Positions 1 through 64,000 of a stretch of DNA of 64,000 bases are shown here, piece by piece. Origin of the DNA: Girardia tigrina (Eukaryota); assembly GCA_001938485.1 (NCBI GenBank), contig MQRK01255162.1, positions 1-64,000 of the forward strand. The letters run 5' to 3'. The number at the start of each line of letters is the position of its first letter. Within the stretch, counting starts at the first letter, position 1. A model generated the notes under the pieces. That model was not told the DNA's origin. It did no database searches and worked only from the letters and a program-made list of their open reading frames with translations. The position numbers were made by a program, and so were the translations under genes.

Positions 1-74
1 TCAAAATAATGTAGGCGGCAGTTAAACGATTTAGAAAAATATATCAAAAAAAACGACATAACATTTGGGTACCC

Positions 75-78
<4 letters not shown>

Positions 79-119
<41 letters not shown>
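79..119. repeat. (TA)n microsatellite
   Basis: Uninterrupted TA run. Confidence 0.95.
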
Positions 120-123
<4 letters not shown>

Positions 124-599
124 TTATATTATTAAAGTTATTATAGTTATTAATATTATTAACGCTCCCCAAGTTACCGTTATCACCAATAAGGTTTTGA
201 GTTGGGAAAAACTCAATGTTAACTAAACAACATAGAGGATTGAAGTGATTGATAATAAAATAGTTGTTATTATTGCAATATAGTATGTTAAAGTCATCTT
301 GAGTAAACTGGGGCGACTGAAGGTTTCACAGTTGGACATGATTAGAGTTCAACAGTTTTTTTGAAATTGTGCTCGAGTTTTGTAAATAATGAGCTTATTT
401 AAACAAGTGTATTTTTGATATTAATTTGCTAATTTTTTTCGCTCGAATTTTTATTTTTTTTGCATTTCGATCACTCCGTTCACAAATTTATTTTTTCGAT
501 CGTTTTTTTTGTTATTTAAAAAAAAATTATTTTGATTTTTTTAAATCACTACAAGAGGTCTTGTCAGTAATCCAAAAAAAATGAAAAAGTCTAGTCTTA

Positions 600-1780
600 T
601 CCCCATCATTGCTGGAGAGATCATCCGCATTTTCTTACAACTTTTTCCTCTTCTAGTTTTCTAGATTTGTCCCCCCCTGATTTTGTTATTTATTTTATTT
701 AATAGAAAATTTTCTCTTATTTTGTTATGTTTAAGTGCCTTTTCAACAAGAAGTTATCGTTCTTTTCTCAGATCATCAAGTTAATCCTGTAGATTTCTAG
801 GCGGATTTACAAAAGGTTTGTCATCTTTCTATTAATTTTTCCTGACGGTCGGTTATGTTATTTGCATAAAAGGATTGATTAAAGTGATTAAAGAAGACCG
901 TATGACGAATTATCTGGTTTTCAAAAAGAGTATGGAACCTATCTTGTTTCCTTACAAGATATTTCGCCAAAATTCGATATCTCTGTTCCTTATCATCACA
1001 GCTTATGTCATATCCAGTGTCGGTATTGTAATGAATAAGGGTACAATAAACTAACTCCTTTACGTATCTTGTTATTATTCTAGGCGTATCTCCTGGTTCA
1101 AATCTCTGACTATCAGTGTTTGAAAGAGTCGCTCCGAAATTCTGAGAGGGATTAAGATCAATTAATGGTTGGGTACTGCCTGACAGGATTATATTATCTG
1201 GGTCAGGATCAGTATGTTTGAAACCTTCGAACAGATCAGAGTCACTAAGAACGCATTCTTCAGGAGTATTAGAAGAAAGAGTTGTATTTTTTTGGTTGGT
1301 GGGTACCTGAATAGCTAGTTGACGCATGGAAAGATGTGGAGACTTAGACTTATTTTTATTTTTCCTTTTCTTTTTAGTTATCGTTTTAAATTCATTATCA
1401 CTTATTTTATTTTCCTTCATATTTGAAACATTGTTATCACCTTGTGAAGCATCTAGGTCAATTATGTTTTTTTCTATAAGTTCGCTGTGGTTATTAGAAA
1501 TATAAAAGTATTAAAAGTCATTGAGTTTTGACTCAGGACGAAATTATTAGAAAAGTTAGACCCATTTTGCGTACGAGACGAGTTTTGATAATAGAGTTGA
1601 GAATTAATATTATCATTAGTAGATGGCATAAAATTATTATTATCATCATAAATAATATTATTGTTGACAATGTTAGAATAAGAAGGAATATGAAAATTTT
1701 CAGCATTGGAGACAACAAGAGAATTATTAGCAATTTTTTTTAATTTAAATATTATTTAATATATCCATTTATTTTCCATT
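600..1780 (-). pseudogene. Decayed Asn/Ser-rich ORF of unknown family; core is the 199-aa ORF 821-1420
   Basis: Protein-like reading continues across frameshifts upstream (NAENFHIPSYSNIVNNN...) and downstream (KPFVNPPRNLQD*LDDLRKER*...). Basic patch KKKRKNKNK. No family recognised. Confidence 0.35.
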
Positions 1781-4339
1781 ATTATTTTTGATATTATTAA
1801 TCAAAATAAAATTTTGTTTAGTAATTTCGTTATTTTTTTCTAAATTCATTTCATTAATTAAATTGCTGTTTTTTCAATTTTCCATCGATAATAAATTTAA
1901 TTTATCAAAATTAAATCCGATCCCCCGGGAAGATTCATGTGCACGATGACACGTGCATGATCTCTGATTCCGTACGCGGCCCAGGTGAGATGTGGTCGAA
2001 GTGGCTTTACGGCACACTCAAGTCAGAAACCGGTACGGAATATTTTAGGAAGTGACGCATTTGCGTCATTTATTCGCGCCTCAAGGGCGACCGTCATCGT
2101 CGAGCTACAAGAGCCCCTTAAAATGTAATTTTGATCACTCTTCGACCGGAATGACAGCGAGTAATGTCGTCTGTTGCTTGATGCGGTCGGTTGGAGTGAT
2201 GGCGTTTTACTGCGGGCAAGATTATAGTTGATGGGGACAAGAATCGGGCAACAGCAGCACCAAAAAAGAATTTAAATTGTATATTAGAAAAAAATATTAA
2301 CATGTTAGTATATAAATTATTTAGTGGTGATTTAGAATATAAATTATTATTATTTGCGACATGAAATTTTAAAACTGAAAGAATCAGACTTACATCAATC
2401 GGTGCCGCATGACCGGTCACCGAGCACGGCTGGATCCATTCGGCTTCCGTCAGGCGCTTGAGAGTTTGATGTACATCTGACACCATTCGTCTTCCATATT
2501 GAGAATTTTGAGTTGAGTGCTGGATTAAATTGAAAGTCAAAGAAAAAAACCCAAAAATGATTCAGTTAAACAGTTTATTTCCCGAGAACAATTTTTCAAT
2601 GGCGACTTTGGATAATATACAAATGTTTAATATAAACTCGAGCCAATTATTAAAAATTAATTCGTATAAACAAAGTTCGATTTTTTGTTATTTTTATAAA
2701 ATCATAATATAGTTTTTTTGATAATTCAAAATTTTATTTAATTGTTTTAATTTTTTTTAATGCGCATCTGAATTTTTCACTTTTAAAAATTTCAGAGGTC
2801 GCAAATCCAATTAAGAAATTTTTTTCAAAATTAAAAATCAAAAAATTTAATTACATATTACCTGATAAAAAAACTCTTAATTGGTTGCTGCTGATGATCC
2901 GATTTAGTGGACACTACAATTATTATTTACAAAATGTTATCTTTAAGTTTTACCGAATATATTTACACGTTCATCGGTTCTCTAAATCTTGATTCACCCC
3001 AATGTTTAAAACACCACTCAACGCTCATAATCATTCAGTTCACCTTTCAGATATTTCCTAATAGGTTGCAACTCTCTCCACGAAATCACTCCTCATTTAC
3101 TTTGGGATGTTTTCCATCGGAATTTTTCTAATCGAAATCATCAATTCTTGCATTGAGTACCACCATTTGTTCCAACATTCCGATTATATCATCATTGAGT
3201 TCAACTTCTGAATTTAGATGAACTACTTGTGAATTTAGTAAAACTTCGTCTTTTGTTAATGATTCGTTCGCTTTTTCGAGATGGTTTATACTGTCCGATA
3301 TTAAATTAATGATAATCATTTGAAGTATTCACATGATGCTCTAACCCTCCTGGTGTGAGAGGATACCTTATATCCGATACAAATATAAGGGCAAGACAAA
3401 TGCCAACCCGGTTATCTAGTTGAAAGGTTACCGCACGATATACCTCCTAATACGGTGACAACTCAAGGGACTGAAATTACTAGCCTTCAAAAAAACTGAT
3501 TTCACCCTCCATCCAAGCAGCAGATGAGATAAGCGAGGACAGTTGCTGCAGATTATTTTCCTCTGGAACCCAGATCGATATTATCGGTTGGGTCTGGTTG
3601 GTCTCTGTCGTCGTCTATTCGGTTCGAATTTCTGGGTCCTTCGATATCGCCCGGGTCTTGTCAGGATTGGATTGTCGGTGAGATAATTCTGTTGCAGCTG
3701 ATATTTCTGAGTAGTGCCGAAGCACCGCGGATTTTTTGCTTCTGACACCTTTGTTATTTTCGGGAACGTGGCTCCATTGTTTCGGGTTCCAACCAGAGCG
3801 AAAGAGTTCTGGAATGTTGGGGGGCGAAGGGACGTTCTACATCACATAAAAGTTACCGCATTTTAATGACTTTTGGATACTATTGTTTGGGCCGTCATCT
3901 TACCCGCAAGTAAGCTCGGTGAACCATTTTTTGTACAAAAACTAGACATTAGAAATTGGTCAAAGTGCATTAAACTGGAGCTGGCAAAAAGTGTCTGGGC
4001 TTAACTTTTAGCGCGTCAACTTTTTAAAGCAATGGCGGGTCTTATCTGGAAAAGATTTCAGTATTATGTAAACGTTACCGGCATTCAATGGCGTTACTAA
4101 GAAATACGTCGAGCCGCCATCTAACCTTGTCGTAACTACGTGCCGCAGTCCAGCGGTATATCCACCCCAGAAATGGTGATGCAGGAGCGGGCGCAGCGGT
4201 TTTGTGGATTCTGTGCGCCGGCGGTCGGGAGCGAACGTCAGGTCGGGGGAACAAATAAAAATTTTAAATCTCACGTGTGTCAACCGGATTCGCACAAACC
4301 AGGTGCAAGAAAATGTCTCGCATTCTTTGAACTTCTAAT

Positions 4340-4828
4340 TCTTACTTGATCCGTTCTTCTCGTATTCTTTGAAATTCCTCGTACTTTTCTTCAATTTCCT
4401 CCTTCTGTTGCAATCTCTGTACCTCGTTCGAATAATTTAGCTGTTCACCCATTCACCAATTCATCGAATCTCTCCATCAAAACATCGAACTCCTTTTCAT
4501 ATTGATTACTGCTCCTTCTCGAATCTGGATCAGTCTTGAGCTCCTCTAAAGCTTGATTTCTGAAGCTCGTCAAGACCCTTTTTCAATTCGACTTTTTTCT
4601 TTCCCTCTTTCCATTGTTGTTTCTGATGGATCTTGACAATTTCTTCTTTCTCTTCACTCCATCCTCTCAATCTTAAAAAGAGATTGGTCATCCATCAGCT
4701 GCTTTCCATCAAATATAATACGCTGTTGAATCGGTGGAATGCTTTCCTTGCTCCGAATCTTCTACTTGACGTCCTCAACAGTGTCGTTGGAATTCACAAC
4801 ACTCCTGGCGCCGACGGGGGAAACCCAA
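4340..4828 (-). pseudogene. Ubiquitin-like domain fragment followed by an E/K-rich coiled-coil remnant
   Basis: Minus-strand translation of about 4797-4678 gives [39 protein letters not shown], matching ubiquitin 17-56 ([40 protein letters not shown]) without gaps. One TAG; no LRGG tail. Confidence 0.85.
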
Positions 4829-5349
4829 TTAATTAATTTATTTTTTATTTCTTTTAAACATACATATGTATAATCCACACCATTCAACAAACAAAACATT
4901 CGTGCTCATAAAATTCTCCATCAGTGGGAGGACATTTATGAAAATAATATCAAACCCACGATTCCGGATTCCATCTGCCGTCACCAGAGCGCTGCAACCA
5001 CGCGAAGAACAGTGATATTGGTAAAAAACAGAGAAAAAGAAAACAATCGTTCAAAATCCATATTTATTTATTTAGCTCTATCACATTAAATATTTACACA
5101 GTTAAAATTTTGTAATACGAAAGAACGATTTTTTTAGTTTATTCAAACAATTATTTTGTGCGACCTTTTTTCTAATTAATTTTGGTTGTTCTCTTGTTTT
5201 CGGTTCATCTTCTTTTTTCTTCGATTTTAATTTTATAATTAATGATAAAGTTTTATTATTGAAAATAAAAAAATATTTATCGATAAAAAATGGATGGAAA
5301 AAAATTGATTAAAATTAAAATTTGTTAATATTACTTCAATAATTATTTT

Positions 5350-5700
5350 TCTTTAATGAAGTTCGACATAGACAGCATTTGTTGCGCAAGACACGAATCG
5401 ACCGCAAGTATACACAAAAGTTTTTTATGCCTTGATATGGCTGAAACATTCACACAGTTAAGCTTTGAAGTCAGTCATCTTTACGATTTATTCTTTGTTA
5501 GGAAAACTCGCAATCACAGCACACTTGTTGTTTTTAAGGTGATTTGAGTTGGTGAGTTAAGTATTTTATAGGCTCGTGATCTTTTGTGATACTGCAGGGT
5601 TTAACACGATGTGAGCGTTTTAACGTTCATTTTATTAAATTTTGTTTGTTGAAGAGTAAGCTATTTAATCAAAAAATATTTCAAGGGAAAGCAGGTAAGT
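5350..5700 (-). mobile_element. Possible heavily decayed BEL/Pao integrase remnant
   Basis: KTFVYTCGRFVSCATNAVYVELH resembles the BEL integrase motif FxCxxTxAVHLEL; many stops. Confidence 0.3.
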
Positions 5701-6499
5701 AAAAACAAGTGAAATGTGTAATAATAGCACATCCACCTCAAGAAGATTTAAATCGTACAAAATTCGCTATTTTCCATTAATTATAAATAGAACTTATAAT
5801 ATTGTAATTATCCCCGATACAGTCCCCATATACATGAAATAAGTAAAAAGACTACCATGTCTTTAAATAAAATATAATCCACGTGACCACGGATTCGATG
5901 GCAGATATTCTGTCTCTGGTTCTGTTTTGAATTTTCGGTTTCGCAATAATTCTGCCTTTTGGCTATATTATTTTATAATGGTTTCTTTCAAAAAAATTTT
6001 TCTATTCCGTATAATTTAGTTTCGAAAATTTTTTAAGCGGTAAGTATTAATTTATCTTTAACACAGTTGATCGGGTCATTGCTGACACCAATGACATTAA
6101 GCTGTATCGTTGTCGTGTGACTCAAAGATGATTAAAACACGTAGTCGATCGAATTAATTTATTGCTATCAAAAATAAATAATTTTAATAAAGAAATACAA
6201 TAATTTTCCTATTAAATCCATATAATGCAATATCCATTTTAATCCAATAACCAATTTATCAAACTTAGGTGAATGATAAATCCGTTATTTTAGCGTTTAA
6301 GTAGGGTGCTCAGCTAACGAAAACGTTCGATTTGTTGAACCTAGTAGTAAATTAATAGTGAAACATTGTATAAACTGTATTTATCACAAACAATCACTAA
6401 CAATGATTACTAAGGAAAAGATAAATTCAAAAGTTACGGCGATTTGACGGAAAATTGCATTTAGTTTGAATCTCACCTAAGACGTGTGTTTAAATTAAA

Positions 6500-6780
6500 T
6501 TAAATTTCCTGTGGCCAGGTTGAATTGATAACGAATTCAATATGATTAACATACACAATCCTATTTAAACCAGCAGGAATATGAGGACTACTGAACAGTA
6601 CACGCATTGTGCACCCCAAACGGCAATGTACGACATTTAGAGCCTTGCCGACACCCCATTCAGCAATGTGAAAGTCATCCAAAACAAATCCATTGTACGG
6701 AAACTTAGCATTACCAAGCTTATGTAACTCTTACTTTTACGGTGATCAAAGCTAAGTAACCGAATAAATACTTACCGTCG
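6500..6780 (-). pseudogene. SF3 helicase fragment resembling a CRESS DNA virus Rep (candidate endogenous viral element)
   Basis: ELHKLGNAKFPYNGFVLDDFHIAEWGVGKALNVVHCRLGCTMRVLFSSPHIPAGLNRIVYVN has a Walker B (hhhDD) and IPAG..RI...N motif C at Rep-like spacing. Walker A and HUH motifs not found. Confidence 0.6.
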
Positions 6781-7868
6781 TGAATGCCGCCTTGTGATCG
6801 GTGTACTGTTCGTAGGGGAGGGAAAATTGAAAGTTCCTGACCCGTCTAGTTGCGTCACATCTAACTTATACCGTAGTAAACATTGGTAAACACTACGTAC
6901 TTTAGTAAGACCTTTAGTGCTCTTCCTTGGATGATCCTTCCAATCGAGATCCTTACTGTATCACAGTGATAATAACAAATTCTCCGGACTTTCCATATTT
7001 ACATAGGCCTACTGAATCGATGCCAAGCAATTCAGTATCTGCATGTCGTATACTGTTACCAACTTTCTCTCAGGCTCCAATCTAAGTGTGCATATATCAT
7101 ACTATCACAATGAGGCAGAAACACAACTCTTATACAGGAAAACCCACGGAGGGACCTGTATTGCCGGATAAAAGAATGGCCGTTTCATCGTGATTCCCTG
7201 GAACAGGTGACTGTCAGCGGGTTTGTTTGTATGGCAATAACATCCGTAAATCCGCAAGAAATTTATTGCTGACAGACATGATGATAGAGCGTGCGTAGCG
7301 TGGCTGCAGCACATTGGTGCGAGTGGGAGGTTTTCAGTTCTAGAGGAATAAAAATTTAATTTTAATCTACTCTTGATTTTTACGAATTCCTTCAATTTTA
7401 ATTGATTGTTCGATTAAAAACAATGTTTACATTTAATTTCGCCAATACAATTTTAAATCCAGTGATCGATTTAAACAAACTCAACAATAATAAATCGATA
7501 GATTAAAAAATAATCACATCAAAATAATGTGTCCAAAATTAAAAAATCCAAGCAACAAATCATTATTAATTTTGTTTTTATTGTAACTTAATTTTTAAAA
7601 ATAAAAATTTTCAACTCAAGGTTTAGAAAAATAATAAAAAATATATTCTATCAAGTGAATAAATCATTAAAAAATCCAGTGGTATTTTTGCAATTCAATT
7701 GTTGATTTTCGTTTTGAACATCATTTTGAATTTTCTTTTCTTATTTTTTGTTTTTTTATTTTATAAATTCTCATCAAAACATTTACAATCAAAATCCAAA
7801 AACATATTCATCACCTCTGTGTTACACTAGGAGCAATTTTACACTATTGAAAATATGAACACTTTAAT

Positions 7869-8084
7869 TCAATGTTGCTGCAATTACCTCAACAAATTGA
7901 AAATGAAAAATTATGAAGGATTTCAAACCCAAATTCGACAGTGATACGTGGTGTACCCATTAAGTAAAAGATCAAAATAACAGGAGTATAATTACAACAT
8001 AGAAACACTAATCATATAAAGGTACTATTTCTACATTACTTCTAACGATCAATAAGTTCCAAGAAAGCATTTGTGTAGAAAATA
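7869..8084 (-). repeat. Diverged duplicate of 8593-8820 (mariner 3' end plus flank)
   Basis: Shared blocks ATGAAGGATTTCAAA.CCAAATTCGAC.GTGATAC.TGGTGTACCC and CGATCAATAAGTTCCAAGAAAGCATTT. Confidence 0.85.
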
Positions 8085-8299
8085 GAACAAACGTTTTTAT
8101 TACTAATTCACAATCAAAATTCAAATCGAATCAAAACAAAAAATTTATTATAATCAATGTCGACTCCAACCTAAATAAAAATCAGAAGACACTAAAAAAC
8201 GTTACCACTTTAGACGATGGTCATCAAATTCCTTGTCATAAATTTCACAAAATACCGAAAGCAAAAAAATAGCTCCAATAATATTGCTCACAAAATCAA

Positions 8300-8510
8300 T
8301 CAATAAGAAAAATTTGAAAGTGGTCACACAAGTACCGCGTCTCGATCTTCAACACGGCTAACATTGCCACGATCCGGCCGGACTTGATCTTTTCGTTGAA
8401 CATATTCTGCATGAACCCCTCGCATACGAAGGCGTGAGTGAGGCTTGCGTAATTGTCGTGTGACTCCGATTTGCATTTTTTCTCAAACTGCTAACTTCTA
8501 GTATTTCTTT
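8300..8510 (-). pseudogene. Bcl-2 family fragment (BH3-like helix through BH1-like motif)
   Basis: EILEVS(frameshift)QFEKKCKSESHDNYASLTHAFVCEGFMQNMFNEKIKSGRIVAMLAVL aligns in register with Bcl-xL LREAGDEFELRYRRAFSDLTSQL...[24 protein letters not shown]. Confidence 0.6.
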
Positions 8511-8671
8511 CCGTTTATGTGGATGACTTTTTGATTGGCGGTTTTCATCACCTTATCTTACAGTTCGAGCACATCATTGTATTTCTCTCGAATTCAATAT
8601 GGCCGCAATTAGCTCAACAAATCGAAACTGAAAAATAATGAAGGATTTCAAATCCAAATTCGACTGTGATA

Positions 8672-8912
8672 CATGGTGTACCCGGATTAAGTAAAAAGCA
8701 AAATATCAGGAACCTCATATTAAAACATAGGAATGCTAATCATATTAAAGGTACAACCTAAGACCCTTCACTTTATCCAGCGATCAATAAGTTCCAAGAA
8801 AGCATTTTTTGTAGAAAATTGGTAGCTTCAAGAAATCCTCCACGCACTGACGCAGATCGTTAGAATTTTCAAACTTTCGCCTCTCAAATATCTCTTCATG
8901 TTACTAAATAGG
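8672..8912 (-). mobile_element. Mariner-family transposon 3' remnant with TIR
   Basis: Frameshifted LFSNMKRYLRG/KFENSNDLRQCVEDFLK/FYKKCFLELIDRWIK is the mariner C-terminus. Terminus TA|CATGGTGTACCCGGATTAAG at 8670. Confidence 0.75.
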
Positions 8913-9963
8913 TAAAAAAACACTTGGTGCTAGATCCGGAATGTTTAGAAGGTGATCCAGCAACACATCCACTTTTCGAAATTGTTTTCATTGTTTCGGA
9001 ACTTTTGTTGAAGTGGTTCAGTAACTGGATAATGATGTACAAGACGAATAAATAATCTGTGATTTTTTGTTAAGGTGTTTCAAGTAACTGGATAGTTTGG
9101 AAAAAATAGTTTGAATAAATTTGAAAATGTATAATAATGAAAATTATTAAAAAAATATCAAACGACATCATCCTTGTAATTTGAATGATATTTGCATTTT
9201 CCTCAAATTCGATAGTCATGTAGCAACTTTTTTCAACTTGATCGGCTAGATTCTGATGTCCGCCGATTCTTCTATAACAATTTGTCCGGAATAACGGAGT
9301 TCAAATCTACTAACATATACTTGAGTTCAGGAACCAGATACTGATGTTCAAAGTGTTAGATGTATCTGGGGTTGAATTTTATACCACTCTCTGGCGATAT
9401 CTAACAAAGGACTTATCAATTATTGATATTAAATAAGAGTTTTCAACTTAATTTAATTTGATCAATTAACTTAATCAAATTGATATTTAATAAATCTAAC
9501 TTAAATCAGAAGACAATGTACTTTTAGTATAATAATATTTTAAATCTATAACAATTACAAAATATTTTCTTTATACAATGAAATTACAACAGAATGTTAG
9601 ATTAAATATGTGAAACCCCCTACTTATTACCTATTTACGATGAAGGACTGGTTCTCGTCCAGAGCCTTTATAATTTTAAAAGGAAACGGTTACCCGGTTA
9701 ATAAAATGTTAAAATAAAAATGATTTATTAATAATAAAAATAAAGATTTTATTAATATTTAATTTACTAATATAGATAAAAATTAAGATTTTAATAAAAA
9801 AATCGAATAAGAACCTGGATCATTTTATCTTCCTTGTATAATCAAATCCTAATCCGGTTTCTCCGCAATAAAACAATTCAAAACTCGGGCGTTCCTTTTT
9901 GGCCGCTATAGATTGTAGAAAAACAAACACCTAAATTACAAAATATATTACAAATTAAAACTA

Positions 9964-11436
9964 TACTACTGGACAAAATATTTGCAATTACATTTTCGTG
10001 CATTTTTAAAAGTTTTAGGTAAATTAGTTCTTTTTTAAACTAAAGTCAACCTATTGATGTATTATAATATACATTGACACATTTGTTTGTTTTAATAGTT
10101 TATTAGAATTTGTGTATTTTTGTAATGTTTTTTTGGCCACATTTTTGCACTCATTTAATTTTTTTATTAGTAATAAAAATAAAACTAAGTAACATTTATT
10201 ATCGCAATAATGTACCATCATTCTTTAATAATAGACACATTTTCTTTAAAATGTATATATAAGTTTGATAAAATACCAAACTCTTCATCATTGATTTTAT
10301 CCACTTCATGACAAATTCCAGACCATAGTGACTCTTTGCCATCAAATTGTGGACCATTATATAATCTCTGCTTAATAATACTCCAGACTTTCTCTGTAGG
10401 AGATAAGTCAGGGCTATGATCTGGCCAGGGTAATATGTCTACTTTTTCAGCAGTAAGCATCTCAATGGTTTTCTTGCTTGTGTGCGCATGCGCGTTGTCT
10501 TGTTGGAATAAAAATGAATCTATTTCATTCTTTAGCAACGGAAATATGTCGTCCTTCAACATATCACAATAGGAATTAGAATTAATGGTGCCTTCAACTC
10601 TTCTAACAAGCAATGGTCCATCACGACTAATGCAACCCAAAATCATTATCGAGCCACCATCAAACGGTCGTCTTGCACGCTGTGTGTTATTATCTTTGCT
10701 CCATGACATAAAGTTATCGTTGCCGTCGAGAGAAAAGCGGCACTCATCAGAAAAAACAACTTTGTCAAAATCGACATTTTCAATAATCCATGACCGCGCT
10801 ATTTCTACTCTTTTGGCCTTCTGATTGTCTGACAATTGTATCCTTTGACATCTACGATAACTCAATCCCATTGAACACATACGCCTTCGTATTGTGCGGG
10901 TGGACACATTGTTGGACAATATATTGCCAATTGCCACTGATGTCACTTTTTTATGACCCTTTTCTAAAGACACTATAGCTTTTTTAATTTCATTGTTTAT
11001 TTTATATTTCTTAGAGGATGAATTCCTTGGTGGATTAAAACCTCTTGCACCACTTGCGACACTATAAATCGTCCTCAGGCTAACATTTAGGGTCTCAACT
11101 ATGACCTTTTTGGAGGTTCCTTTCAATAAATAATTTTTAATTATATCAATTTTTTCAACGCTTAGCGTCATTCTAAATATCTAAAAATAATATATCTATC
11201 AAAATAACATTAAATAATTAATTACAAAACATAATATAGTAATGCAAAAATGTGGCCAAAAAACATTACAAAAATACGCAAATTCATTATTATTTATTGA
11301 ACTATTAAAACAAACAAATGTGTCAATATATATTATAATACATCAATAGGTTGACTTTAGTTTAAAAAAGAATTAGTTTACCTAAAACTTTTAAAAATGC
11401 ACCAAAATGTAATTGCAAATATTTTGTCCAGTAGTA
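9964..11436 (-). mobile_element. Tc1-family DNA transposon, full length (~1.47 kb), ~190-bp TIRs, TA target duplication
   Basis: TACTACTGGACAAAATATTTGCAATTAC... (9964-10149) is the inverse of 11243-11436. TA at 9962-63 and 11437-38 (exact end ambiguous by 2 bp). Confidence 0.95.
10218..11171 (-). CDS. Tc1-like DD34E transposase (317 aa; probable frameshift near the C-terminus)
   Basis: N-terminal HTH, VFSDE, FQQDNA, and WPDHSPDLSPTE with 34 residues between the second D and E. Confidence 0.92.
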   Translation of the reverse strand: MTLSVEKIDIIKNYLLKGTSKKVIVETLNVSLRTIYSVASGARGFNPPRNSSSKKYKINNEIKKAIVSLEKGHKKVTSVAIGNILSNNVSTRTIRRRMCSMGLSYRRCQRIQLSDNQKAKRVEIARSWIIENVDFDKVVFSDECRFSLDGNDNFMSWSKDNNTQRARRPFDGGSIMILGCISRDGPLLVRRVEGTINSNSYCDMLKDDIFPLLKNEIDSFLFQQDNAHAHTSKKTIEMLTAEKVDILPWPDHSPDLSPTEKVWSIIKQRLYNGPQFDGKESLWSGICHEVDKINDEEFGILSNLYIHFKENVSIIKE

Positions 11437-12229
11437 TATTATAACATTCGGTGTATTTAAACAACCGAATTATCATTCATCATATATATATATATATATA
11501 TATCATAATCTACGATTAGATTATCATATTTTTAATCCATATTATCGTAATTAAAAAAAATATCATTGGATTAATTTACAAAAGGCCCACTGTTTATCAC
11601 AATATCTAGCAAGTTTTACAAGAATAATGGCTGACAAATTATCCTACAATCATATTTGAAAAATCAAAATTCTTTAAACTTACATATAACGGATATCGCC
11701 AAGTAGTATCACTGATACTATTTAAATAGAATCACTAAATTTTTTTAAGTTGTTGATATTATTTGGGTCATGAAACTATTTGGTGCTTTCAATTTCCATT
11801 AACAAAAATATCAAAATATGAATAAAAAAATAAAACAATTTATTACAAAAGGCCTTAAATTCAAACTGCCAATTAGAAATGGCCACTAATCAAAAAAATA
11901 TTTTACAAATATTTTAACAAAAATATATATTCGTTTAATAACAAAATAATCAATTAATAATAAATTCACACACCAATTTAATAATATTCAAAGGCTAATG
12001 CACGGTGTGAACTAATTAATTAATTCGTTAACGATATTTTCGGCCCATTCGAGATAGTTGAACAGCTCCTTAGTTATAACATTGTCGAAGACTCAATAAT
12101 ACTTTATTCATTAACGACATCCAAACATTCTACATAATCATTATCATCTAAGCAGTCTACATCCTGATCATCTACATCTTCCCCGGAAATAGACTCGTAA
12201 GGAAATTGTTCAATCTAGTTTGAAACAAC

Positions 12230-12490
12230 CCAAGCCTAGCAAAACTTTATACCATACACATCAGGCTTTGCTATTTGCCAATCGTCATGGTTCGAACTAA
12301 ATCTTGATGATATTATTGAGTTTTGTATGGTTTCGGTTTTCAATCATTCAAAGAATCTCCGACCCATGAATTAATCAATTCCTTCGATGGTGGTTTTGGA
12401 TTACCATTTTTGGTATAAACAACAAAATCAGAGTTCTTCCATTCATTAATACGAAAATATATCAAATCTTTCATGGAACGAAAATTCCTA
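12230..12490 (-). mobile_element. pogo/Tigger-like transposase C-terminal remnant
   Basis: NFRSMKDLIYFRINEWKNSDFVVYTKNGNPKPPSKELINSWVGDSL matches the pogo DDE_1 C-terminal pattern. Confidence 0.7.
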
Positions 12491-12499
12491 TCTCCTTGT

Positions 12500-12790
12500 G
12501 GATAGATAGATAGTTCCGTTCTTTTCATGACCGGTTTTGCAACATGAGGTCTTGTATTGTCTTGTCTTGTAGTCAACTCTTGTCGTTTAGTGATACTTCT
12601 CTGTTCAGATTGATTAACTTCATTCCATAACGAGTCGCAACACCTTTATGGATATTATGCTTGGGAGTCATCTTTTGCACCTTTCTGTCAAGATTGATTG
12701 TCTTTCCATGATCTCTATCGTTTTGTATTATCGAAATAAATATACTTTTCATCACCAGTGATAATTCGAGACATGCATGACTTTCGATGT
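12500..12790 (-). mobile_element. Mariner transposase internal remnant
   Basis: SRIITGDEKYIYFDNTKR*RSW, PKHNIH and QDNTRPHVAKPV correspond to mariner TGDEKW and HDNARPH motifs. Confidence 0.85.
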
Positions 12791-13975
12791 TTGCTAGGGC
12801 TGAATTTCAAAAAAGGAAACCGGTACATAAAAAGTTTTTGTATAAACAAACAATGTAATAATTTAATATTTTTATATAAAAAATATAATTAAATAAATTT
12901 TAAAATATTAATCAAAAATACAAATAAAAAGAAGATATACATTTTCTTTTAAATAAATTTATTTTTGAATTTAGATTAAAAAACAGTGCTAATCACTTAT
13001 CTCTATTTGTTTCTTAAACTGATCTTCCATGATAGTGTCCGACATATCGTTATTCACAAAAGAATCTGTCTAATATCTAACAATTTTTAACACTTTTATA
13101 TAAATCTATCTTTTATATAAACAACAGAGATGTATGAATGCGATATGCTAAAAATAAAACTATCATTTCTATCTTATTTTTTTTATTAACGTCGATGTGG
13201 CGACGATTGAATGTATCGATTGAGCGACAACTCGACATGCAGTCGAAATACCTCGGATCCGTCGATAAACGTCGATTCGATCGGACGAGATAGCGGCCTG
13301 CAATTTACATTACAAACACCATCACATACATATAAAAGCGTTGTTTTTTAACCGGTTCTTGTTCCGTTGCGTTCAAGAGAACTACATTATTGCCCGGGAG
13401 CATGTGTCTCAATCTATTCACCTCCATAACTCGCCACTCATCAACATCACGAGACACAACCCATTAATCAGAAAGATTTTAATATAATTCGATATCAATT
13501 CAAAAAAGACGTTTTTACTGAGAACTTTATTTTAAATTTTCTTTTTTAAATTGTGTAGAAAATAAGAAAATAACATTATAGTAATTCAAATTTTCTATTT
13601 TTATTGTTGAAAAATTAGATTTTTTTACCATAAAAACCTGTGAGACAATTTTTATCAATAACCCACACAAATTTCCAATTACATTAATTTATTTTCATGG
13701 GTTTCAATAAATTGATGGCAGTTTCAGGGACATCGGATTCATCGTCCATCCTGCCGTAGTCGCTATCGTCATTTTTTTGACCAGTCATATCACTAAATAC
13801 GTGTAAATTTAGAATATGAAGTAATGAATTAGAGGTTTGTTAGTCACTTTGACTTTAAAGTTACATTTTTTGCGTTTAATTTATTTTGCATTATAATATT
13901 AAATTTTAACTTTCACAGAATTAGTAAATAAAAGCATGTCATATAATTTTAACGTATACGTTATAAGAACTAAAC

Positions 13976-14060
13976 ACTCCTACTTGTATCTAAACTATTA
14001 TTTAATTAGAATTAGAATTAGATACGATAATTATAAATAGAACTATTGAAGAGCTGGTAA
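13976..14060 (+). repeat. ~85-bp dispersed repeat; second copy at about 16145-16235
   Basis: ACTCCTACTTGTATCTAAA...(AATTAG)n ATACGATAATTATA...GAAGAGCTGGTAA in both copies. Confidence 0.9.
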
Positions 14061-14134
14061 GTAAAATTTTTTACTTTAAGTATACAAACTTAATGGTTAG
14101 CTAATTTTTATTGATTACTAGGAAATTAATAAAG

Positions 14135-14286
14135 AAAAATTTATTAATGTTGAGAAATTTGTTAATTATGAAATTTTTCTTAACTGTGAAAAATTTATTG
14201 ATTGATATAATTTTATTAAATATATGAATTTATTAAGTATGAGAAATTTATTAATTATGAAATTTTTCTTAACTATGAAAAATTTA
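14135..14286. repeat. Degenerate AT-rich minisatellite (~16-17-bp unit)
   Basis: Repeated AAATTT(A/G)TTAA..ATGA units, with a higher-order duplication. Confidence 0.6.
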
Positions 14287-15107
14287 CTTTCTCATTTATT
14301 TTTTTGGTCACTACAGTATCTATTGTGTCCGTTCTCTAAAATTCGTTTGGTTTTTGGTTTTGTCAGCTTTTCGGATTACCCAGCGAAAATTATATTAGAA
14401 AATGTAGAGAAAATTTTCGTGTTCGCATTTGCCAGAGTAGTCTGTAATTGTTTTTTTAAGTATAATTAACTGAATTTAGCAGATGATTAACGATATGTTA
14501 TCAAAAAGAAAAAATTCACATATTACAAAATATTGCTGTGTCTTTGATAAGCTCGGTAAAGATGCAAGTGTGAAATTTAATCAAACTGCATTAAGCATGA
14601 ACTTCCTTAATTTGTTTAAGATTTAGTATTAATTCTATTAGTTAACTTGTCTTGTTTTTGAACATAATACAATTTTGAGGATTTCTAAAATATTTCTCAT
14701 CTATGATAATTTTTAAACTTATTGCAAATGGAACTTTTGTAGATCTTTGAATTCATAACAGTCCTAGATTATCTTTCTTCGGACATATTTTAATTTTAAC
14801 GATATGAAATTTCTATATTGCACCCAAATATACAAATTATTTATTAAATTTACAGGAAATATAGGAAATGATTTTAATTTTTACAGTCAAATTTCAAAAA
14901 AGTAATTTTTCAAAAGTACCATCTAGTAGCTGGTTCCTTCCGAAGTTTCCCTCGGATAGCTGGCGTTTATGATTCCGTATTTGAACCTGGTAAAGCGAAT
15001 GATTGGAAATATTGGGGGTGAAATGCTCTCAACTTATTCTGAAACTTTAAATGGGTTCGAAGGGCGCCTATCTTTAATATTTTTGTTGTAGGTGTACATC
15101 GAATACA

Positions 15108-15337
15108 AATAAAAATTGTAAAAATCTTTTATATTAATTTTTAGAAATTTTTAAAACAAAACCATAATTTAGAAAAATTCATCGATTCTCGAAAATAAAT
15201 TTTTAAAATTAACTACAATATTTGTTTAATAAAAATTGTAAAAATCTTTTATATGAATTTTTAGAAATTTTAAAAACAAAACTATAATTTAGAAAAATTC
15301 ATCGATTTTCGAAAATAAATTTTTAAAATTAACTACT
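15108..15337. repeat. Tandem duplication, 120-bp period
   Basis: Two near-identical copies of AATAAAAATTGTAAAAATCTTTT...AATTAACTAC. Confidence 0.9.
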
Positions 15338-17716
15338 ATCGTTAAAATTTGTGCTTTACTATACAGCATTTTCTCCCAGCAAATTTTTAGCTTTCTTATC
15401 CCATATCTTTTTTTGAAACAGGTATATTACTCAACATTTTCTATGAACGTAGAAGCGTTTTCTTGATCTTGTTGAACGACCAACATTATACATTTACGAC
15501 ATTTCGTAATTGCGGCACCTCATTTCGTATTTGCTACATTTCCTTTGGTAATTACAACATTTCATTTAATAATTACGACACATTATTTTGGAGATTCTGA
15601 GTGACAGGATTAATTGTACTGGGCTCTTTTTGTATTGAGTTAATTCAAGCACAGCATCTAAAATTTAATATTTCGAGCGATTCAAATTTTAATACTGATA
15701 ATAAGAAATTATAAAATTTAAACCGTTTTGAAAAAGCGATGTCAATGGTGTCGTTTTGAGAGACGCGTCAGTCGGTTGTAAATTGGCGTTCAAGAGGACG
15801 ATCTGAAAAGAAGTTCGATGGTAATGATTGGCGACAGTTAATTGCGATTTGTGGAAAATATATGCGATTTAGTTGTTAAAAAAATGAAAGAAACGAAAAT
15901 GAAAGCTCGAAAACAAATACTGAGATCTTTAAATTGAAATCAAAATCAGATCAAATAGCAGAATTTAAGTGAGTTGTTTTCAAAATATTTTAAAATTGTT
16001 TCATCAATTGTGTCAACAATAATTAAATAATTCGTCTAATAAAATTAATAAAAATTATCGTTTCGTCACGAAATAACAGATAATTTAAATTGTTATATAA
16101 ATTGAACTATAAATTAATTCGGATTACAACATTTAACTTAACTTACTCCTACTTGTATCTAAATTATTATTTAATTAGAATTAGAATTAGAATTAGATAC
16201 GATAATTATAATTAGAACTATTGAAGAGCTGGTAACTTAACTTACTCCATAAAATTTATATCCATAAAATTTAAAATTTTGAAATCCACTCAAGAACACG
16301 GACAACCGGCCGTGAATAAACTGAAAGACGTGCTAGTTCGGTATATGGTTTACTTGTCGTAGATGGCATTATAGCGATAATTTGGAGGCAATAATCTTAT
16401 CGTTTTCGAAAAAGGGATATGAGGCCCCATATAAAACCCAGGAGGAGCGGCCTTAATAAAATTACTTAAATTTTAATATGTGAATAAATTGAATTACCGG
16501 TAGTTGTGGGGTTTGCCGTCTCCCGAGTTCCTTCAGGGTTAAGCATGGTAAGCCCTTCAGCGACAGACGAACACGCCAATACCTTAGCAGAGAATTCGTC
16601 CGACTGATTAAGTGATTTTCTTTCTTAGATAAGAATGTGCATTCCGTTAGGAACGCGGGTATCCGTTTTAGTATTTTACGTAATGCATTAATATGTTGCG
16701 ATAGAATCAAAATTCAATAAAAACATATAATTTAACATATAAAATTTAAGCATGATTAAAACAAAATAATCGAAAAGATCGCAAAACACACAAAGTTAGA
16801 GAATTCACATAAAATATAAGAATTACAATAAATAAATAACAAATAAGCGCCAAAATATATGCAAAATGATGCAAAAAACATAAATATCGATAGAAAGATG
16901 AATAGTTACGAGTCAGTAATCGATAAAACCGGAATAACGAACGGAATCAAACAGGAAAAAAAATCCGACAAAATTATTATAAAATCCAGAATAAGTTTAC
17001 GAGTAAAACGAAACAAGAAATGTAAAAACCCGTTTGGAATTGACAGAGAAATAGCTAAATTGAAATAAAAATAGTAAATAATAAATCAATAAATAACGAT
17101 TAATGAACGGATTACGTTGAAATAAACAAATAAAAAAGTCGGAAAAATCATCAAAATACCCACAGATAATAAAAGATAATAATCGTATCGAAAAACGAGC
17201 AAAATAGCAAATAAATACAAAAATAGAACAAATTGATACATCGCCAAATAAAGAAGTAACGATGAAAACCTCACAAAATAAAGACGGAAAATTCATAAAA
17301 TAATCGGAAAAATCGCAGAAAAATCAACAAGATACGAAAACATCGCAATCAACACTAATTGACCAAGATTTCGAAAGAAAATAATTAAAAAATAACATAA
17401 TTCTAATTTATTTTATTCCGGCGATCAAAAACGCAAATATGAATGAAAATCGATAGATAAAAGCAGAAAAAATCGTAAAAATTATGACAAAAATTATGCG
17501 ATAGAAAACATGAAAAAATACGCTACGAAAAGAAACATAAAAATCAATTAAATCGAAAATCATCTAAAATAATAGATGTTCAAGTGAACAATGAGTCCTG
17601 TATTATGCGGACGCCACTAAAACAGATCCAAATCGATTTAGAGGAGGCTGCAAAAACTCAATAATGACAAATATTCATGAAATCCGCAAAAAAATATAAA
17701 TCGAAAATATTTAACC

Positions 17717-18421
17717 ACTTCATTAAAAATACTTCATTATTATTTATTTATTGTTATTTATTAAAATTTATTTTTATTATTAGTTATATTAAAAGTTCTT
17801 TTAATATTATTTATAAATAAAATAAACCTTATCAACTTCTCTCGATCAGCGCAGAGGATTCCAAGTTGTACAAGATTCATTCTAGAAATACAGGTTAAAT
17901 AAGATTCATTCTAGAAATACAGGTTAAATAAATAATTAATAAGATTATAAATTACTTTTGATTTGTTTTTCTTTTCCAATAAAATAAAATGAACAATAAA
18001 ATAATTTCTAAATTATTTTCAAACTATTTTAAATAAATATTTAAATGTTCTTAATGTAACGCATTAAAGATGATTTTCTTGACAGGTGATACAATGTTTT
18101 CTTACATTAATACAAAAATTACTTCATTAAAAATACTTCATTATTATTTATTTATTGTTATTTATTAAAATTTATTTTTATTATTAGTTATATTAAAAGT
18201 TCTTTTAATATTATTTATAAATAAAATAAACCTTACCTTATCGACTTCTCCCGATCAGCGCAGAGGATTCCAATCTGTACAAGATTCATTCTAGAAATGC
18301 AGGTTAAATAAATAATTAATAAGATTATAAATTACTTTTGATTTGTTTTTCTTTTCCAATAAAATAAAATGAACAATAAAATAATTTCTAAATTATTTTC
18401 AAACTATTTTAAATAAATATT
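17717..18421. repeat. Tandem duplication of ~300 bp (17717-18041 and 18121-18421)
   Basis: Near-identical copies including CGATCAGCGCAGAGGATTCCAA; copy 1 has an extra short internal duplication. Confidence 0.92.
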
Positions 18422-18972
18422 GTCAACTTTTCATGTATTATTTATTTATTTTTATTACTTTCTTATGAGAAAGATATAATTAAATGAAATATTTCGAAAA
18501 AAGTAATCAGAAAATATATTTTTAACGAAAAAATATCTAAAATTCATGAAGTTTTGACTAATATAACCAAATTATTAACCCAAAGAATTTTAAAATTGCT
18601 TAAGTATCTTATGAAAATTATCTAATTGACTAAATTAGTAAATTCTAAATAAAAATTCTATATAGTATCGGAAAATATATTGGGTGGATTGATAATGAGA
18701 TATAATATATTGTTTTCCACAAAAAATTATTATTTTATTATTAAAAATTATTATTATTTTTTAATATATTAATATTAAAATATAATATTAAAATTATTAT
18801 TATTAAAATTATTAAAAAAAATTTTTTAATTTTAATCACTGTACTGTATTTTTTTATTTTTTAATATATTTATGTTTTTTAAAACCATGAAAAACACCTT
18901 AAAAACACCTTAAAAATCATCGAAAATAGGTAAAAACCACAAAAATTACAGAAAAAAGTGCAAAAATCAATA

Positions 18973-19126
18973 TTACACTCTCAGGGATCCCCTGTGCGGC
19001 CAGGCGGGCATACTTCTACGTAGTATCCCTGAGAAACTAGATTGGGTTCGATTCCGTCTCTAGGCTAAAGTACCCGAAAGCTAGTAGCTAGTAGTGTAGC
19101 CTAGGCAGCCTGACTAGGCTTAGTAC
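18973..19126 (+). mobile_element. 154-bp GC-rich insert flanked by 16-17-bp direct repeats (candidate ribozyme-headed short retroposon)
   Basis: AAGTGCAAAA(A)TCAATA at 18956-18972 and 19127-19142. Confidence 0.55.
18982..19076 (+). ncRNA. Degenerate HDV-like self-cleaving ribozyme
   Basis: P1 CAGGGAT/ATCCCTG; J1/2 hairpin CCTG..CAGG; imperfect P2 CGGGCAT/AGTACCCG; P3 ACT/AGT; L3 TCTACGT; P1.1 CT/AG; P4 CTAGA/TCTAG; J4/2 GCTAA carrying the catalytic-C equivalent. The first P1 pair (C-G) is atypical. Confidence 0.6.
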
Positions 19127-19829
19127 AAGTGCAAAATCAATAAGTTCACAATTTTGCAGTGTACTATATTGATGTTTTTTATATAATAGAGCTAAGCATA
19201 GGTCGAAGGTAGTAAGATATCGAAAATCTGATTGAACACATGGATAGTAACTCATATATGAATAGTCACATTCAATATCAACATTTTTGAAAAAATCGAT
19301 ACGTAGTGCTTTTTCGAATATATGCATATTATGTGTGCAAATATTATATTATAGATATCTATTATATTATGATATTATACTATGTTATCAACCAATATCG
19401 TATCAACCATTCAAAACATGACCATATCCAAGTTGATATCGTCATGCATTCATCGTGTCAACGTATTGTATCCATCATGTAAACGTATTGCATTCATCAT
19501 ATCAATACACAGCTGAACATGTAAAAAATACAGAAAATGCTGTATAATATATAAAGTACTAAAAGAACTATCTTATCAAACATTATCATCATGCTATCAA
19601 CCTTCAAATTTACCATATGAGACATCAAAATCACCATATCAACCATATCATCAACCATCAAATATACTTTATCAACCGTTAAAAGTACCATATTAAAATA
19701 CCAAATCACCTAATGAACAGCCATTTACATATAAAAACCTTCAAATCTACCTTAACAGCAATAAAAAGTGACCCTAATTGTATCAACCATTACCTTATTA
19801 ACCTTTCAAAAAGTGAACATTTTAATATT

Positions 19830-20300
19830 CCCAGAAAATTGAAAGCATGTTCGGCAATAAATCTCCAACGCCATTGGGATTGTGTTCGGATCTCATTTAC
19901 CAATATACATGTAATGGGTGTAACGCCACATACATTGGAGAGACTTCACGTCATCTCTGTANNNNNNNNNNNNNNNNNNNNNNCAATGAAGGTGGAAGTA
20001 ACATTGCAGGACATAGAAGACATTGTAAAGGAGATATAACTTCACAACACTTTAAAATTCTGTGTACTCAATTTAAAAATTATTGGGAGAGAGTGACATG
20101 TGAAGCGTTATATATATATCTTTGGATCCTAAAATTAACGTTCAAACTGCACTCTCTACAACTTTGTTGAGAGTTTTTAAATGGTGTACTGATTACGTAT
20201 TGATTACATAATCATTAACTGCACTATATAAGTAAATTTCGTTTGAAAAATCATTTGTTCTGACGATGACGATTAAACCGTCGAAATTAATAAATATTTT
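19830..20300 (+). mobile_element. Penelope-like element 3' remnant (GIY-YIG endonuclease plus pLTR)
   Basis: LIYQYTCNGCNATYIGETSRHL...HRRHC...FKIL...EALYI...PKINVQ, followed by a TATA box and a hammerhead. Confidence 0.9.
20255..20296 (+). ncRNA. Minimal type I hammerhead ribozyme (slightly degenerate)
   Basis: CTGACGA-T-GACG..CGTC-GAAA, palindromic ATTAAT stem III, AUA triplet, weak stem I. Confidence 0.7.
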
Positions 20301-22662
20301 CAATTGGCTTTCGAATTTTGATTTTAATATACATATGTAACATATATATTATTGTTACATACTATATGATAACAACTTATGATCATATAGTCATTCACAA
20401 CACAGTTCAAATGTTTCTATGGTGTTTTACATGTTATATGTTATATTATTATCTATTTGTAATATATTATGGTTATATAGCACACTGAAACTTGAATCAT
20501 CAAAGTAATTGCAATCTATATGTTATATGTAGCACTACGCCTAGGTAGGCTATAATCTATATGTACTGTGTAAACTATTTATAGGTTTTGTAAGAATGTT
20601 TATATAAAATTTACATAAATTACTGAAAAACGTAGAAAAATACATGATTTTCATGTAAAATCATGTAATATATACATTTTTTCAATGATGAAGATATATG
20701 TAATACATGTCTTATAGTATAATTACCTCTAGTCATATATTGATATACATAACATAAAGTATCAGTCAACGAAAAGGTTGAGTATAATTTATTTATTATT
20801 TTATGAATATAAAATTAGTAATTTGAGGTGAATTTTTCTCTTAATTAGAGATATCATTTAAAATTGCAATTTAACCTATTTAAAATTGTCTATAAAATAA
20901 AAACTTATTCCTGCATAGATTAATTAACACAAATATAACAAAGATAAGAGCAAGGCGAAAAAAAACAAAAAAAAACAATATTTTATTGGCACTGTAATTT
21001 AGAAATAGTGACTTAATGAATTTATTAGTTCAATGTGTTTGTCAAGAATTAATCAGTAATTATCACAAATTAATCATTCCACCAGAAATTCAGGGTGACA
21101 TAAAGGTAATATTAAGAATTTTTAAGATGATACTGATACAATCACCTTTACATTTTATGTGGTGTATTTAACAATCAAAGTTGTAAATTTGATCCGGCGG
21201 AAATTACAACGCTTCAATTGTAGTAAAATAGTCAATTAATGGTTTATGATGTGTCTGCATTACAAAATGTTTACCCATAAAAATTTTTCTAATGCATAAC
21301 CATAGAATTAGGACTATGATCGGGGAACTTTTTCCTCCAGTACCCATATTGCCTAATCTCAAAATTTTTCATTACATAACCATAAAATTTGGACTTATCA
21401 GGGAAATTTATGATCTAGAACAATTATTGCTTACTCCCATTATTATAATTAAATTATTATCTATGAAAGACATTTAAAATTTATTGACAATTACTTGTTT
21501 TCGTTTATATTTTTGTTTATTAATTATTATAAAACATGGCGAATTCTGAGTAATCAATCTTTAATAATCAATTCTGAGCCATGAAATCTTTACAGACTTA
21601 TTTTATCTAAAAATAAAATTCAACAAATGTAAAATCTAATACAGGGGTACGGAAACATCGGTAAATTATTCTAAACGGGTAAAGATGTTTTAATTTTGAA
21701 AAAGAAACAAAATGTGTATTTTATTGATTTATTTAAATTTATGGCTACCGCGACCGTTGCCATGGTAATGTGTTTTTGGACCACCTCCCCCCAGGGGGTC
21801 AATTATTGATTGAGCGAGATTCCCCATTTTCCCCTTACGCAGGATTCGGAGAAATGAGAGTTCGGACTGGATGTGCTAGGCCCGTTTTGTTATATTTGGT
21901 TCTTTCAGTTAAATAATTTAAAAACTTTTAAGGTTTACAAATCGAGTCGGTTCGATAAATAATTTTTTTGTATAAAATGTAATTTTAAAACATTTTTTAA
22001 ATATTAAAGCTATTTGTAAATTTAAAAATTTAAATTTTCAAATTTAAAATTTTATAAATAATTATTTAAAAAAATAAAATCTAAGGAAAATTACATTTAA
22101 TTCATTTATTTTAATTAATTTATTTACATTTTAAATTAATTTTAAAAAGGATTTCTTAAAAATAAGTTAATGAGATTTTATTTGCTAAAAATGTAATTTT
22201 TAAAATAGATATTTTTTTAGATATCAAAGGTATTTGAAAATGTTGAAAACTTTAAATTATTTTAAAAATAATTAATTTTTTAAACATTTGATAATTTAAA
22301 ATAAAACAGCCATTAAAAAATTTTTATAATTAATATATAAATATTTATAATTAAAACTAAACTGCATATACGGATATTTATAAAAAAATTCTGATACCTG
22401 GTTTTGTGCAAAGTTGAAAAATATGGGTCCTCGTAAATTTGCCGCACCTTCGAATCAGCTTATGAAATAAACACCGCGGCGTTAAATCGAAGTAATACGG
22501 TAGTTAATTGTAATAGAAATAAATATTTGTGTTATGAATTCTATTCTTGACCTCGAACCCAATACTTTTTTTTATAGATTATTAGATATGTTTTTTGTTA
22601 TTTTATCAAAATAAATATAAATAAATAAATTAACATTTTTTTCTTAAAATATATTTGTTTTT

Positions 22663-23230
22663 CTACATAACCCAATATAGGTTACTTTTGTTTTTTTGTT
22701 GTGGAGTGGCTACGAACGCAACAATATCATTTACGTGTATTCCAAGACCTCTTACTTTTTCTTGAAAAGTGTAATTTACACGTTCTGGTTGTTTATATTC
22801 CCATCGAAGTTTCATAAACAATTGTCTTACTTCGGCAAACTCTAGATTCGTCGACAAAAAATCGTCAATGTAAAATCCTGGATCAGCGTCGATTCTTGAA
22901 TCTTTTAATAATACTCATCGTATAATGTCTGTCATGATTGTAAAGGTAGTTAGTAAACTTTATGATTGTAAATTTAATGTTGCTCATTGCAAACTTTTTA
23001 CCATTGATCATGTATAAGTGAAAACACCATAGAAAGGGATCAAAGTTGATTAGCATGTAAGCATTTGATAAATCTAATATTGAAGAGTTTTTACTTTTTC
23101 TTCTCCAATCACGTACTTTTTCCGTTAACAGATCTGAAGAACCACAGGATACATCGGCATACTTAATTAACTCGAAAATCAAATACCGGTCTGATTTCTC
23201 TTAGTTTACTTGCACTATACAATATGTATT
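22663..23230 (-). mobile_element. LTR-retrotransposon reverse transcriptase remnant
   Basis: RPVFDFR, ILDLSNAYMLI and GFYIDDFL (YxDD) across frameshifts. Confidence 0.75.
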
Positions 23231-25019
23231 GATCGATCCAACAGACCTGTCCATTTCTTTTTTCATTATATTCTACCAAATATCCTTTTTTCGATTCATG
23301 ACAGCTTTTTATAGATATTAGCATGGATATTAGATAAAGATAGTGCTACTGTTCTCGATTGCGTTGATCATTCACAAATTCAATTACGTATTATCAAATT
23401 CTTCTCACAGTACTTTCAGATACATTTGTATTAGCTATAAGTAATCAAAATATCTGTTTTATAAATCGAAAAATACAAAGTTAAAACATATAAAAAACAA
23501 ATTTTTTTCAATCAGTGTTGACGTTGTTGATTTCTTTTCACAAATATCAGTCTGATCGAAGTTACAAAATCACTATACGTTTTGATTATCGTTATTAAAA
23601 AATTTTTTTAATAAAATTCTTTTAGAGTAATGTGAATTTTAGAGCACATGGGGATGTAATGCTTTATTTTCTTTTAGAATTTGTATTTTAGGCTTGCATT
23701 TTTACTGATTTAAAATCGTCTTTCATTTCAATAGTGTCCTAAGATAAATAAGAAATCTTTAGAATTAAAAAAATGGTGTTAAAAAAATAAAAATAATAAA
23801 TATCAAAAGCGAGATATTTATTTTTCAGTTACAAATTTTTTACAACTGACCACTTTTTTATCACCACATAATCAAGTTACAATAAGTCATGTACAGAAAG
23901 CATTTTTTCTATAAAAAGTTTACCAACTGTATAATTTTTCATTTTTTTATTCTTTTAATTCTTTATATATTTCAAATTTGTCTATAATTGTTTATAATAA
24001 TAACAGTTATGCATAATTAAATATAATTGTAATATTGTGTTAAATGTCAATTTTTGTATCTCTTATGTATTTAAAAAGATATAGTTATTTTCAAAAAAAG
24101 GATCTTCGTATTTATATTATTACAAATGTGTTACATATTTATTCGAGAAAATAAATCTTTTTAGAGTCTTCTGTATTTTTCCGATATACCGAACTTCATT
24201 GCTTCTTTTAGTTTTAAATACGCAATATACGATAATAATATTTAATACAAATATTAACATTTGTATATTTTATTTGATAATCACCATTTATTATTCTATT
24301 ACCTATTTAACTATTCATTTATTTAGTCATTTATTTAATATTTATTGTTTATATGTGAATTATTATTTTAGTTATTATAATCCCATAGCAATTATTTATG
24401 GCTATGGGATATTTAACAATATATTATAAACAAAATAATAATACTATTAATATTATATCAGTTGAACTATGAAAATTCTATTTTATTAACTGTAACATCT
24501 CAATTAGACAGCCAAAAAATTCAGTATTATATGTTTCATTTTGAAAAGTATAGTCAATTATCCGGTACATCTTAATTCAATAAGAGCAAACTCGAAGTTT
24601 GTTCCAAATCTTTATTGATGACATAACAATCTGTTATCTTCTGCATTGTTTTCTTTAATTCGCTCTTGTTGAGATTTGGAAATTAGCCACCAAGCTTCAT
24701 TAATTTTTAAATTATCTTCCAAATTCTAAATATTAAAACAATTGTGTATTTTATTTTCCATACCAATTTGTTTAATTTAATACATTCATTTTCTGTTAAT
24801 TTTAAGGATATTTAAATACATTAATTTATTTGAAAATAATTAAATATAATTTGGAAAATATTTTTGGGAAAGACAACATACAACAACATTCAAAACATCA
24901 TGCCAACAACAATACCTCAAAATAAGATTACTAAAAAATTCAATCCTCTATATTCCTTTTCGAAAATGTATTTTTAAAAAGAAATTCTCAAACTTATAAT
25001 TTTGAAACATTCTGTATTT

Positions 25020-25912
25020 TCGTCATTTATTGATCAACTACTACATGAGTCCACAAGCATTCTCACAACCGTACCATTCACACCAACATTAAACAACGGT
25101 AACTGCGCACTACAAGACGGAAAACCAACTGCACATATCTGGTTCTCTGTTATTCGTTTTTTTATGGCCCAGTACGTCTCTTTGGACACTGGTCAGCCAT
25201 ATGCTTCTCATCACCACACACAAAACAGACTCGTTTTGGTGCCCCAAAAAATTTTGCCAAGTGTCCTGGCATTTAAAACATCTTAATAACGGTTGACCGG
25301 TGTCATTCCTCTCAGCTGCCATCATTCTGCCTGTATTCCTTTTTTGAGACTGGTCGTAGGGCTGGTTTATCCGCGAATGTTCCCAACTGAAATCTGGCTT
25401 GCATTTCTGCGCCATCCCTATCATACATACGTCGGACTTTACCATAGTACGCACCATAACGATAATCTCCGACATCTGCAAATGGTCAGTTGCACATGCA
25501 GATTTTGTGTTTTTTAATGGAATCCGGTAACTCCTTTTTCACAGCATATTTAACCCGTTCATCACTCGCTTTCACGTCAATTAAATGAACTAACCTTTTG
25601 ATATCGGCCACGTACACATCCACGGGTTCATCCTCTGTCATCCTCCTGCGGCATAATTCTTCGAATGCTGTAGTCCTGTCGACACAACGCTTTCTCCATC
25701 GTGCGTTTCATTTTCCCGTAATCATGTTAATCGTCATCTGATAGTCCTTCATAAACAACAAAGGCTCCTTTCGACAGAAACAGCGCCATAATGGATTCCA
25801 ATTCCTTCAACTTCTGTAGACGGGCAACCAACTCAAACTTTGCCAACCACTCCGAAAAATCGTCCGTTCCGTCGTATCTTCAAATAATATCGCTCAATTT
25901 AACAGACATCAT
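25020..25912 (-). mobile_element. Ty3/gypsy-like gag-protease remnant
   Basis: YDGTDDFSEWLAKFELVARLQ, EPVDVYVADIKRL, CCHC knuckle CFVCGDEKHMADQC, protease motif MLVDSCSS; stops and frameshifts. Confidence 0.85.
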
Positions 25913-25941
25913 TCGCCGCGATAGCTTGTAATAAGAAGGTA

Positions 25942-26169
25942 CGCCTCCCTCCCGCGGTAATCCGCATACGCTCCTCAGGAGCCAAAGGAGTCGAGTTGGT
26001 GTTTCATCGGGTTTCACCCCTCTACTGATAGTGGGCGTTGTCCGAAGACATTTCCACATCCCGCTCGAATAGCAATGCCTTTTAAAGGGGTGGATTGCAG
26101 GCCCAGACCCCCGTACTATGTTGGTCAGCACCACAACAAGGCAAGCTTCGGACACTTTAGCCTAGAGCA
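25942..26169 (-). mobile_element. 228-bp insertion with a perfect 14-bp TSD, related to the 19-kb ribozyme insert
   Basis: GTAATAAGAAGGTA at 25928-41 and 26170-83. The minus strand begins TGCTCTAGGCTAAAGTGTCCGAA, versus CTCTAGGCTAAAGTACCCGAA at 19058. Confidence 0.75.
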
Positions 26170-27649
26170 GTAATAAGAAGGTAAGATAACTAACACTAAA
26201 ATTTATTTGTCGTGAACTTTACGTATTTTAAAATTTCTACTAAATCCGTTTATTTAAACAACATTAATTAATTGTCATTATTCAAAAAGAGAATATTTAT
26301 CATATAAAACGTAATTTCATTATGATATAACTTTTTTCCCTTAGCTGAACTTTTCTGTTATCCATTTGCTGCAAATTTGTGATCTATATTGAAATCTTCG
26401 TTTTACTTTTTTTAGTTATTTTAATTATAGTTTTATTGATCACTATATCAAATTCTTATAAATGACATTATTGTTATTTATTTTTTATAAAAAATAATCA
26501 GACGCTTATATTTCCTAGTTCGCTTGTTATTTTTTAAAATATATTATTTTAACTTAATAATCCCTAGTTCCTTTTTAAGTACCCACTGGAAGTCTTGTGA
26601 TAAGCGACCGCCTTATGTGGGTTGATTAGGAAGATGTAAAGTCGTATTTGTTATTTATAATTTAATTTTAAAAATAATATTTATTGAAAATAGAAATTAT
26701 TGTTGTATATGATATTATTGATTGATCGATAATACCATTACTATAGTAATTTAAAATTCATAATTTTATCTATAAATTGTTTGCTTTGACGTCCTTATAA
26801 TTCTGCATCATTTTATTTTGAAACATTCCAAAACAATTCTGCATTAAATAGCATCATTTATTTTTTGTGTTTTTCACAATTGTTATTTTATAAAAGTCGT
26901 TATTTGGATATAAATATTTGTTGTTTGTATTAAAAATTTTATACCAAGCAAAGTATTAAGTTATCAGTCAGATACGGATTTATTTATCAAGGAACTTAAT
27001 TATTATATTTATCAACCTTACTCCTAACATTCGCTTGACGTTGTTATCTACTTCGTTCTTCTTTTTCTCTTTCAGCTAATAGTTGTATTGAAGAATTTTA
27101 AATTATTATTATTATCATTATTAATGTTTTTATTATTATTATTTTTATTGTATTTAATATTTTTTATTTATATAGTTCATTGTGTTGTAAAAGATAATTT
27201 AAGGATTTAGTTAATAATAATAATAATAAATATCCTACACGATAATTATACACCAACAATATAAAAATTCTTTTAATAATTGATTGAATGATTTTAAACA
27301 ACGCAAGAATTTTAAAATATTTCTTTTTTCACAATATCTTATTTTAGCATCTTAATTTTTTTAAACCATAATAATTGTTTCATTGTTTTTAGCATTTTTT
27401 AAATTAAACTTAAAAAACAGAACTTTGATTTAGTTTTTTAAAATTCTTATTGATATTCAACTGCAATTTTATTTAATAATTACACTAAATTCTAATGTAT
27501 TTGTTAGCATCGCTTTTTTTATCACATTGTATTTAATTATCATTTTTTTAAAATTGTTAAACGTGGTTTAATTTTTGCAAATCAACGGATTCTACAATAA
27601 TTTTGTCACCGGTTTCTGAACTGACCTTATCTTAAAAAAGTAACTAATT

Positions 27650-27850
27650 GTGGTCGGTCTGCCTGTTCGGAATTATCACGTTTGGGCCCACTTGACTGTG
27701 GGTAATTGTTGCCCTAATATTTCGGTTGTACATTCTGCCGATACCAGAAAGCCGCCCTGCTCTCATGTTCGCTTTCCAGTGCCCACCTGTATTCTGATTT
27801 CCCTGCTCGTCCCACGAGACTCCTCATCCGCAATCTTGACAGTGTGCCGG
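27650..27850 (-). mobile_element. Possible retroviral-type aspartic protease remnant
   Basis: TVKIADEESRGTSREIRIQVG...FLVSAECTTEILG resembles the protease flap and ILG motif. Confidence 0.3.
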
Positions 27851-28378
27851 TCAAATTAGTTGATGTGATAAAATATTTGAAATAATCCCTAAGTGATTTT
27901 TTACAGTGGCGTCATTTTCGGTAACAACGGTTTGTAATACGAATAAACTTACAGAAAGACTTTCTTTTTTGTTTTTCGATTTATTGTAAACTGATAACTC
28001 TTTAAATTGATTTTGGTCATTAGGGCAAGATGAAGACTTTATTAACCAATTTATCAATAAAAATCAAAAGATTTTTATTTTAAATAAACTTTATTTAGAT
28101 AAAAAATTACAGTGTTATTTATAAATTAGAACCCGGCGTTAGCGCGGATACATTCAGAATATAAAAAAATAAAAATAAAATAAACTTTTGATTAAATTAT
28201 ATTTTTAAACTTTAAATAAATTGTATTTAAATGAAATAAAATAACTACTTAAGATAAATAAAATAGTTACTTATAATCATAAAATTCGGCGTCAGCGCAG
28301 ATGCATTAAAAATACCATAAAAATTATCATTCATTCCCAAATTTTGTTTTTTGTGAAGTTTTCTCCGAAGAAAAATTA

Positions 28379-28384
<6 letters not shown>

Positions 28385-28443
<59 letters not shown>

Positions 28444-28512
28444 NNNNNNNNNNNNNNNNNNNNNNNNNNNNNNNNNNNNNNNNNNNNNNNNNNTATATAT
28501 ATATATATATAT
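28385..28512. repeat. (TA)n microsatellite spanning an assembly gap
   Basis: TA runs on both sides of an N run. Confidence 0.9.
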
Positions 28513-29996
28513 AAATCATGATGCACCTTGGCATTTCATGCATTTGATTTTTAAATACCAAAGTGCATAAAACTTTTCTGGATGTTATTTTTAAATATTC
28601 TTTTTTAAGTTCTTAATCCTATATTTGGAATTTATAAAGTGGGTTGATGGAGAAACGAGATTTCGTTTGCCCCAAAAGTCATTTTAAATATATAAAAAAT
28701 ATATTATTAAAATATATATTTTTATGTTTACTCTTAAAATATTAGAATTTCTCTAGATTCAAATCTGTTTTTCCTTGTAGCTGTTCTTTCAAATGAACTC
28801 TCTTTATATTACCAATTAAACAGCTGTTGGACTCTTCAAAATCACTTCAGTTTTTCTGTTCAACTGTTTATAATCGTTTCAGCTATTGTTACATGGGAAT
28901 ACAAATAACAGCTGTTGGTTCCCTTTTTAAAATATAATTTATACAAATAACAGCTGTCGAAAATATAATTCTTTGTACTTTTGACCTTTCTTATGATAAT
29001 TTTTTGTGCTGTTTCTTTAAAAATCCCTCTCTTTTATAACCTTTCAGAGTTTTATTCTTTTTTATTTATAATTTATTATGCCTGCTTTCTTCACATAAAT
29101 CTCATTATTTTATCCATAAAATTTATATTTTTCATTCAGTTTAATTTGATTATTTATAAATAATTTATATTTAATATGGTAAAAAGATAAATAATATCTT
29201 ATTTTATTACCTCAACATAATAATAAATAAAATAATACCTTCCGTAACAATATTTTAATTTGATTTTTTACAGTTAAGTTTTTGTAATTTTCTCAAGAAC
29301 TTTTTTGATATCGACAGGAGCACCCACTGATGCATCCATAATTTAAAATAAAATAATTCTTAAGTATTTCTAAAAACAGAACATTAATTGAAAAGTAAAA
29401 CAAAAATATAATATTATTCAAATACTTAAAAAAATTAAAATAAGGTAACCATTTTTTAAAATTTATTTTCTTTATTAATTTTGTGGACTGTTATCGATTT
29501 TGTGTTATTTCATATTAAATTAACATTACACGACCACTAGCAATGAATTACTAGCAGTCACCAACTAGTGAATTATTTTAAATTTTTAGCAAAACAAGGG
29601 AAAATGTGAGCTTAATATGTGACCTAAAAATAGATAGGCTTTTAAATATAAGATTAAAATGATCAAACTTTGGGTATAAATTTTATCGATAATCGAAAAT
29701 GAATGGAAAAAATTGCTTGACTCCAGTCACACTGATACGCAATACATATAATTATCGCTCATCATACACCGTATTTAACCTGTTTTTTTAATTTGATAAT
29801 AATTCTTGCAATTAATAAAAACAATTTGTTAGATTCGCCCACCGGGGGAGAGGAAACTAGCGGGTTGTATTATAGATTCAGCTTTTATTCCTGACAACCA
29901 AAATTTTCAAATAAATTGTGCGAAAAGTCTCAACTCTCAAAGAAGTTATTTATATTTGTGGGATCGAATCAAATGGACCATCTTTCATATAATAAC

Positions 29997-30144
29997 CAGG
30001 GCTGTTGAGTCGGAGTTGGAGTTTAAGGATTTTTGAGGAAGCCGGAATCGGAGTCGGAATCGAATAATTAGTCGAATTTGAAGTCGGACATTTTAAAAAT
30101 ATAGGAGTTGAAGTCTGCCAATTTTAGTCGACTCTGCAGCCCTG
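29997..30144. mobile_element. hAT-type MITE
   Basis: TIRs CAGGGCTGTTGAGTCG / CGACTCTGCAGCCCTG with internal GGAGTC-like repeats; 8-bp TSD not preserved. Confidence 0.8.
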
Positions 30145-32812
30145 GATTTAATTGGTTAGATTCGTTTTTATTGTTCCTCCTGTCGTATCAGAGACTCCAC
30201 ATCCTCATCAGCAGAGCATTATGGCCAGATACGCGCTCTCCCGCTCTCGCACCAACACAATTTATATGTAAACATGTTAGAAAATTATGAATGGTACATT
30301 TTGTTTCTTTTTTGAACTCTGTACATTTTGAAGATGTTTTTTAATATTTCTATCGTTTATTATAACAACCAGATTACATTCGTTAATAAATTCTAGTTAT
30401 CATTTATGTAGATTGAATTTCAGGTATAATTTGAGATAATATAATATATTGTCGTCAAAACAAAATTAAGAAAAGAACTTCACAAATTCAAAGGTTTATT
30501 TTCACATAAACTAAAATAACTACTCTGAAAGAAATCCGTACAAATCCATGAATTTATATTGTGCCGTTTCAAAGTCATAAACACATAAATAATACATATA
30601 TCAAAATAAATGTCAAAAATGTCGAATGAGCACAATTTTCGAATGAATATATTAAACTTTGTTAAAAATGATTTAATTTGTCTCGCAATATTAATTCAAT
30701 TGTCACAAAAAAGGATCATAATTCAAATAAAAATAATTTCTTCACAATAATTATTACGAATCGAGAAAATTTTATCAAATAGCAAATGCAAAATTTTGAG
30801 ACAGATATCACTCTTTGTTCTGGCCGACCCTCAGGTTGACCCGAGATTCTGACGGAGGTAGCATCGTTACTCAGTGGCTTGAGATTCTCACTGTCGTACT
30901 GGACCCTTCGAAACTTTGGTTTATTTATCGATCGAATCTCATCAATGAATTCATCATTCAAGACGTTCATTAAAATACGTAATTTGTCTTTATTCAAATG
31001 AAAATATTTCAACTAATATATGTGATACAAATTAGTAAACTCCAATTCTTGTGGTAGAGCAATCAAAAACGAGTTGCTTTTGTTACACAGAATTTTGAAT
31101 TTCTCATTTAAATGTTAAGCGATGTTAAATGTTAAATGCTACTTTCAATAGATTATATGCCAGTCGATTTTCGATTGATCAATAAGCAGCACAACGACAT
31201 TTTCCACATTTTTTTGTAAAATAATCTTATTTTTTCGATTTTTGACCGTGAAATAGTTTTACAAAATCAAAATGAATTTCTCTCAGTTTTCAAAAAAAAT
31301 TATTTTAATCAAATCTAAATTTTTCCACAATAATTTAACAACAAAAAATTGGTTTAACAAAGTCGACCGATCTTTCACAAATAAAATTACTTCAAAATAG
31401 CAATCGTTTGGACAAAAAATAATCTTTGATATTCAAATTCCGATTAATTTTTATTTTCTCCGCAATCGTGTATACTACTATCACAAGAAGTACTCGATAT
31501 CACAAAAATTCACTCTCACTTGCAGTTCAAAAATAACTCAATTCGGCAATAACCACTCTCGATTGCTACCATCATTTCGACTTCAAATTTTTTATTTACT
31601 AAACTCCTAATTTCATATTTTTAAACAATTTTCGCTCAATCAATCATAACAGGTAAACAACTGCAATTTCTTACAGAATTTTCACATAACTAATAATAAT
31701 CGAACTTTTCCACATGATAATACAATTCTATTTTTATTTTTTTACAGAATAATTAAAATATTTTTCACAAAAAAACTGAATTTTACACAAACAAATATTA
31801 GAATTTGTTTCGTTTTCCATTTTACAAATTCAAAACTTTTTAACAACAGCATTTATGTAAAGACGAAGAGAAAGACACAATTTAATCACAGATTGCCAAT
31901 TTTTAATTGTTCCATTAACGATTTCAATGTTAATGTTATTTTTCCAAAAGAAAGAGAAAGAGAGATCAATTGATATATAAAAATATAAGTAATGGTAATA
32001 ATAATAATAACAATTGAATCCCGAACTTTCTTTAAGCAACATATCACTCTTGAAATATAAATCAACCAAATGGAATGATAAAAAATTGCAAAAATATAAT
32101 GATCGAAAAAATTGTTCATCATCAGAATAATTGTTAATCCTCAAATAATTATTCATTCAAGAGATAAAAGCATGAAAATCAAAATTCTTCAAAGTGAAAA
32201 ACGACTCTCTTTCCTGGCTCGCTCTAATTAGATGACCAACGGCCAATCAGAACGAGCTATGTCATTTCAGCAATCTCCAACTCGAACAAATTTCGCTGTC
32301 CTTTCACCGACTCTATACACACTCCAACATATACTAGACTATGTAGAAAAATGTTTTAATTAATGTCGCTTTTTTGTCGGGGAACCCATTAAATGTTACT
32401 ATTGAAGTGACCTCTTGCAAATAAAATGTTTTTGTTTCCACATCGGTTGGGTTATTTGAGACCAGTACCGCTTCGGGAGCGATTCTCTAATATTCAACCA
32501 CCAAACGGTTCACCCCAAACATGCAAGATAATCAAATAACGATATTTAAAAAATTAATTAATCAATTTGAAATTTAAATTTTCAAAAAGATAAATATTAC
32601 TAAAGGAATAATGTAACTGTATAAACAGGTTCTGGTTTCTTAATAAAACAATAAATAATGATAATCTCTGAAACTGTTTATCAAATGAAAATAGATATAA
32701 TAATAAATTCTACAACTAAAACATATAACTGCCTAATTATTGTTAACTAGCAACGGAAAGAGAAAAATAAAATATAAATATCACAGTATATAATAATATG
32801 AAAAATTGAGAT

Positions 32813-33345
32813 TGTTAGGAATTAAAAATGTTAGGAAAATTTTTGAAAGAAAGTTATATTAAATATGTACAAATTAAAATTTTTATATAATTAAATATGT
32901 AACATTCGAAAAAAGAAAGTTATATTAAATATGTACAAATTAAAATTTTTTATGTAATTAAATATGTAACTTTCGAAAAAATAAAATTACTAAAATTAAG
33001 ATGAATTAAATTGCTAATAAAAATTTTTGAGAGTTTTAATATAATATAAAAAGTAAAAAAAAAGTGTATAATTTTTATGTGAAACGATTTTAAAGAAGTA
33101 ATAAAATTAAATGAAACGATTAAATATTTTAAAGTGTTATCGTAATTATAGAAGTAATAAAAAAAAATCAAATATGAATATTTATATGTATTTTTATCTA
33201 TATCGGTTTAAGATTTATGAAATAAATAGTTTCTCAAAAAAAATAAATTTGTTTAAATATTAGATTTAAACATTTTTTGTGGTATAATAAAAGTTTTAAT
33301 GTCTGATACTAATAATTCTGATGATTTTCCAAGAACCTCTAATAC
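32813..33345 (+). repeat. ~530-bp repeat; inverted copy at about 62930-63415
   Basis: Both begin TGTTAGGAATTAAAAATG and share blocks through AATAATTCTGA.GAT.TTCCAAGAAC.TCTAATAC. Confidence 0.85.
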
Positions 33346-34360
33346 AGATGTTAAGGAATAACAGTAATTTACTTCACAAATAATTTGATTGTCACGTTGA
33401 AACGGCAATAAATAACGCAATGAAAATACAAGTCAGAATTATTAAATTCTTAAGGTAGTATACAAATTGTCTATTTAGTTGGTCTTTTCTTATATCTTGA
33501 ATTAATCAGATCAGTTGCAGGATTTGACTCTTGATTGATTATTAGAATGTTCGCTTACCTTTTTTACCGGCCATTAATCGAGATTGGTATAAAAATAAGC
33601 AACAATAAGATAAGCAATTAAAAATAAATAACAAATACAGACACAGTTTAAACCGTAAGTAAATTAATTAATTCTTATCATAAATTTATGATTTAATAAT
33701 CGATGTAACCGATTATTTTTAAAATTTAATTATTTAATATAATATCATCATAACGACGTAATGTCGCTATGATGAATATGAAATTAAATTATTTTATAAA
33801 TATAAATAAAAACTTAAAAGTAAAAAAATAAATAAGCATAAATCTAAAAATAGATAAATAAGTATAAATATAAATAGATTATTTTAATTGGTAGTTATAC
33901 AATAACAATTAAATGCCTACTATAATCATGTATAACTCGATAGCCATTGTTGGCAATCAGTAAAAATAAATTGGAAGAAATTATCCATTTCATATCCGAA
34001 TCTATCTCTTATCAAACATTATGAATACAATATGTGGTCGATAAAATTGAAAAATTGATCGAACTTAAGCAGAATTAAGCAAAAAATAACTCTAAAAAAT
34101 GAATTAAAAAAATAAAATTTAGTTTCTAAATGTGAATATACCTTAGAAAATATATTCTCAGTATAGTATATACATATACAGTATGATTCATTCTGTTCAC
34201 CTCATATTTTAATTATTTATTTTCTAACTAAAAATTTGACGTCATATTAATTTTGAATATTTGTTTATATATAGTTTTTTTATGCTACACATTTGAATTT
34301 ATATGTTAAATATTGAAATTTTAATTAATGACTTATTTTTTTAAATTTTAGATAAATTAA

Positions 34361-37300
34361 ATATCAAGAGTATTTAGTGAATTTGAGCGTGAAATGATTG
34401 TTGCGCTTAAAAATGCAGGAAGTACATGGAATCAAATAAAGGTCAAACTATTTACAAGATATAATAGAAATATTTCAAAACGTGGAATGCAAAAAATATG
34501 GGCGAATTATTTTAAAACAGGAGAAGTGAAAGATCAGGCACGTGGAGGCAGACCTCATAAGAACTAAGCACCAGATCAGAAAGAGTGATTAAACGCATAA
34601 GTCGTTTAAACAAGGATATTTCCACGTTAAATATTACAAGGATATTTAATTCTTCTTCCTTAATAGCCATAAGTAAGTCGACAGTCGAAATGATTTTACA
34701 GAAATGTGGAATACGGGCATTCAAAGCTCAAAAGAAACCTTTCCTTACATCTAAACAGAGATAAAGAAGAATGCAGTGGGCTTCATTATATCATAATTGG
34801 AATAAAGACACTTGGTAATCTGTTATATTAAACGATGAATGCATTTTTCAATGTTATAATCATCGTGGTAGACGTCGGATCAGACGAACTAGAAATGAAA
34901 GGCTCAAACTCGGAAATATCCATGAAACCATGATCCATGGAGCCAAAGTTCATGTCTGGGGTGCTTTTCGGCAAACGGGGTAGGTCTTCTTAGAAAGGTA
35001 GAAGGTTCAATGCTCAAATGTACCAGGAAACTATAATACATGACATTGATATTATTGGAAAATGCTTGGTATTTCCAAAACAACAATTCATTTTTCAGCA
35101 AGATCTTGCACCACCACACCGTGCACTGTCTACATTTAATTTCTTAAAAAAGAAGGAAGTCGACATTTTACCATGGCCAGGCAATTCACCAGACGTAAAT
35201 CCTATCGAAAATGTATGGGGACTTTAAAATGGAAATTACAGACGATAAGGTGCACGATAAGGAGCTGTGGGTGGCTGTTCAAAAAATATGGTACGAACTA
35301 TCAAAAGACTATTGTAAAAGTCTTGTTGAATCCATGCCTATGTTACGGCCGACATTTTGACCTCACGTTTGACCCCTTCCGTCCATTGCACCACCCCGTA
35401 AGCACAGATTTATTGTGAAGTTTGGGAATAGTCAAACTCGACTATTCCCGGTTACGTTTAAGTGTCTTCCGTGCGTCAACGAGACGGTGAAGTCCAGAGG
35501 AACCTGTGTGCAAGCCCTAAGAGTAGTTGTGAGCCCGGAGTCGATAGGAAAACGCTGTGAGACCTTTTGAGACCCTTGAAAAACCACTGAAAAAGCTGAA
35601 AAAAATAAAAATAAAGTTAAAATTAATTAAGAAAAATTAATTAAAAACCGTGAATCATGGAAGTTGCTGTCGGTTGATAAAACAGCGAGAGACAGTCGTC
35701 GCATCCTTCGTTCGTCAGGCCTTAACGAAAAATCAACATTACCGATGTGTCACGACCCTCTTGAGTATAAACATTTTTAAAGACTCAGAGCCCCCAGTGG
35801 CTATTAAGGGTCAGCCACAACTCAATCTCGTTTTAGGATATTTTTATAATTCATTTTAATACCTATCTAACTTGCTGTCTATACCTATGGGTCGGGCACC
35901 TCTTCTTGCTCGACATCTGCCTGGCAGTGCCGAGTCTGAAGGGCCATCGGGCTCTAGTAAAGATGGGATGAGCTAAGGGCCCCCCACCTAACTCAGAGTC
36001 GATCGGGGATGATGTATCATCTACTCTTGTTGTCATTTAAACTATGTTCGATAATTAAACTTGCGGCACTGATGTGTATGTAATAAGACGTATTGTACTC
36101 TTTATATATAAAAGAAAAACTTGACGCGATGTTTTGTATTCGGTACATGTCTATGAAACTTACTGCAATACTGTATGTCAAACTTAAGGCAAGATATGTA
36201 TCCTATTGTAAGTCAATCTAACGCTCGCGAATTCCTGTTACTTTTCTCAACTTTAATATGTCATGATAAATATAACTCCTTTTACAATTCATATTCACAT
36301 TACAGAGTAGACAATCGGCAGCAGCATCTCTTAATAGTATTTTATTTTAATAGTTTCTACCCTCTCGTTCTATCACTGAATTTAGTGAGGTCGATATTAC
36401 TCAGCAATTCTATTTTTATTCAAAATATCAGAATAATAATCATATCGATAATCGTATTAAATTGAGGTAGTTGAAATCTATACTCAAAACTGTTTCTAAT
36501 GAAATTGTTATTTACTCGTGAAATTCAACACATAATTTGACTGAATTCTAAATAAGCTCACGACAAATATTTTCTAAAGCAAAACTCAAATTTTTGTCAT
36601 CGAAAATAAATAATAATTACACAAATCCTTAGCAAAATAATTTCAAAGATAATATTCCAAAAATCAACAAAAGCAATTATTTTTAATTCGGTTTTAAATT
36701 AATTTGTTTAAACTGTCCCAGTTTCACCTTTGCTTTTGGGCAAAATTTTTGAACCTCGATAAAAATTTTAATCATAATCGCGTCAACTGCAATTTCAAGT
36801 GGAACAGCCGCACGGGTCCATTCAGGGAATAAGTAAACTCTTATATTCCGTTTCATCTTATTTAATCGATTTTAATTTTATCTTTATTATATCTCATATC
36901 AACAAAATCGCCATATTTACTCGATACACTTTAAATGCGTTTTTACTCATATTAAATAAATCTTCACTGTACAGTCATTAAAATACATAACTTAAAGTAT
37001 TCGATTCATATTAAGTAAATAAACCATCAATATACAACTCAGTAAGATATATCGTTTAAAATATTTATTATATCAAACTAACTCGCTTCGATGATCATAG
37101 GAGCGCATAATTCTGTCACGGTTCGCTCTCTTTTCATAGTAATGCTCCTACACCTCGGTTATTACCTCACCCGCTGAGTGTGTCTCGGCGACTCTTTCTC
37201 ATCGATGATCGACTTCGCATAATCGCCTTCGAGAAAAACGACTCGATCGGTATTGAAGTCACATTGACGATTATCGGGTCTGTATGATTCCCTACATTCT

Positions 37301-40300
37301 TCCACTGTGCGTTCGATCGCAAATTATCTCGGGGCATTGTTAAACGGACGACGGCTGGAAAGCTTACTCTCTCTCTAACTTATCCATATGAAATAAAATA
37401 TAAGGTTATATAAAATTAATTATAAAAGAAAACCCATAGTTGTTATGCATCTATTTGGAGTAGTCAAATCAAAATACAATAAACAAACAAAAGAAAATTC
37501 AAATTACAATTTGTTATCCGGAGAATGCTCTGTGGAGAAATCGGTCTAAATTGGAATTTCTGATTTTCTCGCTTGGAATTTATTCGCTCGCAAACTGTCG
37601 CAATTTATCGTCGAAATTGTCACAATCTATCGTCGTCTAGAAATTAGGGTTAACTTATGTTCTAGAATTGTCGTCTTAGTGTTCTATAAAATTGTATTTT
37701 TGTGCGTCGCGCTTAATGCCGGACTGGTCGTCCCTTATATAGGGTTGAAGGGACACCCTGTTCATTTGATTTTATTCAATTATCTAGTGTCAATTAATGG
37801 TCTGGAATTTTCCATGATGCCGATTGGTCAATCCGAGTAAGTGTGTCTGAAATATTTTTTCAAAATTTAAAATTTTTATTATATTATAGAAATCGGTGCT
37901 TGTGTGTCTTGGCGTGTTGAAAATTCAAGGAGACATGCATGTCTGTGAATCATAGATCATTCACCACGTTCAATTATTTTTGGATTTTTCTATGACTCAT
38001 GGTAAGTTTTTAATTAGTCTTTGTCTATTTAATTAATTTTTAATTCTTTTAAGACTTATAACTTTTTTCGGGAACATCTTACAACCTCGCGGGTTTCGTT
38101 CAGGGCTTCGGCATCTTCGGGAATATACGTAGAGGGTCTGTCGGCCTCGTAATGTTAACGTCGTCGATACGATTTTAAATAATGATTTTGGTTAAGTTAA
38201 CGGTTTGTTGATCTTAGAGGTTTTTATTAAAGAAATAATAATTCTGCAGTTGGTTTGATTTAGCTATTTATTGATTTTAAAGATTTAATTGAAAAAATGA
38301 TAATTCATGATTTTTTTAACTAATTGTTTATATTCTATTTAATGGGTTTTACAGTTAATGTAACGTGTAGATATTGTACATACAATTGTAATGTAGTTAC
38401 TGACGTTTCTCGTAAGAAAGAGGTTGTAAATAGTGGAATCGTCAGTACCCCTTAATCATAATGAATATTTGATAATTTAATAAGTATTCACTGATTAACC
38501 ATAATATAAATTTGGTAGTTTTAATAAGCATTCGTTGATTTAATGTTCGATGATTTTAATAAGTATTGGTTTGTTTGATGATATTGATGATAATACTTTT
38601 ATTTTATCGAATTTTAGAATTTAATTTATCGAATTTATTTTTATTGAAAAAGACCTTACTTTTATTCATACTTACCTTGTGTTTGATAAAAGTGTAGAGT
38701 ACTGCGACATCAGGACATGGGTTCTGATGACCTTGCTCTACTTGGTCGCCAAGTCTTCAGTGACTCTTTTCCTGCTGGCCTTGCTCTTATGGCACATCCT
38801 ATCAGTGTTTGGGTCGCCTGGATCCCTTTTTTCCAGGGTAGCAACGAAAGAGTGCTTGACCTTACTTTTGGGGATCACGTCATTTGAGTATTTGTGTCGC
38901 TGGGACGTCAGTTGCTGAACCTTGGAAAATGAATGAAATTGGCTCCAGGGTGTCAGTCAAACTCCTCGATCCCGAAGTTATCAGCTGCTGCTCTGCCACC
39001 TCCCCCGGCCTTGAATGAATTTTTGCTGCTGCTCTGAACTCCGGCTCTGCTACTCGAGGTGACTCTGAGGACAAGTCAGACTCAAGTCCTGCTGTGCTGG
39101 CAATTGTAAACCTTTTGTTTTGTAATAAATTTTTATCCATTTTGATGATTTTTCTTTTGTAATAATTTTACATTTCAGTAATGTGGTAATCATTTATTAA
39201 CAAGATTGGTAATGTTGAAAAATCAATTTCAATTTAAGTAATTGCGACTATTGGTAAAACTTGTATGAAGAAATTTCGAGTGTAAAACCTTTAAGATTTC
39301 TTCAATGATTCTGCCTATCGGTATCTTATAATTATATGACTATGAATAATAAGATTCAAATCCTACACCCTTACGAACGAATAAATGATTATAAATGGAT
39401 ACAAGACGTGATTTCTGGATTAGAGAGACAAGATGTAAAGATTGTGAGCGAATGAGTAGTGGTTCTCCTCGAGATTCTGCTTGTGGTCGTGAAACATAAG
39501 TCGAATATAATTCGTCCTCAACCATGTTATCATTTGAATTTCGAAAACTAAGTCGTAAATAATTTGTTTGAACTGCATGATAAATAAAAAGCCTCAAAGC
39601 ATTTCGGATGTGTAGTATCAATCTCGAAATTGTATAAATTAATGGAAGTCGTGATAATTAAATTGGGCGTGAAAAATGTTGAAGAAAGATTATTTCGATC
39701 GTAAACTATTATTATTATTAAATACAAGTGCTAATGATCTGACGACTTATCTGAGAGGCATCATTACGAAGGCAAAACTGACAGAGTAAGGTCATAAAAT
39801 AAAACAGTTACGAACTAATATGAAATATCAAATAAATGTTAAAACAAAATACCATTGAGTGTAAGAGTTATTGTGAGGCACCAGTGTAGTATGATAATAA
39901 TTTAATTTAATAATAAAAAAATCTAAAGTGTGATCGGTACAAAGAAACTTCGAGAAACGGTGCTGGCAGACCATAGCATGCACAGGGGCACGTGGGCTGA
40001 CCGACACTTGTTTCTCTAAGATTTTCTTATCCAATGTGAATCAATAAAAAATGAATTTGAGAAATAGCGAGAATAAAATCAAAGTCATCCCCTCAGAAAC
40101 TAAGCTACCAGTTGGGTCATCCTCGGTACTGGTCGAGAACCCGAAGGCGCTCCAACGTGCACACAACGTGTTGATGTGAGCGAAGGAGACGCGTCTGTTC
40201 CCGTGATTATGGAGTCAATAAATTACTGAGGTTTTGAGTTAAGTGTGAGTTGCCGTTTAACTCAGGAAAGCGGATGGGGCTCAGAGTCAAAGAAGATGTT

Positions 40301-40372
40301 TTGAGGAGGGAACACGCACCTAGGCGATTAAAAATGATAAAGGACATGAAAGGACATTCAACTAAGTATTGA
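34361..40372 (+). pseudogene. DD34E transposase pseudogene (34361-35340 joined to 40323-40372)
   Basis: GGRP linker, NDE, FQQDLAPPH, WPGNSPDVNPIENVW (D34E). LVESMP resumes as RRLKMIKDMKGHSTKY* after the insertion. Confidence 0.92.
35341..40318. mobile_element. 4,978-bp TG...CA element with 4-bp TSD: candidate giant solo LTR or non-autonomous LTR element
   Basis: CCTA|TGTTACGG...AACACGCA|CCTA; no gag or pol motifs seen; minus-strand CCAAT (~37825) and TATATAAG (~37735). Confidence 0.8.
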
Positions 40373-40463
40373 AAGTTCCACGTAATAAATGTTTTGTTAA
40401 AAATTTGATATTTTTCTCAAAGGGTCAAAGGGAGGTGAAAAAACTTATGAATCATACTGTTTA

Positions 40464-43400
40464 TGTCGCGACCGTCCTTTGGTGTGATCATTTCTGGAGT
40501 CTCTTAAGCCCCCTGAGACTTTTAGGAGTTTTATCCACAACCCGCTCTATGCTGTCTCTGTGTAAAGTGTGATTTGTCGGTTTATTTTTATGTTGGATGG
40601 TCGGGCGCATCTCTCTCACTCTGTTTCTGCGGATAGCATAGAGCTCAGAGCGCCTTCGGTTTATCAACGCCAGGACGAACGATGTGCCCCCCCCAGCAAA
40701 ATCAGTGTCTGTAGAGGATAACATGTGTTATTTTTATTCTGGCTTCTCCCTGCTTGCATTGACCACTTATCGTTTACATTAATGACTGCCTAGATTGTCC
40801 ATAGCCTCATAATTCAACTTACACGGTCATCTCGGACTTCCATCTATGACTCAAATTACAATCTAAATTTTATTTTTTGTGGTTCTGTGGTTTTCGAAAA
40901 CGTGAACATATTTTGGGAACTGAGTCGTTTGACTTTGAGCTCCCAAGTTATCGGTAACCAACCTTAAGATACTATTACAGTAACGTAACTTCTGTGTGTG
41001 TATTTTAACTCTTAACTTCTCGATGTCTACGACCACAACTTGCCTCTCAACCCCCATATCATTTGAACGCAGTGATTGGTGATCAGGACCTTCCAGGTTC
41101 CAGACCTACACAGGTGTAAGACCAGCTCTAATTGGTATGATGTTATGTTAGAAGTGTTTGATGTTATTGATTATATTAATGTGTTAAACCCAGGACGTGT
41201 TATTGTGTATTTTATCTTGATCTGTTATGCCCCTTAGCATGTATGAAAGACTGTGGCACCAATCCATCTTTTAATATTTAATTCATTATAAAACTGTTTA
41301 CAAAATGTAGGTTCGAATACCCTGACGCAAACCCTCCGTTTATATGTGTGATTTTGGTACTAAGACCTAATGATGTGAAGAGGAACTGCTAAATGAAGTT
41401 TAAACTATTCTATTTTAGGAATAACGCATCAACAACTCCCAAATTCAGAGAATAAAATTTATTTTCTAAAACATTTTACGACGTTGTTTATACTTCTGTG
41501 GATACTCTGCTGCTTTCGTCGATTCACATAATCTTCGCCCCTATAGTCGGCGATCTACTATTGTGTCCCCAAGGTGCGCGACTCTTCCTTCGTCGGCCCT
41601 CAGTTTCTGCCTCATCTTGATCTGGAGCTGTTCTGAGTATAGCCACTCAAGTACACGTATGCGACTCTCCAAGATAACACCTCATCTCACTAGACGGGTG
41701 TATTCATCAGGCTCGATGGCAGCCTCTCTCGCGATTTTCAAGTTAGCGGATAACCGCTCCACACTATCGCGAAGGTTCAGCACCTTGCGATCCGCTGCTC
41801 TACCTCTTTTCAGTGCTTTATTTTCTTGCTGGAGTCGCTCAATGGTGCGCTTAGCTTCTTGTAACTCGGTTTGTTTTAACATCTAGAAATTATGAGTTGT
41901 TAATTTATTATTCATTCACCCTTATTCTACGAAAGTGGTCAGAAGGTTAGCACTCGGATTCCGAACCTGCTCTCCGGTATGAAGCCTGGAGTTTTGTTGT
42001 CACTAATAGACCTCATACACCGGGACTTATCCTGACTGCGATCAACGCACGTCAGAACCAGTCTTCAAGATGGTTAACTGGATTTTAAATACGGTAAGCG
42101 CCATCCTACATGAGGGTATTCGAGCTTATGTTTTTTATTACCAGATAAATTAGCTATTTACACCGGGATTTGCTAAATAATTTCTTTATTAAATAATTTC
42201 TATATTAAATAATTTCTATATATACGTAGGTACATCTAGTCATTTAACACTCTACCTTAACTGATTTTTCAATTGATTGCGAAATGATTTTATTCCTAAA
42301 ACGAAAATTGATTAAGAAAAATAATTAATTTTATATGCGCAATTGAAGTTGAGATTTTAATTCAATGCTAACAAAAATTCTATTACTAATGTCGCGACTT
42401 CTATATTAAAAATAATCGTAAAATTTAACTGTCTACACAACCGGATTCAAATTTAACTATTTACATAACTGGATTCGGGATTGGACTACACTTCGAGGTC
42501 AAAAAGACATAGCGCACGTCACAGTGCAGCGTAACGAATCATAATCTGACTAGATAATTTAATACGACACACCCATCCTCGGTTATACCTCCCCTTAACC
42601 CTCGGCAGATCGGAATATGACATCATGAATCGCCGGTCTAACTAAAAAGTACCAAATGACAAAATATCTCGATGTGTCGTCAATAATTTATTGAATGAGT
42701 TATGAAGTTATAAAGTAATTTATCGAAATAAATTCTACTAATTTGAAAAAAAAGAATAAGCCAATTATTCAGTAGTATTTATTGAAATTATTCCAAATAA
42801 CACAAGTAATTATATAAAAAATAAAATGATAATTAACAGGAAAACATAAATAAAACAGTACTTAATAAAATATTAGTCAGATCAAAATTAAACGCTTGAT
42901 ATCAATCAATACCGATTCAACTGAACTTTAGATATCGAGATTGTACCGTAAAATAATAAAATAAATTTTGTATAATAATTTGTTCGTTAAATAAATTGAG
43001 CGCCGAAGTATGTATAATAATAATTGCTTGTGAGAAACTTGTATTAGCATGTTTTTATTTATAATAGTTCTACCTCACGGTCTGCACGAACACATCGGAT
43101 GTTTCAGGTAACTGTCAATTACTAGCAGAGATTCTACGACACTGATTAGTTCATTGTCGCAATTTCCTGTCTCCCTGGATTGTTACCACGCGATGTTATT
43201 AAAACCGCTATTCAAGGTATTATCCCGAGAGGGGTGTCTGTGGTAGAGTGCACAACAGCTGTTCTCTGTCGCCAATTAAACCACTTCTAACTGACCGTCT
43301 CAGTCTGCAGGTGCTATGCATGGATGACGCACTGCGAACTTTCACTGAATTTCTATCTGTTTATAACAGGAGTGTGATTATTACATTCGATTTTAGTAAG

Positions 43401-43860
43401 TCATAGGCACTTGCGGTTATTTATACTTTATCTAAATTTTAACTATCCTCTTCTCAACCGTCAGATGTTATTAAAATCATTTATATATGTTTACTCTAGA
43501 ATTTATTTACATATTTACTCTAAGAGAACTAATTTTAAGAATCAATTTGTATGAGACGGATAAAATTTAACAATACGAAAATCTGAAACATGAACTAGTA
43601 GAAAGAAAATTGTTAATCCACCTAAGATTAACGAATTCTAAATTTCGTCGATATTGTTAAATTATATCGCTATAAAATTCTACCATAAATCTGATGTTGA
43701 AAATCTCTATTTACAAGATTATTTATTTTCTACAACTGGTTTCACTCCTTTGATTTGAGAATATTTACATCAATTATTGTCAGGGTTAAAACGTCACGAG
43801 AATGAATTTAGGTTATGCAATGATAAGCGATTCGGGGATTATATCGAATTAGGAGCCCTC
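40464..43860. mobile_element. Second LTR-like segment related to the 5-kb element (right end undefined)
   Basis: Begins TGTCGCGACCGTCCTTTGG versus TGTTACGGCCGACATTTTG; contains a minus-strand coiled-coil ORF remnant at about 41490-41882. Confidence 0.4.
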
Positions 43861-43880
43861 TAATTATTTATACAGCCTGT

Positions 43881-45953
43881 TTGGGTGACGCATTTCTTCA
43901 ATTGAAACAATGTTTAATGACCGCACCAATTTTAGCAGTTCCGAATAGCCACGACCAATTCAAATTGGATACGGATGCATGTAATAACACGATAGGATGC
44001 GTCCTCTCTCAAGTGCAAAGTGGTGATGAAAAAGTAATAGCCTACGCTTCGCATAAGTTGTCTACAGCAGAACAACATTATTGTGTGACACGAAAAGAGT
44101 TGCTGAGTGTCTATAAATACACAAAAATGTTTAGACACTATTTATTTGGAAGAAAATTTAGTATAAGAACTGACCACAAAGCTCTATGCTGGATGATGAA
44201 TAAGAAAACACCGAGTACTAGTCAATTTAGTTCATAGCTCAATGAATTGAGTGTCTTTGATATGGATATCCAATACCAGAAAGGAGAAGAACATAAGAAT
44301 GCGGACGCTATATCCCCAGCGCCAGAACATTGCCAGCAATGTGCAATAAACTACGAAAATCCGAAGGCAAAACGAAATGTTAAATATTACAATGAAAATC
44401 AAAATGATAAAAAAACTGTTGTCTACTGCTGGCGGATAGCAATGAAAGAAGAAGAGGTCTGTCAGACGGATGATAATAATCTGGCTTTGATAATTAAGCT
44501 TATGAAAAACAAAAACGTTGAAGATCAATATCCTGGAGAACTTCAAAATGCAGAAAGAGAATCCCAGGTGCTATGGAGAAATCGGAAGGACTTGCGATTT
44601 AGAGGAGACTTGCTATACATTATTCGCCAAGAGGACTATAAACTTCTTTTATCAAAAAATAGAAGAGATGAAATCATCGGCCATGCCCATATGTTGCATG
44701 GGCACATCGGAGTCAGCAAAACAACAGCTCTTTTAAATGAGAAACTCTACTGGCCAGGTATGTCTTTTGATGTTAGAATAAGAATAGGAAAATGTAAAGA
44801 ATGTCAGAGCTGAAAAAATCAACGACCAGACAGAAATAAGGCTCATGGATCCTTAAATGCAGGGTACCCCTTTGGAACAATATCTATTGATGTAACAGGA
44901 CCACTTCCAGAAAGTAAAAATGGATGTAGATACATCTTGGGAATTATGGATAACTTTTCAAAATACCCCATGCTGATACTGCTGAGAAATATGACTGCGA
45001 AAACGATATGCTAATCCATATTTGACAAGGGGATAGTGCAATTTGGAATGTCGGACAGGATACACTCAGATAGAGGTACTGCTTTTGAGGGCGAGATCGT
45101 ACAGAACTTTGTGCTCTTCTCAGAATTAGAAAATCTCGGAGCTCACCATATTATCCTCAAGGTAACGGGGTAATTGAGAGACTATTTAGTACAGCAAAAG
45201 ACATGCTTTACGCAACAGGGAAGTCATCTGGATGTGAATGGGAAGAGGCGATCCCCTTTGTTGAATTTGGACTAAGAAATACAATTTGTAGAAGCGCTGG
45301 ATTCTCTCCCTTCGAGGTGAATTTTGGTCGGAAAATGAGGTCTTTCTACTCGGAAAAGAAAGTGAGCCCAGCAAATGATGGAAACTATTGCAAATATATC
45401 ACAGAGCTTCAACAAGTGTTACAAGTGGTGAGCCAACAGATCAAGACCAAACAAGAAATTAAAAAGCCAGCTACATCAGGTTCATGGGTTTGTCTGGCAA
45501 TTGGTGATCTAGTGCTGGCTAGGATACTACCGCGAATCAAAGGAATCGATATACCGAGATACGAAAAATATTAACGGATGTGTCAACACACCATTACGGA
45601 ATTCTATAGTAAATCAAAAATTACCAAAATTTTTGGAGGCACAAATGCGGTGATCGATAAACTGGGGAAGCATGCGTACAGATTAAAAAGGATTAGTGAC
45701 GGAAGAATAATTGAGAGAAATGTGGTGGATATCAAAAGATTGAGAACATCACAAAATGATACGAGAAAATCAGAAAAAGGCTACAACAATTATGTCAAAA
45801 AATATCAAAAATGATCATCATGATGTACATGAAGAAGACCAGATGCCAGAGGAAGATCGACGGAATATTAATAAAACAAGAGTGAGACGCAATCCAGTTC
45901 AAGACCGACAGAAGCCTAAAAGATACAGAAATTAAGTTGTCGAACAGGGCGAG
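43881..45953 (+). mobile_element. Ty3/gypsy pol remnant (RNase H and integrase) ending at a PPT
   Basis: LDTDAC, IAYASHKLS, RTDHKAL; H..H..CKEC zinc finger; IDVTGPLP, HSDRG, YPQGNGVIER; GAACAGGGCGAG|TGTGG at 45954. Confidence 0.95.
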
Positions 45954-47549
45954 TGTGGAATACTTATGTAAATATTAATGTATTGGAATGTGTGTTGTTT
46001 TAATAATCATTATTGTTAATTTTAATTCAAATATATTTTTCTTAGTTAAATATTCTCTTTCACAACAGTAAGAATGACATTGAGTTTTGTTTTTATATAT
46101 TAATTTGAGATACCTGTAAATACGATAGTGTTTTTTATTGAAAAAAAATAAATTCGATACGTGACTTAATATCGTTTTGAATTGATTAAAGAGTGAATTT
46201 CTTTTCTGGATGCTGAATCGCGATGTTAAAAAGACCTCAAATATTAAAATTATAAAAACATAGAAATATACGATTTTCGATGCGCCGATTCTTCTCGTCG
46301 ATATTATCAAACTCGAATCGATTTTAGATCGAAATTTGAATAGAAATAATCAATAAACGGCGCAATGTTTCTGTGTGATCGGCGAATAGAGAATTGTTCC
46401 AATAAGATCGGTTTTTACAAAGCGAAATGTTTTTTACAATCAATTCGAAAATCGATACTGAAATGGTTAAAGTATTCTGTGAAAGATTCAAAAGATTTAA
46501 TGATAAATCGAATTCGATAAACGTTAATTTTCAAATGCTTCATCCATTCAAACCGTCATCGACTAAATACACGAAAAACATCCATTATAATGCAATCGAT
46601 TGTCGGGCCGGATTACTGGCGTCGACAAAACAAGACGAGGAGTTAAATTAGAAACTTGCCGAATCGAATACGATCATTATAGGAAACTCGTTACCACGAT
46701 AATCTTCCGAAATCCGACGGAGAGGTAATAATACGATGTAGACTTATTGAGTATATTTGATGTCGAACTATATCGTTGATGTTAATAAAATTTTTATATT
46801 AATTTTCTTTTATTAATAATTATTTCAGTACATAAAGATAATAGTCCTTGTTTAATGGAGTAGGGTTCGTCGTCGTCTTCTCCCCTCCTCACCCATCCAA
46901 ACGATTCATTAAAGATATAATGATAAAGTTAGTGAACTATCTGAAGATAAGTACAATCGTAAAGGAAACATTGATTACTATTGAATCAATATCCCAGACG
47001 GAATGGATAGTAGAGTAGGAAATGAACAGATGAGTCAGCAGTAAATGAGCCAATTCCGTGTCGATCTAGTGGTAGAAATGAATAATCGACTCCAATAATA
47101 CTAGTCGTACATGCGTTGACAAAAAATTTTTGACAGCGAATGCCTCTTCTCATGAAATTGTCTTGAATTACAATTTGAACGACTGTAATCGGAATTGTCT
47201 TATAAATGTTGTTTGAACACTTATAATCTGAATCTTATAAATATTATTTAAAACGATAAATATAAATATGATCTGAAATGGTAAATTTGTAATTCCTAGC
47301 GAAACAGCGAGTATTGAATCTAAATGAACGAAATTTTAATTAATAAAATTTGTTTGATTGTAAAAATGAGGCTCGGTTGAGAGAGCAAATCAATAACGAA
47401 TGTAGTGAAACGATATTGGAAATGGAGAGGAATAATGCTCAGAACATGAATCTCCGCGCCCGAATGCAAGTTGAAATGCAGCGAACTCCAAATTCAATTT
47501 CGGTTGCATGTTTACACAGATCGACATTAAATCCAATATCAACCAACCA

Positions 47550-47923
47550 ATAGAAAGCACAGTTGATCCTCGTCTCAAAGAAGCGTTCACAGAACTTCAA
47601 CTCCAACGAACTCATTGCAACAAACAAACAAAATTCCTCAAAGCGCAGTTGGAGACGACTAAAACGAAAATCCGACTGACAGAAATCGTCATATCGCAAC
47701 TGAAATCGTTTTCGGCCGACGTGAGGACTTTTACGGCTGTTACTAGCTGCTACTAGCGCCAAATGATGTGCTGATCGAGCAGTTACAGAAAGAGATGAAT
47801 CCGATCACCAAGAATCAGGATGACATTCGAGCAGTGAATGATGAGCCGTAGAACAGTGTGTCTGTGGCCGAGGTGAAGGTGCGCGATATCATCGAGAAGA
47901 AAAAGAAAGATTTCGTGAAATAA
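47550..47923 (+). pseudogene. PFDN1: Prefoldin subunit 1 pseudogene, essentially full length and intronless
   Basis: STVDPRLKEAFTELQ...SVSVAEVKVRDII versus human PVDLELKKAFTELQ...SVKEAEDNIREML. ATA in place of ATG, one frameshift, one TAG. Confidence 0.8.
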
Positions 47924-47956
47924 ATGTGATAAATTCGAATTCTCCTGCTACTTCAA

Positions 47957-48451
47957 ATGGTCCGAGATTCTTCATACGGGAAGAATTCAAATCTTGTTGA
48001 ACACACTACAATGATCTTTAAAAGCCTTCTTCGAACTAAAGAGATAAATGAAGAAACATTTCTTCAAATTTATAAACAAATTAACGGTTTGCCAAATGGA
48101 AATGGGAGAAAGAATCTGTGGAACCTTTTGTCGTTTATTATAATCTATATTAGACCTACAAAGCATGGAAGCCTATTTAATTGAGCATTTGAATCAAAAT
48201 TGCAAGTCACGATAATCAAGATCAACATCTAGCATCTTTCGCTTTAAAAATTGTAACATATTCAAAAGAAGTGGACCTAGGAAAGAATGTTTATTAGAGG
48301 ACGATATTGTCCCAATAATGGAAGGAATTCGTGAAAAACAAATACAAGTAAAAGTATCAAATGAAATGATTTCAATGAATGTATCTTTCAACATTCTTGT
48401 TGAAGAAGTCATAAAAATGATCTGTGAAAAAAATGAATGTGAATACCAAGG
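47957..48451 (+). pseudogene. MyTH4 domain C-terminal part plus start of a FERM domain (myosin VII/X/XV or PLEKHH-like) fragment
   Basis: EINEETFLQIYKQING...LWNLLSFIIIYIRPT / MEAYLIEHL / GPRKECLLEDDI / IQVKV...VEEVIKMICEK across frameshifts; ends at a possible AG|GT donor. Confidence 0.7.
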
Positions 48452-49377
48452 TAGAATATGTTGAATATTCAATTGCTTATGTCGGCACAAATACAAAAAC
48501 AACAATCCAACTTATTCTATCAACTATTTAGATGCAAACAGAACATCGTCCGATCGCTGACATTCAATTTCGACAGATCTATAAATAAATGGCCATTGAT
48601 TGGCCAGTCTAAAAATATATCGGCTTCGGGATTGGTCGGTCTTCAAGATGTGGTTGCCATGGGCATCAGAATCAATAAATTCAATGACGACTTGTTCCAC
48701 CTCTGGTTATTCCAGCTCACTAATTGTGCCATCAAAGATCAGATGATCGAATGGAACTCGATTGATTTTGAATCATAAATTTATTATAATTGATTGTTTT
48801 ACTGTTTTTAGAATTTTCGATGTTTGTGGTTAACTTAATTTTTAGCAGTATTTGACATTGTACCCCTTCACTGAAAACGGACTATTGGTAAATATTATTT
48901 TGATTTCTCAGTGACTATTTCAAAAAAAACGTTTAATCGTGTTGATTATATTTGCCGAAGGACTGTATATATTTCAATGAATCGTTTGTTATAAATTTAA
49001 TCGATATTTGTTGCGTCATCATTGTATAATCGATTCGTGTTCTTGTTCAAATAATGTAATTTCTTGGATTTCGAAATGTGAAAGAAAAACACCAAATCAG
49101 TTTGGAGACTGAATCAGTGATCGAGATCAATTTAACGAAATTCCTTTCATCGACAACAAAATTCGGCTATCTATAAATAAACGACCCATGATTGGCCAAT
49201 CTGGGAATAACTCGAACATTTTTTCATAATGATTTTCTAGAAAATATGTTGTGATATTCGATTGTTTAAATCGTTTAATTTAGAAAATAAAAATATTGCA
49301 CGAAAAAGTTTTTTTGATTTAATTGAAAAAAAGGCCATTTTTTTTAAAAAGTCGGTGTTTTAAATTGAAAGAAACAA

Positions 49378-49908
49378 ATGTTCGCCGACGAATATCGATT
49401 GAAAATCGAATCGGAATTAAATTCGATTTGTAACGACGTTTTAAAATTACTGATCGATTATCTCATTCCATTGGCCACGAAAAGTGGACAACCGGAAAGT
49501 GAAGTGTTCCTTTTGAAAATGCAAGGCGATTATTATCGGTGTTTGGTGGAAGTGGCATCGAGCCAAAACAAGTCCGATATCGTGAAAAACAGTCTCAATG
49601 CGTATTTGAATGCGACATCAAGCGCATCGAAACTCCACATGACTCATCCAATTCGGTTGGGATTGGCTTTAAATTTTTCCGTATTCTATTACGAAATCAA
49701 AAACAATCGGCCGGAAGCTTGTAAACTGGCTAAAACGGCATTTGATGACGCGATCACCGATATCGATCATTTGCAAGAAGATTCGTACAAAGACAGTACT
49801 CTGATTATGCGATTGTTGAGAGAAAATCTCGATTTAATTGTGGTGGGAGTTAATCCGAGAATGACGTCGGTATTTTTCGGTCACCGTTATGCCGGGATCG
49901 GGAATTAA
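49378..49908 (+). pseudogene. 14-3-3 protein fragment (N-terminally truncated; homology ends about 49830)
   Basis: [64 protein letters not shown]; first ~75 aa absent. Confidence 0.9.
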
Positions 49909-50524
49909 TTTTGGATATGCATCTCAGAAGCCGTCATGAAACACTCATCGGATCCTGATAAGCCAACGACAATGACGAAACCATCGGACGACAAACGTTG
50001 GGGCTCACCTGACACCAGTGAGATTGTGTATTTAAGTTACGCAATCCACCCCCTAGTGCCAGGACACGGTGGCCACCAAGCTGCTCTCGCTCTCGCATCG
50101 CCAAAATTTCAATCAATAAAATTATGATTTTCTGATAGAACAGTGGTAAATAATAATAATGATATATTATTATATAATAATAATGATATTTTATTATAAT
50201 AATGATATTATCGATTAGCAATTGTATATAATCAATCAGAGTTATGCTAATAAGTATAGCTGAATTGCGAATAGTAAGTCAGATGAACAATGCAGTTATT
50301 ATAATAATTTTAAATAGAACAAATGATGAATTTATTTAAATGATAAACTGGATAAATTGTAGTCGTTTAAATAATAACTTTGTAGACGTTTGGAAAATTA
50401 CAAATATGAATGATAATACTTTATATTTAGAGCCGTATCAGGGAAATTATCGCACAGATAATCACACATTAAACCGGCATGAGGGGTGCACGCACCGAGC
50501 GAATATATCGATGATTAATCAGTA

Positions 50525-52192
50525 GTGTTAAAATCAAAAACGTTAACGAAATAAGAAGATTCATGGGAAAGATAAATTTTTACCTCAATTGCATACCACA
50601 CTTTTTCGAACTTTAGCAGATTTCAGCGAAGAAACAAAAAATAAAAATAAAACGGAATCGATAATTTTTAACGACACTAACAGAAACATTTAACATAATC
50701 AAAGAAGAAATCAATAAAATAACGGGATTGCAAATGCTATAAAACAACAACTTATGCTTAACAGCTCACGCGTCCAATACCATACTAGGAGCAGTACTCG
50801 AACAAGAAATCGAAAACAAAATTTCATCTTTATGATTTTTTCACAAAAATTAAAAGAGGAAACCAGATATTCAACATTTGACAGAGAGCTTTTAGCAATT
50901 ACAGAAGTATCAAACATTTCAAATACATACATGAAAATATACCATTCAAACTATACACTGACCATAAACCATTAATGCACATGTTCAATATTAAAGAATC
51001 AAGCCCTCGACAACAACGACACATAAATTACATCTCCCAATACAATTTGAAAATATTACACAGATAGTTGCCGACTGCCTATCATGGTCCGAAATTAATG
51101 ATACACATTTCGAAACAATTAAAAACGAAGAAGAAATTATAAACAAACAAGACGAAGTAGTCAAAGAATGCAGCAAATATAAATAATAAAAATTATTTAT
51201 TTCGAAGGCATATATTATGATAAGAGCACACAACACAACCCAAGACGTTTAATTCTAAAAGGACTAAGAGAAAAGTATATAAACGCCATGCATAACACAT
51301 GTTACTTCAACTACAAAACAACATACATACAGGTTTGCTGGCCTAACATGAGAAACGACATAAAAACACATAACTGTATTGCATGCAACTTAAACAAGAT
51401 CACTAAGCAATCTAAAATAAGATCAATGAAGTATCCTACAAACTAGAAGCAATACATATTAATATAGTAGGACAACTGCCTTCAAACAAAAACATCAGAT
51501 ATTTACTTACAATGATCGATAGAAATACAAACTGGATAGAAGTCATTCCGATCACAAAAATAGACTCACAAACCATCCTAGAGAAAATAGAATCTGAATG
51601 GATCACCGGATACGGTCAACCAAAAATAATTCTAAGAAATCAAGGAAGAAGATTCGAGGTAAAACTATTCAATGAATTGTGTAAGAAATACAAAATCGAC
51701 AAAAGGAAAACAACTCCATGTAACGCTCAGGCAAATGGAAAAATTGAACAGTTCCATCGCACCGTAAAAGAAACACTAAGAACCATTTGCGACGATCACA
51801 ATTGGACAGAAATACTGCCCACCACTCTTTTAGCACTCAGAACTAAATCAAATGAAAAAGAAAAATTATCACCGTTGCAAATACTAACATGCATAGAGCC
51901 CAATATTAATTGAAACAAAACTACGCAATAAAAGCTCAGAGATCCCAAACTACAAAAACATAGACAAAAACAAAATACTTGCATATATAAAAAAAACCAT
52001 ACACAAGGCAAAATATGAAGGACCTTACAAAATAATAAAAATAAAAAATAATACTATACTAATTGAAATAAACAACGCAAAAAACTCATAAACATCTGAA
52101 GAATAAAATTCTCAACAAGCAAGGAAAACAATTAAAATAATTTTTAAATATATTAAAAAAACCTAAGCTCCGCTTTCCTCGACCGGGATTAA
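50525..52192 (+). mobile_element. Ty3/gypsy pol remnant (RT end, RNase H, integrase)
   Basis: RRFMGKINFY, YSTFDRELLAI, YLLTMIDR, QANGKIEQFHRTVK, YEGPYKII; possible LTR start TGTAATTG at about 52193. Confidence 0.9.
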
Positions 52193-53229
52193 TGTAATTG
52201 TCTGTGGTGCGTTTATTATTATTATTATTACTTTCTTTGGTTTAAGCGTGAAAGTTTTTATTACTTTAGGGCGAAAGAATTTTTATTTGAAAAGAATAAA
52301 AGAAAAAATAAAAGACGAAAAACAGAATTGTATTTTTTAACCCCCTTTGGTTGATTTTAAATTATAATTAAAATTATTCAAAAATTGAATTGACAGAAAA
52401 TCGATAGAATTGAATCGCAATTCTTTAATACTTAAAATTAACAATAATTAAACGATAATTAAATTAATTTTTGATAATAAATATTAAATATTATCAAAAT
52501 ACATTTATTACCTTTACTAATTTTATTATTTTAAATTTAATTCGTTTCGTTTTAAATCTATTTAATTTCAAGTTTCATTTTATCTAAAACATTTATTTTT
52601 AAATATTATTAATATTGCAACTTAATCGTCTTCCCGTATTTTACCATACATTTATATTTGTTACTTTTATAATTTAATATTAATTTAAAATGTTTTTATC
52701 TTTAATTCACAAATTTAAGGGACTCCGAAAGTCTTCCTAATCTGTGACCGAGCTAATTCAAGATTAATGGGACCAATTCCTTCGTTTGATGATTGAAGTT
52801 ATTTAATTTGTCATTATTGATCAATGTGGAAATTTGATACAAATAATTTTTAATTTAAGTGGAATACTTTTCAAAAGGGTATAGAAACTTGATAATTAAA
52901 CATATAAGGTTAAAGTGATACACTCTATATGTTAATATTCTTCGTTATATTCCATAAATGACTGTGAGAAATAGTTTCACATTGATAGTTCTCTGTATGT
53001 TTCTGCTACAGGTTGTTATGCTTTAAATTCAGTGATCTTCTGGCTGTTTATTCCTTGGCGATTCCAATTTCTAATTGTCAATTCTTCAATATTCATTTAA
53101 TTTTTCGATTTATATGAAAATCAATGTATAATATAAAAAATAATTATTAAAATATATTTTTGATTATAGATATATTTATATATACACACATTTATATATG
53201 TATATATGAGTGGACATAAGGGCACTACA

Positions 53230-53530
53230 GAAACAATTCTAAGTGAAACAGTTAGTGTTGCTACCCAGTTTCGTCAGGGTGGTGTTGGTAGGGGGTGTCT
53301 CGGGAGCTGTGAGGAAATATCAGAGGAGAGTCCCAAACATATCTACCGTGATGGAGAATGCTTTGAGCATGATTGAGTGTTGTATTTATGCTTGTCGAAG
53401 GGCTTCTACTTTTCTTAAAAATGTCATTTTGGAGAATGAGGTATGTGATGATTTGGCAAATTCAATACAAATCTTGAGTTATGAATCGCACTGTTTTGAA
53501 ATTAGGCTCAGTACCCAGTTAAGACTTGTC
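53230..53530 (-). mobile_element. Possible retrotransposon gag remnant
   Basis: LRGTSLNWVLSL...DS*LKICIEFAK...VEALRQ resembles the retrotransposon gag pattern. Confidence 0.35.
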
Positions 53531-53879
53531 CCACGAAGCTCGTTCGTGGTGATTATGTGTAATATTTAATAGTTTAGGCATAATGAGAGCATCAGACCAG
53601 GATCAAAGTACCTCTTGTGTAAATTTTTTAAAAATTAACCCAAAAAACTAAATAATTATTTTTATCCCGCTGAACGGGTTAACTGTCAAACGACACGAAA
53701 GATTATGTAAAAACAAAGATTTATGACGAAAGAGGGATCTCACCAAGTCATCAGAGATTAATAGTTTTGGGCAATCGAATGATTGCCGCACATGATTTGA
53801 TTATGATATTTAACATGGATTAAAATTCTAACATTAATTTATGATTTTCATTCAAGTCAAATGAAAACATAAACATAAA

Positions 53880-54140
53880 TGATTTTAAAATTCTGCGTTC
53901 TCCTTTTAAAAACTATTAGGAGAAGGGCGGTCTGTGAAGCACTTTATGTCAGATCTTTAGATCCTAAGATTAATGTGCAAAAGGGTTTCTCGAAAACCCT
54001 ATTGAGCGTGTTTAGATGACATAATAATAAATCGATGACACAATCACTGTTTGCTATATAAGCAGATTTAAAATTCATTTTTTTCTTGAGACCTGACGAT
54101 GACGGTTATACCGTCGAAATTAATTGTCATGAAAAATAAA
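53880..54140 (+). mobile_element. Penelope-like 3' remnant/pLTR, same family as the 19.8-20.3 kb copy
   Basis: FKILRSPFKNY*..RAVCEALYVRSLDPKINVQKGFSKTLLSVFR*, CTATATAAG box, hammerhead. Confidence 0.88.
54088..54130 (+). ncRNA. Minimal type I hammerhead ribozyme
   Basis: Stem I GAC/GTC; core CTGACGA; stem II GACGG-TTATA-CCGTC; GAAA; palindromic stem III ATTAAT; AUU triplet. Confidence 0.85.
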
Positions 54141-55029
54141 TGTATATTTAACAAATGGCGTATTTTTGTTTTTAAAAAATAAGTTGCCATCATTTTTTAA
54201 TTTTTGAATAATTAATTTCAACGTTATTTGTATTTGTTCATTTGTAAAAAAATATCGACTTATTAAAGGCTAATTTTCTGTTAATATCACGAATAGTGTT
54301 ATTTAACACTACCATTTCATGTTGATCACACTGAAAATTCATTAGACCGAATATGTCAGTCAGATGAAAAGGACTCTTGTCGAGATAATTCAAATTCCAT
54401 ATTCAAACTTAATGGTAAATACTAATGATAAAATACCTTTTAAAAATCGGTGATTCGGGTGAACTTATATTAGCGCATTTTAATTATGAAAATGTTTTCC
54501 AAAGTAACAAAGACGTAAATAAATATTCAATCCTTTAAATATATATTAATGACAATGTGAATAAATTCAAAATTATTGAAATCAATGTTCAAAGAATACA
54601 AAAACATATTTGAAGATCACAAAACTGTTCAAGTGAAGAAACATAAATATGATAAAACGAAAAGCGAAGGTTTCTCTGAAATCTGTCGAAGAAAGGAATA
54701 AAATAGGAAAAATATTCTTAATTCCATTAAAAATCATCATTAAATGAGTATCCAGACGAAAAATGACGATTCCAGTGCGAAGGAAGAAATTTTCTACGAA
54801 CGTGAGAAATTATTGACGAAGATTTGGGCCATTTCAACTCCCCAACTTCACCATTTCACCGATGAAATTTTTTCGGCCGTTGTGATTGAGCAGTTTAAAT
54901 GTATCACGTTTTTGATAAGCCAATTTCTTTTCGCCTTTGTGATTTCAAAAAATTGATGTCATTTAGTTTGAATCGATTAATGAGAATTATGTTTATGGAA
55001 AAAAATTTAAAATATATGTAAATCGATGG

Positions 55030-55520
55030 TGTGAGGAATATTTTAAATTGTTTGAATATGTAAATGTAGTGATGCGGTATGTTGATTTAAGTATGTTGAA
55101 TTTAGAATGGTGATTCTCGCACCCAGATGGAAATTGGTATTTTTTATTAAGTTTAAAGTGATTGACTATTCGAACATAATTAAAATAATCATTTTATAAG
55201 TTCATATCTTTAATTTCAGAATTAAAATTAAGTTTAATAATTTTTATTAAAATTTAAATTAAATGCATTTTTAATAATTTGATGTCATTTTTATTATTTT
55301 GGGATTTATTGAAAAAATGGTAAAAATTAATATTTTTAAAGGTTAAATATTTTAAAAAATAACTTAGAAAAATTGTTCGAATAATCAGGATTAAAAACAG
55401 AAATAAGAAAACGAATTAGAACGATGGCAAACGATGAAAGACCTTGTGAGAGTTTTAATGACTCTAAATGTAATTGCAATAATGATTCAAACGAGACTTG
55501 TTTAAATGTTCTTAATAGAT
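55030..55520 (+). repeat. Left arm of a diverged ~500-bp inverted repeat
   Basis: Shares TCTC.CACCCAGATGGA, AAAAATTGTTCGAATAAT and TTAGAACGATG.C.AA.GATGAAAG with the reverse complement of 56730-57260. Confidence 0.75.
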
Positions 55521-55619
55521 GGGACATTTTTTTTTGAATTTTGATCTAATTTTTTCATAGCGATTTTAACTGGGAGCCAAACATAGAATTTATTTTGCGT
55601 ATAATTTTTAGAGAATAAA

Positions 55620-56125
55620 ATGTCAACTAAAGGATTAGCAATATCATCTCAAGATGAACAAGATCGATTATTAGATGAAGCATTCGCCGAAGTGAGAGCT
55701 CAATTGTTTCAAATGAAACGATCTTTATATAAAAGTAAACAGATGGATGGTTGGAAACACGCGGCAAATGTTCACGGTAAAATGAGACAGTATCCATGGT
55801 CACCGAAATCGTATTGTGAGCTTTATATGGCTGTCACTGATGAATTGCGGCATTTGGAGAATTATTTATTGGTGGGATTTCAATAGAGCGGAAAAGTGAA
55901 CGACCTAAGCGAATTGATGCAGTATGCCGGCAATATTAAGCTACGATTATGTTTATTAATCACCGTCGGAGATAAATATATAAAGTGAAGTGAATTACCA
56001 AGAAAGGATATTTTGCGAGATCACGTGGAAATGAGTCATGGAGTTCAACATCAATTACAAGGATTAATTTAAAATAAAATATTTTTTACAATTTTTAAGA
56101 GCGGATTTGTTATCTGACACAGATA
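55620..56125 (+). pseudogene. VPS35: VPS35 (retromer) N-terminal ~165-aa fragment, intronless
   Basis: SQDEQDRLLDEA...FQMKRSL...SPKSYCELYMAVTDELRHLE...QYAGNIKLRLCLLITVG...RKDILRDHVEMSHGVQHQLQGL; two stops and a frameshift. Confidence 0.93.
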
Positions 56126-56729
56126 TTCAACCTAAAAATATTCTAATTGCTGCCATGAGTCAGATAAAACTTGATGATTTAGGTTGGTCGGAACGTAACA
56201 GGAGTGAATTGGAGCGAGTCTCGAACGTCGAAAAAAGGGCTGAAAGTTTCAAATTGTCCATCGGAAAGTCGTTTGCTGAGTTCTGGAGCACCAGCCGTGA
56301 GTTACGCATCAATTACTTGTGTGGCCTGATAATAATGAAAGTGACTTCGGTCCGGACGAGGCGAGATTCGTTGATCGTATTATTTAGCAGGGCGACTGAC
56401 GGACACTGGCTGCGCGTGACCAAGAGTGCCGAGAGAACCGACAGCTGCTACACCATTGACTTTTGGCGAGGTATTAATAGTTTGTTTCCCAAGATTCGAA
56501 GTCCGCCCCTAATGCCGGAGTGTCGCTGCCACGCTCTGCTATCCAGAGTAATGGAAGAAAATATTTAATTTACTTAATTAGAAGTAATAAACGAATTTCA
56601 ATCCAAGAATTTAATTAGATAAAACACAGAATAAATAGAAATAAAATTTTCTATGAAAAAATAGATGACAATTGAAAAGGAAATACGGGATTTCCCCCGA
56701 TGTTAAAAGAACAAAATTGATTTTATGAA

Positions 56730-57260
56730 TAATAAGAACACCAACATGGGTTTTCGAACTTTTATTTTCAACACAATTAGAATTGTCTTTTGGACAACTC
56801 TCAGCAAAGCTTTCATCATTCGACATCGTTCTAAATTGATAACTTTTAGTTAATGTTTTTTAACAAACAATTATTCGAACAATTTTTTCATTATTTTCAG
56901 ATTTTGTTTTCGAAGTTCAAATTTTGTAATTTTAGTAATAATTTATCTACATATTAATTTTATTTAAAAAATATTTTATTTAAAGAAAGAACATTTATTT
57001 AATTTAAAACTTAGTTAAAAGTTATTTACTTTATTTAAATTTTTAATATTAACAATTGAAACGATTTGATATTTTTAAATTTTTTTAAATATATTATGCT
57101 GTACTTTAAAATGCAAATTATACTCGAATAATTATTCATTGTGAACACGCAAAATATCAATTCTCCATCTGGGTGGGAGAAACACATTTCCAAATACTAA
57201 ACTCAACATACAAATTCAACATACCAATTTCAACATACCAAATTTAAAATATTTCTCACA
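56730..57260 (-). repeat. Right arm of the diverged inverted repeat
   Basis: Inverse of 55030-55520. Confidence 0.75.
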
Positions 57261-57444
57261 ATGAAAAAATACGAAAAAAAGATTTTTGAGGAAAGAAATT
57301 TCAATGAAAAAAAATTATTTGATAAGTATGAAGTAAAATACATACACTTAAGCTGTAAAACAAACAATGAAAAACTAATATATATATATATAAACAAGCG
57401 TTCTACTCAACGAAATCATCAATATGGAATCATTCGATCATAAA

Positions 57445-58981
57445 AAAATCTAATTCTTTGCACTGATGCCTCAAAGATAGCCGTGGGAGCAAGCCTCAAC
57501 CATGAAATCAATGGGTGACTTGCACCAATAGCATTCTTTTTACGAAAGCTAACGGAGGCCGCGCAAAAATACTCAACCTTTGACAGAGAGCTACTCGTCA
57601 TATACCTGACCACCAAGAAGTTCAAACATTATCTAGAAGGTTGCACCTTTAAGATTCTAACATATCACAATTCTCTCATATACATTCAGTCTATGAAGGA
57701 ACCATCCAACAGAAAATGGTGGCACATAGAATTCCTGAAAAAATTCTCGTTTCAGCTGCAATACATAAATTGCACTGAGAACATTGCTGCAAATTTCCTC
57801 TCAAGGACGTCTGAGAACTCGGACGATCTGACCGAAATAACGATGATATCTAAATCTGATCTCATCAAAGAGCAAGAAAAAGAGAAAAATGATCTTTTCT
57901 CAGACAATGAATTAAAAGTCAGAACAGAAGGAGGAATTCTACTAGACGTAGCTAATGGAAAAAAACGAGTCATTTTACCCAGCAAGTTTCACCACTCCGA
58001 GTTTCAGCGACTGCATGGCATCACTTATCCCGGTGCTAACAAAAGCATTGATCTAATCCGTACCGGCTACGTTTGGAAAAGGATGAAAGCAAACGTCCGG
58101 AAATGGATCCGAGAATGTCACAAGTGTCAATTAACAAAAATAACGAGACACACCAAATTGAAACTTGGCAAACTTCCGGACAGAGGCAGATTCAAAGTGA
58201 ATCTCATGTAAATTGTCGGCCCACTGCCGATGGCGGAAGGAAAACTCTATTTATTTACATTCATCGACAGGCACTCCTCATGGCTCTAAGCGGTTTCCAT
58301 CAATGATATCGCATCCACCGCTGTTTGCAAAGCACTCACAAGCACGTTGATCTCTCGCTTCGCACCACCCGAAATCATTACTGATCAGGGCAGACAATTT
58401 CTCTCCAGCCAATTCAAAAGCACATGTGAGAGATTCGGAATCAAACACAGGCGAACCACATATCACCCTCAGTACAATGGGAAGATTGAGTGATTCACCG
58501 CTTTCTTAAAAATGCGCTCAGAGCTCACTGTGAAACATGCAAACAGACGCGGATGCGCGATCTACCGATCGTTCTACTCGGATTACGAAACACCACTATC
58601 ACTGGTTCAACAACTCCTCTACGGTTCCTCCACCAGACTTCCGGGATACATTATCAAAGACAACGATAACCAGAAATACTACACAGAAGACCACATCACA
58701 CGAGCTATAACCGAATTCGGAATTCAAATCGTAAACAAGCAGTTAGCCTGCAAGATCTTTCTGAACACAGGCTCTCAAAGACTGCAAATACGTATGGATC
58801 AAGACCGATAACTGTGGCTCGCTGAAGCCACCATACGATGGACCTCCTGAAGTACTCAGCAGATATGATGACTTGAAAACCTTTGACCTAAAGATCTATG
58901 GTTGCACAAAGAATGTCTCAATAGACAGATTGAAGCCAAAGTTTACTTGTCACGATACTACGCATCTTATGCAAGGGAATA
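57445..58981 (+). mobile_element. Ty3/gypsy pol remnant (RNase H and integrase) ending at a PPT
   Basis: LCTDASKIAVGA, KYSTFDRELL, WIRECHKCQ, IVGPLP, ITDQGRQF, YHPQYNGKIE, PPYDGP; AAGGGAATA|TGTAAAG at 58982. Confidence 0.95.
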
Positions 58982-60653
58982 TGTAAAGTGCATTTAGATT
59001 TTGTGACTTAAAAAACATGTTAAATAATTTTTTTTAATTTTTAAATTATTTTTCCTGGAATGCTTGTAATTTTTTATATATTGTCATACTTTTATTTTGA
59101 CTATATTCCGTACGGAACTATACTCATAACTAATGTTGTTTTAATAATCAGAATTATCAAAAAATAAATTTTCATAAATGGTGTTTTGTTGTTTTTAATA
59201 GTCGATGGATGTAATTTTCAATATATTATTGAGGTCTTGTGTATAAAAATTATATATATTTATATATTGTATGTATATAATTGATGTACCATACGGTAAG
59301 TAGCTTTATAAAAGGGAAATTTTTTTTGAAGCTTGAGGCTCCTCTTTCGGTCATTCCCGGAATGGCTCCGAATTTTGGGAGCCTATCGTTTCTTTTAAAA
59401 AAATTATATAAAATATATATATATATATATATATATANNNNNNNNNNNNNNNNNNNNNNNNNNNNNNNNNNNNNNNNNNNNNNNNNNNNAATAAAATAAA
59501 TATAATAAAACTCTTACTCTCCAAATCAAACTCAAATTTATTTTTAATGAAAATTTTGGGAAATATTTCCCTTTTTGTTTAATCTGCCTATCAGTCGACT
59601 AATCAAAATTGGCCATTAGGCCATTCATTAATTTTCTTTACGGCCTTAATGGCCTAATTTGACAAATTGACGGCCTTAATAGCCTAATCTGTTTCATTTT
59701 TGGAAAAATAATTGATGGCCAAAAGGCCTATAATAATAATAAAAGAAAAATTTATTATTTTTAATATTTTAATATATGAATATATATATGTAGCTCTAGT
59801 ATAAATAGAGCAATATTTTTATATAAAAAAAGAGAAGGAAAATAAAAAAAGGCAAAAAATTTGAAAAAGTAAAAAATATATCAAAATTCCTGTATATGAT
59901 TTTAAAATTATTTTAATATCTTCTAAGCTGTATAGCATCTTATAATCTCGCCTCCAATCATTCAAAAGTTGTAAAAACCTTTGCTCAAGACTGTAATTGT
60001 ATATCGAAATAAACGATTATTAAAGACGTTTTGTTATTTATTGAAGTCAAAGAGTTCATCGAGTTTAAACGTTGGATCAGATAATTGAGCGCCGAACACC
60101 AAACAAATCCTTCTGATTTCTTTGTTCAAAATCAAATTCAATTTAATACAATATATAATATTTCAAGTCTTGAAAATATTTTTGAATTATATTCAGCTTC
60201 CTACAATAGGTTCATTACTCTTTCAGGAACATCATGTATGTCACACCATGATTTTAAAATGACTTCCTTAATATTTATTTTTCTAGAAAATTACTACCTT
60301 TACAAACATTATAAAAGAATAATTATATAAAACGATAATTATTAATAATTTATTATGAAAAGTAAAGGTAATACTACTTATCTAACACAAAACGAGATAT
60401 TTAGAGTTTCCAAGGTAAATTATAAATAAAAATTTGTTAGTTAGTTTTCTAATTTTTTACAGCCAGAAGCTTTAAATAGTTATTTATATCAATTGACCCA
60501 TGCGATTTCTGACTAGCTAATAAAGCACTGCGAATGTCTTCTAGTTTCAATTGTAGATTTAATTGTCGATTAAATTTTTCTGTAATATCTTTCACCTGTT
60601 GTTCTCTCATCGCTCCTAAAACAATATATTTAACAATAATATATGGTTTATAT

Positions 60654-61060
60654 CAGTGTCGGGCGACCTTTTTGAGTGGCAGTGCACTAAGCTTAAAACG
60701 TTTTTTTCGCGGCGCACCTGTGGGACTCTCTTAGTTTTGAGAGAATTTAGAATCCATAGTATGAGAGCGTTTCTTAATAATGTTTAATTAAAATACCTTG
60801 GGTAAAAATTGAGTGAGAATCTCGCTAAGAATAAATTATAAGCACAGGATTCTTGCCCCAAAACAAACTATTTTTCAATGTTTTTTAACCAGCAGATTGT
60901 ACTGTGTGCGAAACTTACTGTGTGTTTAACAATGATGCAAAAATACGACTAATATTACTATAGCAATACTTCAATAACTTGTTCAATAACAAGTACAATA
61001 ACTTTAACAATTTTAAATATTTTACAAAAATGGTTGCGGCGCACCGGTTGCCCGACACTG
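60654..61060. mobile_element. hAT (Charlie/Buster-like) MITE, 407 bp
   Basis: TIRs CAGTGTCGGGCGACC / GGTTGCCCGACACTG; 8-bp flanks GTTTATAT and GCTTATTT match at 6/8. Confidence 0.88.
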
Positions 61061-61310
61061 GCTTATTTGAATATTCCTTGATATATACATAAAAATAGTA
61101 ATATTGAATCGTAGGAACCCATCATTCATAAATAACTTAATCAATCATTTTTAAAATATGACATAAGAAAGACATGTTTCAATAGATTGAATTAAATTAT
61201 GAAATGGTTCTTTAATAATTTAATCTTAAATTATTAAATTAATTTTCAATTAATCAATAATGAAATTTTTAAATTAAATTAAAGACTTTTAGTCTTGTAG
61301 TGGATTTACT

Positions 61311-61900
61311 TTGCCAATTTCGAATGTTAGTTATTGTCTAATAAGTCGAGCTAATAAGTACACGGACATCCGAAGCTACCCAGGATTCAACTGCGGTTCC
61401 GACCACAATCTGGTAGTTATAATTGCCAGAGTCCGAGAAGAAGGGAAAAGACCGAAGAGGTTAAGAAACGACAGAAACACTCGCAAACACAAAATGCCAG
61501 ATCGAGAAGCAATCATGAAGAAAAAGGAAACGATAACCGAAACATTTCCACATGTTCAATTTTCAGGTACCGATTGGAAGTCTACCTATCAAAGGATCTG
61601 TGATGTGGTCATAAGAGCAAACACAAGATCACAGAGAACTTCCTCGAATCAAAAGTGGTGACCTGACCACATAGAGGAGTTAAAGATACTCATTGGAGAA
61701 AAATGGGCGAGACGCACTGAGTTTGTGAGAAATAGAAACAACGACACTTTTTCTCGATGGAAATCAAACAGAATAATTCTCTTGAAGAATATCAGAAGAT
61801 GGCTGTGAAAGCTGGAGATTTGCAGACAAAAACATTTAGGAATTGCATACCCTTCATAACCTATGCACACGCATAGTAAGGAAGAAACACAAGATTGAAA
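61311..61900 (+). mobile_element. Non-LTR retrotransposon (RTE-like) APE endonuclease C-terminal remnant
   Basis: SYCLISR...DIRSYPGFNCGSDHNLVV (SDH motif), followed by a KW linker. Confidence 0.75.
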
Positions 61901-62124
61901 CACAAGGACATCCTGGACATTGGACTCCCACATCTCATGGTTATTAACGCGAATAAAATTCTTACTTTCCACAGTAAGACGGAAACTTCAGAGGAGTACG
62001 AGACAATCAAAAGATTCTGGAGGGAACCGTTGCTGGGGTCATTGTGATCGTCGCTGTGGTAACCGTTGCTATGGGAACGGTTACCACGGACAGGGGGGGG
62101 CGAATCCTCATTTTACCACTACTG

Positions 62125-62440
62125 GTACAAAAGAAGTGGATATTCAGTTTGGAAAACCAGTGTGCATTGATAAAAAGCATGGAAATGTATTCGAATCTCG
62201 GTTATTCTGGGATTTCAAGAAATCACATTAATTAAGATAGTGTTTTGGAGTCCATGCTATCATAGTTCTAACGGAAGTATAGAGAGACAATTCTTAACTG
62301 TTCAAGATGCATTTAAAGCGCTACTTAAAGAAAGAGGAATTAATAATTGGAAAGAAATATTACTGCGTGAAGATGCGATATAAACTGATCGAATAATACG
62401 CAGAAATATCGAATGGCTGTAGCCTTTTAAAGAAGGGAGT
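62125..62440 (+). mobile_element. Ty3/gypsy integrase core remnant ending at a PPT
   Basis: QFGKPVCI..GNVFES, SPCYHSSNGSIERQF...NWKEIL; AAAGAAGGGAG|TGTAAG at 62440. Confidence 0.75.
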
Positions 62441-62699
62441 GTAAGCATAAATAATTATATGATATTTATATTTTCTTTATTATACTAAATATATAACGGT
62501 AACGGATACAGAATGTTCAAATTCATCTCTTATCATTATTTGAATATGAAAACATTTACTCCTGCAATTTTAAATTATAAAATCCATTTTGTGTAAAGTA
62601 TTTTCTTCTCAATTTTTTGGAATCATCTTACAATAGATGAAAAGAAAATAATAAATATTTATTTATTTCATATATTAAAAAATATTTATAATTTAAAAT

Positions 62700-63415
62700 T
62701 AATTTAACCTGTTGAATTAGAGTCACATTTGTAAAAATAGTCTGCCATTTCCATAAATCTATCGAACCACGGTTGACGAAGATGATCATTGTTATAACTG
62801 AATTCTGTAACGTCATTTTGTTTTTCAGGTGAAAAGTGTCTTTCTTCCAAAACCTTAAAAAAATGTTACATTATAATTTTTTTAAAAGTAATAGGTTGTC
62901 TTAAGCGTAAGTCATTTTATCCATAGAAAGTATTAGAAGTTCTTGGAACATCGTCAGAATTATTACTCTGAGTTATTTCAGACATCAAAACTTTTATTAT
63001 ACAACACAAAAAATGTTTAAATCTAATATTTAAACAAACTTATTTTTTTGAGAAACATTTTGATTTATAAATCTTAAACCGATATAAATAAAAATACTTA
63101 TAAATATTCATTTTTGATTTTTTTAATTACTCTTATAAATCAATTTTAAATTACGATAACATTTTAAAATATTTAATCGTTTCGTTTAATTTTATTAATT
63201 TTTTAAAAATCGTTTCATATATAAAAATTATACATTTTTCTTTTTAAATTATATTTAAAACTCTCAGAAAATTTTAATTATTAACAATTTAATTAGATCT
63301 TCATAATTTTAGTAATTTATTTTTTCAAACGTTACATATTTAATTATATATCAATTTTAATTTGTACATATTTAATATTCTTTCAAAAATTTTCATAGCA
63401 TTTTTAATTCCTAAC
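62700..63415 (-). mobile_element. Inverted copy of the 32.8-kb repeat continuing into a gag-like ORF start
   Basis: MSEITQSNNSDDVPRTSNT (MSDTNNSDDFPRTSNT in the other copy), then LRQPWFDRFMEMADYF. Confidence 0.5.
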
Positions 63416-64000
63416 AGAAAGATTTACAATTAGGTTACTACATCATATTCTTCAGATGATTTGATATCGGAATCTTAAAAGTTTTGTATTTAACAGTGAA
63501 TTTGACCTAAGATACGAACTTTGTTTTCGCTAGGATATCTGAGAACAGGTTGTTAATTGGTCAAAAGGGTTTTCATTTAGGTTTTTTAATTTGTTTTTGA
63601 AATTGGTTATTGATTGTTTGGATATTTTCAAGATAATTTAAATATAGTTTTAGTAATAATTTTTTAAATTATTTTTATATTCCTTTGCATAATTTTGGAT
63701 TAGGGAATTTATTACATTTTTTTCCATTGCTGAATCGACTGATAAATGAATAGCCCTCCAGTGATTTTATAAAAAAGTAAATTAGAATAAATAATTTATT
63801 ATAAATAATAATATAATTAGTTATTAGATAAATAATAATGTCTCGAATTAGTAAAAGTATAAATACTAAAGTGAATCAACTCTTACCCGCAATGTAGTCA
63901 TATTTTTCTAACTTTTTGGTAGTACTACCTTGATACGTAGATGATGCGCGTGTTGTTTAATTGTTGTAATGTCTGCAAATATTAGATCCTTCTATGTTAG

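Follow-up and report, generated by a model that had tools for sequence, protein, structure and literature searches.

The stretch of DNA analysed here (the window) comprises 64,000 nucleotides of the contig MQRK01255162.1 from Girardia tigrina. Its minus strand carries, at 6435–7272, the remnant of a replication initiator gene (Rep) overlapped by a second viral ORF, both with counterparts in PEVE, a DNA virus-like element of the same planarian. The features of this locus and its surroundings are as follows.

4349..13042, no strand assigned: host segment shared block-wise with contig C239091 at 83–88% identity, with the viral piece in both
6246..6418, no strand assigned: interspersed host repeat that borders the viral piece on its 3′ side, found in nine places at 79–86% identity (L004–L012)
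6435..6449, minus: final recognisable Rep codons, RQIAV (RRIVV in PEVE), from the arginine-finger region, in another frame and read by eye
6450..6505, no strand assigned: high-copy short host repeat inside the 3′ end of Rep, seen as an alignment gap and with many 90% matches in the genome
6506..6742, minus: SF3 helicase piece with Walker B and motif C, identical to PEVE Rep 178–252 at 50 of 75 residues
6743..6750, minus: deletion junction, placed by the PEVE alignment to about 10 nt and also present in C239091
6751..6775, minus: what is left, at the 5′ end, of a putative spliceosomal intron, with the donor GTAAGT at 6775–6770
6776..6877, minus: terminal part of the Rep 5′ exon including HUH motif I (tblastn, 47% over 34 aa)
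6781..7272, minus: decayed homolog of ORF-X (tblastn to residues 49–257, 38% identity, E 1.5e-26; also tblastx blocks)
7279..7406, no strand assigned: high-copy host repeat that borders the viral piece on its 5′ side (depth 7,100–10,300 in bin 7280–7353)

The helicase piece, which starts with an in-frame stop on its 5′ side, includes a stop-free stretch of 76 codons (6503–6730, minus strand), which carries both Walker B (YNGFVLDDF, 6697–6671) and motif C (IPAGLNRIVYVN, 6580–6545), each aligned with the family. Both motifs had been proposed in an earlier note made from the sequence alone and prove to be real, as the 76-residue peptide shares 67% identity with PEVE Rep over 75 aa, with a local score of 283 against a mean of 27 and a maximum of 49 among 1000 shuffles. 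In a library of 1.84 billion proteins the peptide has two hits, of which the best is PEVE Rep (E 1.6e-27) and the second (P0002) was rejected by eye as an unrelated repeat protein. The check proposed in that note, an SF3/Rep profile search, returns no Pfam family at E≤1 for the peptide despite its E value to PEVE Rep, and therefore a refutation test of this kind, taken literally, would mislead. Two neighbouring frames likewise match nothing in Pfam, and PEVE Rep itself gives sub-threshold matches only (Viral_Rep, E 0.03). A word-based homolog search with the peptide, aimed at longer proteins, yielded none among six candidates.

In the frame shared with the Walker B piece lies NFQFSLP (6835–6815), which corresponds to HUH motif I; its counterpart in PEVE is NFQLSIP, and the motif is also found in other genome copies. 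The statement that HUH motifs are absent from this locus is thus incorrect. The protein-like frame previously followed to about 7080 does have homology behind it, but this extends to 7272 and belongs mostly to another, overlapping ORF, ORF-X, which denotes the 265-codon ORF of PEVE (PEVE 3252–4049) located upstream of the Rep start and overlapping it. The window homolog contains stops and frameshifts and is about 135 nt shorter than that of PEVE. Four colinear tblastx blocks place window 7272–6781 on PEVE 3396–4022 and window 6736–6506 on PEVE 4651–4881, with a DNA identity of 63–70% in the best blocks and 85% in one 41-nt stretch. In the PEVE Rep region, no genome copy exceeds about 81% over long stretches (all 24 candidates scored).

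The donor GTAAGT lies at the site of a 56-nt GT..AG insertion in PEVE (4028–4083) and of a longer one in copy C212272, and the C212272 insertion and the intron remnant of the window have a short word in common. Relatives that lack the intron continue colinearly past this point after motif I. In PEVE (L067:4028–4083) the same 56 nt lie between motif I and the 272-aa Rep of the annotation; since two intronless relatives (L028 and L107) run colinear across this stretch, the database protein likely lacks its first exon bearing motif I. About 25 nt after the donor, the window jumps to just past Walker A. The matched blocks end at PEVE 4030 and resume at 4651, about 590 nt of PEVE sequence being missing at the junction, and with it the intron acceptor, HUH motifs II and III, the oligomerisation region and Walker A have been lost. 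A tblastn search of the whole window with PEVE Rep residues 1–172 finds no match at 6435–7272. The supposed deletion of Walker A near 6780 therefore stands, but the loss is far larger than was thought. HUH motifs II and III, not found at the locus, are yet kept in PEVE and other copies, as is Walker A (GKSGIGKT). The deletion was also considered as a splice product, which is ruled out because the donor and the start of the intron are still present.

The surroundings of the viral piece are chromosomal, with a Tc1-type transposase, retroelement pieces and a 14-3-3 frame in the window. The transposase (10218–11180, minus strand) is of Tc1/mariner type with an open frame of 320 codons (DDE_3, E 9e-18), and a 93% copy of it is located elsewhere within the C239091 segment. 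The 14-3-3 frame (49369–49908, plus strand; 179 codons, E 3e-58) is intronless over profile positions 69–221 and may be an exon or a retrocopy. The short repeat inside Rep reaches a depth of 51,000–73,000 (bin 6466–6539), appears as a 55-nt skip in the public run X2 and is missing from C239091; loose contig ends occur at the 5′ boundary repeat at 7279. No viral terminal inverted repeat has a match anywhere in the window, which also contains no capsid-like gene and no NS1-like helicase. Near the 3′ end of the viral piece, neither a poly-A remnant nor a run of at least 8 T is present.

Among 41 DNA matches in the assembly, three span the whole viral stretch, namely the window itself, a contig identical to it and C239091 (87%), and C239091 has the same deletion junction plus kilobases of common flank. 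The counterpart of 4349–13042 in C239091 is either a duplicate or a deeply diverged allele. Contigs of all three runs (X1 and X2 from one study, X3 from another) bridge the deletion junction without differences, where X1 or X2 may be the source of the assembly itself, and contigs of X1 and X2 cross the virus–host boundary near 7279 and contain both variants. These observations bear on the possibility that episomal viral reads and host DNA were joined into an assembly chimera. The assembly is fragmented into short contigs (255,254 in number), and PEVE is called extrachromosomal in the title of Rebrikov 2002, as quoted in reference lists; however, the stops, the frameshifts, the internal host repeat and the existence of a second copy that has diverged between the same flanks all oppose a chimera, and the public-run contigs crossing both the deletion and the boundary near 7279 largely refute it, making this the most improbable of the explanations considered, with next to no weight. 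The features found at the locus, that is, host flanks, a second copy, bridging contigs and a neutral pattern of change, are those of an endogenous viral element.

Alternatively, instead of arriving in a one-off capture of viral DNA, the fragment could have been spread by a PIVE-like transposable element, either carried as its cargo or as one of its non-autonomous derivatives. Repeats border the viral piece on both sides, related elements in this genome occur with inverted repeats and in arrays, and, according to PMC3198968, Repbase has an entry for PIVE, a virus-like element integrated in Schmidtea. However, the three matches that cover the whole stretch share kilobases of flank, which fits duplication of a host segment, and the window has no viral ITR, leaving transposon cargo quite unlikely. 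The two bounding repeats were also considered as the ends of one transposon, which is ruled out, as they do not match each other.

The differences between the two host copies are spread evenly over codon positions (8/7/10 in 73 helicase codons, with 5 silent and 17 replacement codons), as in neutral decay, in contrast to those between the window and PEVE (21/11/53 in 77 codons). Where PEVE and C212272 agree, the window has 29 GC-to-AT changes and 11 in the reverse direction. The p-distance between the window and C239091 is 0.090 in the insert and 0.055–0.060 in the flanks; this larger divergence counts against a tidy neutral picture and may be explained by GC-to-AT drift.

One contig of run X1 matches just the 41 nt at window 7006–7047, and its loose ends translate like PEVE; the depth of this bin is 1244 in X1 as compared with 130–200 in adjacent bins. 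This hints at a high-copy PEVE-like sequence in run X1.

In insects, there are piRNAs derived from endogenous viral elements. A dead gene might similarly be kept in the planarian as a source of piRNAs silencing PEVE-like viruses, as many such relics are present in the genome, the high depth of PEVE-like sequence in X1 means that the target may still circulate, and planarians possess PIWI pathways (10.1101/551184). Against this, a DNA identity to PEVE of 63–70%, with only 41 nt at 85%, is too low for most guides, and the insert is not more conserved than its flanks, so that retention as a piRNA source is improbable, if a little less so than transposon cargo.

The genome contains many relatives of this fragment, with 53 matches to the peptide, 158 to PEVE Rep and 43 to the capsid-like ORF of PEVE, which are matches including redundant contigs and not copy numbers. 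A tree of 47 rows and 75 columns (39 distinct sequences of 103 local hits plus 8 database proteins, leaving out duplicates and hits covering fewer than 58 residues) joins the window and C239091 copies as sisters (100/85) within the PEVE Rep clade (98/97), and 18 of its 44 inner branches are unresolved. The family is an HUH-SF3 Rep, as identified by profile, Atlas and a model searched with Foldseek. Its profile, which gathers only 6 proteins from 4662 candidates, matches PCV2 Rep (E 1.4e-4, a match of the family and not of the fragment), and its first Atlas hits are Cressdnaviricota Reps (0.97, likewise for the family). The model of the family (pLDDT 74) retrieves CRESS Reps (E 1e-21 to 1e-16) from a viral library, and in the PDB an MCM helicase (E 1.5e-5) followed by PCV2 Rep (1.8e-5). 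A sequence search of the PDB with protein P0004 alone gives no real match. The family resembles Cressdnaviricota Reps such as PCV2 Rep (PDB 7LAR and 8XMS) in its order of HUH nuclease, oligomerisation region and SF3 helicase, but is only about 20% identical to PCV2 Rep, and its source genome differs in having terminal inverted repeats and parvovirus-type companions.

The large segment of PEVE (L067) is 5699 nt long with terminal inverted repeats of 243 nt. In other lineages, the neighbours of Rep within the inverted repeats are a PLA2 ORF, a capsid-like ORF and a helicase of the Parvo_NS1-like kind; the NS1-like helicase and PLA2 of these relatives score above the cut-off, but the initiator is a separate CRESS-type Rep, while Parvoviridae are marked by a single NS1 with both HUH nuclease and SF3 helicase. 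The capsid-like ORF has an Atlas lead to capsid (0.96, with low recognition), a model of pLDDT 26 and, by profile against the PDB, a match to VP2 only (E 0.21). Given the terminal repeats of PEVE and the NS1-like and PLA2 genes of its relatives, the label CRESS-DNA virus therefore fits the gene and not the genome; judged by gene content, the source virus departs from the typical circular CRESS virus, a hallmark of which is a nonanucleotide origin in a stem-loop, and is a chimera of CRESS-type Rep and parvovirus-like parts that bears terminal inverted repeats. Descent from an ordinary CRESS-DNA virus with a circular genome, unrelated to the genome plan of PEVE, would account for the CRESS-like features and fold of Rep and for the distant relatives P0007–P0009, which reside on contigs of 2.3–3.3 kb, a size typical of CRESS genomes. 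This is already contradicted by the colinear match of ORF-X, an upstream ORF specific to PEVE, and further by the nesting of the window Rep with PEVE, the shared intron position and the terminal inverted repeats of PEVE, and is accordingly very unlikely.

The earlier reading of the locus as a fossil of an ssDNA virus of the host lineage is thus upheld as to an endogenous CRESS-type Rep fragment, nearest to PEVE Rep, and needs revision as to the kind of virus and the anatomy, in which the second ORF and the intron donor had been missed. The window copy and PEVE share colinear ORF-X, motif I, intron donor, Walker B and motif C and a common clade; unlike PEVE, the window copy is integrated, deleted and decayed, without ITRs or other genes at the locus. 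The locus is very probably an endogenous viral element made of about 840 bp of PEVE-type ORF-X and Rep, which a large deletion, an inserted repeat, frameshifts and stops have disrupted and which likely no longer functions. It likely records a past infection, as one of many such relics.

The chromosome would have captured unspliced viral DNA and not reverse-transcribed mRNA, because the intron donor is kept and poly-A is absent. Break repair and the Rep nuclease, indistinguishable here, are both conceivable routes, with a chromosome break as the most likely. The deletion presumably preceded the duplication of the flanking segment or the divergence of the alleles, after which both copies may have drifted neutrally toward the AT content of the host. 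The fragment is predicted to be incapable of nicking DNA and hydrolysing ATP, because motifs II and III and Walker A are gone, of unwinding, and of mobilisation, because terminal repeats are absent. HUH-SF3 Reps are established as nicking and unwinding enzymes of rolling replication; by analogy, the intact Rep of the source virus would nick and unwind its genome for rolling-hairpin or rolling-circle replication.

Taken alone, the locus is an unremarkable dead endogenous viral element, and the wider family is the more interesting lead. The fragment can tentatively, with somewhat less than even confidence, be placed in an extensive fossil record left by an unclassified family of flatworm viruses, whose inverted repeats would enclose a CRESS-type Rep, an NS1-like helicase of parvovirus type that is separate from it, and a PLA2/parvovirus-like capsid. 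The genome would have been entered repeatedly by several lineages, some copies, with long open frames and identical repeats, would perhaps be active or feed an episomal PEVE pool, and spliceosomal introns of Rep would have been gained independently at at least 4 positions. More than 100 Rep matches from several lineages could serve to date and classify a little-studied group of chimeric ssDNA viruses of a model animal group, and offer material on intron gain in a viral gene.

PMC3198968 (2011) states that PEVE of G. tigrina was not found integrated in the host genome, contrary to the present finding that PEVE-clade sequence does integrate. It also presents PIVE of Schmidtea mediterranea (Repbase) as an integrated relative of PEVE, described through its NS1-like protein; PIVE is thus, by description only, comparable to the window copy as a PEVE relative integrated in a planarian. 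The preprint of Buck et al. 2024 (PMC11071296), with its Parvo3071 group, uParvo3093 and uParvo9664, reports parvovirus-like genomes in which NS1 is accompanied by an auxiliary CRESS Rep, and its supplement gives, by name only, at least endogenised Girardia and flatworm elements. The Rep motifs printed there resemble those of the window family by eye only, and the text covered gives no account of PEVE-clade copies, introns or the window locus. In the accessible parts of PMC6186406, PMC10269781, PMC9241645, PMC7958881 and 10.1101/551184, PEVE is only cited or is untreated. The openly accessible literature yielded no account of Rep copies of the PEVE clade integrated in a genome, or of their introns.

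Rep lineages in the genome carry GT..AG insertions at three further positions (L027/L028/L033, L056/L101/L103/L125 and L060), comprising 42 nt between Walker A and B, about 55–60 nt after motif II, and 53 nt after Walker B, the last (L060) read by eye. L039 possibly has another insertion after motif I, and the splicing of all these introns is a prediction. An insertion-free Rep of 366 codons is encoded by L057 (C248302:500–8000), with an NS1-like helicase on the same strand and a PLA2 ORF on the opposite strand; in the tree, this lineage groups with the database Reps P0003 and P0007–P0009. A separate Rep fragment is present in the window itself (16532–16672, minus strand), 10 kb from the first and covering a region just past motif III. 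It shares 60% identity with L028 (47 aa, E 1.6e-12) as against 47–49% with PEVE, and thus belongs to another lineage.

The element at C234283:18000–24030 (L125 and L126) contains a capsid-like ORF, a PLA2 ORF, Rep and an NS1-like helicase between inverted repeats, which are 100% identical over 216 + 27 nt; its flanks have no matches among the compared loci, and its host junctions are putative. The element at C242413:4290–13500 (L101 and L122) comprises an NS1-like gene, three tandem Reps, and PLA2 and capsid-like ORFs, and is split into two units by three inverted repeats of 277–299 nt. L054 (C250892), which is putatively integrated, is a contig of 10 kb consisting largely of rearranged PEVE pieces and copies of the terminal repeat (up to 94–97% over 65–80 nt); its Rep is 91% identical with 2 stops. 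Contigs C243127, C198715 and C176067 hold alternating NS1-like and Rep pieces in arrays of 10–20 kb, which look like clusters of repeated integration or concatemers. Finally, L133 and L134 are decayed cox1-like pieces on nuclear contigs and, taken with the PEVE link, suggest a planarian flatworm as host, since they are best read, by the conserved cox1 motifs, with AAA as Asn and ATA as Ile (table 9, the flatworm/echinoderm mitochondrial code).

Follow-up and report, generated by a model that had tools for sequence, protein, structure and literature searches.

A SINE-like element of Girardia tigrina with a predicted HDV-like ribozyme head, its likely LINE partners, and their insertion at the endonuclease codons of Penelope-like elements

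LINEs that choose other transposons as targets and LINEs with ribozyme heads are both known: Tx1L inserts into a Xenopus DNA transposon, and Ruminski reportedly described RTE-clade LINEs with HDV-like heads in 2011. The closest described systems are compared here, from excerpts of the papers cited, with a SINE-like element of Girardia tigrina and its LINE partners. Among known ribozyme-headed short partners are the SIDEs (PMC3414825). The R2 SIDEs and R2/R1 hybrid SIDEs of Drosophila (PMC3414825, PMC3774820) resemble our element in being short and non-coding, with a 5′ HDV-like ribozyme, a LINE-like 3′ end, a site-preferring partner and a target duplication. They target 28S rDNA, whereas the SINE described here targets the endonuclease gene of Penelope-like elements; it also differs in its single-ORF APE LINE partner, its hundreds of dispersed copies and its relaxed specificity. 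The L1Tc/NARTc pair and the SIDERs of trypanosomatids (PMC4035085, PMC6765202) likewise combine an APE-RT LINE with a short partner and a 5′ HDV-like head, and they also tolerate C at +1 and make duplications of about 12 bp; unlike those systems, ours has no RNase H detectable by Pfam in the partner LINEs, has a Penelope hot spot, and has a SINE head that is not identical to the LINE head.

Bipartite RTEs with a short non-autonomous partner are described in PMC5786205, where the target-specific ribozyme-bearing clades named in the excerpt are R1, R2 and R4, with RTE not among them. These RTE-clade LINEs share with ours a single APE-RT ORF, the lack of an ORF1, a 5′ ribozyme and the short partner, while ours differ in having three C-terminal C2H2 fingers and no simple-repeat or poly(A) tail. 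PMC6765202 ties hammerheads to Penelope and HDV-like heads to RTEs. Target-specific APE elements lie in the Tx1 and R1 clades (PMC4640811), and transposons are among the known insertion targets (PMC4640811, PMC5035012). Like ours, the Tx1/R1-clade elements prefer a site in a multicopy repeat, another transposon included; ours appear to be of a different lineage, and they insert at codons that encode the catalytic motif of an enzyme from a retroelement. A Penelope-targeting LINE was not found in our literature searches, which had Repbase, most subscription papers and supplements outside their scope. One phrase match proved on inspection to be unrelated, and the excerpts of PMC8869645, PMC3846280 and bioRxiv 10.64898/2026.07.22.740005 held nothing further on such targeting. 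Ribozyme-headed short elements (SIDEs, NARTc) are already known; Penelope targeting by an RTE-like lineage did not turn up in these searches.

Here, we analyzed a 64-kb stretch of G. tigrina DNA (the window) at a locus that the original prediction had read as a 154-bp minimal ribozyme retroposon between 16-17-bp direct repeats. The overall explanation in which we have good confidence is a larger one: a retroposon of ~420 bp with a predicted ribozyme head that is likely copied in trans by RTE-like LINEs at a Penelope-matching motif. The window copy and its surroundings comprise the following features.

18890..18981, + strand: upstream arm of a host repeat that is AT-rich and at least about 2 kb long, delimited by blastn to the empty copies L052-L070 and to L002/L009
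18956-18972: first "direct repeat", within the upstream host-repeat arm
18958..18973, + strand: integration motif GTG-N10-T|AY, with GTG at 18958-60 and T at 18971; duplication from 18972
18972..18981, + strand: putative 5′ target-duplication copy (18972-18980), followed by a T that is probably non-templated; no 3′ copy remains
18982..19084, + strand: 5′-most 103 bp of a SINE-like, SIDE-type element that is non-coding and ~420 bp long when complete; the remaining ~315 bp are deleted
18982..19076, + strand: predicted ribozyme of the self-cleaving, HDV-like type, with the cut expected 5′ of 18982 and 19065 as candidate catalytic C
18982-18988/19025-19031: P1, first pair C1-G, read from sequence
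19005-19011/19070-19076: P2, with a single C-A mismatch, at 19072
19012-14/19022-24: P3, read from sequence
19015-21: L3 UCUACGU, carrying U20 and G25
19016-17/19032-33: P1.1 CU/AG, read from sequence
19037-41/19059-63: P4, read from sequence
19046..19056, + strand: GGTTCGATTCC, which resembles a B-box or T-loop, within the P4 loop; shared by 35/51 heads
19065: candidate catalytic C, within J4/2 GCUAAA
19085..19093, + strand: 9-bp filler at the deletion junction (the "CTAGTAG-rich tail"), a local repeat of the element end
19094..19767, + strand: downstream host-repeat arm; it contains the second "direct repeat" (19127-19142) as well as the AGCCTAG/CTAGGCT hairpin

Every HDV element named in the original prediction was located at 18982-19076: P1, P1.1, P2, P3 and P4 lie in nested double-pseudoknot order, and the L3 U/G pair, the P1.1 CT/AG and the J4/2 GCTAA are all present. 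This region is the sole match to our strict descriptor in the 64-kb window, and none of 20,000 dinucleotide shuffles of 18956-19142 passed it; the strict version was adopted because a loose one gave six chance matches in 697 kb. An Rfam search of the window gave no HDV match; the SINE loci likewise gave no match at the gathering score. Nested minimum-energy folding was not significant, with z 0.65 in the window and z from -1.06 to 0.65 over four heads, as expected because the HDV fold is a pseudoknot. The suspected damage to P2 is borne out: a G>A change at 19072, private to the window copy, breaks one pair that forms in 49/51 heads of the family. The first P1 pair, also flagged as atypical, does depart from the G1-Y descriptor, but C1-G is the family state (47/51) rather than a peculiarity of this copy. 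Judged on the sequence, the HDV-like fold at 18982-19076 is real.

The stretch 18982..19084 is 95-98% identical to most of 29 other fetched loci, all of which continue into a common body. In a search of the animal's own genome (1.43 Gb; 1,696 first-look candidates, 40 scored), the matches other than the window copy stop at about query base 129, equivalent to position 19084 of the window. Full copies are ~420 bp long and run from CAGGG to GAGGTGCAC, and 568 exact core heads were counted, a number inflated, like our other counts, by near-duplicate contigs in the assembly. The independent target duplications that had been proposed as a test were found: 35 among distinct loci, 7 to 15 bp long with a mode of 11 (29/35 at 10-12 bp), lengths that include the AC shared with the element end. 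Thirty loci were picked solely by their 3′ end: 16 begin precisely at C1, 2 begin within 5 nt of it, 5 are 5′-truncated, 5 are cut by a contig end and 2 gave no match, so that the exact start at C1 accounts for 16 of the 23 resolved SINE 5′ ends. We found no coding similarity to fetched proteins (blastx none better than E 4.6). The element is therefore SIDE-type in being short and non-coding, with a target duplication, a 3′ end that is LINE-like by eye and a ribozyme head. As a reading of the family, an HDV-like ribozyme heading a short non-autonomous retroposon linked to RTE-like LINEs is upheld. A second SINE body type (L184:177-570) has the same head and target and is 74% identical to the main family.

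The ribozyme was also assessed across 51 distinct heads, on which pairs were counted directly (alignment A1 has P1 out of register in three rows, which makes its P1 counts too low). Between 48 and 51 copies pair at each position of P1, P2 and P3; of the two P1.1 pairs, the first forms in 44 copies and the second in all 51, and the candidate catalytic C is retained in 49/51. The L3 sequence UCUACGU is present in 44/51 heads, giving the L3 U...CG with U20/G25, and J4/2 has the form C-N-A-A. Covariation among copies is seen in changes on both sides of three P2 pairs and one P1.1 pair; the shuffle control for this signal is inflated by the kinship of the copies. By eye, the P1.1 pair in the first 100 of the 568 heads is U-A in 79, C-G in 20, U-G in 1 and C-A in 0. 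The canonical G1-Y and CC/GG P1.1 of the HDV-like descriptor, which also places the catalytic C in J4/2 (PMC6326823, excerpt), are not found in the SINE, which has C1-G and mostly CU/AG. Excerpts of two papers bear on this departure: active trypanosomatid ribozymes were cleaved at C1 (PMC4035085), and very few positions are fixed in HDV-like ribozymes (PMC3774820). The Rfam RF02682 consensus has an L3 of UCUaCGU and AG after P1, and CU/AG thus has a precedent there. We predict that the SINE 5′ end arises by self-cleavage 5′ of C1 as an HDV-like ribozyme.

The window copy is surrounded by a host repeat. Of 19 ribozyme-free host copies (L052-L070), all 19 contain the hairpin as well as both 16-17-bp repeats, so the repeats, once taken for target duplications, are host sequence lying within a larger element; the GTG of the integration motif is part of the upstream one. 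The CTAG-rich tail and the AGCCTAG/CTAGGCT hairpin do exist as described, but the former is filler, missing from full SINE copies and empty host copies, and the latter is host sequence; the window tail was found in 0 of 29 other loci. The presence of repeats and hairpin in the sequence speaks for a minimal ribozyme retroposon of 154 bp that has 16-17-bp duplications and a 3′ hairpin of its own, but the empty host copies refute it as one unit, and we give it practically no credence. The motif at 18958..18973 scores 8.5 bits and fits the motif derived from 24 non-Penelope insertions (below). We place the 5′ duplication copy at 18972..18981 because L009 and L002, full elements of other subfamilies, lie at this very host site with duplications of 11 and 13 bp. 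Target-primed reverse transcription begins at an element's 3′ end, and for this reason we infer that the 3′ loss was a later deletion, with the 9-bp filler templated. The window copy is likely a dead, 3′-deleted 5′ fragment of the ~420-bp family.

Several further observations concern this repeat. It is AT-rich and contains tandem units that vary as well as long stretches rich in ACCATCAA (18890-19767, L052-L070), and no class match was obtained for it. It forms a secondary hot spot for SINE as well as LINE, and a LINE end lies within the same host region in L119. Just downstream, 19826-20170 is a remnant of the GIY-YIG region of a different Penelope family (CNGCNATYIGETSRH), broken by an assembly gap; its GIY-YIG motif has no LINE or SINE interruption, and Pfam gave no match on a 45-aa piece of it.

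Some SINE copies have a longer element with a similar 3′ tail upstream. This partner is a 3.85-kb LINE with a single ORF encoding APE, RT and C2H2 fingers and without ORF1. The full copies L099 and L169 (3,840 and 3,850 bp) begin at G1 of HDV-like heads. At least three families exist: LINE-A (L092, L099), LINE-B (L169) and LINE-C (L168, L181). Their heads, at whose G1 all three families start, differ in stem sequence yet still pair, with a P4 base of CTAGA/TCTAG in common; those of L092, L099 and L168 have G1-Y and CC/GG, as does L169 with one P1.1 mismatch. The LINE-C head scores 33.3 bits against Rfam RF00094 (E 0.026; gathering score 50). An intact 1,145-aa relative (P0001), 95% identical, carries APE, RT and three C2H2 fingers. 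LINE-A and LINE-B are 60.5% identical in RT and use the same target site. In a quick-method RT tree of 51 relatives, built without an outgroup or named clade references, both sit in a branch of three-finger relatives, apart from DUF6451-bearing ones. We infer that the partner LINEs are RTE-like from their anatomy, taking RTE-type motifs and a presumed CFDP2/DUF6451 link as further guides. Searches of solved structures placed neither the partner LINE nor the Penelope-like target in a clade, and a metagenome scan yielded only two distant loci (28% and 31% identity).

No parent with the head and body of the SINE was found among the three LINE families: the sole blastn match between SINE and LINEs is a 41-nt P4 stretch of LINE-C, and the likeness of the 3′ tails is by eye. 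As far as these sequences tell, the SINE does not look as if it arose from any of the LINEs found here by simple deletion. The LINEs are its likely drivers, given the common tail, target, duplication and tandem stacks. In the main SINE subfamily, GGTTCGATTCC at 19046-19056 is close to the LINE-C P4 loop. In L099, L169 and L181, a small hairpin with a GCUAGCAA-like loop lies just 3′ of the ribozyme and has a look-alike in the SINE body; it is possibly a protein-binding or translation element. The 5′ regions of L099 and L169, both mutated copies, show no obvious in-frame AUG before the first APE motif, which fits the non-AUG or IRES-like initiation that has been proposed for HDV-headed LINEs. 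Long open frames of 1,600 aa were considered as fusions and rejected as products of assembly gaps. Open frames flanking L035, L047, L048 and L031 are unrelated to the finding; they include an LTR-type integrase (Pfam rve), and some presumably resemble Polinton-type genes.

Many SINE and LINE copies lie in one codon string, CHGCQNSYIGETNRH. The locus L221 has this target in an uninterrupted frame, with an RT (RVT_1 E 6.5e-8) followed by a GIY-YIG domain (Pfam E 2.9e-4, with a score of 21.5 just below the cut-off of 22.6; Atlas hits 0.96 GIY-YIG). Because an RT is followed by GIY-YIG in this frame, the target is, on sequence grounds, classed as a Penelope-like element. The IGET codons follow 302/786 LINE 3′ ends and 136/499 SINE 3′ ends (the 499 being slightly filtered and approximate), and a Penelope-type site was seen by eye at 15 of 30 unbiased LINE ends, variants and stacks included. 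Viewed from the target, interruptions were seen at 34 half-sites among the first 100 of 1,421, and 16 of 17 that were fetched are LINE or SINE. Of 29 Penelope copies selected by their RT (query copy left out), 14 are interrupted at one base, every junction being different, and 13 of these 14 interruptions are recognizable LINE/SINE family members. Penelope-site insertions are in sense orientation. Contigs bridging a Penelope-SINE junction come from runs X1 and X8, which have organism codes A and C, and empty Penelope sites from runs X1, X8 and X6; a LINE end at the site is present in X6, where record 22 was left out of the bridging count because it extends only 28 letters beyond the junction. 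Head-to-tail SINE/LINE stacks at a single site, with a duplication between each, were observed in L002, L004, L022, L118, L126, L139, L163, L169 and L187.

Over half of the LINE/SINE insertions fall outside Penelope, and these have a common motif, RGTG-N10-T|AC. The scoring matrix was built from 24 such sites, namely 28 "off-target" rows minus L074, L098 and L191 (Penelope flanks) and L097 (a false duplication); G-14 is present in 20 of the 24, T-13 in 19, G-12 in 19 and T-1 in 22, while the A and C columns are fixed by the selection pattern and are thus not independent. The best match to GTG-N10-T|AC is the Cys...Tyr-Ile-Gly codons of the Penelope GIY-YIG endonuclease; this site scores 15.5 bits, a value that no leave-one-out score and none of the 127,570 positions in the window reaches. 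From the off-target matrix by itself, 3-21% of insertions would be expected at Penelope, and 27-38% are seen; part of the Penelope enrichment may therefore follow motif abundance.

Three other readings of these patterns have to be weighed. The uniform 5′ end could come from RNA polymerase III initiation, with the HDV fold an inherited, inactive relic. GGTTCGATTCC, which may be an acquired Pol III signal or a coincidence, would suit this, as would a weak A-box-like J1/2 and the atypical C1 and CU/AG; but 16/51 heads lack the box, copies of this kind start at C1 too, and compensatory P2 and P1.1 changes separate the subfamilies. Nor is the element recognizable as a tRNA-derived SINE, since it has a B-box-like sequence only, with no A-box regex match and no ARAGORN tRNA call. 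Moreover, C1 ribozymes cleave in trypanosomatids (PMC4035085, excerpt), and RF02682 provides the same L3 and the AG after P1. Pol III initiation thus seems to us improbable. Even less probable is that insert-bearing Penelope copies were amplified by Penelope itself, the hot spot then representing few events. Full-length SINE junctions can indeed be identical between copies, and near-duplicate contigs exist, yet there are many 5′ truncation points and differing untemplated additions, the insertions involve at least three LINE families, several SINE subfamilies and several Penelope families, and filled copies do not cluster on the flank tree, where filled and empty copies are mixed (15 changes versus 16.3 when shuffled, in a poorly resolved tree). 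Amplification by Penelope is already largely refuted.

A more serious contender is an incidental hot spot, arising from a short, relaxed motif and abundant high-scoring GIY-YIG codons, with no adaptation to Penelope or reliance on its transcripts. We counted 12,152 empty CxxC-x3-YIGET sites, most insertions lie elsewhere, and the matrix would explain up to the ~21% given above if every site reached the best score. Of 30 LINE ends, apparently just one lay in the most abundant Penelope family, which by eye makes up about half of the first 100 rows. Weighing against it, Penelope sites make up only ~4% of the core-motif sites (~335,000 genome-wide, extrapolated from 15 per 64 kb in one window) and take 27-38% of the ends, an excess of roughly 7- to 10-fold on this one-window extrapolation. 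In addition, about half of one family's RT-bearing copies are hit, LINE families only 60% identical in RT retain the same site, and the motif letters are those of the Cys and Tyr codons, whose spacing is kept in several Penelope families. We regard an incidental hot spot as a real but somewhat doubtful possibility. The alternative, which we hold tentatively and with rather more inclination, is that the RTE-group three-finger LINE lineage and its ribozyme-headed SINEs are specialist parasites of Penelope, which would read the GIY-YIG Cys/Tyr codons, insert within the catalytic motif, ride on Penelope transcripts and be freed by the HDV ribozyme.

For a ribozyme-headed retroposon copied in trans, the life cycle is most likely SIDE-like. 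A copy would be co-transcribed from a Penelope element in the same orientation or from any transcribed site; given the sense orientation, Penelope transcripts could supply the co-transcript. The ribozyme would then cut 5′ of C1 and free an RNA whose 5′ end is defined, as happens for R2 and L1Tc, and the LINE protein would bind the ~50-nt 3′ tail common to LINE and SINE. The APE would nick at the motif, probably aided by the C-terminal C2H2 fingers, with the terminal AC of the RNA pairing with the primer, and a second cut about 9-11 nt downstream would give rise to the duplication. Such an insertion would split the Penelope endonuclease at Tyr-Ile-Gly and restore a usable site, which would explain the tandem LINE/SINE stacks. 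The window copy would represent a secondary-site insertion in the host repeat, followed by 3′ loss through deletion with templated filler.

An RTE-like lineage whose bipartite motif peaks at the catalytic codons of a retroelement would add a new route of target choice, and would show plainly how one transposon can disable another. It would also offer a small testable system: one protein of 1,145 aa, for which an intact natural relative exists, a template of 420 nt and a defined motif, with natural ribozyme variants available (C1-G, and CU/AG versus CC/GG). If the specialist reading is true, this lineage lives in Penelope as R2 does in rDNA, and the endonuclease gene has been knocked out in about half of one Penelope family.
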